Source of the DNA: Moniliella sp. 'wahieum'
Lineage: Eukaryota
DNA: 64,000 nucleotides
Direction: 5' to 3'
Assembly: GCA_003971905.1 (NCBI GenBank)
Contig: RSEE01000025.1
Span: 1-64,000, forward strand
A program made the translations under genes and the position numbers. The notes under the pieces were generated by a model. The model made no database searches. It saw only the letters and a list, made by a program, of their open reading frames with translations, and was not told the DNA's origin. Positions 1-64,000 of this stretch are shown in pieces. The number at the start of each line of letters is the position of its first letter. Positions within the stretch are counted from its first letter, which is position 1.

Positions 1-1267
1 GTTAGCCAAGGTTGCTGTGTACAAGACGTTTAGCCACCTGAAGAACATGAAAAGGGCACTGCTCAACGGCAGAAGTATAAGCCAGATGTAGCAATCTCGC
101 TTTGGTTGGGAAGAAACAAGAGCAGAGGACGTGGTGCGAAGCGGAGGAACCAGCAAGAGGGAGACGCTAATAGAGCGAATAACTTGAAAAAAATTGGGAG
201 AGACGGGGTCTCAGCAACAATCAGATGCCCACATCCTTCTAGAACTTATACCAATGAAGATTTTCTGACTGTGTTCTTCACAGAGCCTCTTCCTCCTCTG
301 TACCATAATACCTGCCTTGGGAAGGGCACGTGGGGAACATGTCAGTGTCGAAGCACCTCATGTAGCTGTTGTCATACTCGGGACAAGGTGAAGGAGACCA
401 GAGTCGAGAGACTAGGTCAAGGGATGTAGCAATCGTTCTTGGGAAGAAGAAAGAACAAGAGGACGTGGTGCGAAATGGAAGAAACAGGGAAAGAGCGAGA
501 CGCTGGAGACGAAGAAATCGGAAATGGGAACGAGATGACAGCTGTACCCACTTTCAACAGCTCTCCACCCGGAGCCTATTACCGTTGCTCTCCATACGAG
601 TGTTGACCGTACACAACCAAAACGAGTCCTCACTGCAAAGGTAGGGTTGTGCTGCTCCACCACAACGCAGAACGGCGCCCAGTCGTTTCTTCCAGACCTG
701 GAATGAGAAAAGGGGGAGATGAGGTGGATGAAGAAATGGACACGATCAACGAGATCGATTGTTCTCCATCAGACAAGCAGCCCGTCAAGCTAGCTTGCGT
801 CTCGGGCGGAGAACAATGGTCAATGGGGACAGTCGAGCGATGAGCACCGCGCGTGATGAGCGCGAGACACACCGCATGTGACATTTCCCGAGCTGCCAGG
901 GGCGCGACGAGGTTGAGTGGTAGCGCCGTGCTTGGCCTGCCGACTGCGGGCGGGGGCCTCGTGAGAGTGACTTGCCCAGTGGCGGGTGACATGTGACACG
1001 GGACCCACGCCTGCCAGGCGACAGGCGGCAGGCGACTGCGGCGCCCCCCGCATGCCACATGCCACAGGCCACATGCTGTTTGTCCCTTGCGTCTGTGCCA
1101 GTGCCCCACCGCAGGCGCAGCACCCGCCAGTGTCACCGCGCTCGCGGATCGGGCCGCAGGGGCTGTGTGTGTCGGATGTCCGGCTGGGGCAGGCTGTGGC
1201 GCGGCGCTCTCCAGTCGGCCGATGGGCAGCCGCAGAAGCACCGCGCCCCCAACACCACCCGCCCCCC

Positions 1268-4200
1268 ATGGCCATCTTTGGCAAGCGCAACAAGGACAAG
1301 GACAAGGACAAGGACAAGGACAAAGACAAGGAGCGCGACCGCCTCGCCCAGCCCACGCCGCCCCCCTCGGGCCCCGCCGTCCGCCCGCCGCATCCACCCT
1401 TGGCCCTCGCCACGCCTCCCCGCTGGTGCCGACGAGGGCCGCGGCATGCCCTTCAAGCGCAAGCCAAGCGCAGGCCCACGCCCAAGCGCAGCCCAGCCCA
1501 CGCGCAAGCCCACGCCATGGCCATGGCCATGGCTCAATCGCCCCCGCTCCCGGCCAACCCTCTCGATGCCTCCAGGCCAGCCTCCTCTTCAACACGGCTA
1601 CGGCGCTGCCCCCCATCCCCATCCACATCCACACCAGCTTCCACAGAAGCTTCCGCACCACCACCCTCGGCCTTCTCAGCAGCAGCCCAACTATCCTTGG
1701 ACTCACAGACGCCTCTCCTTCAGCCGGCTCCTTCTTCGACCCAACACAGAAGAGCACGTCTCCAGCCCCAACCCGTTCCTCGCTATGGATCGGCAGTCAA
1801 CCAGACAGCATCCCACACCGGAGAGCTACTGCTGTTTGGCGGCATTGCCGATGGGGTCGTTAAGAACGATTTGTACAGCATCAATGTCGAACAGCTCAAT
1901 TATCCCCGCCCCCCACTGGCTCCGCTGGGTTCCCCGACAAATCCGACCTCGGGCGCGTGTCGGCTACCCTGATGCAGTGTGCTGGCCCTGCTCCCTCTGC
2001 CCGCATGGGTCACGCGACTGTGCTGGTCTCCAACGTGCTCATCCTCTGGGGCGGAGATTCCAAGGCGAGTGCAAATGATGAGCAAGATCAGGCATTGTAC
2101 TTGCTCAATCTCTCCACTCGCGAGTGGACACGAATCAGCTGTGCCGAGTCTGGCCCCGATGCTTGCCCTCCGGGCGATACCGACATACGATCTCAGTGGT
2201 AGGCAACAAGGTCTACATATTTGGTGGCCAATCAGACTGGCAGCTGTTCAATGACTGTGGAGCTTTGATCTCAACTCTATCAAGACGGGTGCCCGGTGGG
2301 AACGCATTGTGCCCAACTCGACTGTGCCGGCTGCCCGAACAGGTCACACCAGTGTCACATACCAGAACAAGATCTATATCTTCGGCGGCACAGATTCTCA
2401 GTACCACTACAAGGACACGTGGGCATACGATGTGTCGAGCAACACTTGGACTGAAGTATCTTGCATTGGCTACATCCCGCTCCCGCGGGAGGGACATGCT
2501 TCTTGCTTGGTAGATGACGTTATGTACGTCTTTGGCGGACGTGGCGTCGACGGTAAAGAGCTGGGCGACCTAGCCAGCTTCAAGATCTCTACGAACCGGT
2601 GGTACATGTTTTCTAACATGGGACCCGCGCCTTCCCCTCGTTCGGGCCACTCTCTAGCCACATACCAAGACAAGGTGCTCGTTCTTGGCGGGAGGCCTAC
2701 GCTTCGGCCAAGCCAATGATCCCGCCTTTATTTCGGTTTTGAACACGGGCAAGATTAAGTACCCAGCTGATTCGAAGCCCATTGAGCCTCCTAACCCAGC
2801 CACAATGAATGGGAGGCCAGCGGGACACCTGCGATGATACCTACGGCCTCTCAAAGGGCCACCAGCCCCACCTCCGAGCCCCCACCCCACCACATTCCAC
2901 CTCGCGTTTGGTCAGTTCGTCCGGGACACCGTACCCCCCACATACCGAAAGCCCTCTCGACATGATTCGCGTGTCGCCTCCCACTGGAAGCCTGCCCGGC
3001 TCCGCCCCGGCTGCATTAAATGGCCATCGAATGGAGAGGGTTGTCACCCCAAGCTCGTCAGCTCAATCCCACCCCACTTCCATACCAGGGTCGGGCTCCA
3101 TGGGCACAGTAAATGCCAGTGCCGTGGCTGACACCTCCCGGAGCACTGCAATGTCATCTGCCCCAGCTACTGTACGATCTTTCCCTACACACGCCCCTTT
3201 GAAGAGTGGAATTCCTTCTTCGGATTCCACCAATAGGGCGGCTGGGTCGCCAGTGGAGTCGTATCAGACCAATGGATCTGTGTCCCAGCACAAGGACTTG
3301 GACCGGTGGAGCCTGGTCCCCGGACGCGCGGAGACGGGGATACGCCCACCCAGAGCTCACCCATTGTCCCCCATCCGGATCTGGAGGCGTACCGCAAGCG
3401 GGAGATTTGGCTCAAAACGCATTGGCCACGCCATGAAGCGTGGCTTTATCTCCTCGGACATCTTGACCGACGCGCCGGATGATGAGACGAGTCGTGAACT
3501 GGCCCAATTGAATGTCGGCGCGGACGACTCAGACAAGGCGCGAATCGTCCAGGCCCTCTGACACTTAAGGCTCAGCTGGCGCAAGCTCAAGTATGTATCG
3601 GTTTCCTTGTTGTTCCTAGGTACTGATCTTCCCTGCTCTAGACCACGATATCTGAACAAGCCACGCGCGAGATGGAGCTCCGAGCCGAGACGGAGAAGTC
3701 CCACCGAGCGATCTTAGCTGAGGCAGCGTGGTATCGCGCCAAATTGTCCGCCTACGAGACAGCAAACGCGTCCGAACTGTCCAAGCTGGACCAGGAGCGG
3801 ACTGCAGGGATGGAGGCCCGGCTGTCGAGTGCGTTGCGCGACAAGGCCGAAATGGAGCGGCAACTTGCCTTGACGCAAGAGCAGTACCAGTTGGAAACTC
3901 AGTTGCGTCTCTCTGCCGAGAACGGCTAGCAGAGACAAGCAAACGCGTAGTAGCGGCCGAGGCGGCCCAGATGGGTGTATGAAGATTTGTCTTCACTTCA
4001 AAAACGTGCCTACACTGCCGAAAGTGTGTTACGGGAGCAGACCGAGCGCGCTGTAAGCGCCACTTCGCTCCTTGACCGCGAGCGAGCCGAGCATGGGCGC
4101 GTCCGATCGGCCAACGAAGATGCGAATGCCCTTCATCCACACAACGGGAGAGCCTGCTTCATCTTCAAGCCGCATTGACCTCCACCACGGCTCGATCCGA

Positions 4201-5592
4201 AGAGCATTACCGTCTCTACATCCAGCACCGAGATTTGGCCCAAACAAACCAAGAAGTGGTGGCGACGCTCCAGTCCCAACTGGATCAAAAGATCCAAGAG
4301 ACGCTCACACTCAGCGAAAAGGTGGATGATTTGCAGCGTCTTTTGGCTGCTGCTGAGGCCGAGGCCTCGGCGCATCGTTTGGCCAGTGCCACGAGCTTGG
4401 CCCAAGTCTTGCAGACGCGCGATGTGGCTGCTCAGCGGGCGGTTGATGCACAAGTGCCGCCCGAGGTGGACGACCAACTTCGGGCGCTCGAGGTCAAGTG
4501 ACATCGTTGCAAGACATGCATGCTGTAGCGCGTACAGCAGTGGACGAAGCGACGAACGAGCTGACCTTGGTGCGAGAGATGAATGTCAAGCTGAGAAGCA
4601 ACGGTCTGGGATCCAGTCGGAATTGAGTGTGGCTCGCGCCCAATTGGCCATTGCGGTTCAGGAGGTGGCACGGATGAAGGAGATGTTGGTTCAGAGCCAA
4701 GTGGATGTACGCGACGCGCGCCGCGATGCGGAGCAGACGCATCTCAAGCTCCATCTGTTGCGGGAACACCTTGCACAGCAGGGCATCCCCTTACCGCCCG
4801 ATGAGCAGGTGGATCAGATGGGGGCAGCAGCGCAACTTGCCCTGTTGCAGCAGCGTCTCGAACAGAGCTCCCGTGCACCACAGAGTGCCAAACGCAGTTG
4901 GCCGATGCACACGCTCAGATGCTTCGCTGAAACGATCTCTGGCCCAGGGGGTGAACCGGGCGGCTTGGGAAGAGGCTGTAGCCCGAGGGACGAGAGCGAG
5001 CGCCAAGCGGAGCAAACGTCCAAGGACTACCAAGATCGTATGGACCAGCTCGAGGAGGACTATGCAACGGCGATGGACTATGTCCATAGCGCTGAAACTG
5101 AGGTGCGACAATTGCGGGAGGAAGTGAGCCGGACTCAGCAAGAGAGCGTGGCTTTGGCAGAGCAGTTGGCCCAGCGCCGCACACTCTCCACTTCTGGCAC
5201 GCCTGCTTCGCCAGCCGACGCCGACATGTTAGCTGTACACGCCCGTCTGGCCAATCTGTCCTCGGCGTACAAGGAGGTGACGGAGGTGAACCGCGAGCTG
5301 GATCGTCGGATGGCTTCTATGATGCACAACAAAAAGAGGTCCACGACCGCGCCCGCATTCAGACCGAAACGACGGGCGCGACGGAGAAGAAGGTGCGCTC
5401 CAAGGCCAAGTGACTGGGTTGGAACGCGATCTGGTTCAGAGTCGCGACGAATTGGAACACACCTTGAGTCTCAACCAACACCTGAGCAGGGAACTGGCTC
5501 GCGCCGCATCAGTTTCCGCGCCTCGGACCACCCCGCCCTCGGCTTCTTCTGTCCCGCATGCACCCACCCTCTCCTCCATGAGTGAGGAGTAG
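1268..5592 (+). CDS. Kelch-repeat / coiled-coil cell-polarity protein (Tea1/Kel1-like); frameshifted in this assembly
   Basis: ATG at 1268 (MAIFGKRNKDKDK...). Kelch repeats are spread across consecutive ORFs (ELLLFGG, ARMGHATV..LILWGG, GRYRHTISVVGNKVYIFGG, ARTGHTSV..KIYIFGG, PREGHASCLVDDVMYVFGGRG, PRSGHSL). A long coiled-coil C-terminus ends MSEE* at 5592. Intron at about 3591-3641 (GTATGT..TACTGAT..TAG). Confidence 0.85.
1291..1330 (+). repeat. (CAAGGA)n coding hexamer repeat giving a Lys-Asp tract
   Basis: caaggacaaggacaaggacaaggacaaggacaaagacaag, inside the 5' end of the kelch gene. Confidence 0.9.
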
Positions 5593-5975
5593 AACCGCTC
5601 ATTTTGGTATCCAGCCTTCATCCCACCGGGGAATCACCACGATCTATCTGGGCCGATGGCCAAACTCGATTCCTTCGCTTGACGCTTCTTTCGTTTTGTC
5701 GGCTCTGGTTCGGTGCTCCCCCATACCACCGGTTCCCTGGCGGAGCCAAGGAGCGTTCCAGCTACATTCAGTTATTGTATACACCCGTCCTGTCCACGGC
5801 ATTCCATTCGTGTTGTTTTGTAGAACCGCCTCTCGCACTTTCCAGTCCACACCCTTCCCCGCTGCCCAATGGGATCATAGCGAGGGTCTGATATATAGCA
5901 ACTACTGCTGGATACTAAATCTGTGCCGGCGCCGTACATGGGCAAATTGCCTTTATCCATTACGCCCCGCCTCAT

Positions 5976-8900
5976 CTACTCGTCGACCAGGGCCATCTTG
6001 ACCTTACCACGGTGGGTGTTGCGGTCGCGCTCCACCCCAAACGCACCGAGCACGAGTCGAACACGGCGAGCGTCACATCCTTCGACAAGCCCGAATGCGA
6101 GCGAGGGATGGTAACCGTAAACTTCTCTGGGTCAAACTCACAGTCGCGGTCGAAGGTGATCAACCCCTCAAGCCATATTCGGACACATACACCGCCACAC
6201 CGTTCCGGAAGGCACGAATGACGAACGCCTTGCTCTGCAGTGCCACCGTCGTCCCATCTTGGCTCTTGATACCCTTGGACTCCATCGCCGCCACCAACAA
6301 TTCGTTCTTCCGTCCAATCGCCAGCCCCACATAAAACTCCACACTCGCCCGCCCAGCCATCTGCGCCGCACGGTGCCGCCGGTTCGAGTTGGCCAACATC
6401 ACCTCCACTCCATGCTTAGACGCCAAGTGCGGGTCGGCTTGCTCATACCCAATCGCCGAAGCCAGCTGACGGTGCGCCAGCACGTCGGGATACCGCGAAT
6501 GGGAGAGTGAAGTGGGTGTACATATCGGTAGCCAGACCGTATGGCCAAACTGATCAGCTGCCACAGTGCCAGAGCAGAAATACTCGGCTGACAGCATACA
6601 GCGCGTAGCCATGATACGGACCAGGGTGTTAAACTCAGGGAGCGAAGGGTCGATGCACTTTCCAACGAGTCTGCCAACGCGCGCGACGACGACACATCTA
6701 GTTCAAATCCTTTCTTCACCTTCAAGATTTTGGCCAGCATCTCAAAGTTGGACGAAGGGGGGCACCGTGTCGCCGAAGCACAGCAGTTTGAGGATAGGCT
6801 TGTTGCACGCGCCGCGCAACACTGATGTTGGCCAAAAGCATAAACTCCTCCACCAACGAGTTGGTCTCAAAAAGTTCCTTGCGCTCCACGTCAATCGGGC
6901 CAGTCATCTCAGCGCTATCGAGGTGGATCTTGACCTCGGGCGACGCCAGGTTGAGTGCACCGGCTTCGATACGTTTCTGTTTGAGTTTGATAGCCAAATG
7001 GTTGAGCAGCCGAATTGACTCGGTGATGGCGTCTGTCTTGCTGGCATCGTCCTTGCGCCTCTGGGCATCCTCGTAGGTAAATGCTTCCTTGGACGCAATC
7101 ACGCTCTTGTGGAAGCGGACATTCACAATCTCCCCTTCTTCCGTCATCTCCCACACACACGAAAACGCGGCGTTCCACGTGAGGGCGCAGGGAGCAAAGG
7201 TTGGTGCCCAACAGAGAGGGAAGCATGTCAATACGCTTGTCGACCAAGTAAACCGTCGTACTGCGCGACGCAGCCTCCTTGTCCATGGGAGTGCCAGGTC
7301 GAACAAAGTAGGAGACATCGGCAATGTGCACTCCGGCCTCAATGTTGCCATTGGGAGACGCTTGGCGTGCAGAGCATCGTCAATGTCTTGGCACCCAGGT
7401 GGATCAATCGAGCAAATGTTCTCATCACGCATATCAACCCGATCGCGCCAACGCGGGCCACCAGCGTCCTTCGCTGGAACAACCCACTTATCGCCTTCCG
7501 GAGGAAGACAATCCAAATGGCTTTGCTAAAGGGGCGGTAGGGCACATCGTGCTCCAGCAGCAAGCTCTCTTGCTCTGCTTCCTTGCTTTCCGCACGACCG
7601 AGTGCTCGGACAAAGTGTCCATCGGGGTAGCGCGATGTGACAGGCCAGTCGTCAATGGTGATGAGAATCTTCTGTCCCAAAAGTTCCTTGGCCTGCCGGG
7701 TGCGGATGCGCACCCTAGGAATCTTGCGGTCGACAGGGCTGGCAAAGAGTGTAGTCGGACCCAGACTGGACATGGCACTTGCCGAAACAGAAGAGTTGAC
7801 CACATGGGCCACATAGGAGCGCCAGTTGCGCTTGACAATGCCAACCACTTTGCCCGTGGGCTTGACTTCCGCCGGATCCTTCTGGCGCGTCTGCTCGGCG
7901 TCCTGCTCTTCCCTTCGCTCCGCAGCCATATCTTCCGCATCAGCCTCCTCCGCTCCCTCCTCCGCATCTTCCCCATCACCACCAGCATCGTCGTTCTTCA
8001 GCGCTTGGTCCATATCCAACACGCATCCGCCCCGGCTCGCCATTCGCTCCGAGGGAGAAGCTCAACCGCAACAAAGTCGCCATCTACCGCACGGTTCATT
8101 GCCTCCCGCCCGAGCAGCAGGATGGGCTGGTCCATCCCGCGAACATTGACTGATGCTTCAAGGTAGTTGTAGGTCGAAGCATTGAAGAATCCCGTATACA
8201 GCGCACCCGACTTGACGCCGGCATCCAGCTCGTTGGCTTCGAGATAATCAGGGTAGTAGACGGTGTGCTTCTGGAGCGTCGTCGACTCTTCCACATTACG
8301 GGCCGACAACAGGTCGGTCAACCTCTGTGATACATTTTCGGGCAAGCCCGATATGTAGTCCTTCACCCTGAGTGCCTGGATTCCCTCTGCCTTGGCTTTG
8401 CGTACACTGTCTCCATCATCCGAAAGCATCACCACCCGAGCAGGGGGGAAGATGGCCATGAGGTGGCTTGAGTACCACTTGGTTGCAACGCGGATCGCAC
8501 GTCGTTGGCGTCGTTGGGGGACTCGTTAGTCATCGATTGGGTTGCAGTAGCACTAGGAAATCAAGGGCGTATCAGTAACAACAAAATAATAAGAGGGGGG
8601 TGCACGTACGCGCTGAATTGGTTCCAGTATACCCAGAAGTTCCGCTCGGGCTCCTGGATGAGGGCTTGCAGACGGTTGAACAGGGGCATACTTCGATGCC
8701 TTACCTCGTCCAAAACAGTTTGGAGGACGATAACGTTGGTGAAGGCGGGTCTGGCCGGGTGTTTGTCATCGGCGGGTAGCATGGCCTCCAGCAGGTCCAT
8801 TTGGTGAAGGACAATGTTGGTGTCGATGAGTAAGTAGTAGTTGCCTTGGCCGTCAGCTAGATGCTTGTTGGTACTCAATGGAGTGCCAGTAGCGTCAGGG

Positions 8901-9116
8901 CTCGTCCCTCACTTGTGGCCACCGTCTTGCGCAGGGCCTTGTGAAAGGGGGTACAAGTGGCAGTGGGGGGAACCACAGCCGACATCGTCACGCAAGTAGC
9001 GCTCGCGCACGACCCGCAAGACCTTCCCACGAGCTGTTTGCGCTGGTAGCGCTGGAGGGTCACTCCTGGAGCGTCGTCGGGGAGCGGGGACGCTTGAGGA
9101 TGGTGACCTTGGACAT
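5976..9116 (-). CDS. DIS3: Exosome catalytic nuclease Dis3/Rrp44 (PIN + CSD + RNB + S1); frameshifted
   Basis: PIN motif [43 protein letters not shown] motif [35 protein letters not shown]-terminus ...[10 protein letters not shown]. Intron 8553-8609. Confidence 0.95.
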
Positions 9117-9351
9117 GATGGTGGTGGTGGTCGAGTTCAACAGCACCAGTCAGTGCCCACTCGCACATGTCGGCGACCAGCACAAATTTGCTGGAACAGA
9201 AAGGCCTGGGCGGAATGGTACAGCGGAATGCCGGGCGGAATGGACCCGGCCTTACATTAAATTTGGAGCGAGTCGGAGTTGTCGCAGCGTCTGAGTGTGA
9301 CTTCTGACTCCGAGGCGGCGCTTTCCTGCCATCGCCCCCCCCGGCTTCAGA

Positions 9352-10513
9352 ATGGGTTCGGGGCCGAAGGAAAAGACTGCACCCGCTTTCTTTGGTGACC
9401 ACGCCTACGACCAGGCCATTGCCGGCATTGGCGCCGGGGCGTGGCGACCATGTGCATGAATCCACTGGACTTGATAAGGTCAAATTCCAGGTCGACACGT
9501 CCCCTGTCCGCCCGCTCTTTCGTTGGACACCGTCAACTGCTCAGCCCCTTCCCCTTGGCACGCGGATACGTCAGGCTGCGGTTCATGTCGCTACGGGAGG
9601 ACGAATTGGTCGCGACATGGCCCACTCACTCCGCACCATCGTCCGTGACCAGGGTGTATTGGGCCTGTACCGCGGCGTGTGCACCAACATCGTCGGCAAC
9701 TCTGTCAGCTGGGGGCTCTACTTTTTGTGGTAGGTCAATTACCTTTTTATGAATCAACCTTGTCTTTTGTGCTAACAACTCGGTTAACTGTAGGTATACC
9801 CAAATGAAGGACCTCATTGCTCGTGGCGATGAGAACGTGAACTCTCCCCCAGCCAACATCTTCTCGCAGCGAGTGTCAGTGGCTGTCTCAGCGCCTGGCT
9901 CACAAACCCAATCTGGGTGGTCAAAGTACGCATGTTCTCCAACGCACCGCCAGGGAAAGTTCCCAGGTATCCTCTGTTCTACCGGTCTACAAGGGATTGG
10001 CTGACGGCCTGCGGTCGATCTACCATACCGAAGGTATTCGGGGATGGTATCGTGGTGCTGGACTGAGCTTGCTGGGTGTGAGCAATGGGGCAATTCAGTT
10101 TACCGTATACGAGTCGCTCAACGCTGGCGTAGCGCCGTTCACATTCGCCGGCAAGGCGGGAACGTGGAGCACATGTCCGAGGCGGGGTCAAGCTAAGCAA
10201 TACCGAGTACACATCGCTCGGGTTCCAGCAAAATGTTGGCCATCCTCGCTACATATCCTTACCAAGTCGTCCGCAGCCGGTGCAAAATTATTCTTCCGGT
10301 CAGCAATTCCCCAGTGCGCTGGACACCGTCCGTACCACCTTTACTCGCGAGGGCGGCGTTCGCGCCTTCTACAAGGGCCTCACCGCCACCTTCATCCGAG
10401 TTTTGCCCTCGACATGCGTCACGTTTGTGGTGTACGAACAGATTTCTTGGTTCCTTCGCGATGCAGCCATTAAACGCGCCGGCGAGAGTCATCTCCTCCA
10501 GGACCGACACTGA
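9352..10513 (+). CDS. Mitochondrial carrier, FAD/folate transporter type (Flx1/SLC25A32-like); frameshifted
   Basis: Three carrier repeats: NPLDL.KVKFQ..GLYRGV..NIVGNSVSWGLYFLW; NPIWVVKVRM..GWYRGAGLSLLGVSNGAIQF; TYPYQVVRSR..FYKGL..IRVLPSTCVTFVVYE. Intron 9730-9793. Divergent from DIS3 across about 235 bp. Confidence 0.85.
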
Positions 10514-11536
10514 ACCTTTCAACTAGCTAATATCGTTCGTTCCTTGTCCCTCTCTACTTATACCGCACGTCCACCTTTCAGTCTGTGCAGCATACCACAC
10601 ATCATCATCACCTTAGTCACTTTTCCTATCGTTCGTTCAATAATACACTGTCTCGTTTCATTCTTCCCAATATTCGATTGTGATCATCGGCCTATAGTGT
10701 ACATACCAAAAGCAAATTCTACTCGGCTCTCATCTCATCCTAATGTTATTATAAGGTTTGGGGTGTCCTTGCCGAAGAGGGGCGAACGCGAGAAGATACA
10801 GCGGGGGCAGGATCATTGCATCATCCACTTCACCACACTCAGTGCGCGTCTGATCGACGGATGGGCGAAAGAGATCCTTTCGCAACTAATACGCACTGTA
10901 TTCCGACTCGTGGAGCTCCCGTCGAGAAATGTAGGATACGGCCTGCGGCCCAAGGATACAATTTTATGGAGAGGGTGTGTCGAAAGCGGGGGTCAACAGG
11001 AGGGTCAACGCGTCAACGTACGTCGAGAGTTGACGTTCAAAAAGCTCAAAGCAACGCGGGACTTGCGCCTGTGGTGTATTAGATGCAAGAGACGGCAAGG
11101 GTGTTGTGGCTTTCGCGATACTATACATAAGAATAGTGAGAGGCGTGTGGAGAGCAGATAGAGGTGATAAAAATGCGCCGCTGGGGCTGCTCTAGTCCGA
11201 TGGGCCCTGTGGCCTGGACTGAGTAACTAAGTACTGACATAGTTCCCTCCCGGCTGGCTATAACACCGAGGCCTGAGGCCTGAGGACACTGAGGCCTCGC
11301 GCTGGCGACCGAAACGTAACGTCGAGTTGGACACTTATATTATCCCGCTGTCTTCATCGGCTAATGGGGGCTAAGATGCACAGCGGCGCTACTATAAGCT
11401 TTTCGGCTTCGGCACTGCGCTTTTCTCTGTCGATATATATTTGCTCCGCTGCATATAGCCCCTGCTGCGCCTAGGATATACCCTTCTCGATTATCTCGAT
11501 TTTCCCGCCACCACCACCCCTGGTTACGCCCCCAGC

Positions 11537-13990
11537 ATGGAAGGCCTGTTTGACTACATCCCGTTTGCCCATTCACTGCGCCCTTTGGTCACCACGAGTT
11601 CCAGCGCCTGGGCCGCGGCTCCTTTGGCAGTGTGCTCGGCGGCGAACTGTTTGGCACTCCCGTGGCACTCAAGGACGTCCGCCCCACCAGCGACTACGAT
11701 GTGGACAAGTACTTTGAGCGCGAGCTGGAGATGCTCCGCCACCTCCGCCATCCTAACATTGTCCAGTACATGGGCCTCACCCGCAGCCCGCCACCCGTTT
11801 CGCACATCTACATTGTCACTGAACGCATCACTGGCGGCACCCTCGCCGGCCGCATCGCTGATGTGTCCCAGCCGTTCCCCTGGCGTCTGCGTCTCAGCCT
11901 CGCCACCGACGTGGCACGCGCCCTGTGCTACATCACACCCATCACTGCCTTCACCGCGATATTAAGGGCGACAATCCTAATCACCACCAACGACCGTGCC
12001 AAGCTCTGTGACTTTGGTTTTGCTCGTGTAGCTGCAAGCAATGCATCCGAAATGGCCCGCATCAGCTTCCTCGGCACCTCCGCGTACATGGCCCCTGAGC
12101 TGCTGCTTGGCGAAGATTACAGCCATCCAGCCGACACGTTCAGTTTTGGCGTGATCCTCTGCGAAATCGCCTGTCGCACATGGCCACCGAGTTCCATCGT
12201 TCGGGCCATTTCAAGAGCATTGAGCCATACCAAGTAAAGGCATTGGCCTCCCCAGATTGCCCACCTGATTTGCTCCAACTTGCACTGGCATGCACCCGTG
12301 CCTCTCCTCATGAGCGGCCAGATATGCCCCATGTGGTTGATCGACTGGCACAAATGGAGTTCCAACTCACCCAGCAAGAGGTCGCTACCCTGAAAAAAAA
12401 CAAACACGAGCCCCAGTTCTTTAGCGTTGGGAGTCTTAGCCCTTCTACCATGAAGATGGTATTTGAGCACCGACAGAAACACCATCAGCGCAAGTACCGA
12501 GCAATGCCAACCTTCGATGATGGCATGCAGCCCATCTCCCACACCCCTACCTTAGAGGCGGACGAGACTACCGTGGGTGTAGGACGAGGCCACGCAGATT
12601 CCACTCCATCGGACGATACTTGGTCATCCCAGCCTTCTAGTGAGTTACCAGAATTGGGTGAAACGGATGAGATCAATGACGCCTCCAATGAAGCCTTGAT
12701 CACCATCAAAGATTTATCAATGAGCGTGACCTACCTTCCAACTTGCTGGACCTCGCTGATGACTCGGATCTGTATGCGGATCCCTCTTCCTTGGCCCAAG
12801 CCGAGTCTGCCCCAGGCATGGACGATCGAATGCTTCTATCGGACCTTCTGAAAACGGGAAAGACATACAAGTCCTCAGGCGTTGGAAACCCACTAGACCA
12901 AGCGGACCAGTGGCAGCCTCAGGCAGCTCCTCCAGCAACCACTCCTGGCCGCACCCTATTGGATGATGTATCGGAGCATGCCTCGCAAGAGAACTCCTCT
13001 ACTATAAGACATCAAGCATCTATAAGCGGTATCGCCAACCAAGGCCACGCTTCTTCCTCGTCGGGAAGCGGGAGGGGGGAATACTCCATTGCTCCCATCG
13101 TCCGTTCCAGTACCTCGGCCAGCCGCCCCCAAGGCTCTCACCGTTCACTGGCCGATATTTTCGGTGCTGCCAGAGAATGATGACACCCCAATTGTTCGGC
13201 GGAAATACCCCCCCTCCCCTCCACCAACCTCCACCACCCCCTTCACAGGGGGAGGATCCTGAGGAGTTGCCGACACCCACGAACGATACCATCCTCCAAT
13301 CATTCCCTTCCCCTCCGACAACAGACACGGAACGAGAAGACAATGGGGATCGTACCCCTACGCAGTTGACGGTACGGTCCAGTGGTGACAAAGTCCTCCC
13401 ACCTGTTCTCGACCTCGACCTTCATCCGCATCGGTTTACTTTAGTTAACAATGGTGCAGGCAAGCCCCGCAGAGGCGAGCAGGATGACCTTCACATGGTC
13501 GCACAGGCTGCCGCGAAAGGGCGCTCCGCTAACCCGCGCATGTTTGGGACAATGCTGCCCCCTGCAATTGTTCTAGCTAACTCTCTTTCCCACTGTTCCG
13601 TATGCGGACGAATGATTGGCTGGAGGCGTCCCTTTCTGGACTGTGACGATTGCCCCTACCGTACCCATGTGGGCTGCGGTCACCTTGCTCCGCTCAATTG
13701 CCAGTTCGAACCTAATTTCGCAACGCCAGAGGCCGCTCCTCTCTCGTGCCGAAACGCCCCGGTTCACCAAGCCCGCGGAGCGGCCAACGTCGATGGCTCC
13801 TTCGCCCCAGCCCGGAACCGACTTAGCTACCCCTGTTCCCCGCCCCACCCATCCACGGCCCCAGAGCCTTGGGTCTCCCGCCGCGGACGCCCCCCAGACT
13901 CCTGCTTTGCAAGGCGTTAACGTGGCCGCTCCCAAACCTGTCAAACCGAAAAAGTCGCCTTTTGCTTTCTTGCGCCGTTTTCACAACTGA
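11537..13990 (+). CDS. TKL-group (LISK/TESK-like) protein kinase with a C-terminal C1-type zinc finger; frameshifted
   Basis: LGRGSFGSV, VALK, YFERELEML..LRHPNIVQYMG, HRDIKG, AKLCDFGFAR, GTSAYMAPE, DTFSFGVILCEI. C-terminal HRFTL...CSVC..W..PFLDCDDCPYRTHVGC. Confidence 0.85.
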
Positions 13991-14202
13991 GTGCGCCTTC
14001 TCTTCGGGTGATTGACGATTAGATCGGCAAACCTTTCGATGTCTAGTGTTGCTTTTCGGCCATGGCAATCCAAGGGCAGGAGAATATGATTATGAGCGTA
14101 ACCTACTTGAGCTGAATGACACACGGCAGGATCAGATGGGAGTACGAACGAGACCATTGTAGGAGGGGGATTTTACCTTGGGCAGGATAGGTTAGCTGAC
14201 GC

Positions 14203-15039
14203 TTAGTTGACTTTTTGCTTTTTGCTCGAGTCGTCCACGGGACCGAACCGCTCGGCACGGCGCTTGCGCGCCGCCTCTTCCGCGGCCTGTCGCTCCAGAC
14301 GAACTTTCTTTTCTTCCTCCTATACCAGGCAGATCCAGGAAGGTCAGAGGGAGGCGTCATCATAGGTGGGGGTAACGGGGGGAGACATACAGTTTCTGGC
14401 TTGACCGTCTTGGTCGGCGCCGGATTCGGGCGCCCGCCACGCTTGGGTTCGTCCGAGCGCGGTTCGCGTCCACGACGCGGGGCCGACTTGGCGGGGACCG
14501 GTGCCTCTTTGAGTCCCAGGCGGACCAATTGGTCGTTTGAAACGCCAAACTTGGTGATCCGCGTAATTTGTTTCTGGACCTCCTCCACTTGCTCGGGCGA
14601 CGAGCCGAATTTCTGCAGCCGTTTCAGCCGCTTTTCCAGCTCGGCCAACGCTTGTGCCTTCAACTCTTCCTGGGTGGGAGCGGGCGCGGCGGGTTCGGGC
14701 TCGGGCAGGTTGGCTTTCGCCGGGGCAGGGCAGAGGCAGGCCTCGGTCGGGGCAGCCGTGGTTCCTGCAGTGCTCTCTCGGCCTTGGGCTCTTGCGCAGG
14801 AGCAGATCCCGCTGCGTCATCGAAGGCCAGCAGGTCCTCCTCCCCTCCCCCGCAGCCGGGGTGGGATCGGCAGCGGCGGCGGCAGGCGCAGCAGGGGCAG
14901 CAGCCTCCTTGCTCTTCTCGTGCTCAATCAGGCGCGTTACCAGGTCGGCCTTGTTGCCTGACACAGGCAGCCCGGCTTCCTGCAGCAACGCCTTGAGCTC
15001 GGTGACCTTGAGCGCCTGCAGTTTGGTTTCGTCGACCAT
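14203..15039 (-). CDS. SAP-domain mRNP protein (Tho1/SARNP-like)
   Basis: N-terminal SAP domain LQALKVTELKALLQEAGLPVSGNKADLVTRL; repeated R..KFG/RAERFG motifs; intron 14320-14390; stop after ...KKQKVN. Confidence 0.85.
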
Positions 15040-15470
15040 GATGGGTGGTGGGGGCAAAGGGCAGGTGGTGGCGGGGGCAGGAAGAAACGAATTGCGGGGG
15101 CGGCCGCGTCGCGTTCGGGCTGGGTGGGCTGGCTGAGCGCAGCCTGGGCAGGCGTCCCTGGGGGATCGCGTCAGCATCCGTCCACTGAGGACTCTCACGA
15201 CGCGGGACTCCATCCAGGCATCCCTTGGCGCGCTAGGGTTGGCGCTCCCGGCCTGTGCGTGCAGGCGCTGGGTCGCCCCCTGCAGCCTGGCGCTCTGGCG
15301 TGCCCAAGCAAAGGCGACTGAAATGAAACGATGCACACACCCCGCGCAGGCAGGCGGAATGGCCGGGGCGGAACATAATTTTGAGGCAAGCTGTACTTTT
15401 TTGTCCCAACCGCCAGAAGCGGCGCCGCTGCTCTCTTCGCTCGCTCTCCCCCCCACACCTCCCCTTGGCC

Positions 15471-18400
15471 ATGCCGCCCAAGCGCGAACGCTACAACGCC
15501 AAGGCGCGCAGCAGTGGCGGTGGACACAGCCACAAACAGAAGCGCACGTCCGGAGGCGCGGCCGAGGCCGCAGCCGAGGCTGCTCGCGCAGCGGCCCATG
15601 CGGCCAAGATGGAGAACATGACCGCTTCTGAACGGCGTGCCCACGAGCTGATGCAGGACCTGGTCGTCCAAAACTCGGAACGCAACGGCGCCGCGATGAG
15701 CACCAAAAAGCGCAAGCGCTTCGAGGCCTTTGTTGCCAAGCAGATGAAAAAGGAAGAGCACAATGCCCTCCTCGCCTCCCTTGCCCAATCCAGCGCCGAC
15801 GTCCTCGACCGTTCGCAACTTGTTTCGTCTTCCACCTTGGGTACCGGACGGGTACGCACAGCGGCCGCTCGTCTTCAGGAGGAGAAAGATCGCAAATCCA
15901 ACCTCAAGCTCGCCCATGGTGCCCCTCGACAGGCAGGCATTACCACACCGTGGACGACGACCTCGATGCGACTTGGATCACGACGGTGATTCAGCCACGC
16001 CTCGCGTAGCGGGCGTTCACTCCGTCATCCAGGTTGCTCCTCAGGCGAAGATCGCGCCTGCCGATCGTCCTGTCGGCGAACAGCTTGAAGACCCTGCCCG
16101 GCGCGCTCGAATTGAAGCAGCAACGCGTGCCTATGCCCAGGCCGCTCCTGCTTCGGGCATTGCTTCTGCTCTCGCCCCCCAGTCGGTCCCAAATGCCGTT
16201 GGTTCTGCTTTGGCCGGGGCTGCCATTGTAAAGAAGCCCCGCCGAAAGCCGCGCAAACGTGCCAAACGTGCCGTTCCGGAACCGGAAAGCGACTTTGACT
16301 CGTCTGCATCTTCCTCGTCTGATGAGGAACAACCACCCGCTCCTACCAAGTCTCCTTCTCCCCGCCCGGTGGAAGTCAAGGGAAAAGGAAAGGCACAAGA
16401 GGATGAGCTGGACCAGGCGTCGGACGAGGATGAGCAGGGAAGTCAAACGGATGATGAAATGGACGAGGAACAAGATGCGGCGATTGTGGCCGAGTTGCTG
16501 CGCAGGGGGATGGACCCCAAAGATTTTGGCTTTGGTGGGTCGAGCGATGCCGAGGACCTTGATGGAGATGGTGACAAGAACCTTTCTTCCAGTAAGGCCA
16601 AGGACAAAGGGAAGGGCAAGGCTGTCTCGTTCGCTCCTTTCCCGATGAGGAGGAACAGGGTAATCAAACGGACGAGGAGATGGAAGAGGAACAAGATGCT
16701 GCCATTATCGCCGAATTGATTCGAAGAGGCATGGACCCTTCCCAATTTGGCTTTGACCCGCCCAGTGTCGACGAGGTGCCCAGCAATACCTCCAAGTCGG
16801 CTGGGCATGGTAAGGGCACGCTTAAACCCGTCACATCGGAGGAAGACGAGGAAGGCTATGGGACTCAGACTGACGAGGAGATGGATGATGAACAAGATGC
16901 TGCAATTGTCGCCGAGCTAGTCCGAAGGGGGATGGACCCAACTCAGTTTGGGTTCGACGCTCCCAGTGAAGAGAGCCAGAAGGACGCAGGCAATCCTAAG
17001 GCCGATGATGCGGATCGCGAAGACTCTCCTCCTTGGGAAGGATTCGCCAGTGAGGAAGAAGCGAATATGTCTAGCTCTTCCTCCTCATCTGATGACGAGG
17101 ACCAAGACGAGGACGGAGATGAGGAGGCACCTCAAAGCAAACCTACTCGCAGCAGTGGCTTCAAGGCCTGGGCTCAGCAAGCCTTGGCGTCCACTGGGAC
17201 AGGCCGGCCGGAGGATGCCGGCCCTGATGAGGACGCCCCCACTGAGGAAGGCCGTCCTCTGGAGCCAGTGATGGGTCTCAAGGTACGAGTTGGTGATACT
17301 CTTGCTCAAGACGGACGCGCTCACGGACCCCTGGGAGAAGCCGAAGGCCAAGAGGAGAAACTCTCTGCTTTTGGCAAGGCTCACTATGCGGAGTCGCAAC
17401 GCTTTCCTTCTGGCCAAGTCCTTGTCCCTCGTTCTGAGGCGGAGCAAGAAGCCCGTCTCAAGCTCCCTGTGGTGGGAGACGAGGATGCGATCGTCAAGAC
17501 CATCCTTGAGAACCCTGTGACGGTCCTGTGCGGTGAAACGGGATCGGGAAGACAACCCAAGTGCCCCAATTCCTATACGAGCGTGGCTTTGGCACTGGCA
17601 GTCGTACGTTCTCCTCGATTTCTCCTTGATGGCTGCAAATATTAACTACCTTGCAGAAAACCCGGGCATGATCGGTATCACTCAGCCTCGCCGTGGCGGC
17701 AGTTAGCATGGCAAACCGGGTACAGAGCGAGCTGGGTGGCGAACACGGTAAGCGGGTTGGGTACCAAGTCCGCTACGAGGGTAAATCATCCGATAAGACG
17801 GCTGTCAAATTCATGACAGACGGTGTTTTGCTTCGTGAACTAGCAACCGATTTCTTGCTCTCACGCTACTCGGTCGTTGTCATCGACGAGGCTCACGAAC
17901 GCAGCGTCAACACTGACATTCTCATTGGTCTCTTGACTCGGATCGTACGGTTGAGGGAGAAACAATGGCTTGCGTTTGTCAAAGAACATGACGGGAAGGC
18001 GAGCAAGGTCGCCAAGGATGCACCGCGACCATTACGGTTGATCATCATGTCGGCCACGCTGCGGGTCCAAGACTTTGTGGCCAACCAGAGCCTCTTCCCC
18101 TCTCGGGTTGGACCCCCTCCTGTTCTAGAGGTGCAGGGCCGACAACACGATGTGGCGATTCATTTCAACAAACGTACTTCCCACGATTACCTCGGAGAAG
18201 CTGTCAAGAAGGTATCTAAGATCCACACTCGTCTTCCCTCTGGGGCGATCCTTGTTTTCCTCACGGGTCAACAGGACATCGTGACGGTTGTCCGTCAGCT
18301 GCAGGCGAAGTTTGGCAAACAGGCCATCGAGCGGCGCAGGCAAGCTAGGGCGGATGCTGCGGAACGGGCCAAGGCAGCTCGCCAGCGGCTGGCTCGGGCG

Positions 18401-20321
18401 GGTCAAGAGGATGAATCGGATGACCAAGAGGACGAGTTAGATGCGGCCGAAGCGCATTTGACCGAGCTCGAAGCGGAGGAGGTTGCACTGGGGGACGATG
18501 GTGCTGCTGTTTGCCTACGGCCGAAGAGGAGGATCGCGCCCCTGACGATCCGGATGCGCTGGACACGGACGAGGAGAATGAGGACGGGGAGGATGCCCCA
18601 ACCAAGGTGGATCCTAGGGAAGAGACAGAAACTCCGATGCACGTTCTTCCTCTCTACTCTCTCTTGGCACCCGATGCTCAAATGCGTGTCTTCCATCCTC
18701 CCCCTGAGGGGGAGCGCCTGGTCGTCGTGGCGACAAACGTGGCCGAGACATCCTTGACTATTCCGGGAGTACGTTATGTGGTTGACTGTGGACGCGCCAA
18801 GGAGCGGACGTACGATCCGAACACGGGAGTACAAGGGTACAAAGTCAATTGGGTTTCCAAGGCTTCTGCCGCTCAACGGTCTGGTCGTGCCGGTCGTACC
18901 GGGCCTGGACACTGTTACCGCCTTTACTCGGCTGCGGTATTTGAAGACCACTTTGACCTTTTCTCGCCCCCGAGATCCAGCGGACACCTGTCGAGGCCGT
19001 CGTGCTCCATATGAAGGCAATGGGGATCACCAAAGTGCGCAACTTCCCGTTCCCTTCTGCCCCCCCTGATGAGGCCCTGGAGCGGGCCGAACGGCAACTC
19101 GTTCTTCTTGGGGCTTTGAGCCAAGCCGCCCCACCGAAGCTGGGTCAGCCGGCATTGACAACAATCACTGAGCCTGGGCGTGCGATGGCTGAGCTTCCCT
19201 TGGCTCCCCGACTAGCCAAGATGGTTGTGGAAGGCTACTCCCATAGCTCTCTCCTCATGTATTGGCTATCGTTGCGGCCATCAGTGTGGGGGACCCTTTC
19301 GTTCGTCCCGAGGGGCTTTACGCTTCGGAGGAGGAGCAGGAAAAAGAAAACCAAGACTCGGAGGAAGACGAAGTTCCCGAACTAAAGTCTGAGAAGGCGC
19401 AGCAGCAGCAGGCGCGAAAGGCGCTTCGCACGCGCTATGCATCTGCTATGCAGGCCCTCAACCGTGCCTATGGGGCTGGCACAAGCGACTTGATGCGTCT
19501 TTAGTAGCCGTTGGTGCGTACGAGGACGAAGGAGGCACCACCGCGTTTTGCAATGAGTACTTCCTTCGTCCCAAGGCCATGGAGGAAATTCACAAACTCC
19601 GTGCCCAACTGGGCCGGATCGTGCTGCAGCACTTTGCTCCGGGGGGAGACGTGAACCGTCTTCCTGACCGAGTCGTGCGGGATGTACTTTCCCCCTCGCT
19701 TTCCAAGGCGACTGTGGCGCAGGTTACCACGTTGCGCAAGCTGGTCGCCCAAGCATTTGCCGATCAAATCGCTGTGCGGGCGGATCAGGTACCCGACTCG
19801 GTACCGGAAGAGGGCATGGTGGCTCCCAAGGCGGGCAAGACCCAGCTGGCTCGTCGGATTCCGTACCGTGCAATGGGAGTCAAGGAATACGTCTACCTCC
19901 ATCCCTCGTCCGACTTGGCGCGCAATCCGGCGCCCAAGTGGATCGTTTTTACCGAGGCAGTCAAGGGTGCCAACAAGATGCGTGTGGTGGACGAGGAGAC
20001 GCAGGTGGTCGATGGACGTACGTTGCTCAAAGGCTTGACCAGGATCGAGCCGGATTGGCTCGTCTCGTTGGCGCCTCGCTTGGTTACTTGGGATCGGGCC
20101 GCAATTGAGTCGGCACCGCCGGACCAGGCTACGCTTGCTCGCGCTTTGGCTGCGGCACGCAACCCCCCGCCGGACAAAAGCCTAAATCGGTCACGCGCTC
20201 CATCTCGCGCACACCTCGGTACGCTGCTGGGCCTGAGTGGGCCCAGGGCTTGGGCTGGCCTTTGCCGCCCGTCAAGGTAAGCCAGCACCTCGTCAATGGC
20301 CGCTGGCAAGATGTCGAGTAA
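15471..20321 (+). CDS. DHR1: DEAH-box RNA helicase Dhr1/Ecm16 (DHX37), 18S rRNA biogenesis; frameshifted
   Basis: [14 protein letters not shown]-terminus; [93 protein letters not shown]. Intron 17604-17656. Confidence 0.95.
16444..16955 (+). repeat. Three dispersed 90-bp coding repeats within DHR1
   Basis: Copies at 16444-16533, 16665-16754 and 16866-16955 encode QTD(D/E)EM(D/E)(E/D)EQDAAI(V/I)AEL.RRGMDP..FGF. Confidence 0.9.
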
Positions 20322-20504
20322 GCCCCCACCGCCACTTGCGTACTCTCCACTATTACATGCGTTTTCTTGTCTGCATCTCCAAATTCGATATGTGGGCGGG
20401 TGCTACGAGATTAGAGTGAGGAAAGTTTTGGCAGATTAACGATTAACAGGACACTTGCGATGGGAAACGGTGCTGAACGTGAACGCGAGGAGCAGAGCAG
20501 ACAA

Positions 20505-23500
20505 CTAATTGTGCAGTGCCGGGTTGAGGTTGAACAACAGCGGCCAGGAGTTGAATTCGGGATCGCCAGCGACCATGGCTAAGCGCGTCGCGTCAGCATC
20601 CGACAAGCCCAGAAGTACTCCCGCGTCCGCGGCCTGTTGGGCGACGACCGACGCTTCGGGCAGACGCGGGTCCGAGGGCAAGTTGAATGTCTCGTCCACC
20701 GTGCCAAAGAAAGAGAGAATGTCCTCCATCCGTGGCACGGAAGGACAATGTCCCCGGCAAACGAGGGCGGAGGTGGCATAGAGGCCAATTCGTCCGCGGC
20801 AGCGTACACGTTGGGTAGATGAGACAGATCCGTACCGGCCGACGGAGAAGGGCCGCCCGCAGAGGCAGGCGAGGCACCGTCGCCAGTACCGCTGCCGGAA
20901 CTGCTGGCCAAAACAGGAGAAAGCTGGGGTGCGCCCGACATCATTTGGTACGGCAACGTCGTCCCGTACGGGAAAGCAGAGGGCGGAGGGCGGCTGGGAT
21001 GAGGGAGCCGACGGGGTTGGTGGTGGGAGTTGCGAGTGGGCCAAAAAGGTGTGCCGAACGGGGGAGCTGCCGAGGCGGGGAGCGGGGTTTGGGATGGCGC
21101 ACCTACCCCACCAGCGGCCTGGGCTCCCCTTGTGGGAAGACATGTGCCGAGTCAAAAGTCAGATGGGTTCGGCCGGGCACCACCAAGTCGCCGGCCCGTG
21201 CGTGGGGCAGTAGCGGCAGTTGCATCGTGGCAGCTTGAGATGTGGAGTCGGGCTCGGACCTCCTGCTCCGCTTGGAGGGGCGTCGGACAGGATGCAGGTG
21301 TCCGCGCGGGCGAAGAACGGTGCTATTGGAGCGGATCGCGGTATGGTGGGTATGGTGATGGTGACGGCTGCGCGCCTCGTTGAGCTTTTCGGCCAGAGCC
21401 GGATCGGAAACGGGGGGGCGGGTATGGTTCTGGCCCAGACGTTCCTCGTGCTTAAGCACTGTCGCGCCCACCTTGCGTAGCAGGATCGCATACACCCGAG
21501 ATAGGTGCCGTCCGTCGATGGAGACGTTCATCAATGCGGTGATGGCGTGACGCAGAATCGACGCGCACTGCAGCGGTTGCATCAAAGCGTCCGACAACTC
21601 TGCCGCTTGCAGGCACAGCAGCACCGACAGCACCAGATAGAGAAAGATTCGGGGTGGGGCACATCGCAAGCTTGCCAAGTCGACGCTAATAATGATCGCC
21701 AACGTGCGCGCAGCATCGACGGCCTCCTTGGCCATGGGGAAGGCGGCGCGGTCGGAAATCCCTGTTCCATCGCGTAGATCAAGTGTACCTTTGGAGGCAC
21801 GCGTAACCAAAGCGTCGAGTCCGATGCGAAAGAGAACCAGGCGGGTAAAGTGGTAGTGAATACGAATGTTGTATGCACGCATGCCTCCGCGGGGTAACCT
21901 GGAATCAAGAAATCGGTTGTTAGCCACTACACACGCATTGCACAGAAGACAGAAGAGACGTACCAATCTTGGGTTCGAGCCACTGTACCCAGTGGTCCAG
22001 GTCGGCTCGCAAGGGCCTTAAGAAGCCCTCGAACGAGTCGTTCTCAATCATGTTGTGACTGCGCGACTCGGACTCGTAAAGCAGCTCATAGGTGCGGCGC
22101 ATCTTGGCACCAGCTCGGCGTGGCCCCGCCAAGCCACCCATTTTCGTTGATCGTTGAGTTTGGGATCTTGGGCTGCCGCGGAGCCTACCAAGTCATCGGG
22201 AAAGGCCAAGTTGATGTTACCACGTACTAGATCACGACGCATCTGGATCACCTTATCCATCTCCGCTTGGGATGCCTTCTCCTGAGGGGTACAGGAGCAG
22301 CTGGGGGTGGAGGAGGATGAAGGGCAGGTTCCTCGGGAAGGAGGTAGGTGCGAGCCCGAATCAACTCCATCCACTCAGGCGACAGGCCGGCCGAGGTAAA
22401 GCGCCTCCCCAACCGGACCGAAAGGGAGGCCTCGATCTGTGTGCACGACATCCATACCTGCACCCGTCTCTCTGCCCGCTCAATTTCTTTGCGTGTAGGC
22501 GGTGGCCGGGAAGAGCGGAGGGAGGAGGACGATTCAGTGTAGAGGATGCATTGACATGCTCCACCTTGGGAAGGTCCAGTTGCTCGGCCAGCCTAACAGC
22601 ACACCCGACCAAAAGCCAAACCATACTGTCGTATCGATGGACGCTCGCCGCAAAACGTCCTTTTCCTGCGAACTGGACGTGCCCCCTTTGCCGATCCCAG
22701 AGGGTGCGTCACCCCCTGTCGAGTCGTCATGCATCTGCCATGTTCCCCACTCGCTTAGGATGAGCAGGCCCTCGATCGTGCCGATCGTATGCATCGACGG
22801 CTTCGTCAAGACATGTCCGGAAACTCATACGCATGTCTGGATAGATCAATGTGTTGCTGTCGTGATGGGATCACCCCCGGCCCAAAGGGACTCCATAGGC
22901 GCAAGGGGAGCCTCTTGCAGTGGAGAAGAGGGGCGCGCCTTCGGCTCCTCGGGTTCAGCGGTTTGAGGACTAGATTTTGGCCATCATCATCCCCCTGCCC
23001 GTCTGCTTGTTCGTCGGGGCGGGCGGCGTGTGAGTTTCTAACGAGTCTTCGGCCTGTGTCGCGTCCACGCCTGGCTTCTGGGTATGGGCATATCGGGACG
23101 AGATAGCCAGTATGGCGGACAGGAGAAGCTCCTCCTCCAAGACCAATCGGTGCAGACTTCAGGATCGACATGAAAGCGGGTGAAACGCTCCGAGCAAAGT
23201 GGAGAAAAGCCGTGGAGCTGGCTAAAGTAGTACCCCACCAAATAGTGTGCCTGTTCGGCTGTCACCAATCCACTTTGGACGGGACGACTGCGCGCCCAAA
23301 TCTCCAACATCGGCAGACGGGCGGGGAGGACTGACCATAGGGATCGTGAGCGCCGGCGGGTGGAGCCAGGCATGTCTTGATGCTTTTTCTCCGTGCTAGA
23401 TGTGTTTTTGTCAGTCGTGGTGTCGTCGGTTGGCACCGAGCGTATCGTGGGACGCTTGAGAGTATTGGATGGAGCTGACAAATGAGGCTTGTCACCTTGG

Positions 23501-24283
23501 CAAGAAGCGAAACCACTGGGATCTTCATTTACAGGGCAATCGTCATCGCCCCTGTGTGGAAGATCGCCTGACGAACTGGGAGCGGGAGATGCAGTGCCCT
23601 GTTCGGCCAATACACGAATCGCTCCGTAGAGCTGCTAAGTGATACGAGGGCAAGCGATGCAGAAGCCGTTGGACTAGCTGACGGGGCACGGGACCCATCC
23701 AGAGCCGAGGGGGGGGCGATGGGACTCAGAATCCGACGCGGCCCGCTGCCGAGGCTCGCTACCGGGCAGCTGGCGCAAGGGTGGAGGCGCTGGGGCAACA
23801 GAGGTTGTGCGCTGCGCAAGCGAAAGACGAGAGAGGAGAAAGTGAAGGTCCTCCTGTCGGAATATCGGAATAGGGCTCAGCAGACGAACGGGCGGCGATG
23901 GTGAAGCGCTCTGATGAGGGGTATGCGTTGATTGGCCGCCGTCTGGGAGAGGGTGGCGCGAGCCGCTGGCTAGCCCCCCGCGTGCCCGGCCACGGAGACC
24001 ATGTAAAAACGTACAGCTCCGACGCTCGCGGCGGCAGCGGCGGCACGGCGGGTCAAGGGGGTTCTCCACACTGCCAGGTCGCAGCGGACTTTGCGTTGGC
24101 GGCAGGCGTCGCAGGCCTTATAAGCGCGACGAAAGATGTGAGCAGAAGGGGCGGATGGCTTAGTAGTAAGGTGGATGCTTCCAGGAGAAGTGAGCAGCGT
24201 GGAATCTGCAAGCAACCAGATGAATCGGCGTCGTGGACAGCATCAACGGCGGGGTCCGCGACGGAGTCCACGAGGGCGTCCAT
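20505..24283 (-). CDS. Zn(II)2Cys6 transcription factor, Aro80-like; frameshifted
   Basis: RAYKACDACRQRKVRCDL..ENPLDPPCRRCRRERRSCTF closely resembles the Aro80-type cluster; middle-domain motif TIGTIEGLLILSEW; ends ...LFNLNPALHN*. Confidence 0.8.
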
Positions 24284-25024
24284 GGCGAGGTAGATGGCAG
24301 GCAAACGCCACGGCCAGGTAGAGAGGTTGGTGGTGGGGTTCCCTGTACTGCTCTTGCACAGACAAAGTGGCTGGCACAGGCTGGCTGCTGCTCGAAAAAG
24401 GAAGCAGGTCGCACCTGATGAACGTTTCAGAGGGAAAGACTGGCAAGGCGCCCAGGTCCAAGGCCGCAGAACTTGGCGGACCACGTGCAGCTCCACTTCT
24501 TCTGCCTGGGCATCACGCACCATGCACCCATCCTCCCAACGGCGATCCCCACTGGCCTCTGAGGCGGATCCTGAACAGGCTGGTTGGGGTCTAGTGACTA
24601 GTGACTAGCGACTGCAGGCACCCTGTAGGCCCGACCACCCGAAAACAGACGATGACAGATGCCAGCGGCCACTGACTGAAATGACGAGGTAGTGACCCCA
24701 GGATTGATCCATCCACTGCATTATGAGTGCACGAGGTGCTGCCCAGGCCTGCAGCAGAACGACGCCAAAACCATTGCACTACTGACTAACTTGGTACGGA
24801 TGAAGGACTAACAAGGTAGACAGGCAACTAGCTCAACTAAAATCGGTCAGACTTCCACATGAAGCATGACAATTTGTTCGAAGGTAGGTTGGTTAAGATG
24901 GGGTAGAATTACACATGTCGAAACGGGTATGCAGCGACGCGTCCCCGACCACATTGAGACAAAGCTTGCACATGTCGTGCGCAGTATTTTTGGGAGGTAC
25001 ACTCCCCCAAGAAAGATAACTACC

Positions 25025-25653
25025 TTAGTAGAAGTAGCCCAAAATCTTGCCACCCGCATGCTTGCGGCGAGCCTCCTCGTGGTCCATAATCCCAGCCGAC
25101 GTGGTCAGAACAATAAAGCCAAACGACCGAGCAGGAAGAAGGTTCTCGACCCAGTTCTCAATCTGGCCGAGCTGAACATTGAAACGGGGCGAGATGACGC
25201 CGCACTTGTTACGCGGCCATTGAGCTGGACAATCTTGCCACTGCGGTGGTCGTCAACCTCCTCAAACTCGCCAATGTAGCCTGGACACGCACCAAAAGTC
25301 AGTTTCGCGCTCAACACAGAAAAGCAAGAGAGATGTAGCCCAGTGAACACAGCGAAGAGTAACAAAGTACCCCCAAACTGTGCTCGCGGGCACTTGCACC
25401 AGAAAGGAGCAAGGGGAACATTGATCTCCCAAAGACTTAAAGATGAATGCCAGTAGAAAGGCTGACGATCCAACAGTTATAACTTTGGGGTGGGGGGAAG
25501 GGGACAAGGGGAATGTAACGCACCATGCTTCTGCATGACTTGCAAGAACTTGATGATGACCTTGGACGAGGGCCGGATCAACACCTGCCGCTTGCCGCGG
25601 CGCTCGGCGTTGACGATGGCGTTAAGGCAGTCGTTCAGAACAGAGACGCGCAT
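25025..25653 (-). CDS. RPS22: 40S ribosomal protein uS8 (S22/S15a)
   Basis: [44 protein letters not shown] | [56 protein letters not shown]. Coding intron 25281-25523; putative 5'-UTR intron 25656-25764. Confidence 0.97.
25331..25490 (-). ncRNA. Intronic box H/ACA snoRNA, snR44-like
   Basis: Minus strand: CCCAAAG..CTTTGGG hairpin, then H box AGATCA (25427-25422), a second hairpin GCCC.GAGCACAG..CTGTGTTC.GGGC, then ACA + 3 nt. The pocket UAUAACU/UUUAA lies 14 nt from the H box and is complementary to the conserved 18S sequence UUAAA-UC-AGUUAUA. Confidence 0.85.
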
Positions 25654-25883
25654 TTCTGCAACACAGCACACACAAAGAAAGAGAGGGCGCCCAGAAGGTA
25701 CACTGAGTCAGACGAGGGACTCGGGTGTTCTCCTGGACATTTGGGTATGATAACCAACGCTTACCGAATGGAGGACGGCGACAAGACGAGGTGAGGTGAG
25801 GACAGACGGTGGTTGGGAGGGATCGTGTGCGTCGCCGGACCTTAAGGGGCGCTTCCCAGCCGGCAGACGGGGGGCTGCGGCGT

Positions 25884-25930
25884 GGGTTTAGGGTTGGATG
25901 CTCTGGCGCAATAAATATGGGATAGGGTTA
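25884..25930 (-). promoter_or_regulatory. Two telo-box-like AACCCTA motifs upstream of RPS22
   Basis: gggtttagggtt at about 25884-25895 and atagggtta at 25922-25930, roughly 100-150 bp upstream of the first RPS22 exon. Confidence 0.4.
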
Positions 25931-26506
25931 TCCGCGCCTGCGTCCTGTAAGACTCAAGGGCAACCAAGGAATCATGCATCGCTCAGGCTGAGCACGTGTG
26001 CAACGTTCAACGTTCAGTTTGGAATGGGAGCTGCTGGCCAGACGGGCGGGATGTGATGTGGCCTGTGATGTGGGGTGTGGCATGGGGCGGTCGATTTGAA
26101 AGCAGCAGGGGGGGGCGCATGCAGCATGGCGGGTGGGAGACGCGCTGCCGGAATCGTCTGTGCGGGGCCCTTTTCATGCACGGGGCACGGCGCCTGTGGG
26201 AGGCGCGTGGGCGATTAGAAACGAGCCATTAGTAATGGCTGCACGGCGCCAGTGTGCTGGGCGCCGGGGTGCGGGGGGCGGCGGCGGCGGGGCGAGTGTG
26301 GGTGGGTGCACCGGCTGCCCGACGCACCCCAGCCGGTGTGTGCGCTGCCCGAGCAGGCTGAGCTCAGCGCTGCCGGAAGGAGCCGGGAGAAGAGGCACAG
26401 CGCGGGCAGCAGCGCACAGCAGAGGGCGTATATGCTGCCCGCCCCTCACCCTCTCCACCCGCTTCCACCGCCGTCGTCGTCCTTGTGCTGCTGCGCTGCT
26501 GCGCCC

Positions 26507-27450
26507 ATGTCGCTCTCTCGCTCCGCCCCCGCCTCGCATCTGCCGGCCTCGGTGCCGCACGCCTCGCCTCGGCCCCCGCCGTGCGCGCCATCGCCACCTC
26601 CGCCCGGCCCAGCTCGCGACCGCCGCGGACGAGAAGCCGCCCAAGTGGAAGGAGTTCAAGATCTACCGCTGGGTACGCCCCTCTCCTCTCCTCTGCCTTG
26701 TCCCGCCGCACTTGCTGACCACGCCCGCCATCCCCTCCGTTTTCAGAACCCCGATGAGCCGTCCAAGAAGCCCTACCTCCAGACGTACAAGATCGACCTC
26801 AACAAGTGCGGTCCCATGGTTCTCGATGCCTTGATCAAGGTCAAGAACGAGATGGACCCTACCCTCACCTTCCGCCGCTCGTGCCGTGAGGGTATTTGCG
26901 GCAGCTGCGCCATGAACATTGACGGCCGCAACACGCTTGCCTGCCTGTGCCGGATCGAGAAGGACTCGGACACGAAGATTTACCCGCTGCCGCACATGTA
27001 CGTGGTCAAGGACTTGGTCCCCGACCTGACCCACTTTTACAAGCAGTACCGCTCCATTGAGCCCTACTTGAAGAATGACCACCCGCCTGCCCAGGGCGAG
27101 TTTCTGCAATCGCCCGAGGAGCGCCGCAGGCTGGACGGGCTGTACGAGTGCATCCTGTGTGCGTGCTGCAGTACGTCGTGCATGTCGTACTGGTGGAACC
27201 AGGACGAGTACCTGGGCCCGGCGTGCTGATGCAGTCCTACCGTTGGATGGCCGACTCGCGGGACGAGTATGGGGATGAGCGCCGGGCGCGGTTTGAAAAC
27301 TCGTTGAGCCTGTACCGTTGCCACACGATCTTTAACTGCACGCGTACCTGCCCCAAGGGTCTCAACCCCGGCCGCGCCATTGCCCAGATCAAGAAGGACT
27401 TGGCTGTCGGTGCGCCGGCTGCCAAGGACCGTCCTATCATGCACGAGTAA
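26507..27450 (+). CDS. SDH2: Succinate dehydrogenase iron-sulfur subunit (SdhB/Ip)
   Basis: Mitochondrial presequence; KEFKIYRW | [79 protein letters not shown]. Intron 26673-26746. Confidence 0.97.
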
Positions 27451-28109
27451 GCCGGCTGGCGTGTCCACTGCGCTGCGCACGGCACATGTTTGTTGCCCCT
27501 GTGCCCATGTTTCTTTGTTCCCCATCTCGCATACGTTGCTTTCCGTCGCTGTGCTGCGCGCTCGGGTCGGTACGGGCAGGCGTTCTGAGAGGGCAGCCCA
27601 TAAAATCCACCTGGTTCAAACATGCGTGTCCTTACATATCTGACCGACCTGGTGGTAAACCATAGAACGCTACCGGTAGGATGGGTTACCAGTCTAGCAC
27701 ATCATGCCGATGCTTTGAGGAAGACTGCCGGTGCGTGGCGCAGTGGGATGCAGGTACAGTTCATCCTCGTATGGAGGATGGTCCAGGCCCCAGGGTTCAA
27801 GCTTCAAGGTATGGATGGATGGGGCACTCAGGTCGGCGGGGTAGTGCTGGCAGACGCCAGGATACGCTGTTTGATTTCTGTCAGTCGATATCGTGTCGTG
27901 TTGCCATTGCCCGAGCCAGCGCGGGCCCAGATCTACCTACTGACGGTGGATTGTCCTACCAAACTAGGGGGCATGTATCTTTCCGACTATAACCAACCAC
28001 TTACCCGAGATGGAAGCACGAAAAAAAATGGAGAGAAACCGGTTCAAACCAACAGCAGACATGGGGGGCACATAAGCACAACAAAGAAACAACCGATCCC
28101 CGAATTCGA

Positions 28110-31100
28110 TCACAACGCGTCCAAAGCCGGGATCCACTCGCCCTCGCCGCTGCCGAGGGCACGAACGAGGGCCAAGGTGGCCGGGTCGGAGATCTCCACG
28201 GCCGAGGTGGAGGTCTGCGTCGCCGATGCACTGTCCTGCGTCTCGCCTTCTTTCGGCTCGGCGCTCAGCGCATCCGCCGCCTTCATCAACGCATAATCCA
28301 GCAACGGCACATGCGTCCGTCGTAGGCCCTCGGCCAAGCCGGCAATCACCGCCGACACGAGTGAGCGCACGTCGCCTTCTGCCACGCCAAAGGAGAACAT
28401 TTTGCGTCGGCCCGAACCACTAAACTCGCCCACGCCAATCAACTGGTTCGCCGTTTGCTCCAGCAGCGGAACGCCATCTTCCACCGTTGCACCAGCACAT
28501 TGCCCGATTCCACACGGCCAAAGATACCTTCGGTGAAGCTGACGGCGGCGCGGAGTGCCGCAGAACAGAGCAACAGTTGCGGTACAATATCGATCGCGCC
28601 CGCTTCCGAGATAGCGACAACGAGCGTCAAAATGCGCATCAGCATTGCCCGACGGTGCACTTCCACATGCGCCCCGAACGCACGCAGGTCGCGTCCCCCT
28701 GGGCGACCTTGGTATCGATCCGCTTCGTCAGCCCAGCCGTCGAGTCGGCAGCGATAAACGAGGCGAGAGAAGGAGAGCGAGAGAGCATGAGGCGTTCCTG
28801 CGCCTGCTGCGTCTCCAGCTCGGCGACCATGGCCAAGGTACGCACCGACGCACGTACGGGAGCAGAAGGGTAGGTGAGCAAGTCGCGGAACGTGCCAAGG
28901 TGCTGGATAAACTGCGAATACTGGTCCTGGATCGCTTGGCGGTACTCTTCCGACTTGACCCAGATGGCGTTGGTGAGCGCCTCGCTGGGACTGGTCGCTT
29001 GCTCCGTCGCGACAATGTCACGTAGATCGTCCTCCCCCTTCTGCAGCTGGCCGCGCACGGCCAAACGGAAGGACAGGGTGCGGAAGCCGAGCTGACGAAG
29101 CCGCGCTTCCACACGGAACGCATCCGTCATCTCATGTTCCGGCACGTACAGCTGAATGGCATGAGCTACCAGGTACGGTTCCGATGCTTGTTCGATATGC
29201 AGCGGGTCGAGGTGCAAAAAGTCTTGCACGTCGACCGAGGTCACTTGCGCGCCCAGCGCCGCGTCGCTGGTGGCCAAGGACCAGTACGGTTGCTGCACGC
29301 CGGCGCAGAGAACTTGTCCGAGCCCAGCTGCGACGAAATCCACAAGGACGTCGAAAGTAAATCCTGGCCCAACCCCAGCGCCTTATGCTCCCCGTTTTCG
29401 GGCGTCGGCAGGGGCGCAATGCGCTCCAAGGCCAACGGGTGGTAACAGAACAACAGCTCCAGCGCCTGGGCCGCCACGTCGTTCTGGTGCAGGTTCGGGT
29501 TGGCCAGCACTTCTTCGCCTTGGTGCGAATCAGCGTCTTGAGCTGCATCTGAAGATGCGACATGCGCGGAGCAAAGGTGGCGGGACCTGTCTTGGAACGC
29601 GAGTAGTGCGGGTGACCCTGGGCTTTGGTTACCAGCAGGTTTTTCGCCGTCACGAGGTTGGTGAGGCCAATGTAGTACAGCGTTGCCAGCAGCAACGTCG
29701 CGGCGGGGGATCCGTCCCCCGTAAGCGACATGCGCAGCTGGTCGATCGACATGAGGTGCGGGTAAAACAACAAGAACGGGCGGAGACTGGAATTCGAAGG
29801 GTCAGTGAACGTTCACGTTGATATAGCATGAACAGGGACACGTACTTCTCCTGCAACACGTCTGACATCTCCACATCAATCAGTTGCAACAATTCCGTCG
29901 CTGCGGTAAGGGAAGGGATAGGCGGGGGCTTAGTTTTGAGGTTGAGCCCAAACGACGGTTTCTTCCAGCAGGCCAGCGAGAGAAGGGAGAACGGATTGCC
30001 GTATGTGGCGGAGGACCGCTTGAGCAGGTCCTGGTCCATATCGCTCAGGTTGACGTCGTTGGCAAACGACGCGTCGGTCGAGAGGTTGAGCAAGCCGCCA
30101 TTTGTGCTGGTCGAGGCAGCGTCGCCAGCCAACAGCTCGGATCCATCAAAGATGTGCTGCGGCATGGTTGCGTCAAACGCAAAGCTGTTGTCGTCCTGCG
30201 ACCCAGGGGGCGGGATCGTCGGCTCGGCGCCACCAGGGCCCTCTTGCGAACTGACGGCCAACATGGCCAAAAGCCGCATGCTTGCCGCCTCGGAGGCCAA
30301 GTCATTGTCTTCGGGACGGCCAGCAGACACGGAATTGGACCGCTGGTGCCGGCCATCGGCCGCGGCGGCGGCAGCTGCATACTGCAGTTGCGGCAGCAAG
30401 TTTTGGTTTTGGCGCGTAGGTGAGCTCGACGAATGGGAGGCATCGAGAGGGGGCTGGAAACCGTGGGTGAGACCGACGGAGGTGGGTGCCTTGTCCGACT
30501 TGCGTCCGGTGGATTGGCGTTGGCGCGCGTTGGTACGCAAGACGCACACCAAATTAAGCTTGACGCAGCGCTGGCACCGGTCGTTGCCAATCAATGGCTC
30601 CTCGGTAGGGTGCGTACCGGCCGGCAAAATGCACCGGCTCTTTTTCTTTCGGCAAGCCTCGCACGACACGCGCGCGTACTGCTGCCGCTTGCTCCGGGTC
30701 GTGCGCGCCTTGGCCAAGTGACTAGCATGCGGGTGCTGTGCGAGACCTTGGGCGCCAAGGTGAAAATGAGCCAGGCCAGCAGCCGCTTGGTACTGCTGCG
30801 TGCCAGGAACCGCACTGGCCGCGGCAGCATAGGCCGCGTGCAAATTCGGGTCCACCGCTGGCGGCGGGGGTGTCCGTGGTACTTACCGTGGGATTCTGGG
30901 CTTGAGACACATCGGCCAAGGGAGCAGGGGTCAGCCCTTGTCCCTCGGGATGCGGTGCCGCGATGTCCTCCGATACTGCGCCCGTCGTGACAGGGGCAGC
31001 TGTCGTACTCACCGCCTCGGGGGCAGGTCGGGCGGGGGAGGCGTATCAGCATGCATGTTGACCAGTTCTTCTTCGTCCAAGCGCGCACGCTTGTTGGCGC

Positions 31101-31577
31101 CGTCGTCGGGGCTAGGGCTACGCGGACGAACGATGGCTTGGCCTGAATGCGGGTCGGAGGGCGCAGCGCCAGACTCGGGCGCCGGGGCCGGAGCTGGGGC
31201 CGGAGGCGGCGGCGGCGGCGGCGCGGCCGATGGGTCGATGGCGGTCGAAGGCGAGGGCAACTGCGGCGTCGACGCGTCGGGGACCGACGCGCCGGGAACT
31301 TGAGGCACGGCGGCATACCGAGGCGGCGCCCGTGGAGTTGGAGTCGTGGACGACGTCCGTGGGAGGCGGGGGGGTGGCGGAGGCGCCCGATTCGGGGGCG
31401 CGTCGGGAGCGGGGTCCGACGCGTGTTGAGGCGCGGAGGCGGCCGGGTCAGTGGGAGGCGATGGGCATGGGCATGGTCGGGGCCGACAGAGGCGTCGGTG
31501 CTGGCTTGGCCGGCAGCGGCTAGGGCACGCGCAATGGCGTACGCCTGGGCAGCAACGGCGTCGTCCATGTCGCTCAT
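28110..31577 (-). CDS. Zn(II)2Cys6 transcription factor; frameshifted, 5' exon structure uncertain
   Basis: RVSCEACRKKKSRC...RCQRCVKLNLVC cluster at about 30545-30680. Introns 29787-29845 and about 30896-31012. Probable start MSDMDDAVAAQ at 31577; stop after ...EWIPALDAL. Confidence 0.75.
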
Positions 31578-32611
31578 GGTGGTGAAGGAGGGCAAGACGC
31601 GTCGAGAGGCAGAGCGCTGGCGGCTGGCGCGGGGTCGACAGGTGGAATAAGGCGGAGGCGGAGAGCGGACGAGGTGGAATGAAGGAGGGAGGAATTTGCG
31701 TCTGCCCGCTCCCGCCCTCGCCTGCCGCGCCCCGCTGCCTGCACACTGCCCCCGTGCGGCGCCTGCCGCCCAACGCAGCCAGTCCTGCCGCAGCAGCGGC
31801 CGCGCCCACTGCCCCCGCGCCGCCGCTCCCTTCGTTCCGCCGCGCACGCCGTCCCCGCCCGGCGCCAGTGTGGCCGCACCCCCCCGGGCGCACGCTGCCC
31901 CCGTGCCTCCATCGGTCACGTAAGCGTCGAATGCAGGGGGCCACGTGGGGGGCAGGTGGCCCAGGGTCCCTCCGGCCTCCCGAGCGCGAGACGAGACGCG
32001 TGGGGATGTTTTGGCCAGCACATGACGGCACCCCTCCAGCGTCACGTGCATGGCTGAGCGGCAGGATGCGACAGTCAGCACGCCGATCGGGATTACGTAT
32101 CGCGCGGCCGCCGAAGCGCCGGGAGGCTGGGCGTTGCAGGCGAGCGCCCGCTGAGGCTGAGGCGCCAGCTGATGGCTGATGCGCGCGGCGGGCGAGCGTC
32201 GATGGGGGATGCGCGCTGCAGAGGCGGCCTGCTGGCACGCGCGGCAGCCGCTTTGATTAGCCGCGCTTACGCTACGCAATGCGAGTATTGGTTGGACGAC
32301 GTCCACTTGAACGTTCATGACCGTAGCCCACAGGACCCTAGCCAGGCTAGTCAGGCCGGTCTCTGCTCAGCCGCTCACCTGTCGGATAACCTCTGGCCTC
32401 AGTACGTCAGTGCCTCCTCCCACGCCGGCTGAACATTGCACGTTGAACGTTCAATTGGCCGCTGGGCCTCGGCGCCTCAGCGCTGACGCCCACCTGCGTC
32501 GCACCCGCCGCCTGCCCAGCCCAACCCACATCGGCCACAGGGGTTGCCGCGATCGCCTTTCGTCCACCACCCCTGCCGCCCTCCGCTTGCTCGCCCCTCC
32601 ACCTGCCTGCC

Positions 32612-33725
32612 ATGGCTTCCCGCAAGAAAGTGCTTCTCAAGGTGCGTCCTCCTGCCCCTCCCGTCTGTGCCTTCGCATGCCCTGTGCCCAACTAACCGTG
32701 GCTCTGTGTCTAGGTCATTGTGTGTAGCATCATGTCCCTCGCCCCATTTGCCAGCCCATCTGCCGGCGCCGTTCGCTGCCGTACTAACCCTTGCCTCCTT
32801 CCTCCCTCCCTTGTTTCTGCGCCGTAGATCCTTGGTGACTCGGGGTACGTCGTCCTTCCTCTGTCCTGCTGGCCCATGTGACTGTGGCCCAGGCAGCGGT
32901 GCTGACCTGTGTGCTGTGTGGATCCAGCGTGGGCAAGACGTCGCTTATGAACCGATGTACGTTCCCCTCCTCATCCGCACGCATGCCGCTGATAGGCACT
33001 ACTACGCGTTGACGCTCGAGCGCTGACCCTCTTCCCGTCGACCAGATGTCAACAACCGATTCTCCTCCGCGTACAAGGCAACCATCGGCGCCGACTTTTT
33101 GACCCGCGAGGTTCAAGTGGACGACCGGACGGTCACGATGCAGGTGTGTAGGGTGTACCTGCGCAACAGGGAGGAATGCGTGTGCTGACTCCTCTTTCTG
33201 CAGCTGTGGGACACGGCCGGGCAGGAACGCTTCCAGTCGCTTGGCGTTGCCTTTTACCGAGGCGCCGACTGCTGCGTACTGGTGTACGACGTGAACAATG
33301 CCAAGTCCTTTGAGACGCTCGACAGTTGGCGCGATGAGTTCCTCATCCAGGCCAGTCCGCACGACGTGGATAACTTCCCGTTTGTCGTGCTTGGCAACAA
33401 GATTGACTGTGAAGAATCCAAGCGCACCGTGTCGCAGAAGCGAGCGACGTCTTGGTGTCAGTCCAAGGGCAACATCCCCTACTTTGAGACGTCGGCCAAG
33501 GAGGCGATCAATATTGACGAGGCCTTCCAAACCATTGCCAAGAACGCGCTGCAACAGGAGGCCGAGACGGAGCTGTACGTGGTGTGGCACTTGCTACTTG
33601 TTTTTGTCTGTTGGGGCGAGTGAGACTGACCCGGGCCCTGGTTTTTGTTTTGCCAGCTACGCCGACTACCCCGACCCGATTCGCATCGACAGCGACAGCA
33701 CACCCAGTCTGGCTGCAACTGTTAA
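32612..33725 (+). CDS. YPT7: Rab7/Ypt7 GTPase, 7 exons
   Basis: Exons 32612-32641 ([10 protein letters not shown]), 32714-32719 (VI), 32828-32844 (ILGDSG), 32928-32956 (VGKTSLMNR), 33046-33143 ([13 protein letters not shown]), 33204-33574 ([33 protein letters not shown]) and 33657-33725, ending GCNC* (CXC prenylation; one frameshift). Confidence 0.96.
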
Positions 33726-34977
33726 CTGTTAACCTGGGCCCCCGCCGCTCCCACGCCTGAGGCTTGTTCTACTTCTTGTGTACGCGCGCGTGCCAGCCTG
33801 CACCGCGCTTGAGTTTTGTGTTTTGATCTCCTCTTCCCTCTTGTTGGATGCATGGGGTCTGGGGACAGCAGGTAGCACATGGTGAGATTGCAAGGGGGGC
33901 GGAGGATGGGGGGTGCGACTGGGCGCTGCGCACCCAAGCGTATCTGCATCATCGGGGCAGCGCAAGGCAAGTGCTGAAAGAGGGCGAACGAAACCAGTGA
34001 CTCTGGTGACTTGTGGCGCGTGACGGTCAGCGGTCCAACGTTGGGTGGCAGCCGCGCATGATGCTGGATGCTCTCTGATTGCATCGATCCACGAGGCGCG
34101 ATCGTGGATGGTGAGTGGCGATTGCACCGGATGTCCATATCCACCGCTTCACACCGTCACGCGGCCGTACGTCAGCAACGACAACTCAGTACTCAACGTT
34201 AGATCTTAGACCTCGCGAATCGGTGACACGGACAAAGGCAGACAGGAAGGGTGCGTGGCGGGTAAGCTCATCGGTGAGCGATGCGATCCGAACGCGGGAC
34301 GGGCGGTGTGCATGTGCCTGGTGGCCCCCAGTGGGGCAGCGAGCAGCCAGGAGCGCGCGCACCGGTAGGGTTGGTGAGAGGACTGGGTGGATGCTCGGCG
34401 CTCGGCGCTCGGCCAGCCGGGGCTGGGCTGCGTGTGGATGCGTGTATGCTACGCGCTAATGCCACGTGTCACGCGCATCACTCGATCACTTCTCCTGGCA
34501 CGCCTCAGGCCTCAGGCATCATGCATCATGCATCGCAACGCACTGGCTAGCCACCGGCAACTGGCTAGCGATGCATGATGCATGATGCGTACCACACCGA
34601 TGAGATGGATGGCACAAATCACTAGCCACTGACCGCTGACTCTGCTCTCTCCCGTGCCTATCCACTATCGGCTAGCCGCTACACCCACCCGCCTCGTCCC
34701 CGCCGCTTAACCCTTGCCTCCTGGCGCACAGCATCGCCCCCGCCCTTGCTATCATCATCGCCACCGCCATCATCATCGCCACCGCCATCGCCCTCCCTCC
34801 CGCCTTGTCCCCGTGACCCAGTCCTTCGGTCTGAGCACCGTCCCCGCCGCCCCACCTTCACCTTCCTTCTCCCTCCTGCCTCGCTGCCGCCAAACCACCC
34901 AAGCCCTGCATTCTCACCGCTGCCCCACTCCTGCACCCCCCCCCCCCCCCCTCGTCCGAATCGCCAGCCTCTTCCAA

Positions 34978-36672
34978 ATGAGCACCCCCACCGTCCACAC
35001 GCCGGCCCCACCCCAGACCGCATCGCCCGCCTCTCCCACCATGGGCATCTCGGTTGCAACCTCGGTAGCCACCCCCCCACCTCCTCTCCCGGAGCAACAG
35101 CCAGCACATCTCCTGGCCAGCCAGCTGCCCACTTCCCGCCGAACGGGACTATGCCATGCGCGACCTGCGCGTCCAAACTGCGTTCCGGGCCGTCCAAGCG
35201 AGCAACCATATTGACGCGGCCTTGCTTCTGGATGCCGGCGCGATGGCTAGCCAGCACCACCTCAGTGCCTACAGTCAGCTCAAATGGGGCCCGCTCGGCG
35301 CCCCCTGGGCCTACCTCCCCGCCAGTCTCATCGACCCCACCACCACGGCCCAGGCGAATGAGTCGCAGCGCGCAGCCGACCTTGCTGCGTCAGATCGCCA
35401 ACTCCCGTAACAAGCACCCCCGTGCCGGCGCATGGCCGTGTATCCGCCTGAGGAGGGGAATGGGCAGGGTGAGGATCTGTATGAGCCCACGTTGGCGGAG
35501 GCTCACAAGTCAGCCATAGCCAAGGGCAAGTGGGCTGTCCCGCCCGCTCCAGCAGGACCAAGCATGCCCGACGCAGCTACTGTTGCTGCTCTCCAGGGCT
35601 TGGCCGTCAAGACGTCCGAGACCCACCCGGTGAGGTAGGTTGCTTTTTCCTGCCCCGAGCCGCGAGCCGAGACTGACATTGACCCGATTGTAGTATGAGC
35701 ACCATTGTTCCCCCGAGCTTCTCCCAGCCGTATCCAGTGCCATCTTTCCGCGTCTGCCTGCGGCAGTCAAACAAGCTCTCGCCGCCCCGGCGCCTTGGTC
35801 CCTCCCGGGCCCATGTGGGATCAATACCGAGGCTCACAGCAACTTGCAGCGACAAGGCCAACGCCTCGTCCGCCTTCCCCCTACCCTGGACCTGGCCAGT
35901 TTGACGGGCCTCGGAGCTGTCGGCACAGCTGCGCCCCACCCCCCGGTGGGACCCCAAATGGCAACCTACTCTTATCCTCTTGTCCTGGCAAAAAGGTGCG
36001 CTTGACCGGCCCGGTCGGCGGGCGGGGAACGATCTGTCGGGACATTGATCGCGACGTGGGGCGGATCGCTAGTGCTGGGGTGGGCGCATTGGTATGTTGT
36101 CTGGACGATGTGGAGCTGGCCTTTTTGGGTGTGAGCTGGGCTAGTTACGAAGCTGCGGCAGAAGCGCATGGCTTGGACCTCATTCGTCTCCCGCTCGCGG
36201 AAGGCTACGCGCCCCCGGACCTAGCGGCCTTTGACCGTGCCCTGACAATGATCGTGATGGACTACACGTTGCGCGGTGTGCCGGTGCTGGCACATTGTCG
36301 TGGTGGGGTGGGTCGGGCGGGCTTGTTTGCAGCGGCCTGGATGCTCAAGATGGGGTTGGTGCCGCCGCAGCCTGCGTTAGCAGAGGGGGCCCCTGTGGTT
36401 CGTTCCATGCTGCTGCCAGGAGTATAGGCACGGTGAGCGCCTCTTGTCTCCCCTCCGCCCAGGCACATGCCCAGGCCGCGTCGCAAGGGGAGCCCCCGCT
36501 TTCCGGCCACATGGCCACCGCCTACCAAGCCATCCAGGCCATCCGCAAACGCCGCTCTTCCAAGGCGATCGAGACGGCAGAACAGGTCCGTTTTCTTACG
36601 CTGTACTGCGCCTACCTCGACGACCAGGCGCAGGCGGTTCCGTCTGCACCGGCTGTTTCTGCCCCCCTTTGA
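34978..36672 (+). CDS. CX5R protein phosphatase (CDKN3/dual-specificity-like); frameshifted
   Basis: KTSETHP; GNLLLSSCPGKKVRL..CRD; VCCLDDVEL; catalytic VLAHCRGGVGRAGL; IRKRRSSKAIETAEQV. Intron 35635-35693. Confidence 0.8.
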
Positions 36673-37624
36673 CGGGCGGGCGTTGCGTTTGCTATCTATC
36701 CCCGTCCGACTAGGCCGTCTCGCCGCCCTCTCCGCCACGCACCCTTTGCACCCCCACTGCTGTCTCCATGCCCCCTCCCTACAAGTAATCTTTGTCGTTT
36801 CCTGGTTGGCCCTCTTACTCCCTCGTTGGGCTTGCTGCATTGACCACCTTGGACCCCATGACCTACCATCGAGTTTTGTCGTAATGGTAACCTGCATCCT
36901 ACCCATCGTGTCCTATTGGCCTCATTCTAGCTTCTCGTTCTTGGTCTCCCATAATGCGCGCGATTCAGTGGCCTGGATGGACTAGGTGGCTGCCATTGCG
37001 CCGCCAAAAAACAAAGACCACAGTCCGACCCCCCCCCCTTCCCCTTTTCGTTCTGCCGTCTTGCGTATTGTTAGGATGTACATGTATGCTCTCGGGCAGA
37101 GAACAGCCTGGCACGCAGCGAAGAGCTCAACCCCGACCCAGCCGTACTGGCATAGAATGCAGCATATGTACTCCCCACCAGGAGGTTGTCAATGCTCTAC
37201 CGTTCTTCGTTGGGGTTGTAGCCACTCTGCCTCTGCCTCCTCGCCGCAATGCTCCCTTGTCGCTGTACTCAGTTGCCCGATCGGCATCGTCCGAGATGTA
37301 CGTCGGGCGAGACGGGAGATCGGATGGAGGGTGAGAGCCAGGTCGAGCGCCCCATCGTCGTTCGCGGTTCCCATGCATCCTGCTGGTCGAGTGGGAGTGG
37401 AGAGGAAGGATGTGTGATCACTGCCGTCACTTCTCTATGTGCATGCCAACCGCCCGTAGTTGACGCTCTCTCATCTGAGGGAGACCCGTAGGGAGACCTC
37501 TCAGGCTGTTGATGGCCTCAACGGTGGCCCGACACACGCGTTGCGGGCCTGGTAACTGGTATCCGGGAAAACTTCAGCCTTGAAGCTTTTCTGCCTGACT
37601 CTACTTTCCTCTTGCGTCCTAGTA

Positions 37625-38870
37625 CTAACATCGACCCCCGGACCGCCACCCCGCTCTTGTTGCCGCTCTCATTCCCTTGAGTCCCGTTTTCTGTGCCCGT
37701 TTGGACAGCACGGATATGGGCAAGAATGTCCTCACGCACGATGACCAACTGAGCTGGGCCGACAAGCTGCTCACTATGCAAGACAACATAGGTCCCGCCC
37801 TTCTCGATTTCATGCGTTGCGCATAGCGTGCCCAATCACAGATTTTTCCATCTCATCCGCGGGGTCGAGTCAGCCATCAACATTTGCTGGGCACTGAGTT
37901 GGACAATCTCCTCCAGGTCAACAACAAAGATTCCCGAGGCAATGTGGGGTGATGGTCGCAGCCACGATCCAACGGATTTGACGTCAGGCAGGTTCCCTCC
38001 TATATCCCAACTCCCAACGGAGACGTAAACTTGCTTTTGGCTGGAGAACTTGGCCATGGGTTCAGATAGTTTGGTCTCGGTTGGGGCATAGATAATGTCT
38101 AGGATCTGGACTGAGTACTGAGGCCTGGTTCGGCATCTGCCCCAACAAGAGGTCAGACATGCTTCGTCGGTCCTTATCTTGGAACGTCGTCATGTACGTC
38201 CTCGAAACTGATTTGACTGTATTGTCCAGCAGACCACCGAGCATCTTCCTTCCACTTTTAGTGAACGAGGTATTGAGGACACCCATCCCTGTAGAAATAA
38301 GAGAGTGTGTGTCCCTCTTTGGACCCCAAAGACGCCTCAACGCCGTCCACAACGGGTGACTAGGGAAATTCATGGAGATGAACACATTCCTGGTCTCGGC
38401 AGCACGTGTGAGGAAGAGTTGTAGTGAAAGTTGAGAGAAGTATTCCTGAACCACGTGGGTGCGGTCGAGGCCATCGAGACAGTTGGTGCGTACCACGCCT
38501 TTTGTTGGTGCACGCGGTTGTGGCCATCGCCGTCTAGGGTTGAAAAGGCAGACTGTTGGGGTTTTCTCATCACAATTGCATTGCGCCCCACTTCTTTGCG
38601 CATATCTGCTCAATCCCGCCCAGCTGGCGCGAGAGTGGATGAAAGTCGAACTAAGTAAGCTCTGGGCGTGCAAATAGGTGGGCATGTGCTAGCTCTACCC
38701 CCTCCCGCTTGGCTTGACTCGGCTGCCAAGATAGCAGCCTCCTCGATCTCCTCCTTGGTTGTCGCCTTCACGTGCTCAAGATAGGACGTCGAGAGCTCTT
38801 GTTCCATCCACGCTGACCCAGGAGGTTAAATCCATGCACCAATCCATACCGCATCTCGAGCGTTGCGCAG
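37625..38870 (-). pseudogene. Decayed internal fragment of a synaptojanin-like (Sac1 + inositol 5-phosphatase) gene
   Basis: Sac1-type GVVRTNCLDGLDRTHVVQ; DNTVKSVSRTYMTTFQDKDR; 5-phosphatase start VSVGSWDIGG..EEIVQLSAQQ..LHSEQLVG..GNKSGVAVR. Contains in-frame stops (e.g. WKNL*LG) and has no recognisable N- or C-terminal part. Confidence 0.75.
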
Positions 38871-39301
38871 TGCCGCTTAAAGATCCGCGTAGACGGCTCA
38901 AAAGGACGAGTAATTTGTATCCTTGTATTGAGTGGGGGGATGCCCGACTGTTCCCAGAATACAGGTAGGAGCCGTGTAGCTGGACATGAGTACAGGTGAT
39001 AGGTGCCTCCAGCAAGAGTGCAGCGGCATCGCCGGCGTCGAGGGGTTGGTGTTTCTGCGTTAGGTGGCGCAGCTGCGCACGGGCGCTCGCCCGACTCATT
39101 CCGCCCGACTGGACGGCGCCTATTCCGCGCGCCGGAGGCGGACAGTCAGCAGTCAGCGCTCGGCTCACCGTTCGCCTGAACCTGAACGTTCAGTTTTTGT
39201 GCCTGGTCTTGGCTCCGTTGACGTTTGTCTCCGCTGGGCTGGGCAGGTTGGGCCATCCATCACCGCACCAAGTCACTCCCGAAGCTCCTACCACCATCAC
39301 C

Positions 39302-42300
39302 ATGCCATCACCCCCCTCCTCTCCCGCCGGCATCCAGCCCGCGCCAGCGACCCCGCTGCCAAGCGCATCAAACTCGAAGGCGAAGAAGAAAAGCAGTCTG
39401 CCAGCTCCGGTGCCAGCGCGTCTCCGCCCGCCGCCCGCCCGGCCGCCCCCCCGTCAAAGCCGCCTGCCTCTTCTGCCGTGCGCGCAAGTCCAAGTGCGAC
39501 GGCAAGCAGCCGTGCAAGACGTGCATAAGCAAGAGCCAAGAGTGCATCTACACGGCCTCTCGCCGCGGTGCTAAGCGCAAGCACTTTGATCCCGCCCCCG
39601 TCCAGTCCCATCTCAATGAGCTGCTCAGCCTGTCCAACTTGCCGCACAATGTCCGTGTCCCTGGGCTCGTTCCCCAACTGCGCTCGTTCCAGCAGCCCGT
39701 CGACCTGAGCTCCCTCAATCCCTACGATATCAATGCCCTCCAGGAGGCCTTCCAGGCCCAGGAGGGTACCCGGAGCCAGGGAAACGCATTGGATTCCTCC
39801 GCCTCCGCTGCTGAGCTCAACCCTTCTCCTGCTATCTCCGCGTCCAACCCCTGACTACGACCTCCCCCCAGCCTGGCTCCAACCCATCCAGCTTCAACCC
39901 ACTCCTTTCGATTGCATTGGATCGTTTGAACATGAATGGAGATCAGGCGCAGCCCTCCTTTGACACGACTACAAACGTTGCCCCTCAGCCAGCTGCGGAG
40001 CAACAGCAGCAACAGCAATTCCTCTCCTGGCTCATGGGAGGGACTACCCAGCCGCCAGTGCTGAATGGTGCTCCTTTTGGCAGCGGGACAGTCGAGCCTA
40101 CCACCTCCACGAATGCGGGGGGCTTTTCAGCGGAGGCTGTGTCCCAGCTGACCGACCAGATCAAACACGATATACCCTTTTCGGACCCACTCAACTCGGC
40201 CACCACCGCACCCGTTGTGCCTCCAATGACAGCCAATTCCTCTGGCGTGTCTGGGTCCCTTCCTAATTTTCTACCCGGAGTGGATACTCAAGCACTCCCT
40301 GTGGGTGCCAGTGTGCCCGACCCTCAGACACGGGCGGCAGTTGTTGGTCGACTTCTACCTCAAGCTATATGCTTTCATCCCCGTTCTACTCCCACCCGAG
40401 TATCTTGAAACGTTTGTACACCTATTTGGATCCCACCGTTCGGCATTTTTGTTGTCGCTCGAGTGCATCCTTCCTCTGATGGACGAGAAGGTGGAACTTG
40501 AGCCGACTGAAGGGCCCGAGGCATTCAATTCACCGGCACGTCAACTGCGGCGCCAAACGGCAGCATACTATGCCCGACAGGCCGGAGATGCGATTGACGA
40601 AGTGCTCGAGGCGATCGAAGAGAAGGCAGATTGGGGCTCTTTGCTCGAAGTGTTGCAGGCTCTGGCTGTGCTGGCCATTTACGAGTATGGTTCGGGGCGA
40701 GCGGTGAAGGCTCGGCTCAAGGCGGACCAGGCCTTAGGGTTGGCCATGTCCCATGGCCTCCACCGCCTCTCCTCCCAGAGCGCGTTTGATAGCCTGGTGG
40801 GTGCCCGCGCTGCTTCGTCCACGGGGACAAACATCACAGAGCACTTTTCGTCCGAGTGTCTGTTTGAGATGTCCAAGCGCATCTGGTGGGTCACCTGGTC
40901 GCTCCTGATGTACGCCTCGTATAACACAGGAAAGCTGTTGACCATCCGCGCTGATGACCCCCGTGTCACCTCGGCCCTCCCGTCGGGTTCAAGTCACCCC
41001 AACACTTGGGTGGATAGCATATTGACGCTCCAAACGCTGTTGCTGGTGCAAGACCGAGTTTTGGCCTTGTCCCAATCAACTGATATGGACGACGCTACGC
41101 CAGCCGCTGAGGCGCTTACGCCGTCCTGGTCCTTGGGTTCACCTGAGGGGGCCACCTCCCTCGCTGAGGCCTCACGCATTGTGGGCCTGGCCCAGATCCC
41201 GTCTTTGATGCCCTCTTCAGAGGAGGATCAAGTTGGAGCGCCTGGGCGAAATACAAGTCTGGCCCTACGCACCTCTACTACCTCCGCCTCGTCGCGCCGC
41301 CAGATAATTGAAAATATGGTTGCGATTGACAAGGCTTTGTCTAGCCAAATTGAGCAGCTGGAACAGCAACCCCTCCCTTGGCTCCAGCCCGATTGGCCAC
41401 ACAAGCCCAAAGACCTGTCGCAGGTTGAGGCGGGATTGGTGGCCTACCAACGACTCGGGAGTGGACTTCAGTTGTACACTGCCTGGCTTACACTTCACCT
41501 GTATTCAGCGTTCCATGGAGCCTCTTTGTTTGAACGCAAGTTGTGCTTCCTCAGCTGTGTCAATGACGAGACTCCAAAGTCGCCTAGTGCCACCAGCTTG
41601 ACGGCGGGCACTCCCCACTCTGGCATTGTCCGTTCCCGCTCCACAGGGGGGAATCCGATTTCGCCTGTACCGATTCCGGACGCCTACTCCGCCATCTTTC
41701 AGACCAGTCGCGTCATGCTTCGAACCTACCGACGGGCGGGGACAATACTGACTGGCTCACGAGCAATATGGACCTTGCTCAAGACTTTACTACCCCGACT
41801 ACCTCCGCCGGCGAATGGTTGCTGCATATGGCTGGTTTGCCTACGTTGGACCAGAGGACAGGGCAGTTGCAGGCGCCCGGCTCCTCCGCCCCACCGTCCG
41901 GATCGGACAATACGGCATTGCAGGCGGATATGAAGCAGCGCGCTTCGCCAGCGTGTTTGATGCGCGATACTCACTGGATCGGTGTGTGTACGCATCCAAG
42001 CGTTTACTGGAGATTATGGGACACGACGAATTGAGGGCCAACCCGTTCCCGTCTTGCAGTGCCTTGCTCATCTCGTACACCTTGCTGATGCAAGTAATGA
42101 GCGTAAGCAACGATTTGATTGCCGACCTCATGGCGAATTCCAACTCGGACGAATCGCACAACCTGCTCCAATCGGCCCAGGCGTCAGCTGCACTGCAACC
42201 CACGCACAACCAGATGCTGGCAAACCCTTCAGGGCAAGACCGCTTGTTGGTGCTTGTCGACATTTGGGACAAGGTTCGCATGGCCCATGACACGCTTGTA

Positions 42301-42429
42301 CGGCTTGCCCAACACTACGACATGGTTGTTCCCATGGCGGAGGAAGTACAGGTTTGCTTGAGAACGAGTCAGATGCTGTTTGATCAAGATGTTACTGAGG
42401 GTCTTCACCCTGATGCTGTTGACGCTTGA
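39302..42429 (+). CDS. Zn(II)2Cys6 transcription factor with a fungal TF middle domain; frameshifted
   Basis: VKAACLFCRARKSKCDGKQPCKTCISKSQECIYTASRRG; LQALAVLAIYEYGSG..ALGLAMSHGLHRL..EMSKRIWW; ends ...HPDAVDA*. Confidence 0.88.
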
Positions 42430-42930
42430 TCGATTGGCCATGTCAGATGGTTAACTCTTTTCGCCTTTTGCCGCACTGCCACCACATATCGCCTCTCTCA
42501 CCTCTTACTCATCACCCCAAATGATCATGGCTTGTCTCGACAACAACCAATGAATTGATTGACCTGGCTTTTGTCCTGAGACCCTCATCAACTGCATCAA
42601 CCCCACGGGGATCAATCAATCTTCCGCCTGATTGATCACAGAAGTCACCGGCTCGCCAGAGCAGGCATTGCATGTTCAGCAATTGCACATCCTTCAAACC
42701 CTTGCGGTTATTACATCCAACGTTTGAAATAAGAGTCCACGCCTACAACAAGGGCGCAATAAACAGCATAGTGAACCTGGGGAGGGGGTGGTGGGATGGA
42801 GGCTTCGAAAGTAGACGTGAAGCGGACACAGCGCAGAAGGTTGTTTCTGTGTCGCTCCCTACGGTATATACCACTTCCCCCATTTGGATCATGATTTGTA
42901 CGGTTCAATCAATTCCACCTGAAACGCACC

Positions 42931-43700
42931 TTACTCATCCTCCATTCTGGGATTTTTGCGACCATCGTCCTCGTCCACCTCATCACTACGAGCACGCTTG
43001 AGGTGCGAGTCAGGAACGTGGCCACGGGCCTGGGCATAGTCTATAATACTCCCCCTCGGCACCGGATGGAATGATCCGTTGCTGGTCCCCTTCGGCATGG
43101 GGCACTCCCTCGATTGTGGAAGCACCATACACGGCGCGGATCTGCTCTTCACGCCGTCTCCGATCCTCATCCTCTTGGATCCGCGCATGCCCCCAACCGC
43201 CACGACCGGCGTCGTACTCTTGACGGTACTCATCGCGGACTTGGCCCCCGCTGCGGCCGCGCCCATACTGGCGCCCATCCCGGTACCCAGGATCCAGGTC
43301 GCAGCGAATGAAGCGTTCGTCGAGTTTGGTGCCGCTAATGTAGCGCATGCATGCGACCGCCTCGGAGTGCTTGTAGTACTCCACAAAACAAAAGCCACAA
43401 GGTGTTTTGGTGTGCGGTCGAGGCCCATGATCACACGCTTGATCCCAAACCCGGGCACAGAACACTGGTTAAATAGCTGGTAAATCTGCTCCTCCGTCGT
43501 TAGAACGAGAGATTGCCGATATAGAGTGTCGACGTCTTGGCTAGCTGGTCGTAGTAAACGTCCATCGTCACATTGGACCGCGAATCGCGGTCTGGGCCGA
43601 GAAGGAGCGGAGGTGTCAGCGGCAGCGGGCGAGAGGGGCACATGGGGAGGAGGCGGACATACGGAGAGACTTGGTCCAGGGGTTCTATCACGTGGGCCAT
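42931..43700 (-). CDS. CBC2: Nuclear cap-binding complex small subunit (CBP20/NCBP2)
   Basis: [73 protein letters not shown]. Intron at about 43592-43662. Confidence 0.95.
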
Positions 43701-43989
43701 GGCAAGAGAGGTGGCGATGGTCGATGGGGGGGGTGGCACGCTTGAAGGACAGCAGAAGGCAGGCCCCCTCGGCTGCTGCTCCTGGGCCTGAGCGGCCACC
43801 TGACTGACCGCTGAGGGGGTTCATCGGTGACCCTGGGCCCACCTGCTCGGCCGTGGCATGCTGGATCGCATGTTGGTTCCGCCCTTTCCGCCCGCTTTTT
43901 TTTTCTTGCCAGGACCAGCCCCAAGTACTGCTTATCGACTTGCCTGTCGCCTCGACCTCCCCGCAGACTACCAACCGGCTCTGGGCGCG

Positions 43990-45807
43990 ATGGACTTTGC
44001 CAAGCTCGACATTGCCAACGTCCAAGCCAAGGCGATCACCGCCCAGCAGGCATCCAAGGCAGTGCCAGCTCGATCTCCAGTGAGACGGCCCTAACTGGCG
44101 TCGCTTCGTGCCCCGTCTTTCTGAAGGAGCATGCGCCCATCACCTCCATCCACTATGTGCCCGCCTCCCCCCTCGCTTCCACTGGTCCCGAGGCTCTGGC
44201 TGGCGAGCGAGCGGTAGCCAACCCTCTGTTTGCTTCCGTTCCAGGTGCCCAGAGCGGGGCCCTGTCCTCCCAGGCCATCCAACGCTACGCCGTCACCGCC
44301 GGCCCCCGCGTCCAGCTCTTCTCGACTCGCACCGACAAAGTTGTCAAGACCGTCTCGCGCTTTACCCGATGTCGCTCGTTCGGGCCACATTCGTTCTGAT
44401 GGCCGTCTCATGGTTGCCGGTGATGATTCGGGCCTGATTCAGGTATTTGACGTCAACTCTCGCGCCATTGCGGACCTTCCGCGGCCACAAGCAGTACGTC
44501 CGATGTTCCATCCTTCTTTCCATCTTTGGATGGTGGAGCGTACGCTGACCCCGGTTCCTTTCTAGTCCTGTTCATGTGACGAAGTTCTCTTCCGCTCCCA
44601 CTCAAGTCCTTTCTGCTTCGGATGACCAGACGGTGCGGTTATGGGACATGCCTGACCAGAGCGCAGTTCGCATCTTTGATCGGCACACGGATTATGTGCG
44701 TGCTGCAACCGTGAGCCCCGACAACCCTCTCGTGCTCAGTGGATCTTACGATGGAACGGTGAGGCTATGGGATTCGCGCGTAGAGGAGAACGGGGGAGAG
44801 GTGATGCGGATGGAGCATCGTTCCCCGGTCAATGATGTTACTATCTATCCAACTGCTGGCGGCGGCGTGGCGCTCAGTGTTGGCGGTCCCGTGCTGCGCG
44901 CATGGGATCTAATGATGGGAGGGCGCAGTCTCAAGGCTGTGTCAAATCACCAAAAAGCGATCACCAGCTTGGCCATCACCATGGACAGTGATGTGGCAGG
45001 CTCGTCGGACGAAGGATCGCAGAGCTTACGGATCTTGACGGGCGGACTGGACCAGTTGGTCAAGGTGTATGATCCTGCCCAAGATTTCCGCGTTACCCAC
45101 ACAATGCGCTACCCTGCCCCTATTCTCTGCATGGCTCTCGCACCAGATGAGAGCCAACTTGCGGTGGGCATGTCGGATGGGACGATGTGCATCCGAAAGC
45201 GGGACCTCAAGGCCTCGGAGGTGGCTCGACGCCAAGATAGGAGAACGGCTTTGTTGGGCCGAGGCTTGGACAACCAGCTGGCCCGAAGCAGTGCGTTGGT
45301 GGGAGAGGCGTCGGTACAGGACGGCGGCGTGAGCGCTCAAGATGACTTGCGGGCCGATCGACCTCGCTCGGCTCGTCTCAAACCATACGACAAGTATCTC
45401 AAATCGTTCAACTACCATGGCGCTTTGGATGCCGTGCTGCGCAAAGGAGTTGCCCCGAAGTGACATTTGCTCTTCTTCTTGAGCTCATTCATCGCAGTCC
45501 AGTATCAACGGTTCAAACGGGCAGCTCGGAAGCCCTCAGGATCGCTGTGATGGACCGCGACGATGTGGGACTAGAACCGTTGCTACGTTTCTTGTTGCGT
45601 CATGCTGTTGAGCCTGCCTACATTGACATTGTCGCTGATACCCTGGATGTGATCATTGATGTGTATTCGGGCATGCTGGGCCAGTCGCCCTTAGTGGACG
45701 AGACATTTGGACGAATTTGGAACAAGATTGATTCCGATCTCGATTCACAACAAAGAATCATCCAGGTCAAGGGAGCCCTGGAGATGATCTGGTGGGTTCA
45801 TCCTTGA
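43990..45807 (+). CDS. UTP15: U3 snoRNP WD40 protein Utp15; frameshifted
   Basis: RYAVTAGPRVQLFS..KTVSRF..RSDGRLMVAGDDSGLIQVFD; SASDDQTVRLWD..HTDYVR; NHQKAITSL; UTP15_C-like LKPYDKYLKSFNY..ALD..LLLELIHR. Intron 44494-44565. Divergent from CBC2 across about 290 bp. Confidence 0.9.
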
Positions 45808-45978
45808 GCTCAGCCCTCGCATTGGGGGCTTAATTGAGGGAACGGTATGTCTTCTGCTATGCATCTGTCCTGTATACTTGACACATATTTCATCCTTAAT
45901 GGGAAAATGGGGACATCCTTATAGGCACTTGGCCTTGATTGAACTCTCTGTATTGGTGGTTTGGACTTGGCTTATGTT

Positions 45979-47504
45979 TTAATCCTGCACCTGCGCCCCG
46001 CCGCCGTTCTCGGGACGCTTGAGGACCAAAGGCTGGCCTTTGGTCGCCCGTGCCCATACATCTTGAATGTCACCTGCAACCGTCTCGAAGTGAGACGTGG
46101 CGTCGTAGGAGCGAGTGATGAAAATGTTATCTTCAGCACCCGACTCGACAGGTTCCTCTTGCGCTGCCACAGTAACAAACTTGTCAAAGATGGGACCAAG
46201 CAAGTCCAGTCCCGGCTTGAGCTCCTCCTCAGGGTTGTCCGTCTCAACAATGGTGGTGACCGAAGCGACGTAGAGGCCCTCAGGGGTCACATTGTGGTTT
46301 TTGCTCACCACGGTCACGTAAATGTCGTTTTGACGGCCCAATTCATTCTGCGGCAGGATGAGCTGAACCGAGTCGGCATCGCCCGTGTTGGGGATCGGAT
46401 GCTTAAGCAAGCAAATGGCTCGCACCACCTTACCCGTGGCCTTGACTTTGTCTTTGCCCCCAATCTGACCGCGGAAGTAGGAAGGATCACCGATCACCAA
46501 GTCGGCCGTGACGGTCTCGCCTTCGCTCGTGACACCCTTGAACTTTCCTTCATCGTCCACTACAACCTCATCGATGGGTTTGGCCAGCATGTATGTGCCA
46601 CCGTAGATGGCCGACAGACGAGCAAATCCCTGTGGCAGCTCGCCCAAGCCGTAGAGGGGGTAAATATACGGCGACTTGCCGTAACGCGCGATCGAAGTAG
46701 TGTAGAGAATAATCCGGTCATACGTCTCCCGCGCGGGACGATGAAGATACGAGTCGTCAAGGTGAAGTGCCATAGCGTGACCGATAAAGTCTTGAGTTCC
46801 CTTCTCCAACCCGAATTTGGTGTAGAGTTCCTCCATCGTTCCCGAATCAATGTCAAACCCTGTATACAAGTGCAACCGTGAAGGAAAGGGTCAGTCATAG
46901 GCGAAGGGTTAAGAGGGTGGAAGTTACTCACCTTGGTGGGGTGGCCGGGTCATCATCGCGCCAACCCTGAACAAAAAGGAAAAAGTTTCGGGCGCGGTTC
47001 TTCTCCAGAGCGCCCATCAGCGGCGACTTGACCGCTTCCAACTCAGTCGCGGGCACTTTGGCGATCTTACCATCGCGGTAGACGTAAGAGGCCGAGATCT
47101 GCTTGAACTCAAGGTAGCGAGTCACATCAGTGTGGACCAGCATGTTGGTCAACTCTCCACTGCTAAGGATGAACTTGGGGATCAAGTCAATCGCCCAGTC
47201 ACGGCCACGACCAAGGTCGGCAGGCACCTCGCCGTCGGGGCGAAATTTAGCAAAGAGTTGGGGCAAGGTGAGGGAGGCCATTTCGCCACCGTAGTATTCG
47301 TTGCGATCCATGTGCAGTACCTTCTTTCCCTCAACTGCCAGTAGGGCTGAGAGGACACACTCGGTAACACCAGTGCCGAGAATAATGGCGTCTGAAAAAA
47401 CAAATGACGTGCGTATGGGCGGTTATGCATCATGGTCAGTGTTGTGTGGGACTCGCAGGGCAGGGGTAGCAGGCGGAAATCCACGCACCGTAATGCTCAT
47501 CCAT
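45979..47504 (-). CDS. GDI1: Rab GDP-dissociation inhibitor
   Basis: MDEHY | DAIILGTGVTECVLS..GKKVLHMDRNEYYGGE; DLIPKF; GKSPYIYPLYGLGELPQGFARLSAIYGGTYML; SYDATSHFET. Introns 47392-47488 and 46860-46931. Confidence 0.97.
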
Positions 47505-50056
47505 GGTGCTGCTGGGGTCGTGTGCAAGATCCAGGAGGGGGAACGGTTGAAGGAGGAAGAGGAGGAGGCGGTGGTGGTGGAAGGAAAGGATTCTGGGCAG
47601 GACAACGCCGGGCGCAGTAATGAAAGGGATCCAGGAGAAATGGCCAGACGCGCGAGCGGCGCCACTCTTGTTTGGACACAGCCCCGTGCTTGGATTTTGA
47701 GCGGGTGTCTCTGATCGACCCTGCGCCTGGGCCACCCACCAATTCCCCACTTGCTTGCAAGCACCATCCTACAAGAACAGAAAGAGGAGGCGGAGCGCGA
47801 GGGGCTGAGTACAGCATCACAACATCCGCTGCATTTTGTCCCACTGCCATATGCGGTCCCGAAATGGCTACCGGTCGCTATTCGAGGATAGCGAGATGAT
47901 CAACCAAATCAGCCTGGCCACCGTAGAGAGCATCAAGTTATGAGGCCTCATAGCGACGACGAAATGGCGGCCAATCATGAGTGAAAGGAAGGCAACCCCA
48001 ACTCATTCTATCTGTAGCGTCGGATGCTATATAAGTAGCCCGTGAGATGGAATGCCATGTGTGTTAACCGAGTGTGTCCGTCGTGGCCGTGGTACTTATA
48101 CATGTCCACCGCCACCAAAACTGAACGGAAACTGATACGACCAGCTCTTGATATGATGCCCCCAAGCGGAGCAGCACACAGTCAAGAGTCAGAAAATGGT
48201 CCACAGGAGATCGAGTTGGATTAGTGAAATCATGGCGAGCAAAAGAGCAGGTAACGGAGAGAGAAGAGGATGAGAATGACGTGGAGAGAGAAAGAGGGTG
48301 TCATGGGGCGGGCGCCGCCAGGGGGCCCGCCCCGGGGGTTTTAAGGGGTACAATCCCTTGGGGTCCTAGGTCGCCAGCACTGACCAGATGCCGGGCACTC
48401 CCTTTTCAGGCTCCGCTGTGGGGACAATGTCTCCCCTTGATGATTGACGGGTTTTGCATGTGTGGGCTGCTCGCCACCATCACATGTAGCCTCATCCTCT
48501 CCCCCCTTTCTTGAAGAAGGAGGGACAACCTCCATTCCTCCGTTTCCGGCTGCGATTGATGTTCTTCCGGTCTGCGCTTACAGAATAAAACACGTTTTCT
48601 CCATCAGACACACATAGCCTTGATTTAGCACGGTACAATCGCCAACAAGAAGGGTTTGGCCTGTGCGGTTCGACGTATTTGGTGATCGGGGTTGGACATG
48701 TGGACATGTGGCCCGGTGGTCTTGTTGACTTGGGCCTTGTGTACCATGAACGGGGACTTGGTCACTCGCAGGCAACTTTCCTGGGGCTTTCATCCGCCGT
48801 TCCCCCTGACCCAGGAGAATCGGCGAGGCAGATGGAGGCGGCCATGCAGGGTCCGGCCAAGAAAGCGTCGCGTGGCTTCCCATCCGCACCGGTCGCACAT
48901 TCCATCCCCAAGTCGTACCGCGTGGCGGGGATGGTGGTGGGCAATGGCGCGAGTGTTGGGCATGACGGCACGCGAGCCAGTCTCCTTTTCCCCATGGGGA
49001 TGCGTCACATGTCACATCACGTATCACATCGCATGCTCCATGTCACATGTATGTCATATCACATGTCGCATGTCACATGTGATGTCGACACCTCTGGGCA
49101 ATGCACCTCCTCCACCGTATCCCATGTGTCCACCATCGACCCCAATTACCTACAACTGAGTCTCGATGGAGATGGTTCCCCGCTCCGACGTGTACCACGT
49201 TCATTCGTATCCACACACGCTACTCGGATATGAGATCTGAGACGGGATGGCGGGCCCCAGAAGGTCCTGATCTGGTGGCGATCCCCTTGGTTCCCTACTA
49301 AACGTTAGTGTGTGTTGGCGCTACCAAAAGCAACACACGCCGGATGGGCATGTCGGTTTAGTAGGCGCAGCGTTTCTTCGTCCACGGGCCTTAACGCTCT
49401 GTCGACGATCTAGTTACAGTAGAGAGATATTCAAAGCAGTTCATTTTGCGTTCAGCGTACGGAACACGTTCAACGTAGGCTCACCGTCCATCCCTTTCTC
49501 ACCATAACCCGTCCACGTCAACCGCGGCAATCAGCAACGTTCACCTGTCATTCACCAGGGGCAGCCGTCGCCGGCTCGAGCTGGCCAACGGGGCGCAACT
49601 GCATACAGTTCATGGGCGGAGACAGGGCGGAGACATGCAATACTGAGATGAAACAAGAGCTAGACAACGAACAAAGGGAGATGAGGCAAAGGTAGGGGAG
49701 CGGGGGGGTTAATGCGGTCGTACTCGGCCGTGTTGCCTGCAACAACTGATGGCAGAGCGTGATGAAGATCAAGAGAGGACAAAGCCTAGAGGCACAACGA
49801 CCCCGTGGGACAGAAAGAAACGAGCCAATGGCCCAAAGCGATTCACAACCGGAGGGGAGAACAAGGGAGACGTGCAAAGGAGGTCCGGACAAAAAGACAC
49901 TGGCGTGACAGGACATGAGAAAAGAAGGCGGCGTACCCGAGGGGGACAGCTCGTAGACTTCAGCAACGTTCGACAGTGAAAGAGCAAGAAGACGTGAGAG
50001 GAACTGAAGGTCTTCCACGAGTACCTTGACAGATGATGCAAAAGAAATGAAGAGGT

Positions 50057-52947
50057 TTAATGCTCACAAGCCAAACCGGCACCTGCCGACTCAGCCATGA
50101 GCATAGGCTCTTGAGCGGGTTTGGGCGACGCCGCCGGCGAAGTAGGCAGCGACAGAGGGGCTGTCCACCCGGGGCTGCTTGTTTCTGGAGACCCGGAGTT
50201 CCAGCAAAACCGTTCAACCAGATCGCTGAGGCTTAACGCACCCTTCGGCGCAAGAGTGGCCGCAGTAGCATCATGATGGTTCGGGGTTGGTGTGGCAGTG
50301 CGCGTGGTCGAGGCCGAGCTTGGGACGGATGGGTGGGCGCCCGAACTATATTCCGCACCCAGCAAAGACGTCGTCAACACAGGCGGGGTGGGAACGGTGG
50401 CAGTCACAACGCCGGCACAAGGTGTAGGCGGCCCTGTCGCGTTGGGGGTCGCATCCGATTCGGTAATGGTGGCGACAGAGACGGTCGTTAGACTGTCGAG
50501 GGAACTCGCGCGCGAAGGGGTGCGACCACGCGAGGCGAAAAAATGTTTTCCCAGCGGGGGCGAACCCAGGTCCAGCTCCAGGGGATCGGCTCCAGTGGAC
50601 CAAGGGACACACGGCAGATTGGACCCTACTTCACCGGGCGAGGTGTCTCGCGAAGAAATCGGAGAAACCAAGGAAGTGAAGCTCTCGAACGAGAGAACGC
50701 TATGCGATGGCGAAGCCGGGTCAGGACCTGGAGAAGGTGAGTCCCCCTCACTGCTCTCCCCCGAGAGCATCGGGGTCGACCCGGGCGACCCGCTGTCATC
50801 GTTAAGCAAGGGAACGGTGGCGGCTGCCAGCATCGGGGGCGAGGTGTGAATCGGGGGCGGAATGAGATCCTTGGGGAATGGTCGATCACGGGATTGCACC
50901 GTGGACGAGAACGAATTGGGGAAATTTGATGATGTAGGTGGTGAACGAGTGTGAGGAATGGGAACGGCCAAAGCATCCGGAGCGGACATGGAAGTTTGAT
51001 TGTTCCGCATAACCAATGACTTTGAGTGGGTAAAAGGTCAATGATCCGAACAATGCGTGGCAGTATGTGAAGACAACAACGTACAGAAGGCTTGGTAAGG
51101 GACGAGTGACGGGAGCCCCAGCTCCGGACACTGTTAAAGGAGGTAGGGATGCTTTCGGGTGGAGTGCCTAGTGTGCCAGCTGGAGCATCAACATCAGGTC
51201 CTAGTGATGAGGCAGATGTGACCGCCGAGGGCAGACGAGGCGAAGTAGGAGCCGAGCCAGGGGCGAAAATGGCAAGGGGGTCAATAGTCCTCTCGGACGA
51301 AGTAGGAGATACGGCAGGTGAGCTAGAGACAGGCGAGGGTTTTTTTGCGGCACCGGAAAAGTAATCAGTCGCATCTGGAGAAGGGACCAAGGGACTTGAT
51401 GATGACTTGGTGCTACTTCGAAGCGCATCGCGCAAGTCGTACCGTGCGCCCCAGAGAGAAGGGGAACTTGGTCCTCCCGAATGTGCGGTGCCAACGGTAG
51501 AACGGAGGGGTAGCGCCGTAGGGTGTGGTGCGGGAGGATTGGACCAACGGGCGCTAGCACGGGCGGCGGCCGCTGCAGCCCGCTCGGCAGCTGGCACACG
51601 GTGCGGAGGGGTAGAGGGTGCAGAAGCTGGGTGTGTGGATGGGGGTGGGCGCTTGCGGAAGTCAAGCTGATAGTTTTGTCCTTGGTTGTTATCCCAAAAC
51701 TCCTGGCCAGCTGTAGTGTACCGCAAGCAGAGCGACATGGTCTTGGTATCCGAATTGGTCTGACCAGCAGGCCAGTCCAGCAGTTCATTGAGACGGATAG
51801 AAAAGCTGAACCGGTCAGCTTGGCCATTCTTGATAGTTTCCTGGTAGGTTCCTCCCACTTCATTGACGGTGACCCAATTGTCTGTTGTGAAGCGGACAGC
51901 AATCCACTTTTCAAACGCGATGTTTTTTACTTGGGCCGTGCCTTTGATGCTGCGTAGATCGTCCGATAGTACAACACTCTCAAGGAACACGGGCCTGTCG
52001 GCTGAAATCTGAGCCGAAGAAGGGAAGTTTGGCAGACGGAGAACCAGACCGTTTTGCCAGCCACTGGGCAATGCCAGCGAGCGCAGTTTGTTGGCCAGTG
52101 CACGCCCACCGCCGTCGCGCAAGGGATCGCCTTTCCCGTGGGATCTCCTTGGACGGTTGGAAAAGTGATTGGAAGGAAGCATGGCAAAGTAAGGGTAGGC
52201 CACACCAGCTTCCGTCTCGGTCTCAGTTCCGTCTCGGTGTGCTCAGGACTGGTCGTGGCACTAACAGCTGAGGGCCGGGAGCGATGGCGGAAGACCTTGA
52301 TCTGTTCCAGGTCGTGATTGAAGTGGACAGCCTTGACGACCGGGCTGGTAGGCATGCTTTTCGTATATCCCTCGGGCTTGGTGGGGGAAGCAAAGCGGCT
52401 GCCAAAATTCTCCGGGCAAATTGAAGGATGGGCGCTTGCTGGGCGCCATTTGAGCGACGACTTGACGATTTCTCCCGACTTTTTGCGGATGGTGCCGGCG
52501 CAAGCCGAAGCAAGGCCACCATACCGATCCCTGGAGACAACGCCTTCGGGGGCGGAAGGTTGTGGAGGTCGAGCTGGAGAGTACCAGAAGCGTCTCCTGG
52601 TGCAGCAGCAGCTTTCAGAGCGAGCGCCTTGCGCGATGCGGCGTGAAGGGGGGTGGCGACGGACTTGTCCGGCTGGCCGGCTGCGCCTGCGGTGGGGAAG
52701 GCGACGGTGCTGGGGGAAGGGGAGGCGCCCGTGGGTGTGGCGGAAGCAAGGGCATGGGCGCGGCTAGGCGGGTGGCCAGGCGCGCGGCGGGGAAGAAGGG
52801 GGGTGATGCTGAGGGACGAGCTGATGGCGGCTGAGTGATGCGCGGCGGTGCGGGCGTGAGGTGCGGGTGGGCGAGGTAGAGGCGGTGGGGAGGCGGGAGA
52901 TCTCTGCTGGAGGCGGAGGTGCTGCCGGGGGCGGAGGCAGAGGCCAT
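50057..52947 (-). CDS. Glycogen-targeting protein phosphatase 1 regulatory subunit (CBM21; Gac1/Gip2-like); frameshifted
   Basis: RVxF-type KAVHFNHDLEQIKVF; CBM21 VFLESV..IKGTAQVKNIAFEKWIAVRFTTDNW..DRFSFSI..FWDNNQGQNY; Ser/Pro-rich tail with LSDLVERFCW. Confidence 0.85.
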
Positions 52948-54612
52948 GTCGCGGGGAGCGGTGGGAGGTGGTGGTGGGACGGAGGGGCGACGGTGGTGCT
53001 GAGTGCGGTCTGCGTTGCAGTTTTATCGCACAGGCGCTGCTGCTGGCCGGCCGAGCGGCGGGAAAGAGCAAGGCAGGCGGCCGGCCGCACAGCAGGCAGG
53101 CACGCGGCAGCAGCAGCTGCGTCTGCCAGTCGCAATGCCGCCTGCAGGCCACGGCGGGCCCAACGCCGCAGCACCGCGCCAGTGTCCCGCAGCGCTGCGG
53201 GTTCGCTTGCGGCCGGCCAGGCGCAGCCAGCTGCAAGGTACCGCACCGCACCGTCCTGCGCCTGCGCTGTGCCACCCCCCAGCACCCCGGCGGCCGAACG
53301 TGTCTTGGCCGCCACACGCACCCCGCCAGTGTCCCCACGGGCGGCCCGCACTCAAACCCCGCATGCGCCCCCTACGCGTGGGGACGACCACGACGACCAC
53401 CACTGGGACGACTGGCGGACAGCGCCGGGGGCCGTCTGGAGCGGCGAGCAAGGGCGAGCAAGGGCGACGTAGGCCACGCACTGGCGACACGCCCGCGGGC
53501 GGTGAGCGCTCTGGCGCTCTGGCTGCAGGTGCTGCCTGGAGGCAGTGTGGCCCTCAGCTGACACGCCATCGGCATGGCATCACACACGCCAGCGCGGGGC
53601 TGCCTTGCGTCGCCCCAGTGCCGTCCCTGCCGGCTGACCTGCTGGGTCGCCGTCCTCTACCATCGTTCGTCACGCGTCACGCGTCACTCGTCGCTGGAGT
53701 CACTAGTCGCAGTCACTCGTCACCGTCATCGCGCAACCAGCCGCCTTGGCGACGCGTGATGCATGGCGAGGGTGCATCCGCCTGCCGAGGCTCGGTGCCC
53801 TGGGTGGCCGCCACATGGAGGCACAGCAGCAGTGCTCCCATACTCCCTGCCTGCCGTCTGCCCTCGCCTAGTGTCCGCCGTCTGCCCACCCCTAGCACCT
53901 CGTCCCCACACGGCCTGATTCTGATGCGAGGCTCCTCCCCATCCGCCCCGCCGGTGCTCGTTTGATATGGGGCGTGCTAACGTGTTCTTTCTCCATCTCA
54001 GATCGCGGGCATCACGCCTCAGGCCCTCAGGCCATCAAGCTCATCAAGCCGTCCAAGTCATCGGTCATGACGCTGACGCCGGACGGCTATGCGAAGGGCG
54101 GGACGTTGGACATGTTCGACGTCGATATGCGATAGCGCAGCCAGGGACCGCCGAACGAATGGTGTGCCCCCAACGACTGTTTAGTTTAATCGCCTGTCTC
54201 TGCGGGGGGTGCGGGGGCGGACGATGTGGCAACGAACAGTGGTCTTCGATCGTATTGCTTCTCCGCTGCGTCCCAACACACCTGCAGCCCGGGGACCGCC
54301 GGCTGGAGACCGAGCCTGAAGCTTGAAGCTTGAAAAGCTCCGTGGTGCCCCACCCCTATACACTCCTGTTGTTGTTGGGCGGTTGAGCTTGGGCGCAGCT
54401 CTGCTAGAGTGAGCGCAAAGCACATTGGTGTTGGGCGTGAGCGTTGTTAGTACGGTCAAGAGTACGTTGAACTTTCTGAGATCGGAGATCGGAGATCGGA
54501 TGCCCAGACTTGGCGGCGATCGATGATCGATGATTAATGATTGGGCCGGTGATCAAATGATTTTGGTAATCGGTGATGGTGTGCATGGTATGCTCAGCGC
54601 TCACCCCACGCA

Positions 54613-54654
54613 TCACATGTGATGCATGATGCATGATATATGATGCATGATGCA
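54613..54654. repeat. 7-bp lattice array TSA-[4-bp palindrome]
   Basis: TCA CATG TGA TGCA TGA TGCA TGA TATA TGA TGCA TGA TGCA. Confidence 0.9.
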
Positions 54655-55237
54655 GCGCAGGATGCCCCAACGAGTCTGTGCAGCTCCACAGTTTGACGTT
54701 TTAATTGCTGCTCTCCACCAACACTGCGTCCGCTCATTAAAAAACGAATATGCAGTTTTGGTCTCAGGCTGAGGTCTGCCCCTCTGCCCGGCTGCCCGGC
54801 TGACCGTGACCACTGTCTGACCAGTTTGGCCAAGCACATGCACTATCCACAGGTCAAACCGTGGGGAAAAGTTCGCGGGGCGCTGGAAAGGTGGCACACA
54901 TGCACGGGGATTCCATACTGCGCTCGTAAGAGAGTCGCTCTCGTCTCTACAGGGGAATATCCACCAGTACTCAGTCTGAGTACTCTCAGTATACTCTTCT
55001 TCAGAACCCAGTCTGAGTACTTGGTACTTGGAAGCCGTATTGGACGTACAGACGGCTGGTGCGGAAAGATATATACCAGAGGCATAGCAGGTATATGGCC
55101 TGGTATTGAATTAAGCTTTAGTGTCATGTTGATTAGCACAACACGTGGGGGCCTGTCTTTCCGGCCAGGGCGCCGAAGCAGGGGATGGAATATTGAACGC
55201 GTTGTCGTTTCCAACAAGAAAAGAACCATTGAGACGA

Positions 55238-55296
55238 ACTAGTCACCAGTCACTAGGTCACTAGTCACTATCAGTCACTAGTCACTAGTCGCTAGT
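55238..55296. repeat. Degenerate (TCA CTAG)n array
   Basis: actagtcaccagtcactaggtcactagtcactatcagtcactagtcactagtcgctagt. Confidence 0.85.
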
Positions 55297-56957
55297 TTTC
55301 TACATACTGACTTTGTTGGTCACAGTTTCCTGCCTATTCTTTCTCCGATCGACATGGCCTGTTGGCAGATCGCATCTCGTACGGACATCAGCATGATGCG
55401 CAACATGCATGTTCGCTCAACGGCTCCTAAGCGCCTAAGCATTGGGCTCAGGCGCTCTCGGCAGGCGCTCGCTGCAGGCGCTCAGGCCATTACTGTGGGG
55501 GTAGCGCGTATAGCATGATGCATGTGCGTGACTGTTGGTGACTGCGGTGACTGGAGGGTCAGGCGGTCAGGACGGTCAGGAGACTCGGCCAGCCAATCTC
55601 AGATGTCATCGATCATCGCCTTTGGCCTACAGCCGCCACTCGACCGCCCACCCTCCTTCGGCTTTGGTGGCGGCGCCGCGACCCTAATGCTCTCATCAGC
55701 ACCATCAGCGTCTCAACGCCAGCGTGCCCCCGCGCCGGTTCGTCTAGGAACCAGTACTGTGCATTGCATCAGATGGATAAACGTATAAACACGTTAAACC
55801 TTATTATACGCTTTCCGTTTATCCGTTGCGCGTTCCGCGTTCCGCGTTATCGATTATCGCCGTTGGGGGACTTGACGTGTGACGTTCACAGTTAACATTT
55901 AAACGTTAACGCGTTAACTGGTTAACGGGTCAACGTTTAACGTTACGTTGAACGTCGAACGCGCCCCTGTGGCAAATAGGCCAGAACTAGGGGTTTGATT
56001 CTGGCATTGGGGCCATGGGTTTCCTGAGACCTCAGCCGGAAGCCTGAGACCTGTTCATTCCCCACAGTAGTGGCAACGAGGCCGAGGGGCCCCGTTGGGG
56101 TAGCTTACTATCTGATGATGGGGAGAAAGCCAGTCATCCTACTGTTGCGCTACTTGCTCGGTATATTGCAGCAACTAATCCTCCACGCCATCACCCAGAG
56201 GCAGTCTCAGACAAGAATGCACCAACCGAGCGGAGACGGAATGCGCCCCGGGTTGCAGGAACGTACATAGAGCGGTACTACGTACGCGCCGGGGGAAACG
56301 CCCCTGACAAGTACATTGATGAGCATATGAATGGTGGCACACAGGCCGCGGGAGAAAGCGAAACAAGATGGTAAGACATTCATGGAAGGATGCGGATGAG
56401 AAGCATGGACCCAGAGGGAAAGCGGGGTTAGGCCTTAGGGGGAGTGTGTTAAGGAGTCGAGAGGGATAGGCGGGGAAGAGGGGCGGAGATCGAAACCACA
56501 GATGCGGAGGTGAGAAGGAACGTGACCACACACCTCCGAGCCAGGAGATCAGAGCGGTCTTTGCTAGGGTCATAATAGTGCAAATATGCCCCCCCCTTCT
56601 CCTCTGCTTTAGTCCCGCAGGTTGGACGGATGAGAAAACTGATGACGAGGATTACACGATAAACCATCCAGAAATGGAACGAGGGAGATACAACGCGCAG
56701 GGTTAGGTGGCAGGGTGCAGATGTAAAATGTCATAATGTAGTGGCCTGGGCCGCACACCAAAAGCATCATCCCCTCGATCTGGATGGCGTATACTTCCCC
56801 AACAAACGCGACGAGGACACCCCGTTCAAATACAGGGTCAAGTGGTACGGATCGGTAGGGTGATTGGTTGTCCATCATAACCTTCAGGGCCGATGTAGGA
56901 ATGCAAGGATGGGTTTTTGGGCCCTCGTAGAGGTAGGATGCGAGGAGGGTCGCCAGC

Positions 56958-58231
56958 TTAAAGGACTCTTGGCAAAGTAGGGGTGGTGTTGCCATTGCGC
57001 AGCCTGTGGTCATAGTTTCCCTTACCGGGCTTGGAAGTAGATGAAGGTGGTGGTGAAACGGTCCGGGCGCCGTCAAGCCAGAGTTCGCGTGGGCTGCGAT
57101 CGGGGCGCGGAAGGGGGCTTTCCTCTGCGAAATGACTTTGAGCTGGATCTACCATTTCGACTGGCGTAGGAGAGGCAGTGTTGTCCGTACGTTCTTCTTC
57201 TCTCTCCGTTCCTCCTCGTCATGGTCAAGCAAAGACTGTCGAATGGCCTGTAGCAGCATGCTCTGCTCCAGTTCACCTGCTGACGGGGCGACTCGCCCCC
57301 TCGGCCGGGCGTTGGGCCGCCTAGGAAGCTCCCTTGATCCTGGGTCCGTTGGCATAGTCGGGGCCCCTTCGCCGCCCGAACGGGAGGGTGCAGACGCACT
57401 AACGTGCGATGACCTGAAGGCAACGGGTACCAGGTGGCCATCGACGTTGCGCATAACGATGCGACGGTTTGCCTTACGCGCTTGAGCAGCCTTGGCAGCC
57501 TCGAGCTGTGCCTCCCAAATAGGGCGGATCTCATCGACGGTTACCACGTACGGATTGGCAGTATCAAGGCCACGTTGAATTGGATCCATATCTTGAACAA
57601 GGACAGGCCCGGTCGGGCCGATTTCCGGGGACGATCATGAAGCAAGACGTTTTCGAGGACGGCACGGGTGGTTTGTAGATGACCCCAAAGTCGACCTTCA
57701 TGCAAAAGGGGCATGGCACTGGTGGGCTGGTGGGCGGAATGGACTGGAATGGGTCGGGACGACGGGACTGGACAAAGCATTCGGTACAGATGTGCTGGGC
57801 AGCAACGTGTACGATTTAGTGGTGAAGGATAAACGAGCATGCAGATAGGGCATTCAGTCGGAACTACTCGCCCCGCAAAGCAGCCAGCCAGTTCATCCAC
57901 CTCATCGACACCGTGGTAGAACGGGGCAAGACGGCGAGAACAGATGAGCGTCTTGACAATGTCGTGCGAGTAGTCCTGGATCGTATTTGCATACACTCCA
58001 GTCGTCACAAGAAGACCAGAGTCAAAAGTGGCAGGCCAGCAGATCTCAGACTTGGAGGTGCGCCGGCCATCGGGTCCGTGGGGAGGGCGGGAGGGGGAGA
58101 GGGAGGGAGGGGGACACAGGGCCGAACTGGGGCCGGAACTTGGGATGGAGATCGATGGCGGGCCGGGCATGAGAGCTGCGGCTACGGTTGGATGAGGCGG
58201 TTGCGACCTCGCGACCGTTGGCCTGGCCCAT
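56958..58231 (-). CDS. SIP5: Sip5-like RING-finger protein; frameshifted, 3' end uncertain
   Basis: MGQ start; TFDSGLL..GVY..QDY..IVK.LI..RRLAPFY.G; ECPICMLVYPSPLNRTRCC; VTVDEIRP.WE..L..A..ARKANRRIVM; UIM-like ELEQSMLLQAIRQSL. Confidence 0.8.
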
Positions 58232-58712
58232 GGTGCGAAGCTGGTGGGAAGAGAGGATGTAGGGTCACACAAGACGGTGGTGGTAATAAGCGTTGAGTTG
58301 CTAAAAGCGCGGTGGTTACGCGTTACGCTTCAAGCTTCAAGTTTCAAGGGCGACGGACTGAGCCCCCTCAGCGCCTCAGCCTCAGCGCGCTGAGCACCCC
58401 TCGGCGTTTCAGTGATTCAAAAAGCTGAACATCAAAAAATGGCCTGCGCAGAGGACTATACTAAGCTCCTCAGCCGGATGAGCGCGTCAGCTGGCCATCT
58501 GCTCGTGGCCTCGGAATGCCTAAGCGGCTCAGCGCGCTGAGATGCTGTGGACCAGGGGCATAGGTCGATAATCGATAACTAGTAACTGGTACAACTACTA
58601 CAGCTTCAAGCTCCAAGTTCCAGCTTCTCGAACTCTCCTTAACTGCTCCTCAAGCTTCAAGCTTTTCAAGCTCAAATAGCTTCACTGGAGTCGCTATAAT
58701 ACTTGACTGGCT

Positions 58713-58757
58713 TCAAGCTTCAAGCTTCAAGCTTCACTAGTCACTAGTCACTAGTCA
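58713..58757. repeat. 7-bp lattice array with an in-register switch of spacer palindrome
   Basis: TCA AGCT TCA AGCT TCA AGCT TCA CTAG TCA CTAG TCA CTAG TCA. Confidence 0.9.
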
Positions 58758-61700
58758 CTTCTGGCCACTGTGACAATCAATAGTCACTAGTTCCTGTGTC
58801 TAGATGTGACATGTGACTAGTCACTATTCACGCTGGTCGTAGCCACATCTGTGAGATACCCACGCACGCAGAAAATTCACATCTGCCGCTCCGATGCTCG
58901 AACATTAACCATTGCGATCACCGAGAGATCATCGAGACAGTCGATCGCCAAGACCATCAATGCCGGGGTCGTCATGACAAGCATCTGTGATGGATTGCCT
59001 GATGCGTTAGCGCTTAGCGCACAAGCTCCATGCGCGCTCAGGCTGAGCGCTGCGTAAGCGGCAGGTCCACAACCACATGTCCCAGCAAGCAAATTGGCAT
59101 ACCCATAGAATTCACGGTGCTCAATCATAGCGCGCTCCGTGGTTCTATATAGATTCGCTCAGGGTTGCAATTAAATGGAAAAGATTGTGAAGCTGAAGAT
59201 GCAGTGAAGAGAGCTCGATTGGTTCAAAACGTTCCAGATTCAAAGTAAGGCATTGCAGCTGAAACGCGTGAGCGGAGATGCGCAGACGTTAGAGAAGCTC
59301 GCAAACGGGTGCATGATTACCCAAAGGGACATATATGCGTAACGCAAAAAAAGGAAATGTCGAACGTGCGTTGAACGTTCAGGTCAAACATGCTGGAGCG
59401 TGGAGATCAATCTGCCGTAGTCACGTCCCCAAAGTGCAGGTGCTATGCAGACGTAGGGAGAAGACAGAATCTGTGGATCTAATATCTCTAGCCCGCGGAC
59501 TAAGGATGGGAGGAAGAAGAAAAGAGTGATGCCAGACTCGCGCCGTGCTATGGGGCCCTTGACATGGGCGTTCCCAGTCCGGGCGCCCGTCCCGGAGCTT
59601 TTAAATTGGGTGCAATCTGTTGGGGTTCGGAAGGGGACTATTTTGGAGAGAATCTGTTCGCCAATGCTCTCATCTCGTCGGGGAATTGGAAGAGAATACA
59701 GGCTCCGTTGGCTCGCCGCAAACGTGTGTCCGCATTGCAGCGTGCGTCATCGTGGGTTTGGCCTTGGGACTTACGAAGGGGATCGGCGCGATCCGCTGGT
59801 TGGCCATAGCCAGCGTTTTCGTCCGTAGCGCGCACAATAAAAGGAAAATCGCACTATGACAATGGATGTGGATACCAGTGGCATGATGCTTGCATGTTCG
59901 CAGAAGGACAGTTTGACTTTCAAGGAGGCTAGCCCTCTCTCTGCGATCTGACCCTCGGTCAATAAGACGGGCCAACAGACAAATGGTAGTGGAAAGAGAC
60001 AAGGGCCTCACTGTAGTTGTGTGTAAAATAACGGGTCGTTGGAAGGATGGGTACATGTCACAAAATGCCGATAGTGACGCTTGACGGAATGAACTCACCC
60101 AGGCTCACTCCGTTCACCCCCCAGCGACCGCCCAGGAGCGGGCACAACGGAAACAGCTGACCATAATGTGTGGCCATGCAAAACCAAACGAAGGTGTGGA
60201 CCAGGCAGGCGGAGAGAAGCTGTTGGATGTTGACAATGACTAATGACCAATGGTTAACTGATTCACTTGCAACCAACACATGCGTTGCAACAGCGGGCGT
60301 GTGGGGATATCTCGGCGTTGGCGGGGGTATCTGCGCCACAGTTGCAGCAGTGGCACAGATAGCTGTACAGGGTCTAGAGAAGCACCAAGCGCCGAACGTC
60401 GAGGGTCGAGTACCGAGCGCCGAGCTGCGATGATCGAGGAGGAGTCACATGTCACATCACCCACATCGAGACTGACTGAGTACTGAATTCAGTGTTGAAC
60501 GGGGGTGCGCTTCATGTTGCATGCTAAGCACATGCGCTGGGTCGATGGAGGTGGGGAGACCAGTGAAGTAGTGCAACGCTTGACGACAGATCAAACGAAA
60601 CGACACGCAGGCCTGTTCACACGGCCCTATCTGTTCACGTTCACAGACCATGCCATTGCACCGATGGCCCAACGGCACTTGGCAGTGCGACACGGCGTAC
60701 TTGTCCGCTTGCTAGCGACTAGTTACTCCGAGCGCATCGCTGCTACACCCGCCGGCTGCTGCTCACGCGGCTTCTGCCGGCGCCGGGAAAGACCAGCGTC
60801 AGCGCCCAGCCTCAGCGAAACCGATCATCTCGGGGATCGATCATCGATCATCGATCACATCGCCAGGGCCGCCTAGCACACTGGGCAAGTGACTATAAGT
60901 GACTAGTGGCGTGTGACTGGCTCAGCGCTCCGGCTGGGCACTAGCCTGCACTGGCTCGTACTCATGCATCATGCATCATGCATCATGCTGCATGGCAAGT
61001 GACCTAGGTAGTCACTAGTCAGCGCACAGCGCCCAGCGCCGCCGGGGAGATGCAGCGCCCAGACGCAAGTCCTGAAGGCGTGACGCTCTCCTACACGACC
61101 CCCATCACGTCCACGTCCACCGTGTCCCCCACCCGCCAAGACGAGCGGCCAGGTGCACCAACCTGCTCTCCCCGACCCTCCCACACGCTGCTCTCTTGTC
61201 TCGCCCCGCCGTCTCTCAGGGCTCGCTCGTCACCCCGTATCTTCTGCCCCTGCGCCTCTCCGCGGCCCTGGCGCTCCTGCTCCTTCTGCTCTACTCCTAC
61301 TTCTGCTGCCGCTACCCCTGTCGCGACCCCCTACTTCGGCTCCTGCGTCTTCCCCCCCCTGCTATCATCCATGACCCCTCCAACTCCCCCCTGCCCCCGC
61401 TCCCGTCCGCTCCCGCAAGCGCGGTTTGGGCGAAGTTGATATGGACGACGTCAGCGCCGCATCCAAGGCAGTTTCCCCTGAACCTACTTTTCACTGCCGC
61501 TCGGCAAGCGTTTGCATCGCAGTGCGCTCTGTGCGCCTACCCCTCTCCATTCCCCCCTGCTTCCCCCCGCGACCCAACCGACGGCGTGACCGCAAGCTCA
61601 TTGGCCCGCCTGGACGAGTGCCTTTGCCGCGTGCATACAGTGCGTGGTGATGCGCACTCTGGTCCGTCAGCCCCCAGCGCTGGGTCAACCTGGACTTCTT

Positions 61701-62554
61701 GGTCTACCTTTGCCAGCCAGACGATCTCCCACCGCTCAGCACACCTACCTCCACCCCGTCTTCGTACAACGTTTCCCCTTCCCCTAGGATTGGCGAAGAA
61801 AATCCTTTCCTCTCTGGGCCCAAGGAACCGAGAGGCCTTGCCAGGCTCGCTCCTTTCCATTAGGCCTCAACCCTGACCTCACTCGCCATTTTCGACTCGA
61901 GATGGCCATAAACCTTGGACCCCACCCTCGATATGATTCCAATGCGGTGCGCTTGCTGGCCTCTTCACACCGCATCTAGCATCCGTCTTGGGCCCCTGCT
62001 CATGGGCTTTACCAATTCCCCTCCACGAACCAAAACCGGACGCCCAACAGCCCTCGCGTTACCCTCGCCTGTGTCTTTTTATGTCTGCTCCCCAATATGC
62101 CTTGTCCTCGATTGCGCTCCTGGCCAAAATAGCTACTTCAAGTGGTCCTACCGGATCAAAACCGATCATTTGCTGTTTGCATGGCAGGGGTTGCCTTTGG
62201 GTTGGCATTCCCCTGCCTACCCGAGCACCGCTCCTCCGCATCGCCACCTCCATCTCCGTTCGAGCATTTTCTTTATGACCCCACTTTCACATTGCCGTCA
62301 TTGGTTCTCCTGGTCCACTCCATCTTGCCCTTGCTATCTTTGCATTTCCCCTCATGGGGCAATTTTCTTGTGAAGAACAATAAGAATAAGTTGCAGTGCA
62401 GGCGATATGACCCTGGTGCCATAGCGGCCTCATATTACAGCCTGAGACGGCCTGGGACGGCGTGGGGTATGTGGATGATAGCATGGGGATCCGTCATCAA
62501 GGTAAACCGATCGCCCGACGACACGAAGCAATTCAGGGTGTCGGCGTGTCAAGT

Positions 62555-63226
62555 TCAACGTGCACCTGACCAAGTGTCAGCACAGGTCAGAAAAGGAACA
62601 AGATGCAAGAAGATAAACATACCCTTTGGGCTAGGCACATCGGTCGATCCAGTGCGAGCAGTAGCCTGTGAAGGTCAGGGCAAGCGCCTTAAAGGCTGAT
62701 TTGGCGCGGTGAATGGCCATTCTCGCCACGCGACATGTCCAAATCAAGTGTAACATGGGCAGTGTAGCAAACGAAGCAAATACGTGCGGGATCATTTCGT
62801 TCGACAGATCGCCAACCTTTTCCCGCCGAAGGTGGAGATCGGTAACGGGGAACGCAGTGCTCGCGCCAGGAAATGTCCAGCACGGCCCTCGACAGGGACA
62901 CGTCGAGGGAGGCAAAGCCAGTGCCGTACCGAGGAATGCCACGCACAGAACCAAGCGCCTGCTGAAATACATCGCCCGGGGAATCACACAGTCCTCAGCA
63001 ATATGGTGGTCGTCGACTCACGGGTCACCATTGCACTTGAGCATCAAGGACATGCCGCCATGTTTGGCGAGCCCAGTGAACATGTGATCCAAAAACCCAA
63101 TCCCAGTCGAGATGGAGATGGCCTGAGGCGCAGCAGGAGCCGTATCCAAGGCTATGATGAGCGGCTGGTCTCGCCCACCTCGCTCTGCACGGTGGCTTAG
63201 CGAATCTGCCCCTCGGAAGCCGACAT
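62555..63226 (-). pseudogene. HIS3: Imidazoleglycerol-phosphate dehydratase (HIS3) pseudogene, full length, intron retained
   Basis: [107 protein letters not shown]. Two in-frame stops, frameshifts, and an intron at 62566-62622. Confidence 0.85.
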
Positions 63227-63340
63227 GGCGAGGGAAAGTTGTATGGCAAAGCGGCCACAGGTCATACGACTGTGGGTATTGTCGGCAAAACGATATAAGC
63301 GGGACATCGAGGACGATATATCTCCCAGCAAGGACGAGAC

Positions 63341-64000
63341 TTAGACTGGGAGGGCTTTGTCCCCGGAGTCACTGATCGGGGACTGGGTAAAGTAGAGCTT
63401 CAACTCTCGTTGTGACACATTGACAAGGGAATAGTAGTTCTCTCGTGGTACGAGAAACATGCCACCCGGAGCAATGATGAACTCACTTCGACCTACCTTG
63501 GCCAAAACCGCTCCCTGGATCACGAAAAAGATCTTTGTTCAGAGTACAATATCAGTATCTTGCAAGCCCACAGTCTTTAACAAAGAACGGCAAACGTACA
63601 TAGTTGCTGCCTTCACTTGAATTGGTGGCCTTGCTTGCGCCTACCGGGACCGATATGATCCCGTTACCATCATATCGTCGGAGGATAAGAGCGTTCGGGA
63701 GGAATATATGCCTCCATCCGACACCAGTGGACTTGCTTGAGACGCGGTGCACACAATCACCCGCTCCACTTCCCGACCGAGGCTTGCATCCCACACCCGC
63801 TGCGTACGCTCCGTCTTCTCGTCCATCCCGTCTTCTACTGCCACATTGTCAGCAGTAGGGTCTAACTCGACATATCCGCCCTCCTGCTCCTGCAAATGCT
63901 CATGTTGTAGCACGCCATGGTCTTGCATCACTTCCTTTGAAGAGGGGGTCGTTTCTTGCTTGGTGTGAGGTGCTGTGCTCGACTTGGAGCGCTTTGGCCC
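63341..64000 (-). CDS. MIF2: 3' part of CENP-C/Mif2-like kinetochore protein (cupin domain); runs off the window end
   Basis: [33 protein letters not shown] | [39 protein letters not shown]. Intron 63533-63599 with an AAG acceptor. Confidence 0.75.

Follow-up and report, generated by a model that had tools for sequence, protein, structure and literature searches.

Intergenic seven-base repeats palindromic around T-N-A, apparently a kind of simple repeat without earlier description

Genomic setting and inventory of arrays

The window, i.e. the whole 64-kb stretch of DNA analysed here, is ordinary gene-dense DNA of a smut-related fungus (Ustilaginomycotina), with repeat arrays in its non-coding parts. 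No Rfam family or tRNA was found in it, and none of the 123 ORFs scanned had a Pfam match to a transposase, integrase or reverse transcriptase. Element-like inverted repeats were not found in the window either, the 25 longest of the 86 listed being array-on-array pairings or weak matches. Several arrays lie directly upstream of genes and others 3′ of genes (24591, 11268). The arrays are as follows (given without strand):

11268–11297: CCTGAGG array (AGGCCT + G), with a mitochondrial-carrier ORF on one side and a kinase ORF on the other
24591–24613: AGTGACT, 2.6 exact copies
26001–26016: GTTCAAC, 2.3 copies (AACGTT + C), directly upstream of an ORF with a Fer2_3 match
34184–34210: run of differing A-N4-T hexamer palindromes (AGTACT C AACGTT AGATCT T AGA)
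34502–34588: composite CCTCAGG to CATCATG, with an inverted copy, CATGATG, 35 bp on; strong hairpin
49004–49086: about 11 decayed TGTCACA units, with a TCA to TGA switch at the end of the array
53667–53728: decayed array; CGTCACG in 2.9 exact copies (53668–53687), then unevenly spaced units bearing GTCAC
54313–54334: CTTGAAG array (AAGCTT + G), 2.6 exact copies
54518–54542: composite GATGATC to AATGATT without loss of register, the spacer passing from TCGA to TTAA; mirror positions 1 and 7 distinguish the two units
54610–54654: composite; 16-bp perfect palindrome around ACATGT (TCA to TGA switch), then CATGATG, TATGATA, CATGATG
55236–55296: about 8 AGTCACT units, decayed through substitutions and small insertions
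55606–55615: lone link TCA-TCGA-TCA
58315–58348: composite CGTTACG to CTTCAAG, in register, about 85–115 bp upstream of a SIP5-like gene (minus strand; start as read here)
58565–58587: composite GATAATC to AGTAACT, A/T centre; two mirror pairs differ
58650–58664: CTTCAAG, 2.1 copies, within a decayed AGCT-rich stretch (58590–58690)
58710–58759: longest composite, CTTCAAG (3.9 copies) to AGTCACT (3.7 copies), with one TCA in common
58804–58828: TGTGACA, 2 copies, followed by AGTGACT, which merges into the 12-bp palindrome GTGACTAGTCAC (strand switch)
59007–59020: GCTTAGC, 2 copies, A/T centre
60444–60457: TGTCACA, 2 copies
60475–60486: ACTGAGT run of 12 bp (TGA-GTAC-TGA)
60836–60857: GATCATC, 3.1 copies (ATCGAT + C)
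60962–60988: CATCATG, 3.9 copies (ATGCAT + C)
61009–61040: AGTCACT run passing into a GCGC register whose centres are degenerate (TCA, ACA, CCA)

By TRF and exact-run scans the window holds tandem repeats, i.e. head-to-tail copies of a short unit, and at least 12 unit types occur within the 64 kb.

A palindromic heptamer grammar

A preliminary description of this DNA had proposed that many intergenic repeats follow one grammar, in which T[C/G]A alternates with a self-complementary tetramer. Our counts bear this out: among the 111 matches to T[C/G]A-N4-T[C/G]A in the window, N4 is palindromic in 56, where tetramer counts alone lead one to expect 6%. These palindromic-spacer matches form 40 separate chains, compared to means of 3.9, 3.5 and 7.1 in Markov shuffles of orders 1, 3 and 5, respectively (60 shuffles each; maximum 14). 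T[CG]A at the same 7-bp spacing but with a non-palindromic spacer stays at background (55 seen; about 47–57 in shuffles), so that the suggested comparison of palindromic and non-palindromic N4 with shuffled sequence shows enrichment of the palindromic spacers only. Altogether, 14 of the 16 palindromic tetramers serve as spacer, with no strong favourite; AATT and CCGG are absent. The spacers cited in the preliminary description are nearly all present, both within the span it focused on (CGCG at 53670; AGCT at 54317 and 58713; TCGA to TTAA at 54524–54540; CATG, TGCA and TATA at 54613–54650; CTAG at 55258, 55275, 58734 and 61012; TCGA at 60841) and outside it (GGCC at 11274 and 34505; CTAG at 24595; ACGT at 26007; GTAC to ACGT at 34186; TGCA at 34519 and 34576; CATG at 49005 and 49073; GATC at 49231). 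At 60958 the GTAC spacer is there but is flanked by T[CG]A on just one side, and at 61022 the first GCGC is preceded by TCA but the next two by ACA and CCA.

The two dyad centres 3.5 bp apart, the 7-bp register and the interchangeable palindromic spacers described earlier are equivalent to a tandem odd 7-bp palindrome, xyT-N-Ay′x′. In the window, 25 of the 44 exact period-7 runs of at least 14 bp have a unit of this form (chance 2.7%), and 13 of the 17 runs with at least 2.5 copies consist of A-pal4-T plus C or G (binomial p = 1e-21). At the latter threshold period 6 yields five runs and period 8 none; analogous classes of odd-palindrome arrays at period 5 or 9 were absent from the window scan. 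The centre is constrained as well. Where the same trinucleotide flanks N4 on both sides, N4 is palindromic in 43 of 83 cases for TCA/TGA and in 9 of 19 for TAA/TTA, whereas none of the 30 remaining trinucleotide pairs exceeds 13%; thus only T-N-A centres stand out. Indeed, 25 of the 26 odd-palindromic array units have a T-N-A centre, the central base being C or G in 22 of 25 (p = 0.002). As single copies in non-ORF DNA outside the arrays, odd heptamer palindromes of all four kinds occur (A-N-T 63, C-N-G 98, G-N-C 105, T-N-A 80), and the 266 with centres other than T-N-A correspond to one array of at least 14 bp, compared to 25 for T-N-A (Fisher odds ratio 83, p = 4e-14). As non-palindromic T[C/G]A spacing is at background and palindromes with other centres almost never form arrays, both the palindromic spacer and the T-N-A centre are needed for the enrichment. 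Taken together, the grammar lies far beyond chance.

Coding and non-coding DNA do not share these arrays equally: 29 of the 40 chains fall in the 40% of the window without an ORF of at least 200 aa (p = 4e-5), and no run of at least 14 bp lies inside a Pfam-matched ORF of the window. In the limited collection of literature searched, no description of the grammar was found, in line with the preliminary description; intergenic 7-base units palindromic around T-N-A are apparently a kind of simple repeat that has not been described before.

Run length, boundaries and decay

The T-N-A odd-palindromic share of period-7 runs is at the chance level for a length of 10 bp (17 of 565, 3.0%) and amounts to 14 of 192, 12 of 76 and 8 of 30 at 11, 12 and 13 bp, before reaching the 25 of 44 given above for runs of at least 14 bp. 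Since enrichment climbs with run length, the class is marked by a tendency to expand and not by a fixed minimal event. Run starts are spread over all seven positions, with no fixed boundary phase at any length, and only 1 of the 17 T-N-A odd-palindromic 10-bp runs is in the T[CG]A…T[CG]A phase. Exact copies number 2–4 and decayed ones up to about 10; the decay proceeds by substitutions and small indels, so the arrays are not kept intact. In two decayed arrays (53667–53728 and 55236–55296) the pentamer GTCAC is better kept than the rest of the unit, which could reflect selection.

Among 18 abutting pairs of runs, 13 include an odd palindrome. Seven of these join two different odd palindromes, confirming that the spacer can change while the 7-bp register is kept, and the two units differ at mirror-image position pairs only (in one case also at the centre), a result that carries a detection bias, as variants are visible as runs only if they have expanded. 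The remaining pairs with an odd palindrome are three single-substitution variants and three of unrelated units. By our own estimate about 0.8 abutting pairs would be expected (Poisson p = 2e-5). A switch between TCA and TGA occurs in 13 of the 56 palindromic-spacer links, which are then perfect 10-bp palindromes; the other 43 are direct.

Palindromes and folding

Long even palindromes (arms of at least 5) numbered 80, compared to 70 in shuffles (maximum 87), and are thus not in excess; odd palindromes in the same scan numbered 99 and 73, respectively. With no excess of long perfect palindromes, inverted copying is a minor route. Of five grammar arrays folded, two clearly beat their shuffles (z −3.7 and −3.5) and the others did not (z −1.3, +0.1 and +0.7). 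Single arrays fold into weak hairpins (−4.8 to −9.9 kcal/mol) with TCA, an instance of T-N-A, as triloop and a single mismatch in each unit, and the inverted array pair at 34514–34590 folds at −31.3 kcal/mol (z −7.3). The two arms able to pair that define quasi-palindrome hotspots are present here, both in the odd-palindromic units and in the stems with a T-N-A loop.

Counterparts in metagenomes

The sequence (TCACTAG)3 occurs in more than 123 metagenome stretches. In the seven loci inspected (L016, L022, L026, L058, L059, L071 and L076) it is mostly embedded in mixed heptamer arrays, whose neighbouring units are, unlike those of the fungal arrays, mostly not self-complementary (AGTCACC, CTAATCC). 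The only one of the seven that was placed, L071, is bacterial and Firmicutes-like, not cyanobacterial. Across 41 metagenome loci of at least 5 kb, odd palindromes centred on anything but T-N-A do not rise with run length. Three dinoflagellate-like contigs (L004, L017 and L034) do carry intergenic odd-palindromic heptamer arrays of period 7, and there the odd-palindromic heptamers climb with run length from 2.5% to 25.8%. In these contigs the even dyad CTAG is fixed and the centre varies (AGCAGCT, AGACTCT, AGGACCT and others), while the reverse holds in the fungus; they show a sister grammar of the fungal one. The length-dependent rise in both points to a general physical cause, combined with a bias particular to each lineage.

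Origin of the arrays

The arrays most likely record mis-copying of the genome and not a functional signal; the fit of transposon footprints and of factor-binding arrays is poorer. We see roughly an even chance that they are non-functional mutational products, made by slippage or by template switching over a short range, with pairing between half-units as a requirement. The data show the grammar, its specificity, the non-coding location of the arrays, the length dependence, the phase-free boundaries, the mirror differences and the foldability; that step and neutrality we infer. The arrays would then form a class of their own among very short tandem repeats, gaining copies through replication slippage or short-range template switching, a process efficient only for a 7-base unit capable of self-pairing, its halves xy and y′x′ being complementary around T-N-A. 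On the slipped strand the unit would fold as a small hairpin with T-N-A as its loop. As both strands read nearly alike, the growing end could re-anneal 7 bases back and add a direct copy; annealing to the opposite strand would instead add an inverted copy, with the centre flipping between C and G. Variant units would spread only if both mirror positions were changed, so that the spacer could change with register and palindromy kept, and ordinary point mutation would then erode the arrays. Loops that form hairpins are known to evade mismatch repair in yeast, and template switching turns quasi-palindromes into perfect ones.

That the spacer positions are free yet complementary, with 14 of 16 tetramers in use, argues for base pairing rather than read-out by a protein, since a protein without base preference at x could not require the complement at x′. 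Short-range template switching, already suggested in the preliminary description, agrees with four observations: the free complementary spacers, the mirror differences, the TCA/TGA switches and the phase-free boundaries. However, the mechanism is a proposal, and pairing is not sufficient to account for the arrays, since A-N-T, C-N-G and G-N-C palindromes are equally common as single copies but form 1 array compared to 25. The model leaves unexplained the requirement for T-N-A, mostly with C or G, and the period of 7 rather than 5 or 9. The C/G preference at the centre counts against a hairpin loop, in which this base should be free.

It is unlikely that each unit is instead the mark of a sequence-specific cut, left either by a cut-and-paste transposon (T-N-A target duplication plus two bases remaining of each inverted end, 3 + 4 = 7) or by a staggered 7-base cut that was filled in. 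The strict T-N-A centre does resemble enzyme specificity. In the PIF/Harbinger-IS5 group, target duplications are typically of 3 bp (T-N-A/TWA) or of 4 bp (CTAG), the dinoflagellate-like contigs have CTAG as their fixed part, and a palindromic tetramer follows automatically if each inverted end contributes two bases. Yet the product of a single event, the 10-bp run, is at chance and rarely in the predicted phase, the 14 tetramers would require about as many kinds of element ends, and a symmetric protein cannot impose bases that are complementary but otherwise free. The window also holds neither element ends among the 25 longest inverted repeats nor, among the 123 ORFs scanned, a Pfam match to such an enzyme. 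Footprints of transposon excision were rejected on the same grounds, as the window shows no fixed boundaries, no excess of single scars and no matching element. Quite improbable, too, is a role as working sites, be it as promoter arrays bound by a factor that recognizes TGA/TCA (or GTCAC) every 7 bp or as a selected DNA shape or hairpin. The position of the 58315–58348 array before the SIP5-like gene, that of the arrays at 26001 and 33717–34588 between ORFs on opposite strands, the retention of GTCAC, and the fact that the lattice units are the most over-represented 7-mers of non-ORF DNA would suit such a role. But T[CG]A spaced by 7 bp is at background unless the spacer is palindromic, which speaks against the polymeric TGA/TCA factor site considered in the preliminary description, and a spacer that varies so freely would be unreadable by any single factor; moreover, arrays also lie 3′ of genes and decay. 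Dimeric (bZIP-like) sites have inverted TGA/TCA half-sites at a fixed short spacing, with a spacer that need not be palindromic. We rejected them, since most links repeat one half-site in direct orientation and palindromic spacers alone are enriched. An error of sequencing or assembly is very improbable: the arrays avoid coding DNA, comprise many unit types, decay in the ordinary way and have counterparts of related design in independent metagenome assemblies, and we know of no base-calling error that yields such a grammar.

Relation to known repeat systems

Hairpin-forming microsatellites, of which CAG/CTG is an example, likewise run head-to-tail, probably grow by slippage and have a slipped strand that pairs with itself with a regular mismatch; the fungal arrays differ in their 7-base unit, in having only 2–4 exact copies, in uniting many sequences under one grammar and in the strict T-N-A. 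Most repeat surveys cover units of 1–6 bases and skip 7. Bacterial heptamer arrays, such as the cyanobacterial STRR, have the period of 7, the tandem arrangement and the intergenic location in common with the fungal arrays, which differ in their host and in having a dozen or more unit types within 64 kb instead of one or few per genome. Further examples are heptameric repeats in bacteria (PMC4692102) and the TAACTGA direct repeats of Beggiatoaceae (PMC4679880). In template-switch mutation at quasi-palindromes both arms change together, as they may have done in the fungal arrays, and strands are likewise switched at short palindromes (for related work on template switching at short inverted repeats, see PMC13334657 and PMC10766183); such events make or perfect inverted repeats, whereas the fungal arrays are mainly direct 7-bp repeats. 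Although they are mitochondrial, of the form (A)n-TATA-(T)n, and lack a 7-bp period, a T-N-A centre and an interchangeable spacer, the palindromic microsatellites of Fusarium (PMC7218506) resemble the arrays described here in being fungal, intergenic, variable in length and palindromic in design.

A 7-bp lattice with palindromic spacers

The grammar set out in the preliminary description, T[C/G]A trinucleotides alternating with interchangeable 4-bp palindromes, (T[C/G]A + 4-bp palindrome)n, can equally be written as (6-bp palindrome A-N4-T + one base)n or as a tandem odd 7-bp palindrome, xyT-N-Ay'x'. We re-read all the lattice sites cited there and found them as described, apart from two partial ones: at 60958 the lattice is present with a T[CG]A flank on one side only, and at 61022 the first centre is TCA but the later centres are not. 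The pattern T[CG]A-N4-T[CG]A matches 111 times in the window, and N4 is palindromic in 56 of these matches. The 56 links form 40 separate chains of 1–6 links each, compared with mean chain numbers of 3.9, 3.5 and 7.1 after shuffling with Markov order 1, 3 and 5, respectively (60 shuffles each; maximum 14), so that the proposed excess of palindromic spacers over shuffled sequence is borne out for this 64-kb window. As spacers, 14 of the 16 palindromic tetramers occur.

Exact repeats point the same way. Among the 17 exact period-7 runs of at least 2.5 copies, the unit is a 6-bp palindrome with one added base in 14, and in 13 it is A-N4-T plus C or G (P = 1e-21). An odd-palindromic unit is found in 26 of the 44 exact period-7 runs of at least 14 bp, with a T-N-A centre in 25 of the 26; the centre base of these 25 arrays is C/G in 22 and A/T in 3 (P = 0.002 for the C/G bias). 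In non-ORF DNA (defined as lying outside ORFs of at least 200 aa; 40% of the window), neighbouring A-N4-T hexamer palindromes are spaced by exactly 7 bp in 27 of 150 cases, by 6 bp in 1 and by 8 bp in 2, and the most strongly over-represented 7-mers are nearly all lattice units. The grammar that these short heptamer repeats of non-coding DNA follow is real and highly non-random.

Period 7, palindromy and the T-N-A centre are all needed jointly. At the same threshold (at least 2.5 copies) there are 5 period-6 runs and no period-8 runs. The unit contains a 4-bp palindrome in 36 of the 44 period-7 runs (chance 0.38), and at periods 5 and 6 such palindromes occur at chance level. With a non-palindromic spacer, T[CG]A pairs spaced by 7 bp are not in excess (55 observed versus 47–57 in shuffles). 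When the same trinucleotide flanks both sides (X-N4-X), the spacer is palindromic in 43 of 83 cases for TCA/TGA and in 9 of 19 for TAA/TTA, and in at most 13% for each other pair. Odd heptamer palindromes outside arrays in non-ORF DNA number 80 for T-N-A, 63 for A-N-T, 98 for C-N-G and 105 for G-N-C; in arrays of at least 14 bp, 25 T-N-A centres stand against 1 for all other centres together (odds ratio 83, P = 4e-14).

Of the heptamer arrays that do not follow the grammar, the longest, at 54478-54500 (GAGATCG), 55829-55848 (CGCGTTC) and 34393-34413 (GCTCGGC), are still made up of a 4-bp palindrome and a 3-mer one substitution off T-N-A. For all non-palindromic heptamer runs holding a 4-bp palindrome this applies to 7 of 10, a proportion (P = 0.04) too weak to build on. 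The idea of a stop-codon cassette (T-N-A covers TAA, TGA and their complements) was dropped, as several non-palindromic heptamer arrays of the window, those with these three units among them, contain no stop.

Host DNA and location of the arrays

The window is nuclear DNA from a fungus of the Ustilaginomycotina. Tilletiaria anomala is the best named relative of a UTP15-like ORF (44549-45463; 65% identity), the next matches being Malassezia, Ustilago and allies. Pfam matches include fungal Zn2Cys6 and 'fungal-specific transcription factor' domains as well as housekeeping genes (Dis3/Rrp44, mitochondrial carrier, kinase, Tho1, iron-sulfur subunit, GDI, CBM21), and the G+C content is 54–69% (2-kb windows). 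The Pfam scan of 123 window ORFs gave no match to a transposase, integrase or reverse transcriptase; no Rfam families and no tRNAs were found in the window.

In agreement with the intergenic position proposed earlier, the lattice is not equally frequent in coding DNA: 29 of the 40 chains lie in the non-ORF part (P = 4e-5). The 11 chains inside ORFs of at least 200 aa, about the chance number expected for the whole window, are single links except for one two-link chain at 53670, and no array of at least 14 bp was found within Pfam-matched ORFs of the window. The 7.4-kb span of the finding (53669-61030) is no gene desert; it holds the following putative gene, with arrays on both flanks:

56100-58231, minus strand, SIP5-like gene (conserved cysteine motif plus Atlas SIP5_N score 0.90, lead level)

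Its reading frame is spread over four ORFs in different frames and must therefore contain introns or frame breaks. Arrays are found on either side of genes, upstream at 58315-58830, 26001 and 33717-34588, downstream at 24591 and 55236-55296. Larger duplications able to carry arrays around were not found in 53500-61200.

Length, decay and folding of the arrays

The longer the period-7 runs, the more of them have T-N-A odd palindromes as units: 3.0% at 10 bp (chance 2.7%), 7.3%, 15.8% and 26.7% at 11, 12 and 13 bp, and 56.8% from 14 bp upwards. No such rise is seen in the window for odd palindromes centred otherwise. Run starts represent all seven phases. The arrays are short, the longest exact runs measuring 27 bp. 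Arrays decay by substitutions and small indels, with GTCAC as the best-kept part in two decayed arrays (53667-53728 and 55236-55296). In seven cases two arrays of different units adjoin in register, and each time the unit differences are confined to mirror-image position pairs, once with an additional change of the centre; three further abutting pairs are single-substitution variants. The switch between TCA and TGA occurs in 13 of the 56 links, which thus form perfect 10-bp palindromes; longer perfect palindromes show no overall excess in the window.

In predicted single-stranded folds, the arrays form stems that carry one mismatch per unit and are capped by a T-N-A triloop. The predicted folds of five grammar arrays are weak (–4.8 to –9.9 kcal/mol, z –3.7 to +0.7). 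The sole strong hairpin among the arrays is predicted at 34514-34590 (–31.3 kcal/mol, z –7.3), just upstream of an ORF starting at 34626, where facing CATCATG and CATGATG arrays 35 bp apart form a 21-bp perfect inverted repeat.

Heptamer arrays in metagenome loci

Besides the 64-kb window, our evidence base comprises metagenome loci, found through (TCACTAG)3, which occurs in more than 123 metagenome stretches. In seven loci (TCACTAG)n was found mostly among mixed, mainly non-palindromic heptamer arrays. Long mixed arrays of this kind (AGTCACC, CTAATCC, ACTGGTG and others) enclose it in L071 (8800-10070), L022, L059 and L076. L071, the one locus placed among these seven, is bacterial and Firmicutes-like (Ech hydrogenase gene, named relatives at 70–75%), and an assignment of the (TCACTAG)n loci as cyanobacterial STRR was withdrawn. 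Odd palindromes with centres other than T-N-A do not rise with run length in 41 (TCACTAG)n loci of at least 5 kb (533 kb).

A sister grammar is seen in three loci, L004, L017 and L034 (G+C 0.43–0.45), whose intergenic DNA is dense in heptamer arrays (58 heptamer runs within 8.6 kb in L034). Odd palindromes make up 62 of their 120 period-7 runs of at least 14 bp and are mostly of the form AG-xNx'-CT. The constant part in these loci is CTAG and the variable part the centre, with the same rise with run length as in the fungus, from 2.5% to 25.8%. The long ORFs of the three loci have no Pfam match, and neither Atlas nor Pfam gave an answer on the identity of L034. A 1214-aa ORF of L017 matches EukProt records prefixed Skav (39–44% identity), a prefix that we take to denote a Symbiodiniaceae dinoflagellate; we call the three contigs dinoflagellate-like.

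Possible origin of the grammar

Because the array positions are free in identity yet obligately complementary, we infer base pairing and not protein read-out. The class is marked by a tendency to be re-copied rather than by a fixed cut, since its share is at chance level in minimal runs and dominant in long ones, with phase-free ends. Pairing signature and re-copying tendency together point us to slippage or template switching as the source of the arrays; a mutational signature is the most likely nature of the grammar, and we hold to this with middling confidence. Arrays would arise by slippage or short-range template switching that requires the unit to pair with itself, occasional strand switches would flip the array centre, and spread would be limited to doubly changed, still palindromic variants of the unit. 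Short-range template switching was the explanation preferred initially, and it fits the pairing signature and the phase-free ends; however, the slippage/template-switch reading does not account for the T-N-A centre, its C/G bias, period 7 or the retention of GTCAC. General principles lend the reading support: hairpin loops escape mismatch repair in yeast, quasi-palindrome correction is a known mutational process, and palindromic tandem repeats elongate via hairpins in vitro. We rejected hairpin stability as a sufficient cause, the folds being weak and their z-scores mixed, and fold-back copying as the chief route, there being no excess of long palindromes.

The alternative offered initially, a polymeric site for a factor reading TGA/TCA, does not hold: the enrichment is confined to palindromic spacers, and the links are mostly direct repeats. 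Transposon excision footprints, with a 3-bp T-N-A target and two bases from each element end, would neatly yield both the length of 7 and the palindromic spacer. However, single scars of 10 bp in one phase should then be in excess (seen: 17 of 565, only 1 of them in phase), and about 14 kinds of element ends would be needed; neither the Pfam scan of ORFs nor the inverted-repeat listing gave a matching element in the window, and we reject the model. A variant with a 4-bp target and a 3-base overhang was rejected on run length, phase and the missing element in the window. A sequencing or assembly artefact is unlikely, as the arrays avoid coding DNA and decay in the ordinary way, and related arrays are present in independent assemblies. 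We also judge it rather improbable that a dedicated activity of the lineage, guided by sequence as well as structure, makes exact 7-bp duplications at T-N-A odd palindromes, with a dinoflagellate counterpart keyed to CTAG. A nuclease that recognises hairpins, a polymerase-switch pathway or a repair pathway could be its agent; if true, this would be a new lineage-specific mutational signature writing much intergenic DNA, and the arrays might have become promoter or boundary elements.

If the grammar holds genome-wide, it would record an error of replication or repair with unusual clarity in natural sequence: the step is fixed at 7 bases, the centre is strict, and the 14 interchangeable spacers demonstrate a need for pairing. 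A question that is seldom accessible in vivo would become testable, namely through which small hairpins a slipped strand evades correction, and why T-N-A permits this and A-N-T does not. The lattice also suggests that a single local process writes a sizeable share of the intergenic sequence in some compact eukaryotic genomes, and finding a sister grammar in a distant lineage speaks against a single-species curiosity. Standard repeat surveys generally stop at 6-base units and would therefore miss a heptamer grammar.

We class the lattice with the short tandem repeats, and it is apparently undescribed: no description of the grammar in fungi, dinoflagellates or elsewhere was found in the full-text literature searched, in which few subscription journals are represented. 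The nearest described items include the (A)n-TATA-(T)n 'palindromic microsatellites' of Fusarium mitochondria (PMC7218506), heptameric repeats (PMC4692102) and TAACTGA repeats (PMC4679880) in bacteria, and template switching at short inverted repeats (PMC13334657, PMC10766183). The ultra-short invasive elements of Podospora mitochondria (Koll et al. 1996, as cited in PMC2670323) are possibly relevant.

Other palindromic words in the window

A second family of palindromic words is built on GCTCAG/CTGAGC (58381-58394, 58528-58541, 25981-25993 and 59034-59050). It includes the 14-bp palindrome CTCAGCGCGCTGAG, present in two identical copies 147 bp apart (58381-58394 and 58528-58541), and the odd palindromes GCTCAGgCTGAGC and GCGCTCAGgCTGAGCGC at the other sites. 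At 55880-55960, GTTAAC and AACGTT palindromes form a lattice-related cluster that is off register, with irregular spacing of 8, 12 and 16 bp. The only period-6 palindromic array, (GCCATG)3.3, lies near the start of the window (1514-1533) inside overlapping long ORFs and is a perfect 20-bp palindrome.
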